Shown here: positions 1-38,150 of the stretch, in pieces | How positions within the stretch are numbered: the stretch's first letter is position 1 | Layout: each line of letters begins with the position of its first letter | Assembly (NCBI GenBank): GCA_016292335.1 | Contig: JAECRX010000097.1 | Span: forward strand, 1 to 38,150 | Direction: 5' to 3' | DNA: 38,150 nucleotides | DNA from: Candidatus Sifarchaeum subterraneum | GTDB lineage: Archaea > Asgardarchaeota > Sifarchaeia > Sifarchaeales > Sifarchaeaceae | Position numbers and translations under genes: made by a program | The notes under the pieces: model-generated | What the model was told of the DNA's origin: nothing | Seen by the model: the letters and a program-made list of their open reading frames with translations, nothing else | The model's database searches: none

Positions 1-205
1 AACGCTCGTGTGGCTAACGCTGATGGGTATCCCACTAGTCAAGTAACCTGCACGGCACGCCCAAGCAACAATTGCAGATCCGAACAGATCGGATCACTAG
101 CTATATGGATAAAGAGGTTTAAAAACACCCCGGAAGACGATAGAAAAAACGCGATTCATCTCCCCCCTGAAGGGAGAGAGCATTCTCGTTCGAACCCTGT
201 AATAA
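1..205. repeat. GC-rich hairpin-bearing island(s) cut by the window edge; possible degenerate member(s) of the GC-island family
   Basis: G+C is clearly above the local background. Hairpin tggg-tat-ccca is followed by ctagtcaag (24-43). A second hairpin tctccc-ccctgaa-gggaga lies at 158-177; its loop is the reverse complement of the family CTTCAGG loop. The 88-aa ORF 10..276 has no recognisable protein features. Confidence 0.3.
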
Positions 206-434
206 TTGAATATAGCGCCTGTTATGCGATGGTGCAATTAAAGAATAGTATATTTATGGATTTTGAATATAATTAGATCTGGTTAGATCCTAAAACCCTT
301 TGATCTCAACTGACGTTATCTTGATATTTATTCTACGTAATTCTCTTTAATCTAATAACAGTTAAAAGGCATGAAAAACGGAATATATTTGAAATAATCG
401 TCCAAAAAATAAAGCGCTGACAAAGGTACTCACA

Positions 435-2402
435 TTGAGATTTAATATTAAAAAACATGATGGTCCTGCACGACTTGCACGTCTCACCCTAAATGGAAAG
501 TCTGTGAATACACCCACGCTATTTTCTTTACCTAATTCAGTGGTTTTTTCAAATACAAGCGGTAAGATTGATGTTGATTCGGAAGACGAAATATTGGTGG
601 ATAATGACGGTATTAAAATCCTTATTCCATTCAAGTTTCAAATGCTCAAAAAGGACTTGAGAGAAATAGGTGCCAATTTATTAAGCAAAAATGCAGATAT
701 TTTGGTTTCACCTCCTTACGTATTCTCTCCTTATCACATAGATAAGGCGTTAAAGAAGAGTATCGATAGACATGTCAAAATTGCAAAAGAATGGAAAGAA
801 GTAGTTGTAGGGAAAGATGTTGCTTCATACGTTCTTGGTGGAGGTTCAGAAACTGGTCGAAAATATTGTGCGGAAGAACTTTGTAAGACTGGTTATCGAT
901 TCCTAATCCTAACATATCCCACTAGCATGTTAAGGAATCCACGTAAACTGTGCAACTTCCTTGTATCGATGAAAAAAGGAGCAGTTCCAGATAGTTTGAT
1001 TTATTTTTCAGGACCAGTTTATCCTTCATACTATGCACACCTCATATATGTTGGAATTGATACCTTTGATTCGTCAGCTTTGATTTTATCAGCTAAAAAA
1101 GGGCTAATGATTTTTCAAGATAGGATAGTTCCAGTTAATAAAATTGAGACTAATACATGCTATTGCAAGATCTGTTCAACATACGGGCCCAAAGAAATAA
1201 ATAAATTAGATCATGAAGAAAAATTTCGTACAATTTTATCCCACAATCATACAATTGCAATAAGTAAGATCAATAGAATTCGAGAAGCGATAAGGTATGG
1301 GGAATTAAGGGAATTAGTAGAGAAAGAAAATCATAATTCTCCCTCTTTAACGGCTTTTCTTAGACTACTCGATCATCAACACTACAATTTTCTTGAACAA
1401 TATACTCCTGTAGCAAAGTCAGAACCTTTAATATGCATTGGGTCTGAATCATATTACGCTCCTCAAATTCATCGCTTTAGAAAAAGAGTTCAAGAACGTT
1501 ACATGCCACTAAAAGATTTAGCTGTTGTTGTCATCTTACCATGTTCTGCCAAAAAACCCTACTCTACATCTAAAACTCATAAAAAACTCAGATATGCGAC
1601 AAAATCTGGTGCCAAAAATAAAATAGCTTCCATTGGTGAAGTAATTATTACTTCTCCTCTAGGTATTGTCCCAAGAGAACTAGAGGATGTTTATCCTGCT
1701 AACGCTTATGACATTCCAGTTACAGGCAGATGGGAAAAAGAAGAAATCGATATTACAGCTGAATGTCTTTCTTCGTATATAAATAAGCTGAATAAAGATA
1801 TTTGTGTAATTGCACATGTAGAGGGAGCACTTAAAGAGATATGTGAAATTGTAATGGAAAAAACTCGCAAGGAAATTTTGTTTACAGATATTCAAGGGGC
1901 TCTTACCTCTAAAAAATCACTTTCATCTCTTGAAAAATTAATATCAAATGTGACTATCCATTTAACTGGAGTTTTATCACCTAAATCACGAAAGATTGAT
2001 TTTTATCGAAAAATAACTGATTATCAGTTTGGCAAGGGTAGCGGAGAACTTTTAATTCAAATGAACGACCAGATAATTCGTAAAAGACAATTGACCTTGG
2101 TACAAGACAGAAATGGAATAAAAATAGCTCATTTACGAAGTTATGGATTATTTGCACTTACTATTCAAGGAGGAGAGCGGCTTCATCCTCTTGGATCTAA
2201 ATACCTCGTGAAGTTTGATGGGGAAGAACTCAAGGGAAACTCTCTGTTTGCTGTTGGAGTGTCTTACGCAGACCCTGAAATCAGACCTTATGATGAATGC
2301 CGAATATATGATGCCTTTAGTAAACTGATAGCGACAGGCCGTGCAAAAATGAGTGGAAATGAAATGGTTCAAGCGTCTTCTGGCGTAGCAGTACAATTAT
2401 GA
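435..2402 (+). CDS. arcS: Archaeosine synthase ArcS (TGT paralogue with C-terminal PUA-type region)
   Basis: 655 aa with a TTG start. The N-terminus is TGT-like (DGPARLARLTLNGKSVNTPTLF). It carries the ArcS signature PC-x3-KPY-x2-S-x2-H as PCSAKKPYSTSKTH. The C-terminal about 150 aa are PUA-like. It is convergent with a TGT catalytic gene. Confidence 0.85.
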   Translation: MRFNIKKHDGPARLARLTLNGKSVNTPTLFSLPNSVVFSNTSGKIDVDSEDEILVDNDGIKILIPFKFQMLKKDLREIGANLLSKNADILVSPPYVFSPYHIDKALKKSIDRHVKIAKEWKEVVVGKDVASYVLGGGSETGRKYCAEELCKTGYRFLILTYPTSMLRNPRKLCNFLVSMKKGAVPDSLIYFSGPVYPSYYAHLIYVGIDTFDSSALILSAKKGLMIFQDRIVPVNKIETNTCYCKICSTYGPKEINKLDHEEKFRTILSHNHTIAISKINRIREAIRYGELRELVEKENHNSPSLTAFLRLLDHQHYNFLEQYTPVAKSEPLICIGSESYYAPQIHRFRKRVQERYMPLKDLAVVVILPCSAKKPYSTSKTHKKLRYATKSGAKNKIASIGEVIITSPLGIVPRELEDVYPANAYDIPVTGRWEKEEIDITAECLSSYINKLNKDICVIAHVEGALKEICEIVMEKTRKEILFTDIQGALTSKKSLSSLEKLISNVTIHLTGVLSPKSRKIDFYRKITDYQFGKGSGELLIQMNDQIIRKRQLTLVQDRNGIKIAHLRSYGLFALTIQGGERLHPLGSKYLVKFDGEELKGNSLFAVGVSYADPEIRPYDECRIYDAFSKLIATGRAKMSGNEMVQASSGVAVQL

Positions 2403-2447
2403 CCTTTGTCATCCCATATGAGTCCAATTAATTCGGCAACTCGATGA

Positions 2448-3533
2448 CTAGCGATTTGAAAGCCTTTTTTGGGCATATTTGAAGAGGTAATATAATCCAC
2501 TATTTTTAAACACTTTATAAACAAGATCAAATACTTTATGTGACATCACAGCATTTCTAAATTCAAATACACCTCGCTGATAAACATATCCGTTGTGAAT
2601 TCCACGAAGTTTTAACCCTTCGATACCCCTTTGTTTCAGCTGTTCAAATTCGTGTGTTGAACAAACAGGACAAGAACATTCTTCCTTTTCAAATTCTTCT
2701 CGTGTGATTGTCTTATGTGCAGGTCTTTTTTCATTTTTGCTACGATAAGCGATGGCTCTTGGGCCAGTATTGGTCAAATGAATACTTCCAAATCTAGCGT
2801 TGTGAATCCAAGCCATAGAATCAACGCTATCAACTCCAAGATAAAAAAAGAGGAATGAAAGCAAATAAGATACTCCAAAACAATGAATAAACGACTCTGG
2901 GTAAATTTTTCTTATATCTAGAATGAGGTCAACTATTTTTTTTCTATTTGAGTACATCAGAATTGGGACAAATGATCCTAAAGCTATATATTTTGACTCA
3001 CCAAAATCTTCGATTTGTTCTTTAATTTGTTCTACTTTATAACCATGGAAAACTGGGATAAATGGAGCTTTGTAATTTTCGCCCCAGTATATGTTACTTT
3101 TTTTTGTTTCACCAATTCTTCTGAGGATTTCATTCATATCTATTCCTGGTTTTAAGGGAAAATCTAATGGAATTGCTATGTTTGGCTTCATTTCTGTTTG
3201 AACTCTTATTATTTCATCCTTTTCGATTTTTAGATCAAGTTGCTGAAATTGGTAACCTCCAGAATCCATCATAACTAAATTTTCAAAGTCAATAAGTTTA
3301 TGGATTAATTGATCTTTTGAATGTTTTTTGTTATTTGCATTTACATCAATTGCATTTACCATAACTGCTTCAACATCATAACCAGAAATACCATTATCCT
3401 TTTTCCAAGGTATAGGGTTTCCTCTTCCCAAAGAATATCCTAAAAACATCAACGGGGTGTCTACTTTTATATCATTAGTCCTTAAAACACCTTTTCTGGC
3501 TAAACCACACGTTTCTTTCACTATAAAATCCAT
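2448..3533 (-). CDS. tgtA: tRNA-guanine(15) transglycosylase (ArcTGT), catalytic domain only, no C-terminal PUA extension
   Basis: 361 aa with an ATG start. N-terminus is GLARKGVLRTNDIKVDTPLMF. It has the DSGGYQ active-site motif and the zinc motif CSCPVCSTH. Confidence 0.85.
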   Translation of the reverse strand: MDFIVKETCGLARKGVLRTNDIKVDTPLMFLGYSLGRGNPIPWKKDNGISGYDVEAVMVNAIDVNANNKKHSKDQLIHKLIDFENLVMMDSGGYQFQQLDLKIEKDEIIRVQTEMKPNIAIPLDFPLKPGIDMNEILRRIGETKKSNIYWGENYKAPFIPVFHGYKVEQIKEQIEDFGESKYIALGSFVPILMYSNRKKIVDLILDIRKIYPESFIHCFGVSYLLSFLFFYLGVDSVDSMAWIHNARFGSIHLTNTGPRAIAYRSKNEKRPAHKTITREEFEKEECSCPVCSTHEFEQLKQRGIEGLKLRGIHNGYVYQRGVFEFRNAVMSHKVFDLVYKVFKNSGLYYLFKYAQKRLSNR

Positions 3534-3981
3534 ATTTTACCCCTCCGACAAAAACAAATTAAAACGAGAGGGTACCCAATTTAATTGTCTAATCTTTTAA
3601 AATTTGCGACTTAAATTTTTTTCTCAAAAAAACGAAATTAAGTTGGGTCTAACAGAATTTTACTTTGTTTTATCGGATTAAGTGAAATTCAGGGGGGTTG
3701 AGTGAAGTAATCTATTTGAATAAAAAGAAGCATGTGTCTGAGAATTGAGAAACACTCGTGTTGCAAATCAATGCTGTTTTCATGGCATTTTCGGGCCCTA
3801 TGAGATATATTCATGCATTTTTAGTGTCAAATTTCATAAGATAGATCTTCTTACACACAAAAATGTATTATGGACCGTTCATTCATGTGCTAGACTTCTT
3901 AATCACAGAACATAAACATTAAGTAAAAATGGTTTTGTATGATTAATTTGAAAAACTCTTTAGGCAAAATTCAGACTTGCC

Positions 3982-4518
3982 ATGAAAAAAGATTTCTTCC
4001 TAAATTGCGAGGTTCGATATTTGCGAAAAGAAGATGAAAATAAGCTGATCAAAAAACTGGATGAAATGACCAGCGATACTTCAATTTGCCTAGACGATAT
4101 TGGAAAAATGATCAAGAAAATCCACATTGAACTATCAGAAACTAAAAAGAAACTTAAAAAAGAAATAGCCGAATTGAAGAAAAAAATAAATAATTTAGAA
4201 AAAAAACTTGAATTAATAGATGAACAAAGCATAATCTCTGAAATAAGTTCAAAATTTGATAATAAATTGACTAATCTTGAAGTAAAAATAGAAACAATCA
4301 GAGGGATAGTTCAAACAACCCTGTTGGAAAAAAAAATTCTAAGTGAAGAAAGTAAAACAGATGAAATCTCATCAGTTTATGAAGATCTATTACCTCTTGA
4401 AGATCTAAGTTTAGAAATAGAAGATTTGAACGAAACAGACCAAAATACTAACCAAACGACATCAACCAACCATCAAATAGAAAGAAAAAAACAGACTCCG
4501 AGAAGAAAGAACTTTTGA
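3982..4518 (+). CDS. Hypothetical coiled-coil protein with acidic/polar tail
   Basis: 178 aa with an ATG start. It has heptad-like K/E/L-rich composition (KKKLKKEIAELKKKINNLEKKLELIDE). No family was recognised. Confidence 0.45.
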   Translation: MKKDFFLNCEVRYLRKEDENKLIKKLDEMTSDTSICLDDIGKMIKKIHIELSETKKKLKKEIAELKKKINNLEKKLELIDEQSIISEISSKFDNKLTNLEVKIETIRGIVQTTLLEKKILSEESKTDEISSVYEDLLPLEDLSLEIEDLNETDQNTNQTTSTNHQIERKKQTPRRKNF

Positions 4519-4599
4519 AAGCACTCAAAAAAATAGAATCTCTCTAGAATTATCTCCAAAATTTACAAAGAATTCACTAAAAAATAGGAGAGACTCATC

Positions 4600-5151
4600 T
4601 TGTTCTACGACTATAATGAAAAATCACCAAAAATCCATGAGACTGCCTTTATTCATCCAACTGCTCTTGTTGTTGGAGATGTTGAAATTGATAGAAAAAG
4701 TTCAATATGGACTGGATGCATTCTCCGAGGGGATCTTGGAAAGATAAGAATAGGTGAATATACCTGTATACAAGATCGATCAATTCTACACCCCGGCGAG
4801 GTCTTTTTATTTGAAGAGGAGAAAATCATACATAAGCCAATAACTATCGGAAGTAATGTACTGATCGGAAAAAATGTAGTAATTCAAGCGAGTTATATAG
4901 GTGACTTGGTTGTCATAGAATCAGGTGCAACAATTGAAAAAGGAGTTCAAATTAACGAAGGAGCTGTTATTGGGCAAAACTCTTTTGTGCCCGCAAATTT
5001 TGTAGTAGCTCCACAAGCAGTTTTAATTGGAAATCCTGCACGAAAACTCAGAACAATCGATAGAGGCACTTTGGAGCAACATAGAGAAATAACATGGCTG
5101 TTTGCAAAATATGCGGAACAATATCAAACAAAAAAATTGAAGAAACGATGA
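4600..5151 (+). CDS. Left-handed beta-helix (hexapeptide repeat) protein, gamma-carbonic-anhydrase/PaaY-like but lacking the conserved His pair
   Basis: 183 aa. Motifs are IHPTALVVGDVEI, SIWTGCILRGDLGKIRIG and CIQDRSILH, with repeated [LIV]G hexapeptides. The usual GH..LHG position reads GKNVVIQAS. Confidence 0.8.
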   Translation: MFYDYNEKSPKIHETAFIHPTALVVGDVEIDRKSSIWTGCILRGDLGKIRIGEYTCIQDRSILHPGEVFLFEEEKIIHKPITIGSNVLIGKNVVIQASYIGDLVVIESGATIEKGVQINEGAVIGQNSFVPANFVVAPQAVLIGNPARKLRTIDRGTLEQHREITWLFAKYAEQYQTKKLKKR

Positions 5152-5169
5152 AGATAAATTTTACATCCC

Positions 5170-5973
5170 TTAGAGCGGATATAATTTCCAAAGTTTTCCG
5201 GAGTCAAAAAATATAAATTCTGTATCTGTAAATTCAAGAGATAAAATCTTGGAAAATCTTCTAAAACCCGGTGTTTCAAGATAATATGATTGGACGCAAA
5301 TTAGTTTCATTCCTATTTCTAGAGCGTAACGAGCAATATTTTGAGGTAAATCCCCTGTCAAGAAGGTATCTACTCCTCTTTGGCTCGCTCGCTTAATCCA
5401 TTTAATAGTACTCCTTCCAAAATTTTCAGAGACAAGCAGTATTTTAGATACTGGGTTATCAATATTACCTACAAATTTGATCTTCTCTGCATTTATTCTC
5501 TTTAGTAATAAAGTTAATAGTTGATCTAGGATAATCTCCTTAGGTGGTTTAAGAATCCTACCAAACGGAATTCCATTAACTTCAAAAATATCCACAACCT
5601 TAAACCCCATGATTTCTGCAAGTGTATCATTTATTCCATTTTCAGCGCAGTCCAAATTAGTGTGAACAGTGAAACAAAAAATATTTTCTTTGAGCAGGAG
5701 TTTTAATTTATAATATAAATGGTCTGTAATTTTGTGAATAGGAAACTGCAAAAGGGGGTAATGTGTAATCAACAAATCTGCGTTAATTTGAGAACATTTG
5801 ACGACTGCCTGTTTGCTAGGAGCTAAAGAAACAATGCACTTTCTTATTTTCTTATTTTCTAATTTATTTGTATTTGTTACCCCCAATTGCATTCCTATTG
5901 GATCATTTGAAAAAGCCAATGACGAAGGGGCATGAGTTTCAATTGTATTCACAATTGCACTGAGATTTGTCAT
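5170..5973 (-). CDS. NIF3/DUF34 family dinuclear metal-centre protein
   Basis: 267 aa with an ATG start. The N-terminus (IETHAPSSLAFSNDPIGMQLG) and ADLLITHYPLL match the NIF3 pattern. Size is typical. Confidence 0.75.
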   Translation of the reverse strand: MTNLSAIVNTIETHAPSSLAFSNDPIGMQLGVTNTNKLENKKIRKCIVSLAPSKQAVVKCSQINADLLITHYPLLQFPIHKITDHLYYKLKLLLKENIFCFTVHTNLDCAENGINDTLAEIMGFKVVDIFEVNGIPFGRILKPPKEIILDQLLTLLLKRINAEKIKFVGNIDNPVSKILLVSENFGRSTIKWIKRASQRGVDTFLTGDLPQNIARYALEIGMKLICVQSYYLETPGFRRFSKILSLEFTDTEFIFFDSGKLWKLYPL

Positions 5974-6067
5974 TATTCCTGCCTCTTACATAATTTACAT
6001 ATAATGGAAATAAAAACACAGTCACACTCCAAATTAAAAGTAAAAAGGATAGATAGAAATGTCAGAG

Positions 6068-6164
6068 GACGTAAAATAATACGTCACCGAGAGGTTAAGG
6101 AAGGCCGGATACGGGAAATCCGTATGTCCAGTTTGACAGGAAGTAGGAGGGAGTAATCCCTCCC
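6068..6164 (+). repeat. Three consecutive GC-rich hairpins, the middle one followed by AGTTTGAC; possible short relative of the GC-island family
   Basis: Hairpins are gacgta/tacgtc (6068-6085), ggatacgg-gaaat-ccgtat(gt)cc (6107-6129) followed by agtttgac (6130-6137), and ggaggga-gtaa-tccctcc (6146-6163). They lie in the divergent spacer between the NIF3 and rsmB-like genes. The overlapping ORF 5932..6156 looks spurious. Confidence 0.3.
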
Positions 6165-6342
6165 ATTTACCCTGCTATGAAACATTCTTATCGCATTGGC
6201 ACCCTCGTCTCCTGACTTGCATAATCTTTGAATTTCATGAAAATATCAATCAAAAAAAGGGAGATTTTTTGATTAATAAACAATCTATCGCAGTCGAAGC
6301 ACTTTATGAAATAGAAATTAATAAATTTCAGCAAGGTTAGCT

Positions 6343-7599
6343 ATGAATCGAGTATCAAAAAAATATGGCATAAGAGATTGGAAGAAAAGAAGTTCAATTC
6401 ATGCTTTGGTATTAGAAACCGTAAGAAGAAAGAATGTAATTGATAGGTTTCTTTCACTAGCACTAAAATCTGGTTCAATACACAAAACTCATCCAATACT
6501 GCGAAACATTCTTAGAGTAGCAACTTATGAAATGAAATTTACAATGACTTCTCCACAATTGGCAACAGATACAGCCGTTAAAATTGGTAAAGAAAAACTA
6601 GGTGAAAAACAAAGTAAATTTATTAGTGTATTACTTGGAGAAATAGAAAAAATTGGATTACGCAATTTATATCGTGAATTCGGAGATATTGAAAGAGATA
6701 GCTTACGCTATTATTTTCCGGTCTGGTTTGTAAAATACCTGATAAAACTTTTTGGTGGAAGAAATTCTACTATAAATTTTCTTCAAAAAAGTAATACATT
6801 GCCAAGAGTTTTTATCAGGGTGAATACACTGAAAATAACAAGGAAAAAACTCATTAGAATGATGGAAAAAGAAGGAATCAAGTGTAAGGTGGATACAGAT
6901 TTAGAAGATGTTATAGAAATTCTAAAAACAGAAAAACCAATAGTAAGACATCCTTTACATTACAAAGGTTTTTTTACTATTCAAGATAAATCTTCAGCAT
7001 TGGCTTCTCATATTTTACACCCAAATCCAGGTGAAACTGTTCTTGATATTTGCGCAGCACCAGGCAGTAAAACAACTCATTTAGCACAATTGATGAAAAA
7101 TAATGGAAAAATTGTTGCCATAGACATCTCACAGCGAAGAATGAAAGAATTAATTCGGAGAACGAAAGAATTTGGTATTAAAATAGTACAACCTATTGTT
7201 ATGGACGCAAAAATGCTCAATCTTAAAAGAAAATTTGATAAGATTTGCGTGGATCCCCCATGTAGCAGTACCGGCGTTTTATGGTCTAGACCGAGCCAAA
7301 GGTGGAGGATCACTAAAAGATTAATTGAAAAATTTTCGCGATTACAGTATGATATCTTGTCTTCCTCTGCGAATTTCATCCGAGAAGGTGGGCAGATCAT
7401 TTATTCAACATGTTCAGTTACGATTGAAGAAAATGAAATGGTGATCGAAAAGTTCCTTAAACACAATCCGGATTTCCAATTGAAATCTTCAGACCCCATG
7501 ATCGGTCAGCAAGGTTTTCGCGGACTAACGGAATGTCAAAGACTTTTTCCACACAAACATGGTACTGAAGGATTTTTTATAGCAACAATGGTTTGTTGA
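6343..7599 (+). CDS. RsmB/NOP2/Sun-family RNA cytosine-C5 methyltransferase (N-terminus possibly frame-broken, see findings)
   Basis: 418 aa. It has a NusB-like N-terminal region, the SAM site DICAAPGSKTTHLA, motif IV DPPCSSTG and motif VI YSTCS. Confidence 0.85.
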   Translation: MNRVSKKYGIRDWKKRSSIHALVLETVRRKNVIDRFLSLALKSGSIHKTHPILRNILRVATYEMKFTMTSPQLATDTAVKIGKEKLGEKQSKFISVLLGEIEKIGLRNLYREFGDIERDSLRYYFPVWFVKYLIKLFGGRNSTINFLQKSNTLPRVFIRVNTLKITRKKLIRMMEKEGIKCKVDTDLEDVIEILKTEKPIVRHPLHYKGFFTIQDKSSALASHILHPNPGETVLDICAAPGSKTTHLAQLMKNNGKIVAIDISQRRMKELIRRTKEFGIKIVQPIVMDAKMLNLKRKFDKICVDPPCSSTGVLWSRPSQRWRITKRLIEKFSRLQYDILSSSANFIREGGQIIYSTCSVTIEENEMVIEKFLKHNPDFQLKSSDPMIGQQGFRGLTECQRLFPHKHGTEGFFIATMVC

Positions 7600-7694
7600 C
7601 TACTCCCTTTACAGGAATGTAAGGACTTTCATTTTTTCGCTTTGTTCTCGATCCGTCATCAAAAGTAATACTTCGCATTAATATAGATTATCTT

Positions 7695-7908
7695 AAGGCG
7701 ATTCCCCCTTTAGGCAGGGGAGAACTGTGGTTTGGTAATACACCCCCTCCCTTTAGGGAGTTTTGGTACAAAACAGACCTTAGCCTCAGAACAGTGCCTA
7801 AGAAAGATTCCCTTCCATTTCGGAGCACCCTTGGATGCGTGCCATCGTAGGTTTTTCCTAGCCTACCTCGCCTTGTGGTCGCTCACCCTTCAAGGTGGAA
7901 TAGTTGAC
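7695..7908 (+). repeat. GC-island element, full-length copy A
   Basis: 5' hairpins are ttcccc-ctttaggc-agggga and ccctccc-ttta-gggag. The central block gtgccatcgtagg is shared with copy E. The 3' signature is gctcacccttcaaggtggaatagttgac (7881-7908). It lies between convergent genes. ORF 7732..7929 is an artefact of the high G+C. Confidence 0.5.
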
Positions 7909-7935
7909 GCGCTTACGGAAGTTATTTAACAAAAA

Positions 7936-8592
7936 TTAGACTAAGACTATTCCTTTTTCACGTTCTATTTTAAAGGGCATATATTTATGTGTAAATTTTG
8001 TTCTGTGAAGTTTAGATACGCGAAGGTATCCGTCGTACTTTTCAACGTCGCTAGGGACCAAATCAATTATTCCATCATATATTGTTCTTGCCGCAACTTC
8101 TAAGCTGGGCGGTATCCCGCCTTTGGTGTAGATCGCCATTCCTACTGATTCATATTGCCATAATCGTTCACGCCAAACCCTTGTGCTGAGTAAAGTATAT
8201 GAAGGTGGAGATAAGTGGACTAAGGGTGTTACTACGATTCCTAGGCGATCGACTCCGCCCAGTTTTTCAACTTCCTTTAATAGAAACCTGCTTACCGCAT
8301 TGAGGTCATTAAACATTTGACCAGGAATCTCAAGGATTTTAAGACTTTTATCAATATATGGCTCAACATTCCAGCCGAATTCTTCCATACTGCGTTTTAC
8401 GATATATTCAGTTTCCGTGGTGGCTACGTATAAACATTTTTCATTATTTTTAGCCCCATAATATACAAATTGTTCGGCTAAAATAGTTTCCGCGTAACCA
8501 TCAAAGCCCCATATCGACAGGAAACTTCCTTTGGGAAAGCCTCCTTCGATCGTTTCATCGAGTCCGGGAATTCCAGATCGAACTTTTTCCAT
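7936..8592 (-). CDS. KaiC/RecA-superfamily paralogue with degenerate Walker A (probably non-catalytic)
   Basis: 218 aa. The N-terminus SGIPGLDETIEGGFPKGS is KaiC-like. The P-loop position reads WGFDGYAET instead of GxxGxGK[ST]. It starts 15 nt downstream of the active paralogue, behind a GAGGT SD. Confidence 0.7.
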   Translation of the reverse strand: MEKVRSGIPGLDETIEGGFPKGSFLSIWGFDGYAETILAEQFVYYGAKNNEKCLYVATTETEYIVKRSMEEFGWNVEPYIDKSLKILEIPGQMFNDLNAVSRFLLKEVEKLGGVDRLGIVVTPLVHLSPPSYTLLSTRVWRERLWQYESVGMAIYTKGGIPPSLEVAARTIYDGIIDLVPSDVEKYDGYLRVSKLHRTKFTHKYMPFKIEREKGIVLV

Positions 8593-8607
8593 TGTAAGAC
8601 CTCTTAT

Positions 8608-9309
8608 TTAAGCAATAGGCCTAACGACAATACCATTGTCGGTAATTTCCATTGGAAATTTGCCTATGGTATGGTCAGATCCTCTTAGTTTTCGTATTTC
8701 TATTAATCTTCTTCTAACCATTTCAAATTCTCTGAAAAAAAGCAAAATTATTCCATCAACCACAAATTCTTCAACTCCGTATCGACTGACACCAATGGCT
8801 CCCTCTGGTAGTTCAGAAATTAAAATTGCGGTACAATCTAGCTGTTTCAATCTTCCACATAGAGTGTTAAGATCTCTACGAACTACCTCTTTTCTTTGAA
8901 GTGACATTATAAGAGATGTGACTGAGTCTAAGACCACCCTTTTTGAATTATTTTTTTTGATGGCAGTTTCAATCCTTGTTAGCAGGCCACTTAAATCATA
9001 GGGCCCCCTTTCTATAATTCTGTATTCGTCCCTCGGCAACGCATCGACAAAAATAATTTTATTTGTTTCTGTCAATTTTTCGAGGGACCATCCAAAAGCT
9101 TTTGTATTTTCAATTATTTCCTCTGGAGTCTCATTGAAGGTAACATATACCCCGTTTTCGCCATTCTCAGCTCCGTAGATGAGAAATTGTGTTGATAATA
9201 TACTTTTTCCAGTACCTGCTCCACCAGCGAGTAGTATTGTTTTCCTCTCTGGAAAACCCCCGTGTAACATATCATCTAACCCTGGGATTCCTGTTTGAAT
9301 TCGTTGCAA
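8608..9309 (-). CDS. KaiC-like RecA-superfamily ATPase (single domain)
   Basis: 233 aa with a TTG start behind GGGTGATC. Motifs are TGIPGLDDMLHGGFP, Walker A GGAGTGKS and Walker B-like RVVLDSVTS. Confidence 0.8.
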   Translation of the reverse strand: MQRIQTGIPGLDDMLHGGFPERKTILLAGGAGTGKSILSTQFLIYGAENGENGVYVTFNETPEEIIENTKAFGWSLEKLTETNKIIFVDALPRDEYRIIERGPYDLSGLLTRIETAIKKNNSKRVVLDSVTSLIMSLQRKEVVRRDLNTLCGRLKQLDCTAILISELPEGAIGVSRYGVEEFVVDGIILLFFREFEMVRRRLIEIRKLRGSDHTIGKFPMEITDNGIVVRPIA

Positions 9310-9488
9310 CTTTGATCACCCATGGGGATAACTAGGTTTATTTCTCTATAAAGTTGTCTAGTTATATATCAGACATTTTTTTTTGGATATAACCTTTTTT
9401 AATAAGGTTAAACTATGGAACTTTTGCCTCCTAAATTGTAATTCCTTTGTTTTTATGAACTTAATCTTCTTGTAACGATTTATTGCTT

Positions 9489-10076
9489 TTAAACTATTGT
9501 TTCCTCAGAAATTTTTGTTTTTTCCTCTTTTGGAATATTATGAAGGAAGATTTTTTTAACTAATACTTCAAAAACTCTCTCCACATTTTCACCTGTTTTT
9601 GCAGAAGTTTCAAAATAACTCGTATTCATCCTATTGGCAAAATGATAACCATCAATTTCTGGTACTGACCTGAGATATCTGAGATCTGATTTATTACCAA
9701 CTAAAACAGTTGGAATTTTACCTGCATGGTTTAGAAGTTCATTTGACCAATTATGGAGATCCATGAAAGTATCAGGTCTTGTTAAATCAAAAACAAGTAT
9801 ACTTCCCCTTGCGCCAAGATAATATGCTCGTCTTACTTCTTTGAAGTGAGGTTGACCGCCCAGATCCCATATCACAAGCTTGGTGTTAATTCTTTTATTA
9901 AACTCACTGAAAACAATGTTTTTTGAAGAAATATGTGTTCCCATCGTCATTATATAGTCTCCAACAAAATAGTTTTCAACATACCTTCGAATCAAAGATG
10001 ATTTACCTACTGCTGGATCTCCGATGACAGTTACTTTGAATAAAAAATCAGCCAATAGTTTTTCCCTCTTCATCAT
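9489..10076 (-). CDS. Rab/Ras-like small GTPase
   Basis: 195 aa. G1 is GDPAVGKS, G3 is WDLGGQ, G4 is GNKSD and G5 is ETSAK. Confidence 0.85.
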   Translation of the reverse strand: MMKREKLLADFLFKVTVIGDPAVGKSSLIRRYVENYFVGDYIMTMGTHISSKNIVFSEFNKRINTKLVIWDLGGQPHFKEVRRAYYLGARGSILVFDLTRPDTFMDLHNWSNELLNHAGKIPTVLVGNKSDLRYLRSVPEIDGYHFANRMNTSYFETSAKTGENVERVFEVLVKKIFLHNIPKEEKTKISEETIV

Positions 10077-10094
10077 ATTCTAAAGTTTTATTAG

Positions 10095-10218
10095 AGCATC
10101 TAGCTGAAATGCATGATCGGTTTGCCTATCACTTACACAGGAACGCATCTAAAGAGCCGTGCACACCATGCTCACTCAGTCTGCCTCAAGCTCCGTCCTT
10201 CAGGGCGGAGTTCTTGAC
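10095..10218 (+). repeat. GC-island element, short copy B (3' module)
   Basis: It shares cacaggaac and caccatgctcac with copy C, and agagcc..catgctc with copy D2. It ends in ctccgtccttcagggcggagttcttgac (10191-10218). It starts 19 nt from the Rab-like gene start, on the opposite strand. Confidence 0.45.
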
Positions 10219-10231
10219 TTAGCTCCTATTG

Positions 10232-10462
10232 TCAAATTAGATTTGTAAGAGGTGGGATCTGATCTTTTATGTATATCAGACTCAGTTCTATTATTCCCAT
10301 AGATATATCTTGTTCCTTTGACTTTATATAAGTAATTGTCTTAAGATCTTCCCTTATTTCTCCATTTGTTTTTTTCACTATTTTTGTATTTTCTGTATCT
10401 ATTTTCCCTTTGTTTGCGTTGTTTTTTGAATTTTTTTCGATCTTTCTTTTCACAACTGTCAA
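10232..10462 (-). CDS. Hypothetical Lys/Asn-rich small protein (weak call)
   Basis: 76 aa with a TTG start and low-complexity composition. It is co-oriented with the downstream GTPase. No family signal. Confidence 0.2.
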   Translation of the reverse strand: MTVVKRKIEKNSKNNANKGKIDTENTKIVKKTNGEIREDLKTITYIKSKEQDISMGIIELSLIYIKDQIPPLTNLI

Positions 10463-11007
10463 TTTTTAGATATTTGTGTTTTTGTATATCCTCCTCTTAG
10501 ATTGTTTGGATTCGGAGTGTTTTTAATCCTAATTGGTGTAAATTACAGTTTGATATTCTGTATCAGAGTATAAAATCGCTTGAGAAATATTTTCTTAGGG
10601 ATATTATATCACATTTTTTGCGTATCTTCACGTATGTATAGTATTTTTTTAGCAATCTTGCAATATAAAAACAATTTATCTAAATATTTGTAAAGAAATC
10701 AATCATAATTATTGTTAGCAATATTAAAAATATGCGAAAAATAGGTTTTAATATATCATCATTATAGGATGTTATTAATGTTCTTGTTTCCATTGATATG
10801 TGGATGCCTTCACAAGTATTTCTAGTTCGGCAACTTTATACTTAAATATCAATCAGGTCCACATCTATTGCAATTATCGATTTTTTAGCAATTAAACCAA
10901 AAATTTAAAAACCAATTAATAGAATTAAATCTATTCCCCTCAAACGTATAAAATCCATCTCTTAATATCGCTGAAGATCTAGACTCTAAGAATATGAGGT
11001 ACCAAAC

Positions 11008-11394
11008 ATGAGTAGAACACAAAGAATACAAGAAATTTTACTCACCTTAGAAAAAGACACAGAAAGAGTGCTTAGAGTTGCCTTACTTGATTCAAAAGGG
11101 CTTATTGTTGCAACATCAAGAGATGATGCATTTTCTTCTATGGCACATGCGGACATAATTGGATATGTTGCTTCAAATATGTTAGTTGCCGTAGAACGAT
11201 CTTCTAGAGAATTAGACCCAGGTAAATTTATCCGAAACATGGTTGAATGGGAAAAAATTCTCGTTGTAATGGTACCTGTTTTTGCTTCAGATTTTAGAGG
11301 TATGCTTGTTGCTGAATGTGAAAAAGATGTTTTGAAGGGCGTTCTTTTTTATAATCTGAATCATGCGGCAAAGGAGCTGGAAAAAATTTTTTAG
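11008..11394 (+). CDS. Roadblock/LC7 (MglB-like) domain protein
   Basis: 128 aa with an ATG behind GAGGT. The Roadblock pattern LRVALLDSKGLIVATS is present and the size is typical. Confidence 0.7.
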   Translation: MSRTQRIQEILLTLEKDTERVLRVALLDSKGLIVATSRDDAFSSMAHADIIGYVASNMLVAVERSSRELDPGKFIRNMVEWEKILVVMVPVFASDFRGMLVAECEKDVLKGVLFYNLNHAAKELEKIF

Positions 11395-11579
11395 CTAATT
11401 TGTTAATTGCTTTCCTTCAATAGTCAGAGTATAAATCCTTACGCATTTGATTTTGTTTTTTTGTTATTAGACGAGATTTATGATAGACAAGATTTATGAA
11501 TTAATTTTTGTCATAATGGATAATTAAGGTAGCATCCTATATGGACCTATTGTTACCAATATTTTTCTATTAATTTTCG

Positions 11580-12854
11580 ATGCTCCAAAAAAGAGAGAAG
11601 GTGGTTGTGAAATTGAACACAGAAGAACTCAAAGAAAAAATTGTTAACGAAGAAATCAAATTTTACGAGGTTGAAGGTTATGTTGATGGTGACATCAATA
11701 AGGCAACAGTTTTACGAAGAAAAGCATTAGAGAAGATGACAGGCGCATCCCTTGAAACGATTGGGAATTATTCATTCGACATGGCCCAAACAGCGATGAG
11801 AAACATAGAGAATCCTATAGGAGCTGCTCAAATTCCAATTGGTGTTGCCGGACCTTTAAAAGTAAAAGGAGACTATGCGGATGGAAAATACTATCTTCCA
11901 TTGTGTACTACTGAAGGCGCCCTTGTAGCTTCTGTTAACAGAGGTGCTTCAATAATCACTGATAGTGGAGGTGCTAAAAGTAAAATTTTCAGATCTTTGA
12001 TGGTCAGAGCACCAGTAATGAAGGTACCTGATGCTGAGCACGCCGTTAAACTAGTAGAATGGGTAGAAGAGCATTTTGAAGAAGTTAAAGCTGCCTTTAA
12101 AGGAGATGAGCCTTTTGTCTGGTTGCATGACTTCCAATGGTGGATTCTAGGAAGAAATGTGTTTTTAAGATTTCGGGCAGATTCTGCTGATGCAATGGGA
12201 ATGAATATGATCACTAAAGGCTCAGAAAAGGCTTGTAACTTCATTTCTGAAAATCTACCATGGGCTAAACTTGTTGCAACAAGTGGAAACATGTGTGTTG
12301 ATAAAAAACCAAGTGCTGTAAATTATCTATTGGGAAGAGGTAAGACTGTGCAAGGTGAAACAATTCTAAAAAGAGATTTCATAAATAAAACCTTAAAGAC
12401 AACGCCTGAAGGAATGGTAGAAATTGTATATCGTAAAATTTATCTTGGAACAGGACAAGCGGCGGCATATGGACTTAATTCCCATGTTGCAAATATAATT
12501 GCAGCCATATTCTTGGCAACAGGTCAAGATGCAGCTCAAGTGGTTGAGAGTTCCATGGGTATAGTAACTGCTGAAATATTGGATGATGGCGATCTTTATT
12601 TTTCTTTAACTTTACCCAGCCTTGAAATAGGCACTTTTGGAGGAGGTACTGGACTTCCTACCCAGCGAGAATCGCTAAGTATAATGGGTTGTGCGGGATT
12701 TTACAAAGACAAGCCTCCGGGAACGATGGCTAAAAAATTTGCTGAAATTGTTGCTGCTGCAGCATTGGCTGGAGAAATTTCCCTTTGTGCTGCACTTAGT
12801 GCAGGGCATCTAACAACTGCTCATGAGCGGCTTGGTAGAGGGATAACTACTTAG
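11580..12854 (+). CDS. hmgA: Class I HMG-CoA reductase
   Basis: 424 aa. Motifs are TTEGALVASVNRG, DAMGMNM, GTFGGGTG and a C-terminal catalytic His region LTTAHERLGR. Confidence 0.9.
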   Translation: MLQKREKVVVKLNTEELKEKIVNEEIKFYEVEGYVDGDINKATVLRRKALEKMTGASLETIGNYSFDMAQTAMRNIENPIGAAQIPIGVAGPLKVKGDYADGKYYLPLCTTEGALVASVNRGASIITDSGGAKSKIFRSLMVRAPVMKVPDAEHAVKLVEWVEEHFEEVKAAFKGDEPFVWLHDFQWWILGRNVFLRFRADSADAMGMNMITKGSEKACNFISENLPWAKLVATSGNMCVDKKPSAVNYLLGRGKTVQGETILKRDFINKTLKTTPEGMVEIVYRKIYLGTGQAAAYGLNSHVANIIAAIFLATGQDAAQVVESSMGIVTAEILDDGDLYFSLTLPSLEIGTFGGGTGLPTQRESLSIMGCAGFYKDKPPGTMAKKFAEIVAAAALAGEISLCAALSAGHLTTAHERLGRGITT

Positions 12855-13401
12855 CGTACCTCCTTTATTGTTTCCACGTAAATTCCCTTATACAATATAA
12901 TAATAAAAAAGGATGCGAAGGGTGTGATCTGGTGCCCTGGATCACGGAGCGGGCTTTTCGACTATATATCCTGCATCAGATAAAATTTTAACACCCAACT
13001 ATGTCGCTGGAATACAGGAAATTGAAAAAATCGAAATAAAGGAAGAGTATGGAGCAGACCTGCAACAGACCTTGTAACTTCTCAAAAAGTAGAAAGAGAA
13101 GGTCATGGCTTATTAGAAATTGGAAGCCGATTATCAAACAAAGGATAAAAGGGACATTCCCCTTGTAACCTGGAGGAGAGTGAACATCGAATAAATCATG
13201 CGGAAATTTCGAGTCGAAGAGAAGCTGCGCAATGGAATCAAAACTTTTCAAACGAAAAGGATCTTAATGGGCGCGAAATTAGACTTTGGTGTCTCAATTT
13301 ATCCCTAACTTCTTCAAAAAGTTCCTCTCCCTTCATCCAGTATAAAAGTTTAAAGGATCAAAGAATAGTGGAGTTTTTATTGTTATTTTCAAAAGAGTCA
13401 A

Positions 13402-13608
13402 TTGGAGATTGCAATGCTGTTCTTCATAATATTTTCTCTAAGGAAAATGTTAAAGTCTAAAACAGCCTCCCCTCTTGTGGAGGAAGGCTTACTTCTGGGC
13501 TTGGCATTATTAACATTTGCAATCATACTAACTATTGTCATTGATGTTCTTGGTTGGTCGAGCGATATTTTCACAGACTTAATGAAAGAGTTAGAAAATG
13601 TCGGTTAG
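13402..13608 (+). CDS. Small membrane protein with Flp/class-III-signal-like N-terminus (tentative)
   Basis: 64-68 aa (TTG at 13402 or ATG at 13414). KSKTA/SPLVEEGLLLGLALLTFAII resembles a prepilin-type cleavage site followed by Glu at +5 and a hydrophobic helix. Confidence 0.35.
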   Translation: MEIAMLFFIIFSLRKMLKSKTASPLVEEGLLLGLALLTFAIILTIVIDVLGWSSDIFTDLMKELENVG

Positions 13609-14034
13609 ATTATAGAAAAATAAATAATTCTAAAATCGTTGGGAATCGTAGATATTTCTAAACAAACACATTATTTTTTTTTCGTTTGCGAATTGTTTTG
13701 CTTAAGGGATGATTTTCTTTTTCCATTCTTTATATATGATGTTTTGAATCTTGAAATAAAATATTCTTCTTAAATTTTCGCCAAAAAATGGAAAATGACA
13801 TAACTCCTTACATTTTATATAAATTGCTGGATGAGAATCAGACAAAAATAGATCAGCGGCAGAAATACAGAACTATCGACAGCCAACGATTTTCCAGCAC
13901 AATGACCTATTGAGAGAAAAATAATTGACAAATCTGAAGTATTTAACAAAAAAAATAAAAATACATTGGGAGATACTTTCTAGACTCACATTCAATTGCC
14001 GGTGAATGTATTGATTCCCTTAATTCCCAGACAT

Positions 14035-15120
14035 ATGAAGGTCAAACACTTCTTAGACAAGGAAGAGCTCGATGCGTTTATTTCTTTCAAACCCGAGAAC
14101 ATCTTTTACCTAACGGGTCTGCCAAGTTCACAATTGATTGAAGCAAAGGTAGCACTATTCATACAGTCTGAAGAAGAAATCACACTCCTTATTCCCAAAA
14201 TTTTTGCCGAAGAAGCCCAACAAGTAACAAACATAGACGATATAAGATTCTTCAGTCCACAAGAAGACTCGTCTGTTTTTGTTGACTTAATTGTTAAAAT
14301 TCTGAAGGAAAAAGATTTGGATAAAAAGATAATTGGATTAGAATTAGATTATATTTCAGCAAACTTATTTGAAATATTAAAGAAGGAACTAACTCAGGCA
14401 GGATTTAAGGACTTTTCAAAATCTATGTATACTATACGCACTTGTAAAGATAGTTTTGAAGTTAAAAACATAAGAACGGGAATTGAAATAATTGAAAAAG
14501 GAATTAGAACTGCTATCGAAATTGTAAAACCGGGGTTACAAGAAATTGAAGTAGCAGCTGAGGTTGAAAGTGCCATCCGAAGGGCTGGTGCAAAACGCCG
14601 AGACAACGAAGCTATTGTCAAATCTGGTTCAAGGAGTGCAATACCCTACATCTCTTCCTCGAATAAGAAAATTGAGGAAAATGAACCAATAATCATTAAA
14701 ATTTTATCAAATTATAACGAATATTTCTCAAAAATCTCTCGTCCTATTTTTACTGGAAAACCAGATGAAAAATTAAGGGAAATGTTCAAAAGTATAGCAA
14801 AAATCCACGAAACTGTTTTAGAAACAATTCGACCGGAAATTTCAGTGGGAGAAATAGACAAAATTACTCGAAAAATAATGAAAGAAAATGGATATGAAAA
14901 ATACCTTATCCTACCAACTGGCCATGGTATCGGGTTGGAAAAGACTGAACCCCCAATTATCATTCAAAATAATCAAACAGTCCTAAAGCCTAATACAGTC
15001 ATCTATTTTGAACCTGCAATTACCATTCCAAATACATGCGGAATGATGGTAGGAGATATGGTATTAATTACAGAAGATGGATGCGAACTTTTAAACAAAC
15101 TTTCAATTGAAACTGTTTAA
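14035..15120 (+). CDS. M24-family Xaa-Pro aminopeptidase/prolidase-like protein
   Basis: I prefer the ATG at 14035, in frame with the TTG at 13996 used by the track. It has a creatinase-like N-domain (LDAFISFKPENIFYLTG) and a pita-bread C-domain (HGIGLE, YFEPAITIP, VGDMVLITEDG). Confidence 0.85.
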   Translation: MKVKHFLDKEELDAFISFKPENIFYLTGLPSSQLIEAKVALFIQSEEEITLLIPKIFAEEAQQVTNIDDIRFFSPQEDSSVFVDLIVKILKEKDLDKKIIGLELDYISANLFEILKKELTQAGFKDFSKSMYTIRTCKDSFEVKNIRTGIEIIEKGIRTAIEIVKPGLQEIEVAAEVESAIRRAGAKRRDNEAIVKSGSRSAIPYISSSNKKIEENEPIIIKILSNYNEYFSKISRPIFTGKPDEKLREMFKSIAKIHETVLETIRPEISVGEIDKITRKIMKENGYEKYLILPTGHGIGLEKTEPPIIIQNNQTVLKPNTVIYFEPAITIPNTCGMMVGDMVLITEDGCELLNKLSIETV

Positions 15121-15487
15121 ATCCTTTTTTTCCATCTAAATTTGAACATTTTTAATCAGAGAATTTTCGTTTGTTAATTGTCCAGGTTAATCAGGTGGGA
15201 GTCCCCTAGGTTGCTGGTTCAGGGGTCTCTATTGGATATTCGGCTTATAAAAGGCGAAAATGGCGCAGAAATGCATCAAAAAGACCGCGGAGGGGCTGTG
15301 GAAAGAATCAATCCGCGTGAATGACATGATCCAGCATGCTACTTAGAAATCTCTCCCTCCCTTTCATTTCCTTATTCCCCCTCCTTTCACTTAGTCTGTA
15401 AGATATATGCTAGGAAAAAGGCAATGTCTGTTTGCTTGAAGATTTCCATTTGGAAACGATAAAATTCCTCTTATCTTATTGTCTTTA

Positions 15488-15566
15488 AGGGCGGTGGTCT
15501 AGCCAGGAAAGGGACGCCGGCCTCCGGAGCCGGAGAACCCGGGTTCAAATCCCGGCCGCCCTGCCA
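15488..15566 (+). tRNA. tRNA-Arg (anticodon CCG), CCA encoded
   Basis: Hand-folded cloverleaf. Acceptor is AGGGCGG/CCGCCCT, D stem GTCT/GGAC, anticodon stem CCGGC/GCCGG with loop CTCCGGA, and T arm CCGGG-TTCAAAT-CCCGG. Discriminator is G, followed by CCA. Confidence 0.9.
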
Positions 15567-15584
15567 TTTTGGCAAATTAAAAAA

Positions 15585-17486
15585 TTACATTCGCTCCAGT
15601 GCGGTTATTCCCATTAGATTTAGTACATTATTCAAAGTTTGTTGCGTTGCTTTGACTAATATCACTCTCATTATTTTGATTTCTTCTTCGCTAGAAAGCA
15701 CTGGACAGTTTGTGTAGAATTGGTTAAATGCAGTAGCTAACTTATATGCATAAGCGGGCAACAGATTTATGTCAATTTTTGTTCCCCAAGGTGTTTGTTT
15801 CATTCTCTTTATGATGTTAAGGACAAGACTTGGAAATTTAGAAATAAGAAGAACCAAGTCTTTTTCATTTTCAGTTTTTATTAGTTCGAAATTGGCATCT
15901 TTTATTATTTCTAGTGGATCCAGTTTACTTTTTTCTAGAATTCTACAACTTCTTGCGTGGGCATATTGTATATATGGTGCGGCATCGCCATTGAAATCCA
16001 ATACTTCATCCCATCTAAATGTTATCTTCTTTTCTGGTGCAGATTTGATCATTGAGTACCTAATTGCTCCAATACCTACTGCTTCTGATATTTGGATTTT
16101 TGTATCTAAATCTAGATTTGGGTTCTTTTTCTCAACTTCAAGGCGTGCTCTTTCTATTGCTTCGTTTATCATATCATCAGTTGTATACCCTATCCATGTT
16201 CCTTCTCTTCCCCTAAATTTGGTTTCAGGAAGCCAAACATGTTCGTATGCCAAGTGATAGGAGTTTTTATATTCTTTTTCAAACCCCATTAATTTTAAAG
16301 ACAAATACATTAATCTCTGGGGAAAAGCTTGCTCAGCTCCGATAACATTAATGACATAATCAGCTCCATTGAATTTTTTTTCTTTTCCCTCTTGAGAGGT
16401 TGTCCACAGAGTGTTTTCGTTTTGTTCAAGGATTCTATATCTCAAAACATCCTCTATTTTTCCAAATTTCCACATTTGAAATGCGATATCTGCAGCAAGG
16501 TATGTAGCTGTACCATCAGGTCTTACTAATACTTTGTATGGTTCTTTCATTTCCTTAAATTCATCGAAAATATCTATTTTTGCGATAATGGCTCCCGATT
16601 CCAATCTTTCTATGTGTTCACATTCAAGCATTCTTTCCAATGCTTTTTTGAAGAGACCAGAGTGAACGATATCACTTTCCCAAACTATCAAATCATGGAA
16701 GATATTCAGCCTGTATGCGGTTTCATATTGTGCTCGGACGCATTTGAATGCTATTTTTTTTATTTTTTCCGATGTTTCGTTATCTCCTTCTTCCATAAGT
16801 TTTAAAATTTCTCTTACTTCTTCTTCTTTCTGTTTATTTCCTTCTATTTGTTTAACAGCTTTTACATATGCTTTTCCTAAAAAGTGGTCATATTTACCTG
16901 TGTAATTCCATTTTTCTTTTTGTTTAAGTATGAAATAGAGTTGTGCAATTTGAAGTCCCAAATCATTTATATAATCGATCCTTAAAACGTTGTTAAATCC
17001 AACTGCATTTAATATCCTCGACATTGTGTCTCCAAGAATTGCGTTACGTGCATGTCCAATGTGCCAAGGTTTTGAGGGATTTACAGCTGGATATTCAATG
17101 ATAACTTTTTTACCTTCAAAAAAATTTGCGTTACCATATTTTTCCAATAATGAAAGTACGAGATTAAGAGTTTCTTTTGAGTATTTAGGATAATCAATGA
17201 AGAAGTTTATGTATCCATTTCCTAAAATTTTGATTTTTTTAACTTGATCGATTTTCTTCAATTCAGAAACGATTTCTTGGGCAATTTTTAATGGTGGTTT
17301 CTTTAGTTTTTTAGCAAGAGTAAAAGGTAGTGTGGATGCTAAATCGCCGAAACTTTTGTCCGGAGGTTCTTCAAGACTGTTGATAACATCTGTCTTCACA
17401 ATAATTCCTGGAGTTACACATTCTAAAAGTGCTTCCACGACTTTTGTTTTCAGATTGCTCCAAGTATCGCTGAAGTTCACTTGCAA
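15585..17486 (-). CDS. argS: Arginyl-tRNA synthetase
   Basis: 633 aa with a TTG start behind AAGGTGAT. It has the HIGH-type motif PWHIGHARN and the DALR anticodon-binding C-terminus (YIQYAHARSCRIL ... ending in M). Confidence 0.95.
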   Translation of the reverse strand: MQVNFSDTWSNLKTKVVEALLECVTPGIIVKTDVINSLEEPPDKSFGDLASTLPFTLAKKLKKPPLKIAQEIVSELKKIDQVKKIKILGNGYINFFIDYPKYSKETLNLVLSLLEKYGNANFFEGKKVIIEYPAVNPSKPWHIGHARNAILGDTMSRILNAVGFNNVLRIDYINDLGLQIAQLYFILKQKEKWNYTGKYDHFLGKAYVKAVKQIEGNKQKEEEVREILKLMEEGDNETSEKIKKIAFKCVRAQYETAYRLNIFHDLIVWESDIVHSGLFKKALERMLECEHIERLESGAIIAKIDIFDEFKEMKEPYKVLVRPDGTATYLAADIAFQMWKFGKIEDVLRYRILEQNENTLWTTSQEGKEKKFNGADYVINVIGAEQAFPQRLMYLSLKLMGFEKEYKNSYHLAYEHVWLPETKFRGREGTWIGYTTDDMINEAIERARLEVEKKNPNLDLDTKIQISEAVGIGAIRYSMIKSAPEKKITFRWDEVLDFNGDAAPYIQYAHARSCRILEKSKLDPLEIIKDANFELIKTENEKDLVLLISKFPSLVLNIIKRMKQTPWGTKIDINLLPAYAYKLATAFNQFYTNCPVLSSEEEIKIMRVILVKATQQTLNNVLNLMGITALERM

Positions 17487-17508
17487 AATATCACCTTGGT
17501 TACCGCAA

Positions 17509-17781
17509 GAAGGCCTCTCGCCTTTAAACGAGGGAATAGTTGCGGTTGTCGGGTAGATTTCCCTTATAAAGGAATTTAGTGTCTATCGAGACTGCTAGGA
17601 AGGCTTAGTCTCTGAAAGAAACATGGCGTTAAGTGCTACTGTCGTAGAGCTTGGAACTCGGACACGTATCCTCTGGTATTTGTAGCCATCCAGGCAGCTA
17701 TCCTATAACACAGGAACTCTAGTCAACTTTCGCTTTGTTAGCACCATCATAAACTCAGTCTTTCAGGGCGGAGTAGTTGAC
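17509..17781 (+). repeat. GC-island element, full-length copy C
   Basis: 5' hairpins are cctctcg-cctttaaa-cgaggg and atttccc-ttataaa-ggaattt. The central block cacaggaac..caccat is shared with B. The 3' signature is actcagtctttcagggcggagtagttgac (17753-17781). It lies between the argS start and tRNA-Arg(GCG). Confidence 0.5.
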
Positions 17782-17932
17782 TCTCATATCGTATTTTTAA
17801 GGGCATATCTCTTTTATTATGAATTAATTGAAAAAATTTATCACTCCTGCTTTACTTTCTACAAATACTGTTGCCAGATGAAAGATCATATTGACTTTTT
17901 CAAAGTTTTTTTAGACAATTGGTGGATCGAAA

Positions 17933-18070
17933 TGGCGGGCCCGACGGGATTTGAACCCGCGAAACAGCCATCCAGTATACGGTTACTGGCAGTTTACTGG
18001 CTCCGCAGGCCAGCGCCTTATCATGGTTAACGTAAAGCCCGGCTAACTATCCTGGCTAGGCCACGGGCCC
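17933..18070 (-). tRNA. tRNA-Arg (anticodon GCG) with two non-canonical introns (D-loop and variable/T-arm junction), CCA encoded
   Basis: The reverse complement reads GGGCCCG-TG-GCCT-AGCCAGGATA[about 29 nt]AGGC-G-CTGGC-CTGCGGA-GCCAG-[36 nt, of which about 5 are the variable loop]-GCGGG-TTCAAAT-CCCGT-CGGGCCC-G-CCA. The exons sum to a 75-nt cloverleaf plus CCA. Exact splice points are not fixed by eye. Confidence 0.75.
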
Positions 18071-18264
18071 AGATAATCTATTATTTCAGACTTCTAATAA
18101 AATATTTTCTTTTTTCGTAACTTTAAGTTTTTTGCGGGTAAATTGATGTCTATCCATATCTATATTTTCATAAAGACACATTCTTCGAATAAGCAGATTA
18201 CTTTAAGTCCCTAAGTTATTTACAAAAAGTCAACTAAAATTCTCATAACCACATAAATTAATAG

Positions 18265-18984
18265 TTACGAAAAATATTCTGAGAGACGTGGAGGTACCTG
18301 AGCATTTATTATCTTTATTTCTCCTAAATAGGTGGTAAAATTCATTAAAAAAGAGTTTAATTGGAAAAAAGGTACGATTGGAACCTTTTTATAAATTTTT
18401 ATTTCTTCCAAAAGCCAAGTGCAGAGCAACGGAATGATTTTGACTTCTCCCTCCCATTCATCTAAAATATTGCTCAATTCACCAATTTTTTCCTTAATCA
18501 TCTTTGTACGTTCTATTTGTTTTTCTACAGCTTTTTTTAAGGCGGCTATTTTTCCCCTTCTGATATTCCAGTGTTTGCAGTCAATACATATTAAAAATGG
18601 CTTTTTTTCCCCTAAAACATCTATTTCCCATAACCTTCCTTTTTTCTTTCTAAAACGAAAATTTGTCCAAACTCTGAATCCATTTGTTTCTAGAACTCTT
18701 TTTGTGAGTCCTTCAAATTCTTTCCAAGAGAGTAAGCTAATGGTCGTTTCAATATTACCTCCAAGTTCTATGAATTGTTTTGCAAGACTTATCCTCTGAA
18801 ATTCAAGATCTTCTTGTAGAAAAAGATGCTTAAAAATGCCGTATTTTTCTAAATTCTCAAAAAATGTTTCAAAGCATATTTCATGTTCTTTTAAAAACTT
18901 ATTTAGAGAACAATCTCTGTTTTCCTTTGATTTTTTTAAAAAATCGAAAATTATTTCTTTTAGGCTAACAAGATTACCTGACAA
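18265..18984 (-). CDS. PD-(D/E)xK restriction-endonuclease-fold (Mrr_cat-like) protein
   Basis: 239 aa. The core SWKEFEGLTKRVLETNGF ... WEIDVLGEKKPFLICIDCKHW fits a D..(D/E)xK nuclease motif. It is divergent from hef. Confidence 0.5.
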   Translation of the reverse strand: MSGNLVSLKEIIFDFLKKSKENRDCSLNKFLKEHEICFETFFENLEKYGIFKHLFLQEDLEFQRISLAKQFIELGGNIETTISLLSWKEFEGLTKRVLETNGFRVWTNFRFRKKKGRLWEIDVLGEKKPFLICIDCKHWNIRRGKIAALKKAVEKQIERTKMIKEKIGELSNILDEWEGEVKIIPLLCTWLLEEIKIYKKVPIVPFFQLNSFLMNFTTYLGEIKIINAQVPPRLSEYFS

Positions 18985-19225
18985 TTTTGAGAGTACTCCA
19001 GATTATTAAATCAAGCGAGATTTGAGTGGGTAAATCAATAATTCACTCTTGGATTTAGATCGGATGAAGAAAGGGAAGGAAGACAAAAGCCGTATTTAGA
19101 TAATTTAATTGTTGATAATTTTATACTTTTTTCTTCGAGGATATACTTAGAATTACATCGAAATCCGCATACTATGTTACGAGTGCGAATACATGAAAAA
19201 GAAAATAAAGTTGAATATAAAATGA

Positions 19226-19360
19226 ATCATGTAATAACGGAATACTATGAACATACCGTTCATAGTACGTTCTTGTGCATGAGACGAACCGTCAATGAGA
19301 GTCCGACGCTTAAGACGGTTTTCGGATGACTCGCAGGGGACGAGAATTGTCTTAAAAGAC
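19226..19360 (+). repeat. Conserved structured element H, copy 1 (immediately 5' of hef)
   Basis: It aligns with 23393-29. Shared runs are taataacggaat, tgcatg, atgagagtcc and acgctt. Internal hairpins are kept with different stems (actatgaac/gttcatagt here). Confidence 0.45.
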
Positions 19361-19363
19361 AAA

Positions 19364-21679
19364 ATGATGTCTGACAAAATGATATTTGATAAAATGATGG
19401 CTATAGAGCCAAGAATTTATCAACAGACAATATTTGGGTCTTGTATTAAAGGAAATTGTCTAGTTGTATTACCTACAGGCTTAGGTAAAACAATTATTGC
19501 TGCAATGGTTGCCGCATATAGAATAAAAAAATTTCCTGGATCTAAATGTATTTTTTTAGCACCTACAAGACCATTGGTAAATCAACATTATCAAACTTTT
19601 CTTTCTACCTTAAATCTTTCTGAAGACGAATTTGGAATTTTGACTGGGATGGTTGAACCTGAAAAAAGACGAAAAGTTTGGAAAAACTCCAAAATCATTT
19701 TTTGCACTCCACAGATTTTGGAAAACGACATAATCGCCTCAAGATGTGATTTAAAAAATGTTTCTATAATTATTTTCGATGAATGTCATAGAGCCGTTGG
19801 AAATTATTCTTATGTTTTTATTGCAGAAAGATATATGGTTTTAGCTGAAAACAAGCTTATACTTGGACTCACTGCATCCCCTGGTCATGATAGAGAAAAA
19901 ATAGAGGAAATTTGTAGGAACCTTTTTATTGAGAAAATAGAAATTAGAACAGAATCAAACAAGGATGTAAAACCCTATATAAATCCCCTAGAAATTGAAT
20001 GGAGAGTAGTCCCTCTTCCTGAGAGTTTCAAAAGAGTCAAGAAAAACTTGGAAAAATTATTGAAAGACAGGATTAGTTATCTTAAAAGCCAAGATTATCT
20101 TGAAACAGAAAATTTGAGAAAAATCTCCAGAACTACTCTATTGGAGGTTCAGAAAAAGATTCGAGCAGACATGAATAGTATAACTCCAGTTCCACCAACA
20201 ATGTATACAGCTATTGCAAATGTTGCATCATCTATTAGACTCTCATATCTCCTTGAGCTTCTCGAAACACAGGGACTTAGCCCTGTTAAAGAATATTTCG
20301 ATAGGCTTAGAGTTAAAGCTTTTAAAAGAGGAGCATCTAAAGCTTTAAAGGATTTTTTCAAGCATAATTTAGTTATTGAAACTATAAAGCTTGTAAATGA
20401 ACTTTTAGATCAGGGGATAACACATCCAAAGATTTGTGAAGTAGAAAACATAATAACAGATCAATTAATAAGAAACCCTGAATCTAGAATATTAGTTTTT
20501 ACACATTTCAGGGATTCGGCTAAAAAAGTTTCAGAAATTTTGAATCAAAATGAAAAGATTAGTGCCACGAGATTTGTTGGACAGGGGAGTAGGATTGGCG
20601 ATAAAGGTCTTTCGCAAAAACAGCAGATAGAAATCCTTGAAAAATTTAGAGATGGGGAATATAATACTCTAATAGCCACAAGTGTTGCAGAAGAAGGATT
20701 GGATATCAGTGAAGTTAATCTTGTTGTCTTTTATGATTGTGTACCCTCTGCTATCAGAAACATTCAAAGGAGAGGTAGAACCGGCAGAAAAAGACCTGGA
20801 AGAGTTGTCATTTTGATAGGAAAAGGAACTAGAGATGAGGGATACTATTATGCTTCAAAAAATAGGGAAAAAAGTATGAAAATGATAATGAAGGAACTGA
20901 AAGATATTTCTTTTGAGTTTGATAAGAAAAAACATCAGGATATGGAAAAAAAGCTTGAATATTTCTTTGAAAAGCCAAATGAGATAAAGGAAACAAAGCC
21001 TTTAGAACGTGAATGTCACGAAGAAAAGATTTCTATTGTCGTTGATAACCGAGAATTTATGTCAAATGTCGTAAGGGAACTTTCTCGGATAGGAGCTCTC
21101 GAAATTGTTCCGGAACAATTACAAATAGGCGATTATGTTCTTTCTTCCAGAGTTTGTATTGAAAGAAAAACAGTCAAAGATTTCTTAACCTCTTTGGCCG
21201 ATGGCAAACTGTTTGACCAAGCAAAAAAATTGGTGAATAATTATGAAAAACCTTTAATTATCCTTGAAGGCGAAGGACTCTATAGTGAAACTGGCATTCA
21301 TCCAGATGCAGTTCGTGGAGCACTAGCTAGCTTAACAATTGACTTTGGTATCCCCATCTTAAATACAAGAAACTATCTTGACACTTCAAAACTTCTCATT
21401 TTGATCGCAAAAAGAGAACAACTAGAAAAAGAGAAAAAAATTACAATAAGAAAAGATAAACGAACCACCTCACTCAAAGAAATCCAAGAATTTTTTATTT
21501 CAGGTCTTCCTGGAATAAATATTACTCTTGCAAAAAGGATTTTAGGGGAATTTAGCACAATTGAAAATTTTATAAATACAGATAAAGAAAAATTAAAAGA
21601 GATAAAGGGAATAGGAGAAACAACTGCAGAAAAGATCAAAAAAATTGTTAAAAGCGAATATGAATTAGATGACGAATAA
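19364..21679 (+). CDS. hef: Hef helicase/XPF-family nuclease (FANCM/Hef-like, full length)
   Basis: I prefer the start at ATGATG 19364; the track start 19295 runs through element H. SF2 helicase motifs are PTGLGKT, DECH and TASPG. The ERCC4 nuclease motif is GDYV..ERKTVKDF. The C-terminus has HhH2 (GIGETTAEKI). Confidence 0.9.
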   Translation: MMSDKMIFDKMMAIEPRIYQQTIFGSCIKGNCLVVLPTGLGKTIIAAMVAAYRIKKFPGSKCIFLAPTRPLVNQHYQTFLSTLNLSEDEFGILTGMVEPEKRRKVWKNSKIIFCTPQILENDIIASRCDLKNVSIIIFDECHRAVGNYSYVFIAERYMVLAENKLILGLTASPGHDREKIEEICRNLFIEKIEIRTESNKDVKPYINPLEIEWRVVPLPESFKRVKKNLEKLLKDRISYLKSQDYLETENLRKISRTTLLEVQKKIRADMNSITPVPPTMYTAIANVASSIRLSYLLELLETQGLSPVKEYFDRLRVKAFKRGASKALKDFFKHNLVIETIKLVNELLDQGITHPKICEVENIITDQLIRNPESRILVFTHFRDSAKKVSEILNQNEKISATRFVGQGSRIGDKGLSQKQQIEILEKFRDGEYNTLIATSVAEEGLDISEVNLVVFYDCVPSAIRNIQRRGRTGRKRPGRVVILIGKGTRDEGYYYASKNREKSMKMIMKELKDISFEFDKKKHQDMEKKLEYFFEKPNEIKETKPLERECHEEKISIVVDNREFMSNVVRELSRIGALEIVPEQLQIGDYVLSSRVCIERKTVKDFLTSLADGKLFDQAKKLVNNYEKPLIILEGEGLYSETGIHPDAVRGALASLTIDFGIPILNTRNYLDTSKLLILIAKREQLEKEKKITIRKDKRTTSLKEIQEFFISGLPGINITLAKRILGEFSTIENFINTDKEKLKEIKGIGETTAEKIKKIVKSEYELDDE

Positions 21680-22216
21680 TTAATTTGCCGATAAATCAGA
21701 AAATGATTTATCAACCCAATCTTTGAGTTCTTTTACTACTTCTTCTAACTTATCTAAGATAATTACTAATTCTTCAATATTTCTTTCCTTTTTCTCTTCT
21801 GTTGGTATTAATTCTTCTCTTTCGAAATCTTTCTCTATGTCCTCCCTTTCTTCTGTTTCAAGAGGTGTTTCTTTCGTGATTTTAATAATTAATGCTTGAT
21901 TTCGATCAAAGATACTCATAAGAAATTGTTTAAGTAATGGATCTGGAGAAATTTGATCAACTTCTTTTAACATTTCTTTCAGAGCTTTTTTGATGTTTGC
22001 AACGATATTGGGATCATAAGCCAATGTTCTCTCAGTAAAAATATGCCTTAGATCCATAACAAGTCCTTCAGGATCCTTTTTACTATGACTTTTTGCTAAT
22101 CCTATTTTTATTCTGTTTTTTTCTAGATCCTTAAGGAAGAAATTGAATGTCTTTCCGGGAATTTTTTCCTCAAAGTCAAAATCTGCTTTTACAACTTTTG
22201 GTGATTTTTTAGCCAA
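21680..22216 (-). CDS. Hypothetical acidic protein
   Basis: 178 aa with a TTG start and coding-like charged helical composition. Its stop codon abuts the hef stop. No family was recognised. Confidence 0.45.
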   Translation of the reverse strand: MAKKSPKVVKADFDFEEKIPGKTFNFFLKDLEKNRIKIGLAKSHSKKDPEGLVMDLRHIFTERTLAYDPNIVANIKKALKEMLKEVDQISPDPLLKQFLMSIFDRNQALIIKITKETPLETEEREDIEKDFEREELIPTEEKKERNIEELVIILDKLEEVVKELKDWVDKSFSDLSAN

Positions 22217-22715
22217 TTATAATGTCTCCCTATGTTATTATTTGACATATCCTAATCTTTATTTTTAAATCCATTTCGATTCGGATAATGATATCTTGAG
22301 GCTTCCTCTCAGGCGGAAGAGTCAAATGGTGGAACTTTAAAATCTTGTAAATGGTAGAATCACCTACGTAAAATCCAAATTTCCAAACTTATCTGTTTAT
22401 CCTTGTTTTCCCCAAATTTGGGTGCGAATCCTTAATTACTAGGTCTGTAGCCTCTAGTTGAGTGGTAACCACACTATTTCGGCCTCTTCTGGACTTTTTT
22501 CCCTTTCCTAGCGAAACAGATATATACTTGCGAGAATCACTTCCCTTGAGTGGTTCCTTCCTTTATTCCTGTCGAGTTCATACCACTACAGAAGAAGAAC
22601 TACTCTTTTTAACCTTTCTTTATTTTCCAAACGAAAAATCTCTATATAAAAAAGTAAGCAATAGAGAAGTAGATTAATACCTTTAGTCACAAAAACTTAC
22701 CTGAGGAAAATCTTT

Positions 22716-23039
22716 TTGAGCAACATACAAGAAGATGCTGCAAAAATATACGAAGCCTTAGAAAACGAGTTGGAGAAGCTAAAAAAAACATTGGATGAAC
22801 ATAAGAAAGTTTGGATATTGCAATCGGTCTTGTATAAGGGATTACAACTTGCAAAACAGTTAAAAGTACTAATAAAAGACTCAAAATGCCAAATAATCGA
22901 GGAGAAATTTAAACGCCTTCATTACAAATATTCTGAACAGGCAGATGTTTCTGCTCCTTGGAAAATTGATAAGATAAAAGATGAAGTATTCGAATTGGTT
23001 TTCGAACTGATGGAAATTTATAAGGCTGCAAATATTTGA
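22716..23039 (+). CDS. Hypothetical helical protein
   Basis: 107 aa with a TTG start and a helical, charged sequence. No family was recognised. The overlapping minus-strand ORFs look less protein-like. Confidence 0.35.
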   Translation: MSNIQEDAAKIYEALENELEKLKKTLDEHKKVWILQSVLYKGLQLAKQLKVLIKDSKCQIIEEKFKRLHYKYSEQADVSAPWKIDKIKDEVFELVFELMEIYKAANI

Positions 23040-23392
23040 TTTAACAAGGAAAAAATGTCTATCAAGAATCCCATGATTTTGTTCATGAGATTGTTTAATG
23101 TGTATGTATTGCACTTGTTTTTTCTTTAAGTATATGTTAAAGGGGTTCTGTAAAACCATTTTTTTATTTGTATCTTCGCTATCATCTATATATTATTAAC
23201 AAGCTGGCAAACCACTTTCAAGATCAAAATCCAGAATCCTGATTTTGAATCCAACAAAAGAGTGCGGGAGAAGAATCCGAGTTTGTGTGGCAAATAAATA
23301 GATTTTTAATACAAAAGATGAGCTAAAACGCGCGATATCCTCCTTTGTGGTCCAACAACCCTTCCACCTCCATTTGTACAGTTATTTGTGTC

Positions 23393-23529
23393 CATGCTTA
23401 TAATAACGGAATGCTGCGCGTATATCACTCGTATAACGTTTTTATGCATGGAAAGAACCATCGATGAGAGTCCAACGCTTGAGATAGTCCATTATGAGTC
23501 ATAAAGGACGATAAATGTTATAAACAACT
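23393..23529 (+). repeat. Conserved structured element H, copy 2 (immediately 5' of the AK6/Fap7-like gene)
   Basis: See copy 1. The second hairpin here is cgt-ata...tat-a-acg. The terminal hairpin is gtc-ataaag-gac, versus ctcg-cagggga-cgag in copy 1. Confidence 0.45.
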
Positions 23530-23548
23530 CTTGAAACTAGTCCTACTC

Positions 23549-24076
23549 ATGAAAGAAAGGCATGATCAAGAGAGAGTGATTTTAATAACAGGAGCACCCT
23601 GTACTGGAAAAACAACCATTGCTAAGATCATAGCAAAAGAACTTAGGATTAAACACATAAACATAGGAAAAAAAGTTATTGACGAAAATCTTTATCTTGG
23701 ATACGATTATAAACGAATGTCTTTTATAGCCGACAACGAAAAACTAATTGAATCGTTAGTGGCCGAAATTAAAAGAACAGGATACTTGATAATCATTGAA
23801 GGTCATTACGCAGATATTGTACCAGATCAATTTGTTAAAAAAGCTATTGTTCTACGAACGGACATAAACGAATTAATTAGAAGAATGAAAGGTAAAAAAT
23901 ATCCTGAGAAGAAAATTGAGGAAAATATTACTGCAGAAATAATGGAAATACCCTTACAAAATTGTCTGGAATCCTATGGGAAAGATAAGATCTTTGAGAT
24001 CGATACTACTATGAAAAGCGCCAAAGAGATTGCCAATTTAATTTTAGATCTTCTTTTTAGAGAGAATTGTTTGTGA
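23549..24076 (+). CDS. Adenylate kinase isoenzyme 6 / Fap7-like NTPase
   Basis: I prefer the ATG at 23549, in frame with the TTG at 23531. The P-loop is ILITGAPCTGKTT. Size is about 175 aa. IIIEGHYADIV and VLRTD..L..R fit the AK6/Fap7 layout. Confidence 0.7.
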   Translation: MKERHDQERVILITGAPCTGKTTIAKIIAKELRIKHINIGKKVIDENLYLGYDYKRMSFIADNEKLIESLVAEIKRTGYLIIIEGHYADIVPDQFVKKAIVLRTDINELIRRMKGKKYPEKKIEENITAEIMEIPLQNCLESYGKDKIFEIDTTMKSAKEIANLILDLLFRENCL

Positions 24077-24213
24077 ACTACTCACCTGCTAGTAAGTGTT
24101 TTTCTCTGTAAAGCTTTGGTTAAAATCGTATATATTCAAATTCATTTTCCAATAAATGTCTAGATTTTTTTTGGTAGATTTTCTACAAAAAACGATAAAG
24201 AATGTGAAAAATA

Positions 24214-24291
24214 TCCTCACCATGCTAAACAGCTAAATTTAGCATCTACCTCGCAAGAAGCCCCCATGCGCAAGCGTGGGGAAGAATTGCG
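24214..24291 (+). repeat. GC-island element, short copy D1
   Basis: It has cctcaccatgct (compare B caccatgctcac) and hairpin atgct/agcat. Hairpin cccca-tgcgcaagcg-tgggg is followed by aagaattgcg and then a T6 run. Confidence 0.35.
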
Positions 24292-24389
24292 TTTTTTCAA
24301 GGTTCAACAACATTTTAAAGCATCTTTTTTCAGTATACTTTTGGATTGAGCTGAGGTAACACTCGCCAATTCTTTAATTTAATCACGAT

Positions 24390-24485
24390 AAGTCAGGGCA
24401 GGAACTGCCCGTAGAGCCTGTTGGACATGCTCTATTAGGAGATGGATGAATCAGGAAGCCCCATCTGGTAGGGGGGGTAGTTCAC
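24390..24485 (+). repeat. GC-island element, short copy D2
   Basis: It has hairpins gggcag-gaa-ctgccc and agagcc..catgctc, the latter as in B. It ends in agccccatctggtagggggggtagttcac (24457-24485). Confidence 0.4.
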
Positions 24486-24859
24486 ATTTAGGATTTATGA
24501 ATCATAAAAAAGAGTGGTCAAAGTGGTCCTCTCCCTAAAACCTGTAGCGAAAAACCGGCCATTCCACACACGTTGGTTTACCCCACTTACTACTTTTCAG
24601 TTTAAAGTCATTCGCTAGGGGATATGGAGAACCACATGGCCCGTTTTACCTTGAGTTTTCCTCATCCCTGTGATTGTTTTATGTAATTTTTGATATTTCA
24701 AATATCTGGAGGCTGATCGTGGTAAAAGCGGAAAAGGGAATTCTTCAAAAAGCCAGGACTATTTGAACTCAAAGTCTTTATATTCGACAAAAAAATTTCA
24801 AAGAAAAAAACTCGAGTATCTTTCAAAAAATAAAGTGGAAAATAAAGGAGGTATAAGGT

Positions 24860-25036
24860 ATGCAAACGTGTGAATGTGGCAGAAAACTTGTTGTAGTGTT
24901 CTGTAGTGATCTTTCTAATTCTTATCCACGACCAAAATGCAGATATGAGTATATTTGCCCTAATTGTGGTGTGCAAAAAAGATTAGTAATCGAATTAGCT
25001 TCTTATGCTACTCACGAAAAAATGTATGTAATTTAA
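24860..25036 (+). CDS. Small zinc-ribbon protein (58 aa, below the ORF-track cutoff)
   Basis: The ATG is preceded by AAGGAGGT at the correct spacing. Translation is MQTCECGRKLVVVFCSDLSNSYPRPKCRYEYICPNCGVQKRLVIELASYATHEKMYVI. It has CxC ... CxxC cysteine pairs. Confidence 0.55.
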   Translation: MQTCECGRKLVVVFCSDLSNSYPRPKCRYEYICPNCGVQKRLVIELASYATHEKMYVI

Positions 25037-25497
25037 CACGGAAAAGGGGCTATAATTTTCAAAATGAATGGAACATATAAGAAGAAGCCTGTTATTGTCA
25101 AATATTCATTGAAGAAAATCACAGAACATGCATGAAAAAATGTTCAGGGGTTATATGAAAGAATAGAACTGGAGCTTGCTTTCATAAAAGGAAACAGCTA
25201 TCCAGTAAACATGATAAAACAAACCATATTTTTCGTGTCTTCTATACTCATAGATTGAGGTCATCTTTAGACCCTTCTTTAATTATCTCAGTGATTAAAT
25301 GAATAAGGAGAGTCTATGACCTCTTTTATGGCTTTTCTTTTTTATGCAAAATATGCGATATTTGTTCGTGACTTGCAAGCGAATACAAAACTATTTATTG
25401 TTTTATGAAGATATAATATCCTGCTTTCTGAACATTTTATGGTTACATTTGTTAATAAACTGTAAGAGATAATTCCCTATTTTTTGGGAGGGTTTTT

Positions 25498-26193
25498 TTG
25501 CCAGCGAAAGAACGGTCAGGATTATTAAGATGGTTTAAAGAGAGGAGAGAAGCCAAAGCTATCCAAATGACCCAAATACATTGCAGAAAAGTATATGAAA
25601 CAGTAATTGAACTTCGGAACACAATTGAATTAGCAATAGCTGGCGAGGATGAAAAAAAGGTTAGACAGAGACAAAAGATGATTTCAGATTTGGAAAGAGA
25701 AGCCGATAGAATAAGGCGAGATATCCATCAACTTTTAACAAGAGGATCAGAGTTACCATCTAGTGAGCGTTTAGATCTTGTACAACTTGTTTCCAATTTA
25801 GATTCAGTCGCTAACACAGCAAACGGTGCTGGACGACGATTGGTCATTTTGAAAGAAATTTCAAAATTCCCCCGAAAAATACTTGATGCTTTATCTGTAA
25901 TGGTCAAGGATATTATAGAATGTGTCGATTTGTTAAGAGAATGTGTTGTTAGTCTGGGAGAAGATATTAATCAAACAATAAAATATACCGATGAAATAAA
26001 TGAAAAGGAGTTCTGCGTTGATGAGGATTTACGAAATATTCTAACTCTTTTATCTCAAGAAAAGTTCTCAATTGATCCATTCACTGCAATTATATTTTTT
26101 GAATTTATCTCGTTTCTCGAAGGAATAGCGGATAGTTGTGAGGAAACCGCGGACTTTGTACGTTTAGTTTCATTAAAAATACCACCCACGTAA
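25498..26193 (+). CDS. DUF47/PhoU-like helical protein (TIGR00153-type), tentative
   Basis: 231 aa with a TTG start behind GGGAGGG. The all-helical repeat-like layout and size are typical of DUF47. No adjacent phosphate transporter. Confidence 0.45.
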   Translation: MPAKERSGLLRWFKERREAKAIQMTQIHCRKVYETVIELRNTIELAIAGEDEKKVRQRQKMISDLEREADRIRRDIHQLLTRGSELPSSERLDLVQLVSNLDSVANTANGAGRRLVILKEISKFPRKILDALSVMVKDIIECVDLLRECVVSLGEDINQTIKYTDEINEKEFCVDEDLRNILTLLSQEKFSIDPFTAIIFFEFISFLEGIADSCEETADFVRLVSLKIPPT

Positions 26194-26941
26194 TCTACTG
26201 TTTGCTGGATATTCCTCGTTTTACAAGTAAGTGGCGCTTTTTGAGACATTTTGCTAAATCAAAGATAGTTCTGTCCAAAATTCTATTCTAATTAGTTCGA
26301 ATGGACGTTTAAGTGGAAGGTACTTCAAATTTTCCAAGTCTTTCTTTATTTTATGATTAGAAAATATTATGAAATTAAATATTGCACGGAACACGAGATT
26401 AAAAAACTCAGGATAAAAGAAAACTTTGAAAACATCAGAAAAATCTATTACCCGAGATTCATGTTAAATAACAAAAACTTCTTATGTTCAATCATTAACA
26501 TAGTACTATCGAAAAAGACGAAATAACTCTTCAATTTCCTTAAAGGAATTAAACTATAGTGTTTTGAATAATTTTTCTAAAGTTTCTTAATACTAACCTA
26601 CATAACCTTCCACGGTATAAAAAAAATCCATGCTGTGAAAAAACAGAATCTTGAAAAGGTATGAAAACCTAAATCACCTGTGGAAGCAAGATCACAAAGA
26701 AAAGGAAGAAAGATGAACGGATAAGCCTCAATTTCATACAAGAAGTTTGTGGAGTGATTCTACAAAAAAATTTGGAAAAGTTTTTCAAAACACTATAACT
26801 CTTTGAATATGATCGATCTCTTTTTAGCACACAGATTTTAAGAATAAAAGAATAATTGCCTGAATTTTTGTCCCATTTTACTCCTAACAGGCTCTTTCAG
26901 GCTCTATAAAAAGAATAAGAGGCGGGGTTGAAAAGTAAAAA

Positions 26942-29827
26942 TTGACATTTGCTCAACTAACGTCATCAATCAGAAAAATAGCATTGGAATTTGGATTTAC
27001 TACTCCTACTCAAGTCCAGAAAAAAGCTATCCCACTAATTTTAAGTGGACAAAATGTTTTGGTAATTGGGCCCACTGGCAGTGGTAAAACAGAAGCTGCT
27101 GTTTTGCCTGTTTTTGAAAAATTTATTAGAATTAGAGATGAAGGTCATGAAGTGAAAGGAATTTCCATTTTATTTATTACACCTTTACGGGCATTGAACC
27201 GTGATATTTTTAGAAGAATAGTTGATATAGGGAAAAAGAATCTCGGAATTGATATCCAAATAAGACATGGCGATACAACTTCATATCAGAGGAGAAAGCA
27301 GGCTTTAAAGCCACCGCACATGTTAATTACAACTCCTGAAACCCTTCAGGCTATTTTACCTGGAAAACGAATGAAACAACATCTTAAAGCTGTTAAATGG
27401 ATAATCATTGATGAAATTCATGAATTAAGCTCAAGTAAAAGAGGCATACAACTCGTTCTCGCTCTTGAAAGACTTTTAGAAATTACTGGTGAAGAGTTTC
27501 AAAGAATCGGGTTGTCTGCCACAGTTGGAAGTCCCAAAAAGATTAAAAATTTCTTAGCTGGAAAAGAAAGATCAATTCAAGTAATGAATATTTCGAAGGC
27601 AAAGAGTTTAGATTTATCAGTTGAGTGCCCCTCCCCTACAGAAAATGATGTTTTTTTAGCAAAGGAGCTCTTTACATCCATAGAGGCTGTTGCCAGGATA
27701 AAAAGATTGGTAGAGCACGTTAAAAACCATGATTCCGTTCTTGTTTTTGTTAATACCCGCCAATTCGCAGAAATAATTACTTCAAGATTGAGACTTTATG
27801 ATCCCGCGTTTAGATTTGATATACATCATGGATCTCTTTCTAAAGAGGTAAGGGTAAGTGCAGAAGATAGATTTAAAGCAAAAGAACTTAAAGTAATCGT
27901 ATGTACGTCCTCTCTTGAATTAGGCCTGGATATAGGTGACGTGGATCTAGTCATACAGTTTATGTCTCCAAGGCAGGTCATAAGGCTGGTTCAAAGAGTT
28001 GGTAGGGCTAGGCATTGGGTAGAAGAAGTTTCAAAGGGGATTATTATTAGTATGGATGCTAACGATATTTGCGAATCAGCTGTTATTGCTAAGAGAAGTT
28101 ATGAAAGCATTCTTGAAAGAGCCTTAATTCATGAAAATGCATTGGATGTTCTCTGTCACCAAATTGCAGGAATTTTATTGGATAAACGAAAAGTTTCAGT
28201 AAAAGAGACTTTTGAAATTATTACAAGGGCGTGGCCTTTCAGAAATTTAAGTTATGATGTTTTCTTAGAAGTCATCGGCCTGATGGATAGGATACATCTT
28301 ATTTGGATAAAAAACAGTAATAAAACAATCGAACTAGGAAGCAGGGCAAGACAATATTATTATAATAATCTTAGCACCATTCCTGATGTAAAACGATATC
28401 ATGTCTTTGATGTTTCGACCAACAAAAGTATAGGCGTTTTAGATGAAGAATTCGTAGCAACGAGAGCCGAGCGTGGAGTTGTATTTATAGTAAGAGGAAG
28501 ACCCTGGAAAATAATTAGTTTAGAGGAAGAGGATAACAAAATAAACGTTGAACCTGCCCCTGATCATACAGGTGCAATCCCTGGATGGGAAGGAGAACTT
28601 ATACCTGTCCCTTTTGAAGTTGCTCAAGAAGTAGGCGAACTTTTTCAGAAATTAGAGAATATTTTGATTAATAAAAATGTAAAAAACAATCTGGAGGATT
28701 TAAACCAAGTTTCTGAAGAATATATGTTAACTGAAGAGGCCTTAAATAAACTATTATCTACAATAGAGGCTCAAATTGAAAGTGGTGTGCCAGTACCTAA
28801 TCACAATGCTATTGTGATCGAAAGTATTGAAGATTATGTTATTATTCATACATATTTTGGAAGCCGTGTTAATTCAACAATTGGTCACCTTTTATCAGCG
28901 ATATTAACTTCTAGATTTGGAGCGACTGTAGGTATCTGGACAGATCCTTATCGAATAAGACTACGATTCCCAGGGAAAATCAGGCCTGAAACAATAGAAA
29001 CAATTCTTAAAGAACTTAATCCCGAACATATTGAAGTGATTCTTGATCTTTTACTTAGGAGATCTTCTCTTTTTGAATGGAAGTTTATGCACGTCGCAAA
29101 AAGATTCGGCATAATTGAACGCAATTATTCTGAATTAGGAAAATTTGGTTTGTCAAGACTAATAAAAATTTTTCAAGATACTCCGGTAGAATGGGAAACA
29201 ATGCGTGAAGTGAAATTTGAAAAATTGAATGTTACGCGCACTAAAAGAATTGTTGAAAATATCAAAAGAGGATTCATTACAACCCATAAGATAAATCGAA
29301 AGGGTATTAATGATGTTTCTCCAATTGCTAGACCCGCTTTGGATTTTTTAACCTCAGGTGATCTTATTTCACCCTCAAGACCAGAAGCTGAAATTTTAAA
29401 AGCAGTTAAAAACCGATTATTAAATAAACGAGTAAAATTGGTCTGTTTATATTGTGGGAATTGGAATACAACAAGAACTGTGAAATCGCTTCCAGAAAGT
29501 CCAACTTGTCCTAAATGTCAATCAAAATTCGTTGCAATATGTTCACCAAAGAACAATGAACTACAAGCAGTTTTTAAACGATATAAAGACAGGAAAATGA
29601 AATTATCTAAAGAAGAAATGAAAATTTTAGAAAGAGGATGGAAAAGTGCCAATTTAATGATGGCATCTGGTAAAAAAGCGATTATTTCGATGGCTGGTAG
29701 AGGGATAGGCCCAACCACTGCGGCAAAAATATTATCAAGGTTACATAAAAGCGAAAATGAGTTTCTTAAAGATATTTTGAATGCTGAAAAAGAGTATGCT
29801 CGGACAAGGGCTTTCTGGGCTAATTAG
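26942..29827 (+). CDS. lhr: Lhr-family large SF2 (DEAD/DEAH) helicase with C-terminal zinc ribbon
   Basis: 961 aa with a TTG start. Motifs are GPTGSGKTEAA, DEIHEL, SATVG and VGRARH. A long Lhr-type C-terminal extension includes CLYCGN...CPKC. Confidence 0.85.
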   Translation: MTFAQLTSSIRKIALEFGFTTPTQVQKKAIPLILSGQNVLVIGPTGSGKTEAAVLPVFEKFIRIRDEGHEVKGISILFITPLRALNRDIFRRIVDIGKKNLGIDIQIRHGDTTSYQRRKQALKPPHMLITTPETLQAILPGKRMKQHLKAVKWIIIDEIHELSSSKRGIQLVLALERLLEITGEEFQRIGLSATVGSPKKIKNFLAGKERSIQVMNISKAKSLDLSVECPSPTENDVFLAKELFTSIEAVARIKRLVEHVKNHDSVLVFVNTRQFAEIITSRLRLYDPAFRFDIHHGSLSKEVRVSAEDRFKAKELKVIVCTSSLELGLDIGDVDLVIQFMSPRQVIRLVQRVGRARHWVEEVSKGIIISMDANDICESAVIAKRSYESILERALIHENALDVLCHQIAGILLDKRKVSVKETFEIITRAWPFRNLSYDVFLEVIGLMDRIHLIWIKNSNKTIELGSRARQYYYNNLSTIPDVKRYHVFDVSTNKSIGVLDEEFVATRAERGVVFIVRGRPWKIISLEEEDNKINVEPAPDHTGAIPGWEGELIPVPFEVAQEVGELFQKLENILINKNVKNNLEDLNQVSEEYMLTEEALNKLLSTIEAQIESGVPVPNHNAIVIESIEDYVIIHTYFGSRVNSTIGHLLSAILTSRFGATVGIWTDPYRIRLRFPGKIRPETIETILKELNPEHIEVILDLLLRRSSLFEWKFMHVAKRFGIIERNYSELGKFGLSRLIKIFQDTPVEWETMREVKFEKLNVTRTKRIVENIKRGFITTHKINRKGINDVSPIARPALDFLTSGDLISPSRPEAEILKAVKNRLLNKRVKLVCLYCGNWNTTRTVKSLPESPTCPKCQSKFVAICSPKNNELQAVFKRYKDRKMKLSKEEMKILERGWKSANLMMASGKKAIISMAGRGIGPTTAAKILSRLHKSENEFLKDILNAEKEYARTRAFWAN

Positions 29828-30080
29828 ATTAAAAAAATATTGAATTGTGTATGCAAATTTATTTCATCTTGTGAGGCTATTCATACACATAAAAAGTTAT
29901 AAAGAATAACTCTTCAATTCTGGACGGTTTATAGAGAATAACAAAAACGAGAAAAGCAAAATATAAAACGTTATTAATTTCTTCAATCCTCCACAAAGTT
30001 TCATATCAATGGCGTTATTCATTCATTAAAGGATTTACGAGGTAAAATACTTCGAAAAAGCCTTTCCTTAGTATGTTATT

Positions 30081-30352
30081 GCCAACTACTCCTCCCTGAA
30101 GGTTAGAGCCTTTTGGATGAGCCACTACAACGTGGGAGTTGAGTAGGCGTCCCCTATGATGGCACACATTCTGGGATGCTTCGCTAGTTCTGTCCCTGCA
30201 AACCGTGTGTTTAACAAGGGGACCCGTCATGGGTGGCCACTTTTCGTGGGTGCGGCTCCAAAGCGATGGCACGTTTCGTATCATAAATCCTTTTAAGAAG
30301 GGTGTGTATCTCCAAATCACAATTTCGCGCACACCTTTAGGTGTGTGTCCCT
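30081..30352 (-). repeat. GC-island element, full-length copy E (only clear minus-strand copy)
   Basis: The reverse complement gives 5' hairpin cacacacc-taaa-ggtgtg and acaccc-ttcttaaaa-gg. The central block is gtgccatcatagg (compare A). The 3' signature is ctctaaccttcagggaggagtagttggc (30108-30081). ORF 30015..30332 is an artefact. Confidence 0.5.
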
Positions 30353-30598
30353 TGCCGTTATCTATATGAATAAAAGGGAAGGATTCTTAGAGTGAAATAA
30401 GCGTCACCAAAGTGAATAAAAAATAATACAAAACATTAAAATATTAATTTATTAAACTTGGATCGAGCATGAGAAAAACCTTGAATCAATTCTACTCATC
30501 TCTGTTGTGTTTTAAAAGGAGATTAGCGAGACATTTTTGTGGATATATGACCAATTTATGATCCTTTTGTTTTCAACTATCGATACTGGTGGGATGAT

Positions 30599-30940
30599 TT
30601 GTCGGAACTTAGAATCGAACCTCTTGTTCTCCAACCTACTGAAAAATTAACTAGGGCAATGAAGATCGCTACTTCTTCCGGAAAAGTAATTTTCGGATCA
30701 AAACGCGCAATTAAAGCAGTAAAAAAAGGAACTGCTGCTCTAGTAATTCTCGCGAATAATTGTCCGGATGAAATTAAAAAAGATATTCTATACTATTCCG
30801 CTATCTCAAACATAAATTTAGTCATTCTGGATGTGAACAGCATTGATATGGGAAGGATCTTAGGAAAACCTTTCTTTGTTGCGTCTATGACCATTCAAGA
30901 TCCAGGTGATTCAGAAATCTTGAAACTTACGGAGGGGTGA
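30599..30940 (+). CDS. rpl30e: Ribosomal protein eL30 (L30e)
   Basis: 113 aa. SGKVIFGSKRAIKAVKKGTAALVILANNCPDEIKKDILYY matches L30e. Start is uncertain: TTG at 30599 behind GGTGGG, or the internal ATG at 30660. Confidence 0.85.
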   Translation: MSELRIEPLVLQPTEKLTRAMKIATSSGKVIFGSKRAIKAVKKGTAALVILANNCPDEIKKDILYYSAISNINLVILDVNSIDMGRILGKPFFVASMTIQDPGDSEILKLTEG

Positions 30941-30941
30941 C

Positions 30942-31379
30942 ATGGCAAGTGGTGTTAAAATTACAACGGAAGAAATCAGATATATTGCGTTATTTGAATC
31001 AATGACAGGGGCAATCACAAAAGATTGTGTTATTGACGAAGATGAAAATCGCCTCATATTTATTGTGAAAAGTGGAAATGTTGGCCGTGCTATTGGTAAG
31101 AGAGGTACAAATATCAAAAGAGTTAGAGAAATTATTGGAAAAGGTATAGATGTTGTTGAACTTGCGAACACACCAGAACAATTTATTAAAAATATTCTTG
31201 CCCCTGCTCATGTTAAATCCATCCATATTAGTGAGAAAATGGACGGTAGAAAGATAGCAGTTGTCAATGTCAGTTCACAAGATCGTGGCCTTGCCATAGG
31301 AAAGAATGGCCGTAATGTTTCGAAAGCAAGAATTTTGGCAGCAAGATATTTTGACATTTCTGATGTTGTAATCGCTTAA
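30942..31379 (+). CDS. nusA: Archaeal NusA-like protein (two KH domains)
   Basis: 145 aa, starting 1 nt after the rpl30e stop. KH GxxG motifs are GKRGTNIKRV and GKNGRNVSKA. The order L30e-NusA is conserved in archaea. Confidence 0.85.
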   Translation: MASGVKITTEEIRYIALFESMTGAITKDCVIDEDENRLIFIVKSGNVGRAIGKRGTNIKRVREIIGKGIDVVELANTPEQFIKNILAPAHVKSIHISEKMDGRKIAVVNVSSQDRGLAIGKNGRNVSKARILAARYFDISDVVIA

Positions 31380-32060
31380 AGGAAAGTTTAGCTTCATGTT
31401 TATTAATTCTCTTCCATGGGTCATCGAGCCTAGAAAATCACTGGCGATCACTGGTGTGAGGGGCCAGATATCGGTTGGTTTTAATCTGATTCTCAGCCAA
31501 CCCCAATCACTCATTAGTTTTCCCTCGTCCCCTTCAATTGACGAAGGGATCTCCTTTTCCAAGATTCATGGAATTTAAATCGGAATAAAGCTCTTTTTAA
31601 GCTCTCGGTTTGTATATCTAAATTATTGAGTCAATAGCTTGATTGGTCATCCACAATTCGTTGGAAAAATTGCAATCGTATTGATCCAATCGCTCTCGTA
31701 CACTATTGACTTATCTTCTTCACTTAAGGTCTAGGCTCTTAGAAACCATGTATGGTTTACACTCAGATATTTTATAGAAGCAATACATGCCGTGAGGAGC
31801 AAATGATATCTTAGAGATGTGTACCCGACGCTCATACACTCATTTAAGGCTCCCAAGTCGTAATCCTTAATAATTGCTGAGTGTAGTTTTTTCGCATCAG
31901 ATTCAGGAAGTTTTTTGCAAGGTAAAATTCCTACACGGGCTTCAGCTTGACATTGTACATGAGGAGTTCATCAGTGGTCGTAGTAAGTTTATGCTTGTCA
32001 ACCGTTTTAGGCATTTTCTGATTTCTGGACAAGCCGGCTTGAAGTCACTTAATCATCAGT

Positions 32061-33293
32061 TTATCGGTAATATCCATGATCTTCCACCGCTTTGAAAACT
32101 GCATCAATATTTTGCTTAGGAGTATCACTTGTTATAGCTACAGGCGTGATAATTAACGGTGTTTCATTTTGAACTGCCAGTTTACAAAGATTTGCAACAT
32201 GGTTATACACTTCAGTAGCAAGGGCATCCCTGAGGAAATATGGCATCACTGTATAGGTATAACACCTTGAGATCTCTCCACATAACTTTATCATCTGAGC
32301 ATCATCCACATCCAATATTCCCATCCTATTAACGTCAAAACATATTGGAGCAACAAGTGTTGTTAAAGGGGAATATTTCTTCTCTTTAACACTTAAGCGT
32401 AATAACTTTTCATAACTACCTTCTGTATTTGGATAATAGGTAACAGCAGGATTTTGCCTTTTAAGCAATTTTAGAGTGTCCAAAACATAGGGATAAACAT
32501 GTTCCAAGAAATCTTTCACCTCCACGATCGGAGGACTAGCATACAACTCCCAAATTATAGTCCCAAGCGGATCTACATCGTTGCGCCTATATTCTCTAAT
32601 GATCTTCTTTACTATTTCTTTGTAAACCTCTATTTCATCCAGAAAAAAGGTAGGATAAATTTCTAACTCTTCCTCACAATATTTTTCAATCAATTTCTTC
32701 TCTTTCTCACTTTCAGCATTTATATACGATAAATATGATACAAAGTCCTCCATCAATTGGATTTGCCCTCTGACAAAACATCCTAGTGTAAATGGACCAG
32801 TTATAAGAGGACTTTGTATAGACTCGGGAAATTCTTCTTGAGCCAATGCATATGTTTCTACAGAATAATGAAAGTATTCACTTGAATCGGGGATATCAAT
32901 CCCTGCTAAGTCCTCAGCATCCTTAACAATTGTATCCACGTTGGTTGGATAATTCCAATTAACTATTTGCATTGGAACTCCCATTTCAGGTAGTCCACTA
33001 CCTAATAGTGGACCCCCCCAGTAAACATTGGCGATCATATCGGGATTATACAAATAGATAAGCTTTCGAGCAACCTCTATATTGAATTTTGGGTCTTTTA
33101 AAAATAATTTCCAATGATATTTTGGATTAACAAATTTGGGGTCAATGTTCATCGGAACAAGTATAGTTGAAACTCTATCAGTACATTTCCCCATAGTGGT
33201 CAAAATAAATCTTTCAGAATTAGACAGACTTCTTCGTAAATAATTTTTAAAATTACCTTTCACCACTAACTTTAGAACATTTAAGATTCCCAA
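32061..33293 (-). CDS. URO-D-like (MtaA/MtbA/CmuA-type) methyltransferase, divergent
   Basis: 410 aa. The N-terminal SERFILTTMGKCTDRVSTILVPM matches the URO-D-family ER..a..G...DRvPv start. It overlaps the upstream corrinoid-protein gene by 13 nt. Zinc-ligand motifs are not clearly recognisable. Confidence 0.55.
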   Translation of the reverse strand: MGILNVLKLVVKGNFKNYLRRSLSNSERFILTTMGKCTDRVSTILVPMNIDPKFVNPKYHWKLFLKDPKFNIEVARKLIYLYNPDMIANVYWGGPLLGSGLPEMGVPMQIVNWNYPTNVDTIVKDAEDLAGIDIPDSSEYFHYSVETYALAQEEFPESIQSPLITGPFTLGCFVRGQIQLMEDFVSYLSYINAESEKEKKLIEKYCEEELEIYPTFFLDEIEVYKEIVKKIIREYRRNDVDPLGTIIWELYASPPIVEVKDFLEHVYPYVLDTLKLLKRQNPAVTYYPNTEGSYEKLLRLSVKEKKYSPLTTLVAPICFDVNRMGILDVDDAQMIKLCGEISRCYTYTVMPYFLRDALATEVYNHVANLCKLAVQNETPLIITPVAITSDTPKQNIDAVFKAVEDHGYYR

Positions 33294-33979
33294 GCCTCTT
33301 CCACCATCATACCTTTTAATCTATCATATGAATTATTTAACAGATCATTCGCAACGTAAACAGCTTCACGGGCATTTTTAGCATATGAGTCAGCACCAAT
33401 TGCTTTGGCAAATCTTGGTGAAACGGCCAATCCCCCAACTATAATTTTGAAATCAAGATTGTTTTTTTCCCTATACTCTATGAGTTGCAAGACTGCTTCT
33501 TTCAGGGAGATATTTGCAGTTGTGTCCAACCAAGCAGCTAATCCGATAATTTGAGGGTTATGTTCCATATAGCCGTCAATAAACATTTGATATGAAACAT
33601 CAACTCCAAGATTAATTACTTCAAAACCATCTCCTTCTAAAAATAATTGAACAATTTTAGTTCCAATCGAATGTACATCTCCTTCGACAGTACCTAACAA
33701 GATTTTTCCCTTGGTTGAAATCTTAGGAATTAAAGGTTCTATGATTTCCTTTGCCTTATCAAATGCTTTGGCACTAAACCAAACATCAGCAACGCAATAC
33801 TTTTTCTCCTCAAAATATTGTCCAATTCTTTCCATGGCATTGCTCAAAATCTCAAGAATAGTATAAACGGGGACATCATTTTTCAAAATCTCCTTAACAA
33901 GTGTTTCAACTAAATATGGTCTTCCTTCAATGACCATTTTTTCTAATTGATTCAGGCAATCCAAAGATAATACCTCCAT
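33281..33979 (-). CDS. Methyltransferase cognate corrinoid protein (B12-binding, MtaC/MtbC-type)
   Basis: 232 aa. It has an N-terminal B12-binding_2 cap, the DxHxxG motif as GDVHSIG, and downstream IVGG and GADSYAKNAREAV. Confidence 0.85.
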   Translation of the reverse strand: MEVLSLDCLNQLEKMVIEGRPYLVETLVKEILKNDVPVYTILEILSNAMERIGQYFEEKKYCVADVWFSAKAFDKAKEIIEPLIPKISTKGKILLGTVEGDVHSIGTKIVQLFLEGDGFEVINLGVDVSYQMFIDGYMEHNPQIIGLAAWLDTTANISLKEAVLQLIEYREKNNLDFKIIVGGLAVSPRFAKAIGADSYAKNAREAVYVANDLLNNSYDRLKGMMVEEAWES

Positions 33980-33988
33980 TAATTATAA

Positions 33989-34765
33989 TTATGAAATTTT
34001 GCCCAATTGAGTAAAACCACTTAGATAGGTTCTTTTTTCCTCAAAATTGCATAAGCCGAGTTCGTAAAGTGAAATAAAAAAGCTATAAATTAAAGAAAGA
34101 TCAAATCCTATTCCCAACTTTTTCCAAATTTGTAAAAGTGAGCGATTATTATCAGTATGAGAAAGGATTTTGTTGATCATTTCAAGATCATATTTTCTAA
34201 CAAGTTCAGCGGCAAGTGAACCTTTTAGAATCTTATATTTTTGTTCTTTAGATATGATCGGAATTTTTTGTCTTGAAAACGTGAGTAAATCCACTTGAGT
34301 AATTTGAGGTTTCTCCTTTGATTTGTATTCATTGATTCGATTATTCAGTCTATTTGGATCGATTGTTTTTATCCAACCATCAAAATTAATCAGATCCCCC
34401 TCTGCTTCCTCCAATATCATTTCAGACTCTTCTATAAAAGGTTGAACAGGAACTGATGAGTCAATTATGAAGAACAGTAGATCCTTCACTACAGTATTAT
34501 CTGTTTGTCGTTCATTTCGAGCAATAATTATTTTTTCCCCCTTAAAATCAATAGAATCGATAGAAGTATCTGCAACGCCCATGTGGAATTGAGCTAATAA
34601 CATAGGATCCCGGAGAGTTTCAATAAACCTTGAATTTTCATTGAAAACTTTTTCAAAGGCTATAACTGGCCCTAAAGTTGTATCAAACACGACTAGAATA
34701 ATTGCTTTCAGCCCACATTGACTTAATTCAGATTGAAACTCATCTTCAGTCATTTTATGAATCAT
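33989..34765 (-). CDS. Orphan protein, predicted GTPase partner (N-terminal alpha/beta domain, C-terminal helical/winged-helix-like part)
   Basis: 258 aa. Its start overlaps the upstream GTPase gene by 11 nt. The N-terminal LKAIILVVFDTTLGPVIAFEKVF resembles the first strands of longin/roadblock-type folds; this is inference only. Confidence 0.55.
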   Translation of the reverse strand: MIHKMTEDEFQSELSQCGLKAIILVVFDTTLGPVIAFEKVFNENSRFIETLRDPMLLAQFHMGVADTSIDSIDFKGEKIIIARNERQTDNTVVKDLLFFIIDSSVPVQPFIEESEMILEEAEGDLINFDGWIKTIDPNRLNNRINEYKSKEKPQITQVDLLTFSRQKIPIISKEQKYKILKGSLAAELVRKYDLEMINKILSHTDNNRSLLQIWKKLGIGFDLSLIYSFFISLYELGLCNFEEKRTYLSGFTQLGKIS

Positions 34766-35333
34766 TTTTTCTACTACCTATCCCATCGATAATTGACAAT
34801 AATTTGTAAAATGCGGTTTTAACATTCAATCCTGTTATTGAAGAAGTTCCAATAACTGGAATATTATTCTCAATTCCCAATATTTTTGCAATTTCCTCAG
34901 GTTTCAAAGCTGCTGGCAAATCTTGTTTATTAGCACAAACAACAAAAGGAACATTAATAGTCTCCTTTAAAAGTTTCAGAATTAATTTGGATTCCTCGAT
35001 TATTTGAGAACTGGCAGTTGAATCAACGAGAAGAAAAGCTCCTTTAGAACCCGCCCACCATAGATTCCATAATGGTCTATACCTTTTTTGACCACCCAGT
35101 TCCCAAAGAATAGCATGTATGTTTTCAAAAGGTATTTTGTAAAAAGCCACACCGGGAGTTGGCTTGTATTCATGACAAGCAATTAAGTTGTTTTCGAATT
35201 CTTCTGCAATAATACTTTCAAGTACTTTACCCATTGTAGTTTTTCCAGATCCTCCACTTCCCATTAAGAGCAACTTAACGTTTGAAACAATTAGAGGAGT
35301 ATTTGACTTATGACTTCCATTAACACTGATCAA
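34755..35333 (-). CDS. Arf/Sar-like small GTPase
   Basis: 192 aa. G1 is GSGGSGKTT, G3 is WELGGQKRYRPLW (Arf-type WDxGGQ..R.lW) and G4 is NKQDL. Confidence 0.85.
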   Translation of the reverse strand: MISVNGSHKSNTPLIVSNVKLLLMGSGGSGKTTMGKVLESIIAEEFENNLIACHEYKPTPGVAFYKIPFENIHAILWELGGQKRYRPLWNLWWAGSKGAFLLVDSTASSQIIEESKLILKLLKETINVPFVVCANKQDLPAALKPEEIAKILGIENNIPVIGTSSITGLNVKTAFYKLLSIIDGIGSRKNDS

Positions 35334-35759
35334 TAATAAATAACCCTAAAAGAATATTCTTACTTCTTTAAAAACTCCACCAAATACTTAGATTCAGCGC
35401 CTAAATTACTCGATCAATGCCCAGTTTTAATGGAAAACTTGTTAAAAAACAAGAAAACACTGCATAGGGTTTTGTTTTTATTTTATGCTCATTTTATGGA
35501 ATATGCCCTAATTATTATTTAAGAGTAAAAATTAACCTTCAATGGAAACAAATATAAGACGTGAAAAAGTCTTTAGGTATTAGTATGAAGAAACTGACCT
35601 GCGCTGAGTTTTCTGTAAGAAGAAAAATAATGATGAGTTGCAACTCCACGGATCAAATTTGATTGACCGAAAATATCTTAAAAAAACTCTTTCTCCCTCT
35701 TAAATGAAGAAACGAGTAAAGGAAATCCCGTTAATGAGAATACAGGAGGTAAATACTTT

Positions 35760-36029
35760 ATGTGGGATTTTCTTATATTGTTAGGAATAATAATTACATT
35801 CATAGGAGTAGGAATAATCTTCTTAGGAATAGCTTTGAAAACAGTGGAGAAGCAAGAGCGAGATACAGAGAAAAAGGAAGTTCGCAATACAAAAACAAAG
35901 GGAGGAGGAGTTATATTAATAGGTCCAATTCCGATAATTTTCGGGACAGACCGTAGTATTGTCATTATTGCGATAATTGGAGCTATTATCCTCATAGTAT
36001 TGTCAATTATATTTTTCATTTATTTATGA
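35760..36029 (+). CDS. Small archaeal membrane protein, DUF131/TIGR00304-like
   Basis: 89 aa with an ATG behind GGAGGT. Two hydrophobic helices flank GGGVILIGPIPIIFG. Confidence 0.55.
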   Translation: MWDFLILLGIIITFIGVGIIFLGIALKTVEKQERDTEKKEVRNTKTKGGGVILIGPIPIIFGTDRSIVIIAIIGAIILIVLSIIFFIYL

Positions 36030-36233
36030 CGTCTCTCATCCTCTTCCCAGATTTCTACTGAGTATTTTTTTTTGAGTAATTATTGGTTCTTTGAAGGAAT
36101 ATTTCGATTATTTATTTGTCTTAAATCCACTAAATTTCATTTTGAAGGAGTCTTTTTTAAGAATTTCTTTCTTAACGTTCAAACATGTTCCATCAAAGCG
36201 GAAAAATCCAAAAAGCGCTATTAAACTATTGAC

Positions 36234-37247
36234 TTAGGAAAATTCTCTCCTTCTGTCAATTATTTCTTCGACTTCTGGGCCCACACCGATCAAGGTAACA
36301 GGGATACCGATCTCTTTTTCAATATTTTTTATGAAATCAGATGCGGTACTAGACAATTTATTGAAAGATTTAACACCTTTACACTCAGGAAAGACAATAT
36401 CTAACTTTGTAATTGCAGCTTGTGTTGCGCCATTAAGCATGGTTGCTCTTTTAGCCAATTTTATGTTGAAAGGTGCGCTCCTCCTCTTTCTCCCAGTTAC
36501 CGTGGCAACTTCGAACCATCCTCTTTTTTTAGCTTCTTCCTCTGAAAGTTCATTTTCTAAGTATCCTGAACCAACACGTGTGACGAATGCCTTAAAAACT
36601 ACAATTACGGCGTTGACCCTTGTTGGCCCTAATCCGATATCCGAACAAACCGCTGCCGCCGTGATATCTTTGCTTGTCACAAAAGGATAGGTTCCATGAT
36701 AAAGTGAAAGAAAAGTTCCTTGAGTTCCTTCAATTAAAACTTTTCCACCTTGATCTAATGCTGTGTTAACTTCAAGAGGTACATCTGTAAAGTATTCCTT
36801 TAAAGAAGGGATCTCTTTTGCTATTTTTACTTTCCTGATTGCTCTTTCTGCGTTACAGGGGCCACAACCAGTACCAGTGCTACCGATCTTTTTTGCAGTA
36901 TGTGGAGATGACTGATCAAGAGAAATATGTTCCTTGGTTATGATGGCGCATTGTTCGTCTAAACCTATTCTATTTTCGACGTCCGTTTCTGAAACTTCTT
37001 TATGGAAAATATCTGGATCAACTAATACACCTGGACCAATAAGAAGTCTAGAGTCTTCACTCACAAATCCAGTAGGGATTTGCCTAATTTTATAGGTTAT
37101 ATCTTTCACTACGACAGTATGTCCAGCATTTGTTCCTACACCTGCTCTTACAACAATATTTGGTTTATCTTTAAAACTTAAGTAGGAAACAATTTTTCCT
37201 TTTCCTTCATCGCCGAAAAATCCTCCTACAACAATAGTAGCTCCCAT
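36234..37247 (-). CDS. purA: Adenylosuccinate synthetase (short archaeal form)
   Basis: 337 aa. Motifs are GDEGKGK, GSTGTGCGP, TKLD and VGPEVEE. Confidence 0.9.
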   Translation of the reverse strand: MGATIVVGGFFGDEGKGKIVSYLSFKDKPNIVVRAGVGTNAGHTVVVKDITYKIRQIPTGFVSEDSRLLIGPGVLVDPDIFHKEVSETDVENRIGLDEQCAIITKEHISLDQSSPHTAKKIGSTGTGCGPCNAERAIRKVKIAKEIPSLKEYFTDVPLEVNTALDQGGKVLIEGTQGTFLSLYHGTYPFVTSKDITAAAVCSDIGLGPTRVNAVIVVFKAFVTRVGSGYLENELSEEEAKKRGWFEVATVTGRKRRSAPFNIKLAKRATMLNGATQAAITKLDIVFPECKGVKSFNKLSSTASDFIKNIEKEIGIPVTLIGVGPEVEEIIDRRREFS

Positions 37248-37463
37248 GTTTTAAACTCCTTTAATTTTTTTGCAGCTTCTTAAATATTTTCACAAAGGAA
37301 AAATATAGGTTCTAAACCTTTTTACGCACATTTTTAATTTTATAACCAATATTTGTGATTGATTTCTTCACAAAAATCCGGATAAATTGATTTCATATTG
37401 CAAGATTACAACAAAAATTACTATACAAAGGTGAAGATGTGTGAAAAATGGGTCTAAGCTGAA

Positions 37464-38150
37464 TTAGTTGGATTTCATTTTTTTTATTTTTTCAAGTTCT
37501 TTTTGGATTAATTTATTTGCCAACTCTGGGTCAACTCTACCCTCCGTTTTTTCCATAACCTTACCAACTAAGAAATGTTTTGTTTTTGGATTGAATAAAG
37601 CATCTTTTACAGCTTTCTCATTCGTTTTAAAAACTTCTTCAACAATAGGCTTGATGAGCTTTTCATCATTGATCACTTCTAAGTTTTCACTTTCTATAAT
37701 AATTTTAGGGGGGTTTCCTGTCTCAAGCATTTTTTTCAAAACTTTTTTCCCAATCTTCCCAGTAATAATTCCATCATCAATTAATTGGATCATTTCAATC
37801 AGATGTTCGGGAGAAATTTTAATTTCTGAAAAATCAAGATCGAGTTCGTGGATATACTTTTGAAGGTCGGTCATCATCCAGTTTGAAATAACCTTGGCAT
37901 TGGGATATAATTTGAAACTTTCTTCGAAAAAATCAGCCAACCATTTACTACCTACAAGGACATCAGCGTCATACTCGGGCAATCCATATTTCATGATGAA
38001 ACGCTTTTTACGTGCGTCAGGCAATTCGGGCATTCTTGAAGCTATTTTATCAATCCATTCGTCACTTATGAAAAATGGCGGCAAATCTGGTTCTGGAAAA
38101 TATCTATAATCATGTTCTTCCTCCTTAACTCTCAAAGAAAAGGTAATGCG
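37464..38150 (-). CDS. gatB: Asp/Glu-tRNA(Asn/Gln) amidotransferase subunit B, C-terminal part (gene runs off the window)
   Basis: The frame is open to the window edge. It has KEEEHDYRYFPEPDLPP and a C-terminal YqeY/GatB domain (FLVGKVMEKTEGRVDPELANKLI). Confidence 0.8.
   Translation of the reverse strand, partial: RITFSLRVKEEEHDYRYFPEPDLPPFFISDEWIDKIASRMPELPDARKKRFIMKYGLPEYDADVLVGSKWLADFFEESFKLYPNAKVISNWMMTDLQKYIHELDLDFSEIKISPEHLIEMIQLIDDGIITGKIGKKVLKKMLETGNPPKIIIESENLEVINDEKLIKPIVEEVFKTNEKAVKDALFNPKTKHFLVGKVMEKTEGRVDPELANKLIQKELEKIKKMKSN

Follow-up and report, generated by a model that had tools for sequence, protein, structure and literature searches.

The 38,150-nt stretch of Candidatus Sifarchaeum subterraneum DNA analysed here (hereafter the window) has a GC content of 34.6%, against which five or six intergenic islands stand out at 46-51% GC, an excess of 12-16 points. 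In AT-rich archaeal genomes such islands mark RNA genes, and the question raised by the locus is whether these are genes of the host or products of a mobile element and, in the latter case, which RNA they would make. The initial annotation had offered both solutions, a new ncRNA family or IS200/IS605-like omega-RNA or PATE-type elements lacking a transposase. We conclude that the islands are very probably IS200/IS605-type elements and, with appreciably less certainty, that they are protein-less, PATE-like mini-elements carrying standalone IscB-type omega-RNAs, for which TnpA and IscB would be needed in trans.

Islands with a common end signature

A scan of the window for the 22-nt signature CYTTCARGGNGGARTAGTTGAC, allowing up to three mismatches, returned four matches at 7887-7908 (+), 10197-10218 (+), 17760-17781 (+) and 30081-30102 (-), with zero expected and none found in 100 dinucleotide shuffles. 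The shared end is thus real and not a product of chance, and the islands that the initial annotation had grouped by it stand. The compensatory stem changes that it had read from the window copies are likewise confirmed: across 34 related ends one pair of the terminal hairpin covaries (GC:16, CG:5, UA:4, AU:3), and the structure is better than 500 out of 500 column shuffles and every slid register. Element boundaries were inferred by comparing the copies with one another and are given below with the strand of the proposed RNA and the supporting evidence, in which R1 is a covariance model of the 5' 150 nt of IscB omega-RNAs and HEARO is the Rfam family RF02033 (gathering threshold 83 bits).

1-227, plus strand: element F, probable sixth copy, truncated at position 1 of the window; weakest of the six
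7679-7908, minus strand: element A, complete at 230 bp and without an ORF, situated 27 nt downstream of a co-oriented KaiC-like gene (motif, copy comparison, R1 20.0 bits)
10095-10218 (about), minus strand: element B, right-end fragment of ~125 bp without left end, abutting the start of a Ras-family GTPase gene, inner boundary uncertain (motif, R1 25.8 bits)
17495-17781, minus strand: element C, complete at 287 bp and without an ORF; its neighbours on either side, an intron-containing tRNA-Arg gene and argS, are likewise on the minus strand (motif, HEARO, R1 37.3 bits, copy comparison)
24246-24485, minus strand: element D, complete variant element of 240 bp (sequence comparison)
30081-30365, plus strand: element E, complete at 285 bp and without an ORF, flanked by the genes for the Lhr helicase and L7Ae, which are also on the plus strand (motif, R1 31.8 bits)

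Between a left-end hairpin and the right end, the window copies hold 110-170 nt of inner sequence. In A, C, D and E, on one strand throughout, the left-end hairpin is followed by GAGAAnTG and the right-end hairpin by GAGTAGTTGAC, past which homology between copies ceases; the hairpins of both ends are imperfect and subterminal, and terminal inverted repeats are absent. These four are therefore complete elements of 230-287 bp with both transposon ends and no ORF of a recognised family; the ORFs that overlap them lack any family match, and their inner parts hold HEARO-like blocks. The initial annotation had recognised the five islands, but its boundaries were probably too narrow for A, C, D and E and its count missed the probable sixth copy that runs off the window start. 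The two-hairpin 5' module that it had described in A, C and E is indeed there, as hairpin, GAGAAnTG and second hairpin; it also occurs at ~24250-24300, so that D, listed only as a piece named 'D2', is a complete element. The end of D reads GTAGTTCAC with a different hairpin loop, and D also carries AAUUGGCGAGUGUUAC, which resembles the HEARO 3' tail; the covariance search of the window with R1 did not match D. Of F the window holds no more than the 3' part with a hairpin resembling a left end (..CGCGAUUCAUCUCCCCCCUGAAGGGAGAGAG..), its end falling at some point from 206 to 227; the copy is supported by a GC of 0.495 in bases 1-200, a local R1 match at 161-183 (E 0.16) and resemblance to the left ends of D, A and C. 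B, which shares the blocks AUGGUG..GUUCCUGUG with C, is a truncated relic. Pairwise identity between island copies is 50-57% only, so that none of the insertions is recent, and some copies may no longer be active. A 4.8-kb contig (P0001) is 99.9% identical to the window.

Neither TnpA nor TnpB nor IscB is encoded in the window, to judge by Pfam scans of 30 ORFs and by tblastn searches with TnpB and IscB as queries, in agreement with the initial annotation. No target duplication is visible at the window copies. Taken in the RNA sense at inferred boundaries, the sequences flanking the left ends of A, C, D and E read ATGC, GTGA, ATGC and ATGA and resemble the target sites of ISC transposons, which are split as GT-GA and N-ATGA and are not duplicated (Kapitonov, Makarova & Koonin 2016, PMC4810608).

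The same end beside tnpB and iscB in other genomes

Exact-pattern scans located the motif in genomes (11 loci) and in metagenomes or viral sequences (~30 loci), with bacteria, archaea and viral contigs among them; in every locus homology breaks off immediately beyond TTGAC, and the flanks differ between loci. Four actinomycete matches were discarded as chance since they sit in a GC-rich coding region. In 11 loci the stop of a TnpB ORF coincides with, or is close to, the TAG within GGAGTAGTTGAC, with the motif just after tnpB on the same strand; tnpB is flanked by a matching pair of left and right ends in L026, L030 and L052, and L003 and L007 are deletion derivatives of the tnpB element L004, of which they retain the final ~115 nt. 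The same end is also found ~250-290 nt upstream of iscB genes, on the opposite strand; in L038, L046 and L015 the IscB ORFs (Pfam RRXRR plus HNH, named IscB by NCBI) start ~277-290 nt inside it. HEARO scores above threshold, starting exactly at the reverse-complemented motif, in L022 (138 bits), L046 (116 bits) and L038 (110.7 bits). A further locus, L005 of Ca. Borrarchaeum, likewise an Asgard archaeon, has no ORF; HEARO matches it below threshold, at 63.5 bits, and it has in common with C the right end, the hairpin after the HEARO tail and a covarying left-end stem. The best 120 matches of an IscB profile search comprised bacterial or unnamed IscBs only and are silent on an Asgard IscB.

As judged by these sequence comparisons, the signature is the right end of an IS200/IS605 transposon. 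The proposal of a structured RNA family of the host, new and unrelated to mobile elements, could draw on the GC-rich intergenic setting, on the covarying hairpins and on the fact that no window island matches Rfam at gathering threshold. Nevertheless, elements with tnpB and elements with iscB have the signature in common, in archaea, in bacteria and on viral contigs, and homology always ends at the same nucleotide while the flanks differ, which is how transposon ends behave; on this comparative evidence the host RNA family appears effectively refuted. The new ncRNA family put forward by the initial annotation is likewise not supported, the signature belonging to a widespread IS200/IS605 family and its reverse complement to the HEARO 5' start. 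Its other suggestion, an omega-RNA or PATE-type element without transposase, was right in essence, given the hairpins at both ends and the absence of ORF and target duplication beside a target-like left-flank motif. The further point that novelty would be lost if a known Rfam family matched holds for related loci, where HEARO is above threshold, but in the window the match is sub-threshold only.

Several described systems offer points of comparison. ISC transposons have termini that begin 5'-GTCA and are common to TnpB-only IS605-type elements encoding TnpB on the other strand, and the family is present in archaea, e.g. Methanosarcina (PMC4810608); unlike the window elements of 230-287 bp without ORF, they measure ~1.5 kb and include IscB. 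PATEs, as described in Meers et al. (bioRxiv 10.1101/2023.03.14.532601), are minimal IS200/IS605-type elements with both subterminal hairpins and no protein gene that 'often encode omega-RNAs', which have to be used in trans. The window copies resemble them in being protein-less with both hairpin ends, but look IscB-type, whereas the partner named for PATEs is TnpB. Standalone omega-RNAs (Altae-Tran et al. 2021, as relayed in PMC10691335) are mobilised loci without effector and transposase that are reported to act in trans with a compatible effector of the same genome; the window copies likewise lack both genes but are old and diverged.

The strand of the RNA

With the end identified, the type of RNA depends on the strand that is read. 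The features of element C, which has the best match to HEARO, are the following.

17754-17781, minus strand: transposon right end (motif; hairpin covariation across 34 ends)
17722-17728, minus strand: AGUUGAC, pairing with the 5' GUCAACU to give the HEARO outer helix P1 (HEARO and R1 alignments)
17645-17679, minus strand: region aligned to the HEARO central hairpin, consensus CACCcugGgAUGC...AGUcCcagGCUCUG (HEARO and R1 alignments)
17574-17594, minus strand: CAGUCUCGAUAGACACUAAAU, aligned to the HEARO 3' tail, consensus ..uuggCGAgGcgaAcauUAC (HEARO alignment)
17558-17574, minus strand: hairpin after the HEARO tail, UUCCUU-UAUA-AGGGAA (read from the sequence)
17503-17545, plus strand: left-end module on the top strand, with outer stem CCGCAA/TTGCGG and inner hairpin CCTCTCG..CGAGGG followed by GAATAGTTG
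17491-17494, plus strand: candidate target motif TCAC just beyond the left end (GUGA in RNA sense), inferred
17782-17801, minus strand: flank predicted as source of the 5' guide, RNA sense ..AAUACGAUAUGAGA directly followed by GUCAAC (from the IscB omega-RNA layout in the literature)

In the RNA sense the right end of C reads GUCAACUA and then the hairpin CUCCGCCC-UGAA-AGACUGAG, the reverse complement of what had been called a 3' signature. The region aligned to the central hairpin is degenerate, with several non-canonical pairs; E contains CUGGGAUGCUUCGCUAGU, a match to the consensus of this hairpin. A CGAURG-type motif lies at the place equivalent to the C tail in E, F, L005 and L021 (CGAGUG in D). 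The hairpin after the tail, formerly described as a second hairpin with TAAA-type loop, allows a U.G pair on the minus strand only, and its position is common to C, A, E, L005 and L021. At the other end, the left-end architecture of C is the same as that of the left ends upstream of tnpB in L026, L030 and L052, and recurs in L005 and L021 with a covarying outer stem (CCTCAA/TTGAGG). C itself was rejected as a cis IscB or TnpB locus because the neighbouring ORFs of 633 and 418 aa are ArgRS and an RsmB-type methyltransferase.

HEARO aligns to C over its full length (model positions 1-211 at 17574-17781, minus strand) with 37.9 bits and an E of 1.8e-4 for the whole window, a sub-threshold score that is ~14 bits higher than the 22-24 bits, over at most 97 nt, obtained for TnpB-linked ends. 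No window copy attains 83 bits; A and E had no HEARO match at E <= 10 in Rfam scans of each element, nor had B, D and F at the same cut-off in the whole-window scan. At gathering threshold Rfam returned tRNA only in the window and the first 15 loci, and its TnpB-type (sotRNA) families gave no match in the window. Like HEARO, the proposed RNA starts GUCAACUAC, with a first hairpin bearing a CUGAAG-type loop and an outer GUCAAC/GUUGAC helix, continues with a central hairpin, of which E has the consensus and C a degenerate form, and a CGAURG tail, and begins exactly at the transposon right end with its guide outside; unlike HEARO loci, the window copies have no iscB ORF after the scaffold, the other transposon end following directly, and reside in an Asgard host. 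The absence of iscB directly downstream of the window scaffolds rules out a cis IscB locus in the window but not a standalone omega-RNA.

Not all of these likenesses discriminate between RNA types. The GUCAAC start at the transposon end, the first hairpin and the GUCAAC/GUUGAC helix are found in C, B and E and, more weakly, in A, but also in TnpB-type ends. Similarly, R1 matches A, B, C and E while scoring TnpB-type ends equally high (33-42 bits), so that it confirms the shared end and not the type of RNA. The conserved inner domain of HEARO consists of a central hairpin, a long-range helix and a pseudoknot tail; Rfam aligns it in C, though with numerous non-canonical pairs, and the loop consensus is seen in E and the tail motif in D. 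R2, a model of this domain, found nothing significant in the window, its only local match being at E (30174-30190); this negative is weak, as R2 was built on a MAFFT alignment visibly out of register in places and has one helix only. When all collected loci were searched by nhmmer with the inner domains of the window copies, the duplicate contig was the only match. Two negative inner-domain tests thus keep confidence in the strand below that in the IS identity.

Folding energies of the inner domains favour the IscB sense in A (minus strand, 6.6 kcal/mol), B and E (plus strand, 8.9 kcal/mol), with a range of 6.6-8.9 kcal/mol; C is strand-neutral, and D favours the plus strand by 5.9 kcal/mol, as TnpB controls do, which makes its orientation the least certain. 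In controls, five out of six IscB-type RNAs favoured the IscB sense and all six TnpB-type RNAs the opposite one. The z-scores of A, B, C and E (-0.65 to +0.94) are unremarkable, and that of D is -2.05 on both strands. For A, C and E the upstream gene is identified with confidence and has the orientation of the element, and the small ORFs preceding B and D, which lack annotation, also share their strand; such co-orientation has been published for IscB elements and not for TnpB elements. The scaffolds measure ~215-230 nt before the left end, close to the published mean of 242 nt for IscB omega-RNAs, which are HEARO-like, have the right end as their limit and carry a 5' guide from beyond the element (bioRxiv 10.1101/2023.03.14.532601 and other published work). 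On balance, it is probably the opposite strand that encodes the RNA, as an IscB-type (HEARO) scaffold whose guide lies 5' of GUCAAC. The initial annotation had assumed a TnpB-type scaffold on the plus strand with a 3' guide after AGTTGAC; this was probably the wrong strand, in view of the full-length HEARO match of C on the minus strand, HEARO at the same motif beside iscB elsewhere, the folding asymmetry of A, B and E and the co-orientation with upstream genes.

The main competitor to an IscB-type RNA, unlikely in our judgement, is that the islands are ORF-less derivatives of tnpB-only (IS1341-type) elements, whose plus-strand RNA would start inside the element, end ...GGAGUAGUUGAC and run into a flank-derived 3' guide for a TnpB from elsewhere. 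The TnpB omega-RNA (reRNA, IS1341/IS605-type) has an identical last ~35 nt and a GTCAAC...GTTGAC helix in its last ~75 nt, the same motif closes TnpB omega-RNA regions in 11 loci, and genuine deletion derivatives exist (L003 and L007 from L004). The terminal hairpin of C pairs better on the plus strand, its wobble pairs there being C.A mismatches on the minus strand, and so does the inner domain of D; moreover, the AT-rich second-hairpin loops (TTATAAA, TTAAAA) may be archaeal TATA boxes, and TnpB is described in the Meers study as far commoner than IscB (bioRxiv 10.1101/2023.03.14.532601). On the other hand, the TnpB scaffold overlaps the 3' end of tnpB, with its guide 3', whereas the window inner regions are dissimilar to TnpB 3' coding regions (tblastn E > 6), and three of the five inner domains fold better on the other strand, A, B and E showing the asymmetry opposite to that of the six TnpB controls. 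The advantage of C over TnpB-type ends in HEARO score and the lack of any sotRNA match point the same way. T runs tend to terminate archaeal RNA polymerase, and on the plus strand a T5 run in A and two T6 runs in D lie upstream of the would-be guide.

Somewhat less likely still is the view that all copies are inert, decayed IS200/IS605-type remains, immobile and devoid of functional RNA, with at most positional effects on their neighbours. The low identity between copies, the truncation of B, HEARO scores far under threshold or absent, inner domains of A, B, C and E that fold no better than shuffled sequence and the absence of an effector or transposase gene nearby are all in keeping with it. 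Neutral decay would nonetheless be expected to erode both the pairing of the end and post-tail hairpins, which are still well paired in A, C, D and E with differing stem sequences, and a GC content so far above the AT-rich background, unless pairing and GC were fixed before insertion. A further reading, which we regard as quite improbable, is that the lineage has no (active) IscB and retains the scaffolds for a host purpose, possibly as structured 5'-leader or processing elements or as guides for an undescribed Asgard partner protein; several copies do lie immediately upstream of or between housekeeping genes (argS, the Ras-family GTPase gene and the L7Ae gene).

Predicted behaviour of the elements and their place in Asgard genomes

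On the preferred reading each island is a small member of the IS200/IS605 (ISC/IS605) family without protein gene, inserted, to judge from the flanks, next to a TCAY/GCAT-type motif without target duplication. Its bottom strand would most likely encode an IscB-type omega-RNA of the HEARO class: transcription may enter from the upstream host gene, copying ~16-20 nt of flank as a 5' guide before the scaffold with its first hairpin, outer helix, central hairpin, CGAURG tail and further hairpin. By analogy with described systems, a Y1 transposase (TnpA) from elsewhere would recognise the two top-strand hairpins and move the element as single-stranded DNA, and an IscB nuclease, also from elsewhere, would take up the RNA and cleave the site vacated by excision, whose repair would restore the element.

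This kind of element is already known, and is met here as diverged copies in an Asgard archaeon. Conspicuous GC-rich intergenic islands in an Asgard genome are thereby explained as products of a mobile element and ought not to be annotated as new host RNA genes. Together with the Ca. Borrarchaeum locus, the window suggests that OMEGA-type (IscB/HEARO) elements, or at least RNA-bearing miniatures of them, occur in deep-branching Asgard lineages, at a divergence sufficient for the curated Rfam threshold to miss them. The comparison across loci also illustrates that TnpB, on the same strand and with a 3' guide, and IscB, on the opposite strand and with a 5' guide, use a single transposon end, so that the end motif alone cannot tell which RNA is made; such dual use is known in principle from Kapitonov et al. 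2016 (PMC4810608) and from Meers et al. 2023 (bioRxiv 10.1101/2023.03.14.532601). Were the elements active with an IscB in trans, each copy would mark a natural guide/target pair useful for characterising an archaeal IscB. As to the host, the closest relatives of the ArgRS encoded next to C are ~53% identical only (Ca. Asgardarchaeum). The density of five to six copies per 38 kb would, if typical, amount to hundreds per genome.

Shared ends of the GC-rich islands

Four sites in the window and none in shuffled sequence matched the terminal motif of the GC-rich intergenic islands (CYTTCARGGNGGARTAGTTGAC, up to three mismatches allowed), so the shared signature described in the initial annotation is real, and the observation of an island family stands with it:

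7887-7908, plus strand, right-end signature of island A (pattern match)
10197-10218, plus strand, right-end signature of island B (pattern match)
17760-17781, plus strand, right-end signature of island C (pattern match)
30081-30102, minus strand, right-end signature of island E (pattern match)

The islands have a GC content of 46-51%. Island D bears a variant end, GTAGTTCAC, and is regarded as a complete element because a left-end-type hairpin is also present at about 24250-24300; B is without the other end, and the first ~200 nt of the window resemble the tail of a sixth copy. As had been proposed, architecture is shared more than sequence, since overall identity between copies is only 50-57%. 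Adjoining D, GC content rises to 46.5% at 24500-24650, where neither an ORF family nor an RNA family was matched.

The same end in other genomes

An exact-pattern scan (one genome per species) retrieved 15 loci, of which 4 fall within an actinomycete gene and are due to chance. In the remaining 11, which come from Methanotrichaceae, Methanosaeta, Methanoperedens, the Asgard archaeon Ca. Borrarchaeum weybense, Methylacidiphilum, Bipolaricaulia, Sulfobacillus and others, the match runs on to ..CAAGCTCCGCCCTTCAGGGCGGAGTAGTTGAC and then gives way to unrelated sequence; scans of metagenome and viral contigs added ~40 further loci. Because homology always halts at one nucleotide and the flanks differ each time, the signature is read as a transposon end. 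A TnpB homologue lies just upstream of the end, on the same strand, in 11 loci; that of locus L013 has the Pfam domains Cas12f1-like_TNB and OrfB_IS605, its stop codon being the TAG within GGAGTAGTTGAC. A hairpin followed by GAGGAAA precedes those tnpB genes, the same architecture that had been noticed in the islands as a 5' module. Two short elements in one Methanotrichaceae MAG (L003, L007) retain the left end and the final ~115 nt of a tnpB element, L004; they are deletion derivatives of it, and therefore ORF-less derivatives of such elements exist. In locus L018 (396-537) the two end hairpins are fused without a gap, the left one contributing its 5' half and the right one its 3' half (..CACCTCGAGCAGGCAGGAGGCCCCGTCC TTCA GGGCGGAGTAGTTGAC); this copy is a minimal end-to-end element, or else arose by recombination between the two near-identical hairpins.

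Other loci carry an ORF on the opposite strand, starting about 277-290 nt inside the same end, with the N-terminus M..V.VL.K..KPLMPC..KRAR.LL. In L038 and L046 this ORF encodes a complete IscB (Pfam domains RRXRR and HNH), whose database relatives bear the name "RNA-guided endonuclease IscB". HEARO, the Rfam model of the IscB omega-RNA (threshold 83 bits), matched L022, L046 and L038 with 138, 116 and 110.7 bits, with the signature in reverse complement at the exact start of each match (HEARO consensus start GUCAacuaCCCCcgcccUaAAggAgGGGGCuUg, reverse-complemented signature GUCAACUACUCCGCCCUGAAGGGCGGAGCUUG). The literature agrees with IscB and HEARO on the signature's opposite strand: termini beginning GTCA are common to ISC and TnpB-only IS605 elements, with TnpB on the other strand (PMC4810608). 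With tnpB on one strand and iscB/HEARO on the other, a single end is thus shared by two RNA types, each on its own strand. Locus L039 shows two HEARO-like starts on the same strand within 411-696, at 411 and 613, suggesting one element inserted into another or a tandem arrangement. Four loci of Methylacidiphilum and related metagenome contigs (L008, L033, L037, L054) keep the same end, with IscB homology only from about query residue 111 and a HEARO match compressed to 116 nt (43.8 bits), so that the IscB locus appears to be degenerate or to have lost its N-terminal part.

When 34 ends were fitted to R1, a covariance model of the 5' part of IscB omega-RNAs, standard pairs filled 80% of cells versus 73.5% in shuffles and 10 pairs were changed on both sides versus 5.0 expected, in an alignment that such fitting biases towards structure; 0/500 shuffles and no slid register attained these values. 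Allowing for that bias, the compensatory change suspected from the islands holds at least for the terminal hairpin and, in IscB-type members, for the central hairpin.

Strand and RNA type of the window copies

It is established that the window elements have two ends, contain no ORF and are related to the family described above, and the islands are very probably non-autonomous IS200/IS605-type mini-elements. Of the readings offered initially, the mobile-element alternative was thus right, while the "new RNA family" and the proposed strand are probably wrong. Every ingredient is described before: HEARO RNAs, the ends that ISC transposons have in common with TnpB elements (PMC4810608), and PATE-like elements, which "often encode omega-RNAs" (Meers et al.). 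The window contributes diverged members from an Asgard archaeon, and these are locally dense, with five or six copies in 38 kb.

On balance, the window copies appear to be of the IscB type in strand and RNA. Island C aligned to all 211 HEARO positions on the minus strand (17574-17781; 37.9 bits, E 1.8e-4 for the whole window), and TnpB-linked ends reached only 22-24 bits over <=97 nt in a control search of similar size. An ORF-less locus of Ca. Borrarchaeum (L005) scored 63.5 bits with HEARO (E 1.5e-10), its central hairpin and tail intact, and a metagenomic relative (L021) aligned with it throughout (R1, 131.1 versus 127.5 bits for L005); both are clearly HEARO-like. Three of their features recur in the window copies: the right end, a hairpin that follows the HEARO tail directly, and the left-end module, whose outer stem covaries (CCUCAA/UUGAGG in L005, CCGCAA/UUGCGG in C). 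E carries the HEARO central-loop consensus CUGGGAUGCUUCGCUAGU at the expected distance, and D contains AAUUGGCGAGUGUUAC, resembling the HEARO tail. Minimum folding energies computed with both end hairpins removed favoured the IscB sense in A, B and E (-6.6, -7.5 and -8.9 kcal/mol), C being neutral (-1.7 kcal/mol) and D opposite (+5.9 kcal/mol); controls behaved as expected (IscB sense in 5/6 IscB-type RNAs, TnpB sense in 6/6 TnpB-type regions, by 3.9-15.6 kcal/mol). Where the gene upstream was identified with confidence, as for A (KaiC-like gene), C (tRNA) and E (lhr), the copy read in the IscB sense runs in the direction of that gene, and the small ORFs preceding B and D, which lack annotation, are likewise on the strand of the copy; such a bias is reported for IscB and not TnpB elements, and explained by transcription having to enter from outside the element (Meers et al.). 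Read in the RNA sense, the left-end flanks (ATGC, GTGA, ATGC, ATGA) seem to agree with the target sites published for ISC elements, GT|GA and N|ATGA (PMC4810608), and L038 and L046 also end beside ATGA.

Against this assignment, no window copy reached the HEARO threshold of 83 bits, and A and E went undetected in Rfam scans of each. R1, built solely from non-window IscB-type RNAs, scored C 37.3, E 31.8, B 25.8 and A 20.0 bits on the predicted strand; it shows the shared end and nothing more, because TnpB-type ends score 33-42 bits. Nothing significant came from the inner-domain model R2, a weak one, or from nhmmer, and the inner-domain folding z-scores are unremarkable in A, B, C and E, with D at -2.05 on both strands. 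In C the terminal hairpin forms more good pairs on the plus strand, as a TnpB-type RNA would have it; the transposase must also be able to use this hairpin as top-strand DNA, and C.A mismatches are likewise seen there in IscB-linked copies. We consider the TnpB-type alternative unlikely, and inert relics slightly more so. By analogy with published behaviour of the family, a putative Y1 TnpA acting in trans would mobilise the element through its top-strand hairpins; transcription running on from the host gene upstream may yield an RNA with a flank-copied 5' guide and a HEARO-like scaffold, and a putative IscB encoded elsewhere would use this RNA to cut the empty site after excision, preserving the element.

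Host region and further features

The window (34.6% GC) is an AT-rich archaeal chromosome stretch built of housekeeping genes, among them those for archaeosine tRNA-guanine transglycosylase, NIF3, an RsmB-type methyltransferase, KaiC-like ATPases, Ras- and Arf-family small GTPases, HMG-CoA reductase, ArgRS, Hef/XPF, Lhr, L7Ae, adenylosuccinate synthetase and GatB. The nearest ArgRS relatives are from Asgard archaea (Ca. Asgardarchaeum californiense, 53% identity, then Thorarchaeota), and a 4.8-kb ENA metagenome contig matches part of the window at 99.9% identity. Two tRNA-Arg genes flank argS, tRNA-Arg(CCG) at 15488-15566 (+) and a gene at 17936-18070 (-) with at least one intron, an encoded CCA end and an anticodon loop CUGCGGA, Arg(GCG) by eye, which ARAGORN missed and the Rfam tRNA model scored at only 23.1 bits.

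An 84-nt direct repeat (19232-19315 and 23401-23484, plus strand, 75% identical) precedes two genes, that of the Hef/XPF helicase-nuclease and a kinase-like one of the AAA_18 type; the consensus fold of the two sequences has two hairpins, in which 4 pairs differ on both sides, and the repeat may serve as a common leader, be a regulatory RNA or represent the gene of a small RNA. Two AT-rich intergenic regions 26.5 kb apart (10612-10756 and 37305-37450) hold an inverted repeat of ~145 nt with 77-82% complementarity, which may belong to a further family of small repeats or mark a promoter region common to both. At 6100-6176 (+), in the gap between NIF3 and rsmB, the group II intron domain V/VI model scored 32.4 bits (threshold 40, E 0.0097); the region, where a hairpin with a GAAA tetraloop precedes a longer, bulged one, folds with z = -2.6 and could be an intron remnant. 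The below-threshold match of the Clostridiales-2 sRNA model at 13133-13224 (+) (29.6 bits, threshold 58.6, E 0.0037) is probably due to chance. Small GTPase genes, a hallmark of Asgard archaea, are found at 9489-10076 (-) (Ras family) and 34755-35333 (-) (Arf family); fragment B directly precedes the start codon of the former and could affect its expression.

Follow-up and report, generated by a model that had tools for sequence, protein, structure and literature searches.

A conserved four-gene operon of Asgard archaea places an Arf-family GTPase and an NPRL2-like longin protein beside a corrinoid protein and a divergent URO-D-like protein

Four open reading frames on the minus strand span positions 35333 to 32061 of the window (the whole 38,150-nucleotide stretch of Asgard archaeal DNA analyzed here) and encode, in order, an Arf-family small GTPase, a longin-domain protein of 258 residues, a corrinoid protein and a URO-D-like protein. 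The first two genes overlap by 11 nt, the second and third are separated by a 9-nt gap and the last two overlap by 13 nt, exactly as a preliminary description of the sequence had given them, and its reading of a tight operon is confirmed by the open reading frame coordinates. If the 258-residue protein starts at Met5, the 11-nt overlap becomes a gap of 1 nt behind the GTPase stop codon, and the junction is tight with either start. Conserved homologues of all four exist elsewhere, and the open reading frames are therefore real genes rather than chance ones; for the URO-D-like gene, the TTG start is supported by a Met-Gly N terminus that is invariant in all homologues. A promoter scan of the upstream intergenic region used a bacterial-type model, which is uninformative for archaea, and a divergent DUF131 gene begins beyond this region at 35760. 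The features referred to below are as follows, among them the four motifs (GSGGSGKTT, WELGGQ, NKQD and DVHSIG) picked out in the preliminary description, all of which were found at verified coordinates.

35334 to 35759, minus strand: AT-rich intergenic region upstream, with no cluster open reading frame of 60 amino acids or more; presumed promoter of the four-gene unit
34755 to 35333, minus strand: Arf-family small GTPase, 192 amino acids, TTG start (Pfam and PDB sequence matches)
35235 to 35261, minus strand: P-loop GSGGSGKTT (G1); G25, G30 and K31 invariant among orthologues, translation verified
35151 to 35162, minus strand: switch I PTPG with the conserved threonine (G2; sequence alignment)
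35088 to 35105, minus strand: WELGGQ, comprising G3 and the catalytic glutamine (alignment, coordinates verified)
34920 to 34931, minus strand: NKQD (G4; alignment and verified translation)
33989 to 34765, minus strand: NPRL2-like longin-domain protein, 258 amino acids (AF2 model and Foldseek)
34667 to 34687, minus strand: "GP motif" F-D-T-T-L-G-P, in the loop between longin strands β1 and β2 (family alignment)
34508 to 34519, minus strand: R83-N-E-R86, candidate arginine finger close to the β4-β5 hairpin tip (family conservation)
33281 to 33979, minus strand: methyltransferase-type corrinoid protein, 232 amino acids (Pfam and NCBIfam)
33662 to 33679, minus strand: D-V-H-S-I-G, base-off/His-on cobalamin-binding motif DxHxxG (orthologue alignment and verified translation)
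32061 to 33293, minus strand: divergent URO-D/MtaA-superfamily TIM-barrel protein, 410 amino acids, TTG start (Pfam URO-D)
33231 to 33293, minus strand: N-terminal extension MGILNVLKLVVKGNFKNYLRR, a conserved amphipathic helix ahead of the MtaA-homologous region (homologue alignment and hydrophobic moment)

The GTPase matches Pfam Arf with an E-value of 4.2e-22 (78.9 bits against a cut-off of 22.3) and Ras with 46.3 bits, and among PDB sequences it is matched best by Arf1, Arf6, Arl1 and the Asgard "Arf GTPase" 8oul/8ouk, in agreement with its earlier assignment as an Arf-type member of the Ras superfamily and not of the SIMIBI class. Orthologues that are 47–49% identical occupy the same position in eight other loci (L003, L007, L009, L010, L011, L016, L018 and L020). 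The protein keeps the P-loop, switch I threonine, catalytic glutamine and NKQD intact, with an insertion of about 8 residues before the switch I PTPG relative to Arf1. At G3, a glutamate replaces the usual aspartate in 6 of 6 aligned GTPases of the cluster, whereas a Ras-like paralogue encoded in the window has the aspartate. The N-terminal amphipathic helix that is a hallmark of Arf proteins is absent from the window GTPase. Arf proteins classically recruit and allosterically activate enzymes and coats.

The 258-residue protein had been called an orphan, and searches of Pfam, NCBIfam and PDB sequences indeed gave no match. Its AF2 model, computed from a 24-sequence alignment, has a pLDDT of ~90 over residues 1–150, which form an N-terminal longin domain, and a helical C-terminal half of low confidence. 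A Foldseek search with this model, a check that had been proposed at the outset, returned NPRL2, Npr2 and NPRL3 of GATOR1/SEAC at the top, with Ragulator roadblocks and a Lokiarchaeal longin behind them, at TM-scores of ~0.3 when normalized to the whole query; FLCN is a weak match (6ulg_N, E = 0.02). Profile alignment of the family to NPRL2 by hhalign gave probabilities of 1–3%, and the sole segment aligned is that of the GP motif (FHPTLGP in NPRL2), in which F27, D28, G32 and P33 are invariant across 27 family members. Fold and motif together thus point to an NPRL2 relationship, and the protein is not a true orphan; Asgard NPRL2-like proteins with a "longin plus small C-terminal domain" have already been described (Liu et al., bioRxiv 10.1101/2020.10.19.343400). 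With the 258-residue protein recognized as a GP-motif longin, the GTPase and its partner therefore become a recognizable pair of switch and regulator.

Longin domains are GEFs or scaffolds more often than GAPs, as are most characterized longin and roadblock regulators, and the Foldseek matches also include AP sigma, Fuzzy-Inturned and BLOC-3 chains besides those of Ragulator. Together with the lack of significant sequence homology to NPRL2, this would fit a GEF or passive platform comparable with Mon1-Ccz1, DENN, TRAPP or the longin/roadblock proteins of Ragulator, with the rest of the model kept. We consider such a role unlikely. NPRL2 and Npr2 rank first among the structural matches, and the invariant GP motif is described as specific to GAP-type longins and missing in GEF and scaffold longins (PMC12290439). 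Arg-83 and Arg-86 are conserved in 90 and 80% of the family, respectively, and, by inference rather than superposition, they appear to lie near the same hairpin as Arg78 of NPRL2; a family member that lacks a GTPase neighbor (P0008) has glutamine at both positions. The GTPase for its part retains the catalytic glutamine, the complement to an arginine-finger GAP. The longin protein would accordingly be a dedicated, translationally coupled regulator of the GTPase, and most probably its GAP.

Parallels are found in eukaryotes. In GATOR1 (NPRL2-NPRL3-DEPDC5) with the Rag GTPases, and in yeast SEACIT Npr2/Npr3, a longin with a β1-β2 GP motif and a conserved arginine is likewise combined with a small GTPase, and the architecture of NPRL2/Npr2, a longin followed by a small C-terminal domain, is collinear with that of the 258-residue protein. 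In contrast to GATOR1, the GTPase here is of the Arf-like and not the Rag type and lacks a C-terminal roadblock domain, the operon has a single longin gene with no NPRL2/NPRL3 heterodimer and no DEPDC5, and the partners are corrinoid and URO-D-like proteins instead of lysosomal nutrient-signaling components. The GP-motif longins of C9orf72-SMCR8-WDR41 (CSW) and FLCN-FNIP are arginine-finger GAPs, and CSW targets GTPases of the Arf family (PMC12290439), the family also found in this operon, although in eukaryotes these proteins contain DENN modules and function as heterodimers. Among Asgard archaea, Asgard-specific longin/roadblock regulators of eukaryote-like GTPases occur in part in conserved operons, but the operon reported combines a LAMTOR1-like roadblock protein with a Rab-like GTPase and DENN and contains no metabolic enzyme, and B12, cobalamin and corrinoid genes are unmentioned (10.1101/2020.10.19.343400); Asgard GTPases are generally encoded outside operons with longin or roadblock genes (Tran et al.).

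The third gene encodes a protein with a four-helix cap and a Rossmann B12-binding domain that matches Pfam B12-binding_2 (3.5e-11, 43.6 bits) and B12-binding (3.1e-17, 63 bits), in agreement with its first annotation as a B12-binding corrinoid protein. Against the NCBIfam models MtgC, pyl_corrinoid, MtbC, MetH and MtaC it scores from 1e-35 to 1e-22, in every case under the equivalog cut-off. The orthologues are 46–50% identical, and DVHSIG and the downstream (S/A)WLDTT and IVGG motifs are invariant in all of them; by its sequence this is a canonical MtaC-like protein. The URO-D-like protein is very divergent. It matches Pfam URO-D over residues 59–206 only (29.9 bits, cut-off 23.9), the same family being matched by 5 of 5 members of the subfamily (best 1.1e-10), and it matches no NCBIfam model, methyltransferase models included. 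By hhalign it is collinear with MtaA (4ay7), with the alignment to MtaA starting at residue 30, but neither histidine nor cysteine occurs in the family at the positions of the three MtaA zinc ligands. Catalysis by so divergent a protein is therefore not to be assumed; the superfamily proposed in the preliminary description stands, whereas "methyltransferase" is an inference from the corrinoid neighbor.

An MtaC-type DxHxxG corrinoid gene adjoining a gene for a URO-D-superfamily TIM barrel is also the arrangement of MtaABC, MtbA/MtbC, MtsA/MtsB and the O-demethylases of methanogens and acetogens. The present protein differs from MtaA in lacking the His-x-Cys...Cys zinc site and in having an additional N-terminal amphipathic helix, and the Sifarchaeia URO-D-like proteins differ from these systems in having a C-terminal zinc ribbon. 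We know of no corrinoid methyltransferase system with a small GTPase or longin among its components. Neither a RamA/RACo-type activase, as already implied for the window, nor a second methyltransferase was found in or near the operon across three genomic contexts. A known two-gene layout, MtsA/MtsB, consists of one methyltransferase and one corrinoid protein, and the gene pair here would be an incomplete pathway unless both half-reactions were done by one enzyme, as by MtsA.

In the proposal of the preliminary description, the GTPase, with the 258-residue protein as co-factor, would be a G-protein chaperone that gates cobalamin loading, or the ejection and repair of inactivated Co(II) cofactor, for a corrinoid methyltransferase in place of RamA or MeaB. 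The missing activase and the strict co-occurrence of the GTPase with a corrinoid protein speak for this. B12 enzymes gated by a G protein are already known from MeaB/MMAA, and MeaB/ArgK resembles this operon in the genetic coupling of a GTPase to a B12-dependent protein. MeaB, however, is a G3E SIMIBI protein that serves AdoCbl mutases, whereas here an Arf-type switch of the TRAFAC class is paired with a GAP-type longin, typical of signaling switches, and with a B12 protein of the methyltransferase type. No redox cofactor motif that could supply an electron for reductive reactivation was detected in any of the four proteins, and the gene for an activase may simply lie in another part of the genome, as it commonly does. 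We regard GTP-gated loading or repair as rather improbable and rank it below control of the enzyme pair by the switch. In prokaryotes, MglA/MglB and the Streptomyces "conservons" (CvnA-D, often with a cytochrome P450) place a Ras-like GTPase beside a regulator of the roadblock/longin superfamily, conservons adding an enzyme gene, but the MglA and CvnD families differ from Arf-like GTPases, their regulators are roadblock proteins rather than GP-motif longins, and the partner enzymes differ.

The four genes occur in the same order in 10 of 10 loci with enough sequence (the window, a JGI 3300042731 contig and the eight loci named above), with no counter-example, and five partial contigs (L001, L002, L008, L017 and L019) all agree. 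This bears out the expectation of a conserved neighborhood, but not across Asgard archaea at large: the cluster is confined to the narrow range of the window lineage and one Sifarchaeia (=Borrarchaeota) clade that comprises about five species. Searched exhaustively with HMMER, 1.84 billion representatives yielded just one further full-length longin cluster; orthologues of the longin protein (34–37% identical) in every case have the GTPase gene on one side and the corrinoid gene on the other. Among 5.8 billion proteins, the URO-D-like subfamily comprises five 90%-identity clusters including that of the window, and the other four all adjoin a corrinoid gene. Both subfamilies lie within the operon wherever context is visible, and in these searches neither the short form of the longin protein nor the URO-D-like subfamily was found outside it, so that the GTPase-longin pair is not seen apart from corrinoid genes.

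Conservation over two deep lineages only could also be taken to mean that two unrelated pairs, GTPase with longin and corrinoid with URO-D-like, have been adjacent since a common ancestor and are co-transcribed through inertia. The GTPase/longin junction lies between -11 and +3 nt in 9 of 9 loci with DNA containing it, whereas the other two junctions are looser in Sifarchaeia (about +20 to +60 nt). In the window, however, a 9-nt gap joins the two pairs, with overlaps within each. The flanks represent three unrelated genomic contexts, and only the four genes are common to the window and the other loci; they have remained linked while the context changed at least three times, at ~45% protein identity (44–49% to the window proteins, 34–37% for the longin, compared with 44% for the housekeeping protein RsmB), and neither pair is seen alone, nor either lineage-specific subfamily elsewhere. 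Adjacency kept through inertia is therefore very unlikely, and a self-contained operon, vertically inherited within Sifarchaeia-related Asgard archaea, is the best explanation.

Most likely, the four proteins function together as a single unit, and the literature searched contains no publication describing such a linkage of Arf GTPase, longin, corrinoid and URO-D-like proteins, in line with the initial impression that a GTPase/corrinoid linkage is undescribed. The flow of information might run from the enzyme pair to the switch, with the corrinoid and URO-D-like proteins sensing methyl donor, cobalamin or redox state and modulating the longin GAP, and the GTPase reporting to targets encoded elsewhere. 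GATOR1, a nutrient-sensing complex, is itself acted on by sensors, SAMTOR among them, and its GAP subunit is NPRL2, to which the longin is structurally closest. The lost zinc site fits binding better than catalysis, and neither a second methyltransferase nor an activase lies nearby to complete a pathway; according to Liu et al. (bioRxiv 10.1101/2020.10.19.343400), NPRL2-like longins of Asgard archaea frequently carry fused signal-transduction domains. Such sensing nevertheless seems doubtful to us: the corrinoid protein retains all the cobalamin-binding motifs of catalytic methyltransferase partners, no downstream target is evident, and the exclusive co-occurrence of the four genes, the GTPase and longin never being alone, fits a dedicated effector better than general signaling.

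Our preferred reading, to which we give somewhat less than an even chance, is that an Arf-like switch and its longin GAP control a corrinoid/URO-D-like methyl-transfer pair. The corrinoid protein and the zinc-less URO-D/MtaA-superfamily protein would form a cobalamin-dependent methyl-transfer enzyme pair and serve the switch as effector, the GTP-bound GTPase binding this pair and thereby switching it on, assembling it or localizing it. The longin would supply an arginine next to the GP motif, and GAP-stimulated GTP hydrolysis would reset the switch. Physical complex, GAP activity and methyl transfer are all predicted from the genes and their motifs, as is the direction of control from GTPase to enzyme, and in this previously undescribed combination a eukaryote-like GTPase is paired with a regulator and a metabolic partner in a concrete form that can be tested. 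Activation, assembly or localization by the GTPase may involve the conserved amphipathic helix at the N terminus of the URO-D-like protein. At this N terminus, invariant residues occupy 12 of the first 20 positions, compared with ~45% identity overall, and an 11-residue stretch in the Sifarchaeia proteins has a hydrophobic moment of 0.65 (H 0.35), compared with 0.57 (H 0.40) in the helix of Arf1.

The cluster consists of four consecutive minus-strand ORFs whose coordinates, overlaps and gap match the preliminary description exactly, and the motifs quoted there (GSGGSGKTT, WELGGQ, NKQD and DVHSIG) all translate from the checked coordinates. In gene order, the ORFs in the window are as follows.

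34755..35333, minus strand, GTPase ORF, 192 aa
33989..34765, minus strand, longin ORF, 258 aa (the former 'orphan')
33281..33979, minus strand, corrinoid protein ORF, 232 aa
32061..33293, minus strand, URO-D-like ORF, 410 aa

The GTPase and longin ORFs overlap by 11 nt, the longin and corrinoid ORFs are 9 nt apart, and the corrinoid and URO-D-like ORFs overlap by 13 nt; with the alternative Met5 start of the 258-aa protein, the GTPase/longin junction would instead be a spacer of 1 nt and remain tight. Upstream, the operon is bounded by a 426-nt AT-rich spacer and then a divergent DUF131 gene, and downstream by ~480 nt (window 31580..32060), beyond which lie convergent NusA-KH and L30e genes. 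This downstream stretch is devoid of ORFs above 73 aa and gave neither an Rfam match nor a convincing terminator. The operon and its surroundings gave no Rfam match at E <= 1, on which ground a cobalamin riboswitch or another structured RNA was rejected; an anti-phage defence system was rejected because PADLOC matched none of the four proteins.

Starting from the URO-D-like protein, the longin protein, 185,579 species-representative genomes and a JGI metagenome scan, we found the order GTPase-longin-corrinoid-URO-D in every locus with enough upstream sequence, namely the window, a JGI contig and loci L003, L007, L009, L010, L011, L016, L018 and L020 from other genomes or contigs. The truncated contigs all fit the same four-gene order, with no counter-examples. 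The neighbourhood is thus conserved beyond the window, in Sifarchaeia/Borrarchaeota and the window's own lineage but not across the Asgard archaea as a whole, and its phyletic spread is narrow. Named genomes with the operon belong to Borrarchaeota/Borrarchaeum and Sifarchaeum, which form one class, Sifarchaeia, according to Vargova et al. The copies outside the window fall into about five species-level lineages (77-87% identity), and their identity to the window proteins is 44-49% (34-37% for the longin). This is similar to the 44% of the housekeeping protein RsmB and suggests that the operon was inherited vertically from a common ancestor. The GTPase/longin junction ranges from -11 to +3 nt in all nine loci with DNA sequence across it, and the remaining junctions are short same-strand gaps.

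Three unrelated flanking contexts were found for the operon: PurA/DUF131 and NusA/L30e in the window, an RNAP-D/L18e/L13/S9 operon and RsmB in L007-type loci, and SF1 helicase and ABC-aux/MMPL genes in L003 and L009. No activase, second methyltransferase or cobalamin gene was found in the flanks of these contexts, and in an all-against-all comparison only the four cluster genes were common to the window and the other loci. We judge it very improbable that two unrelated gene pairs are merely co-transcribed here, because their exclusive co-occurrence persists through the changes of context. The evidence shows that the four proteins are a dedicated, co-inherited unit.

An RsmB/NusB-type rRNA methyltransferase gene lies directly 3' of the operon in several Sifarchaeia loci. 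Because it is 25 kb from the operon in the window, we place it outside the conserved unit. Its positions are listed here.

L001, 2463..3809, RsmB/NusB-type gene
L002, 2988..4334, RsmB/NusB-type gene
L007, 11546..12964, RsmB/NusB-type gene
L008, 2508..3857, RsmB/NusB-type gene
Window, 6343..7599, plus strand, RsmB/NusB-type gene

In the Borrarchaeum weybense MAG the operon is present twice, on separate contigs and with unlike flanks (L009, 7905..11416, and L010, 7910..10483), and the copies diverge unevenly, with identities of 82.5% for the GTPase, 98.5% for the longin and 95.9% for the corrinoid protein. The two copies could reflect paralogous duplication with faster evolution of the GTPase, recombination or a mixed-strain bin.

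Pfam Arf (PF00025) was the best match for the GTPase at 78.9 bits (cut-off 22.3) versus 46.3 for Ras and 34.6 for Roc, and its nearest PDB sequences, the best 60, are all Arf or Arl proteins (Arf1, Arf6, Arl1, Arl3, Arl8 and the Asgard Arf GTPases 8oul/8ouk). These matches make it Arf-type and bear out the view that it belongs to the Ras superfamily and not to the SIMIBI class; in this it differs from MeaB/ArgK, a G3E SIMIBI protein whose partner is an AdoCbl-dependent mutase. To our knowledge, the only G-proteins that work with B12 enzymes so far are the SIMIBI-class MeaB/MMAA. The G1-G5 set is complete, comprising GSGGSGKTT, the switch-I Thr (PTPG), WELGGQ with the catalytic Gln, NKQD and TS(S/A). 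The near-universal Asp of the G3 DxxG motif is replaced by Glu in every cluster GTPase orthologue (WELGGQ, window 35088..35105, minus strand), whereas the Ras-like GTPase paralogue in the window retains it, and an insertion of ~8 residues in switch I is a further feature of the cluster family. By a simple calculation from sequence, the N-terminus of the window GTPase, MISVNGSHKSNTPLIVSN, has a hydrophobic moment of 0.18-0.30, and those of the Sifarchaeia orthologues reach 0.60 yet are hydrophilic overall; the Arf1 helix gives a moment of 0.57 and H of 0.40 by the same means. The N-terminal membrane helix that is a hallmark of Arf proteins is therefore not evident in the window GTPase, the N-terminus of which is not amphipathic.

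Sequence comparison placed few proteins beside the 258-aa product of the second gene. It has no Pfam match at E <= 0.1 and no NCBIfam match; searching PDB sequences with the protein, with its N-terminal profile or with the family profile gave nothing meaningful; a word-index homology search matched only the protein itself; and an exact look-up of contigs encoding it returned none. Among 1.84 billion representatives searched exhaustively with HMMER, one other full-length cluster was recovered, together with longer proteins that share just the N-terminal ~130 residues. An AF2 model from a 24-sequence alignment, assembled without the four locus-derived orthologue rows, superseded a single-sequence model with a pLDDT of 42.6. 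In the alignment-based model residues 1-150 form a longin-type alpha/beta domain at pLDDT ~90 with the topology beta-beta-alpha-beta-beta-beta-alpha, and the C-terminal helical half is of weak confidence. The top ranks of a Foldseek search against the PDB were NPRL2/Npr2 and NPRL3 chains of GATOR1/SEAC, chain identities confirmed (E of 1e-4 to 5e-3, probability 0.99-1.0, ~264 alignment columns), followed by Ragulator roadblocks, AP sigma and a Lokiarchaeal longin.

All 27 of 27 family members carry F27-D28-x3-G32-P33, which constitutes a GP motif at the beta1-beta2 loop. This motif is present in the GAP longins FLCN, NPRL2, SMCR8 and C9orf72 and in some Asgard longins but not in GEF or scaffold longins (PMC12290439). 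Aligned by hhalign with verified NPRL2, the only segment matched was QCGLKAIILVVFDTTLGPVIAFE, against a 23-residue NPRL2 segment containing FHPTLGP, at a probability of 1-3% that is not significant and was used for motif register alone; a relaxed alignment was collinear across both domains at a probability of 3%. Homology to the NPRL2, FLCN or SMCR8 families was not detectable in sequence by Pfam, PDB profile search or hhalign. The beta4-beta5 hairpin bears two conserved arginines, R83 (90%) and R86 (80%), which are candidates for an arginine finger; we infer this hairpin to be the equivalent of the one carrying Arg78 of NPRL2. The longin model, the NPRL2/Npr2 structural matches and the GP motif identify the protein as an NPRL2-like longin, probably of the GAP type, so that the label 'orphan' given to it earlier no longer applies. 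A role as GEF or scaffold rather than GAP is conceivable and in our judgement unlikely; this question is separate from that of the direction of control. NPRL2-like families of the 'longin plus small C-terminal domain' kind have already been described in Asgard (Liu et al., bioRxiv 10.1101/2020.10.19.343400), and for this reason we regard the 258-aa protein as a new family of a known longin type. The operon thus contains one Arf-family GTPase translationally coupled to one GP-motif NPRL2-like longin.

The association with the cluster is specific to the short form of the longin, because the ~400-aa relatives from Heimdall-, Thor- and Gerdarchaeota adjoin neither GTPase nor corrinoid genes; a sharing of the operon by these relatives was accordingly rejected. 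They combine a GP-motif longin domain with a winged-helix-like C-terminus and lie within the following regions.

L006, 349..3818, ~400-aa longin relative
L012, 3766..7224, ~400-aa longin relative
L013, 3756..7209, ~400-aa longin relative
L014, 234..3669, ~400-aa longin relative
L015, 3790..7209, ~400-aa longin relative

Each is preceded by a conserved, mostly helical protein of ~553 aa without a Pfam match, and three of the loci also encode a PAS-HATPase histidine kinase at a more upstream position; the ~400-aa relatives may represent a separate longin complex tied to two-component signalling. Another relative of 431 aa, P0008 (L004, 10001..11296; L005, 1919..3214), lies between translin and molybdenum-cofactor genes without a GTPase neighbour. 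It keeps the FD...GP motif and has Gln in place of both conserved arginines, and may represent a branch of the family that does not act as a GAP.

The corrinoid protein matches the four-helix cap PF02607 (B12-binding_2, 43.6 bits) and the Rossmann domain PF02310 (B12-binding, 63 bits), both above cut-off, and DVHSIG (DxHxxG, residues 101-106), (S/A)WLDTT and IVGG are invariant across its orthologues. It resembles MtgC, MtbC, MetH and MtaC modules at E of 1e-35 to 1e-22 and fits methyltransferase-type models far better than mutase subunits, and no substrate-specific equivalog cut-off was reached (122 of 370 bits for MtgC, 112 of 350 for MtbC and 79.5 of 420 for MtaC). A CarH-like B12 photoreceptor was rejected, the CarH model giving just 25 bits and the protein having no DNA-binding domain. 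An ATP-dependent reductive activase gene of the RamA/RACo type, as would be expected in a RamA/RACo-dependent corrinoid methyltransferase operon, was found neither within the 38-kb window nor in the 10 kb flanking the operon at L007 and L009.

For the 410-aa protein, described at first as a URO-D-like methyltransferase, the superfamily assignment stands and the activity is a presumption. Pfam URO-D scores above cut-off in five of five family members (best 1.1e-10); NCBIfam, including its MtaA/CmuA-family models, gave 0 families at E <= 0.1, and PDB sequence searches with the protein or profile gave essentially no match. Alignment of the family by hhalign to verified MtaA (4ay7) was collinear over 304 columns at low probability. 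In this low-confidence alignment the MtaA zinc-ligand segments LHICGN and APGCGI fall on T-Y-Y-P-N/D and T/S-P-V-A-I/L-T, and no conserved His or Cys occupies the ligand positions, so that the canonical thiol-activating zinc site appears to be absent from the family. Judged on sequence, the protein is a highly divergent zinc-less member of the URO-D superfamily, for which a TIM barrel is predicted. The first ~29 residues lie before the MtaA-homologous region, and the N-terminal MGxLxxLKLVxKxxxKNxLR is strongly conserved and predicted to be an amphipathic helix with a moment comparable to that of the Arf1 helix. These features define a new URO-D-superfamily subfamily, without the MtaA zinc site and with an N-terminal amphipathic helix. 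All Sifarchaeia homologues also carry a C-terminal CPxC...CPxC zinc ribbon (weak HypA/Zn_ribbon Pfam matches), which is missing from the window protein; no ribbon remnant or split gene was found 3' of the window gene. The ribbon occupies the C-terminal ~60 codons of these genes.

L001, 822..2261, zinc-ribbon-bearing URO-D-like gene
L002, 1387..2802, zinc-ribbon-bearing URO-D-like gene
L007, 10001..11416, zinc-ribbon-bearing URO-D-like gene
L009, 10001..11416, zinc-ribbon-bearing URO-D-like gene

With its catalytic Gln kept, and with the GP motif and conserved arginines of the longin, the Arf-like GTPase would form a switch/GAP pair with its neighbour. The corrinoid and URO-D-like proteins would together be a cobalamin-dependent methyl-transfer enzyme and the effector of that switch, which fits the classic role of Arf proteins in recruiting or allosterically activating enzymes, and the N-terminal helix of the URO-D-like protein might serve in membrane or partner docking. 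That a switch/GAP pair controls a methyl-transfer effector in this way is plausible, if not quite probable. The opposite direction of control, in which the enzyme pair would be a sensor feeding the longin GAP by analogy with SAMTOR-GATOR1, has a low likelihood. The preliminary description proposed that the GTPase could serve cofactor loading or repair. Such a chaperone mechanism is speculative, and we consider it quite improbable: both the class of the GTPase and its longin partner are typical of signalling switches, and a redox module is absent.

The proposed control of the enzyme pair by the switch/GAP pair has a bolder form. The operon would be an archaeal relative of the eukaryotic metabolic control by longin GAPs and small GTPases (GATOR1-Rag, CSW-Arf), wired to one-carbon metabolism: in a stoichiometric complex of Arf switch, NPRL2-like GAP and corrinoid methyl-transfer pair, the GTPase cycle and the methyl or cobalamin state of the enzyme would each control the other, with the URO-D-like subunit supplying the Arf-type membrane helix in trans. 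We think this decidedly doubtful; if true, it would provide the first Ras-superfamily GTPase controlling or controlled by a B12 enzyme and the first GTPase partner assigned from genomic evidence to an Asgard longin with the GP motif.

None of the components falls outside known superfamilies, and Asgard archaea were already known to have NPRL2-like longins and GTPase operons (Liu et al.); the combination is apparently undescribed. A literature search of limited coverage, which is not proof of absence, found no paper joining Asgard, Arf GTPase and B12-binding, and broader queries returned nothing relevant. Gene neighbours, operons and cobalamin go unmentioned in the two papers on Asgard Arf proteins, as do B12, cobalamin and corrinoid genes in Liu et al.; methyltransferases and GTPases are listed separately in the papers on the Sifarchaeota genome and on Atabeyarchaeia; and in the mlp-cluster paper on MtaA homologues a GTPase is absent. 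As a rule, small GTPase genes of Asgard archaea do not share operons with genes for longin or roadblock proteins, which prevents their regulators from being assigned by genome layout (Tran et al. 2024), and the 2025 survey of longin GAP complexes asks which GTPases (ArfR or Rag) partner Asgard GP-motif longins and whether these have GAP activity (PMC12290439). The operon addresses both gaps, pairing an Arf-family GTPase with a candidate GP-motif longin regulator kept across ~45% sequence divergence, and the cluster proteins should suit a direct GAP assay because all are small. Its main interest lies in this rare, directly testable pairing and in the unexpected B12-enzyme partner: the switch and its regulator are linked to a pair of cobalamin-dependent enzyme proteins rather than to components of membrane trafficking. 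A functional coupling would suggest that the roles of Arf/longin modules before eukaryotes arose included metabolic control, and a Ras-superfamily GTPase would then join the G-proteins that work with B12 enzymes.

A second small GTPase gene in the window precedes two KaiC-family ATPase genes of the same orientation (region 7936..10076, minus strand).

9489..10076, minus strand, Ras/Rab-like small GTPase (Pfam Ras 1e-44)
8608..9309, minus strand, KaiC-family gene 1, full KaiC domain (1e-77)
7936..8592, minus strand, KaiC-family gene 2, partial KaiC and weak MEDS match

The second GTPase was rejected as a paralogous copy of the four-gene module, being Ras/Rab-like and beside KaiC-like ATPases; with them it may form another GTPase-containing module. 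A 183-aa hexapeptide-repeat (left-handed beta-helix) protein (window 4600..5151, plus strand) matches Pfam DCTN5, dynactin subunit 5, at 51.2 bits against a cut-off of 40, which is probably generic beta-helix similarity, though this could be a eukaryote-like protein.
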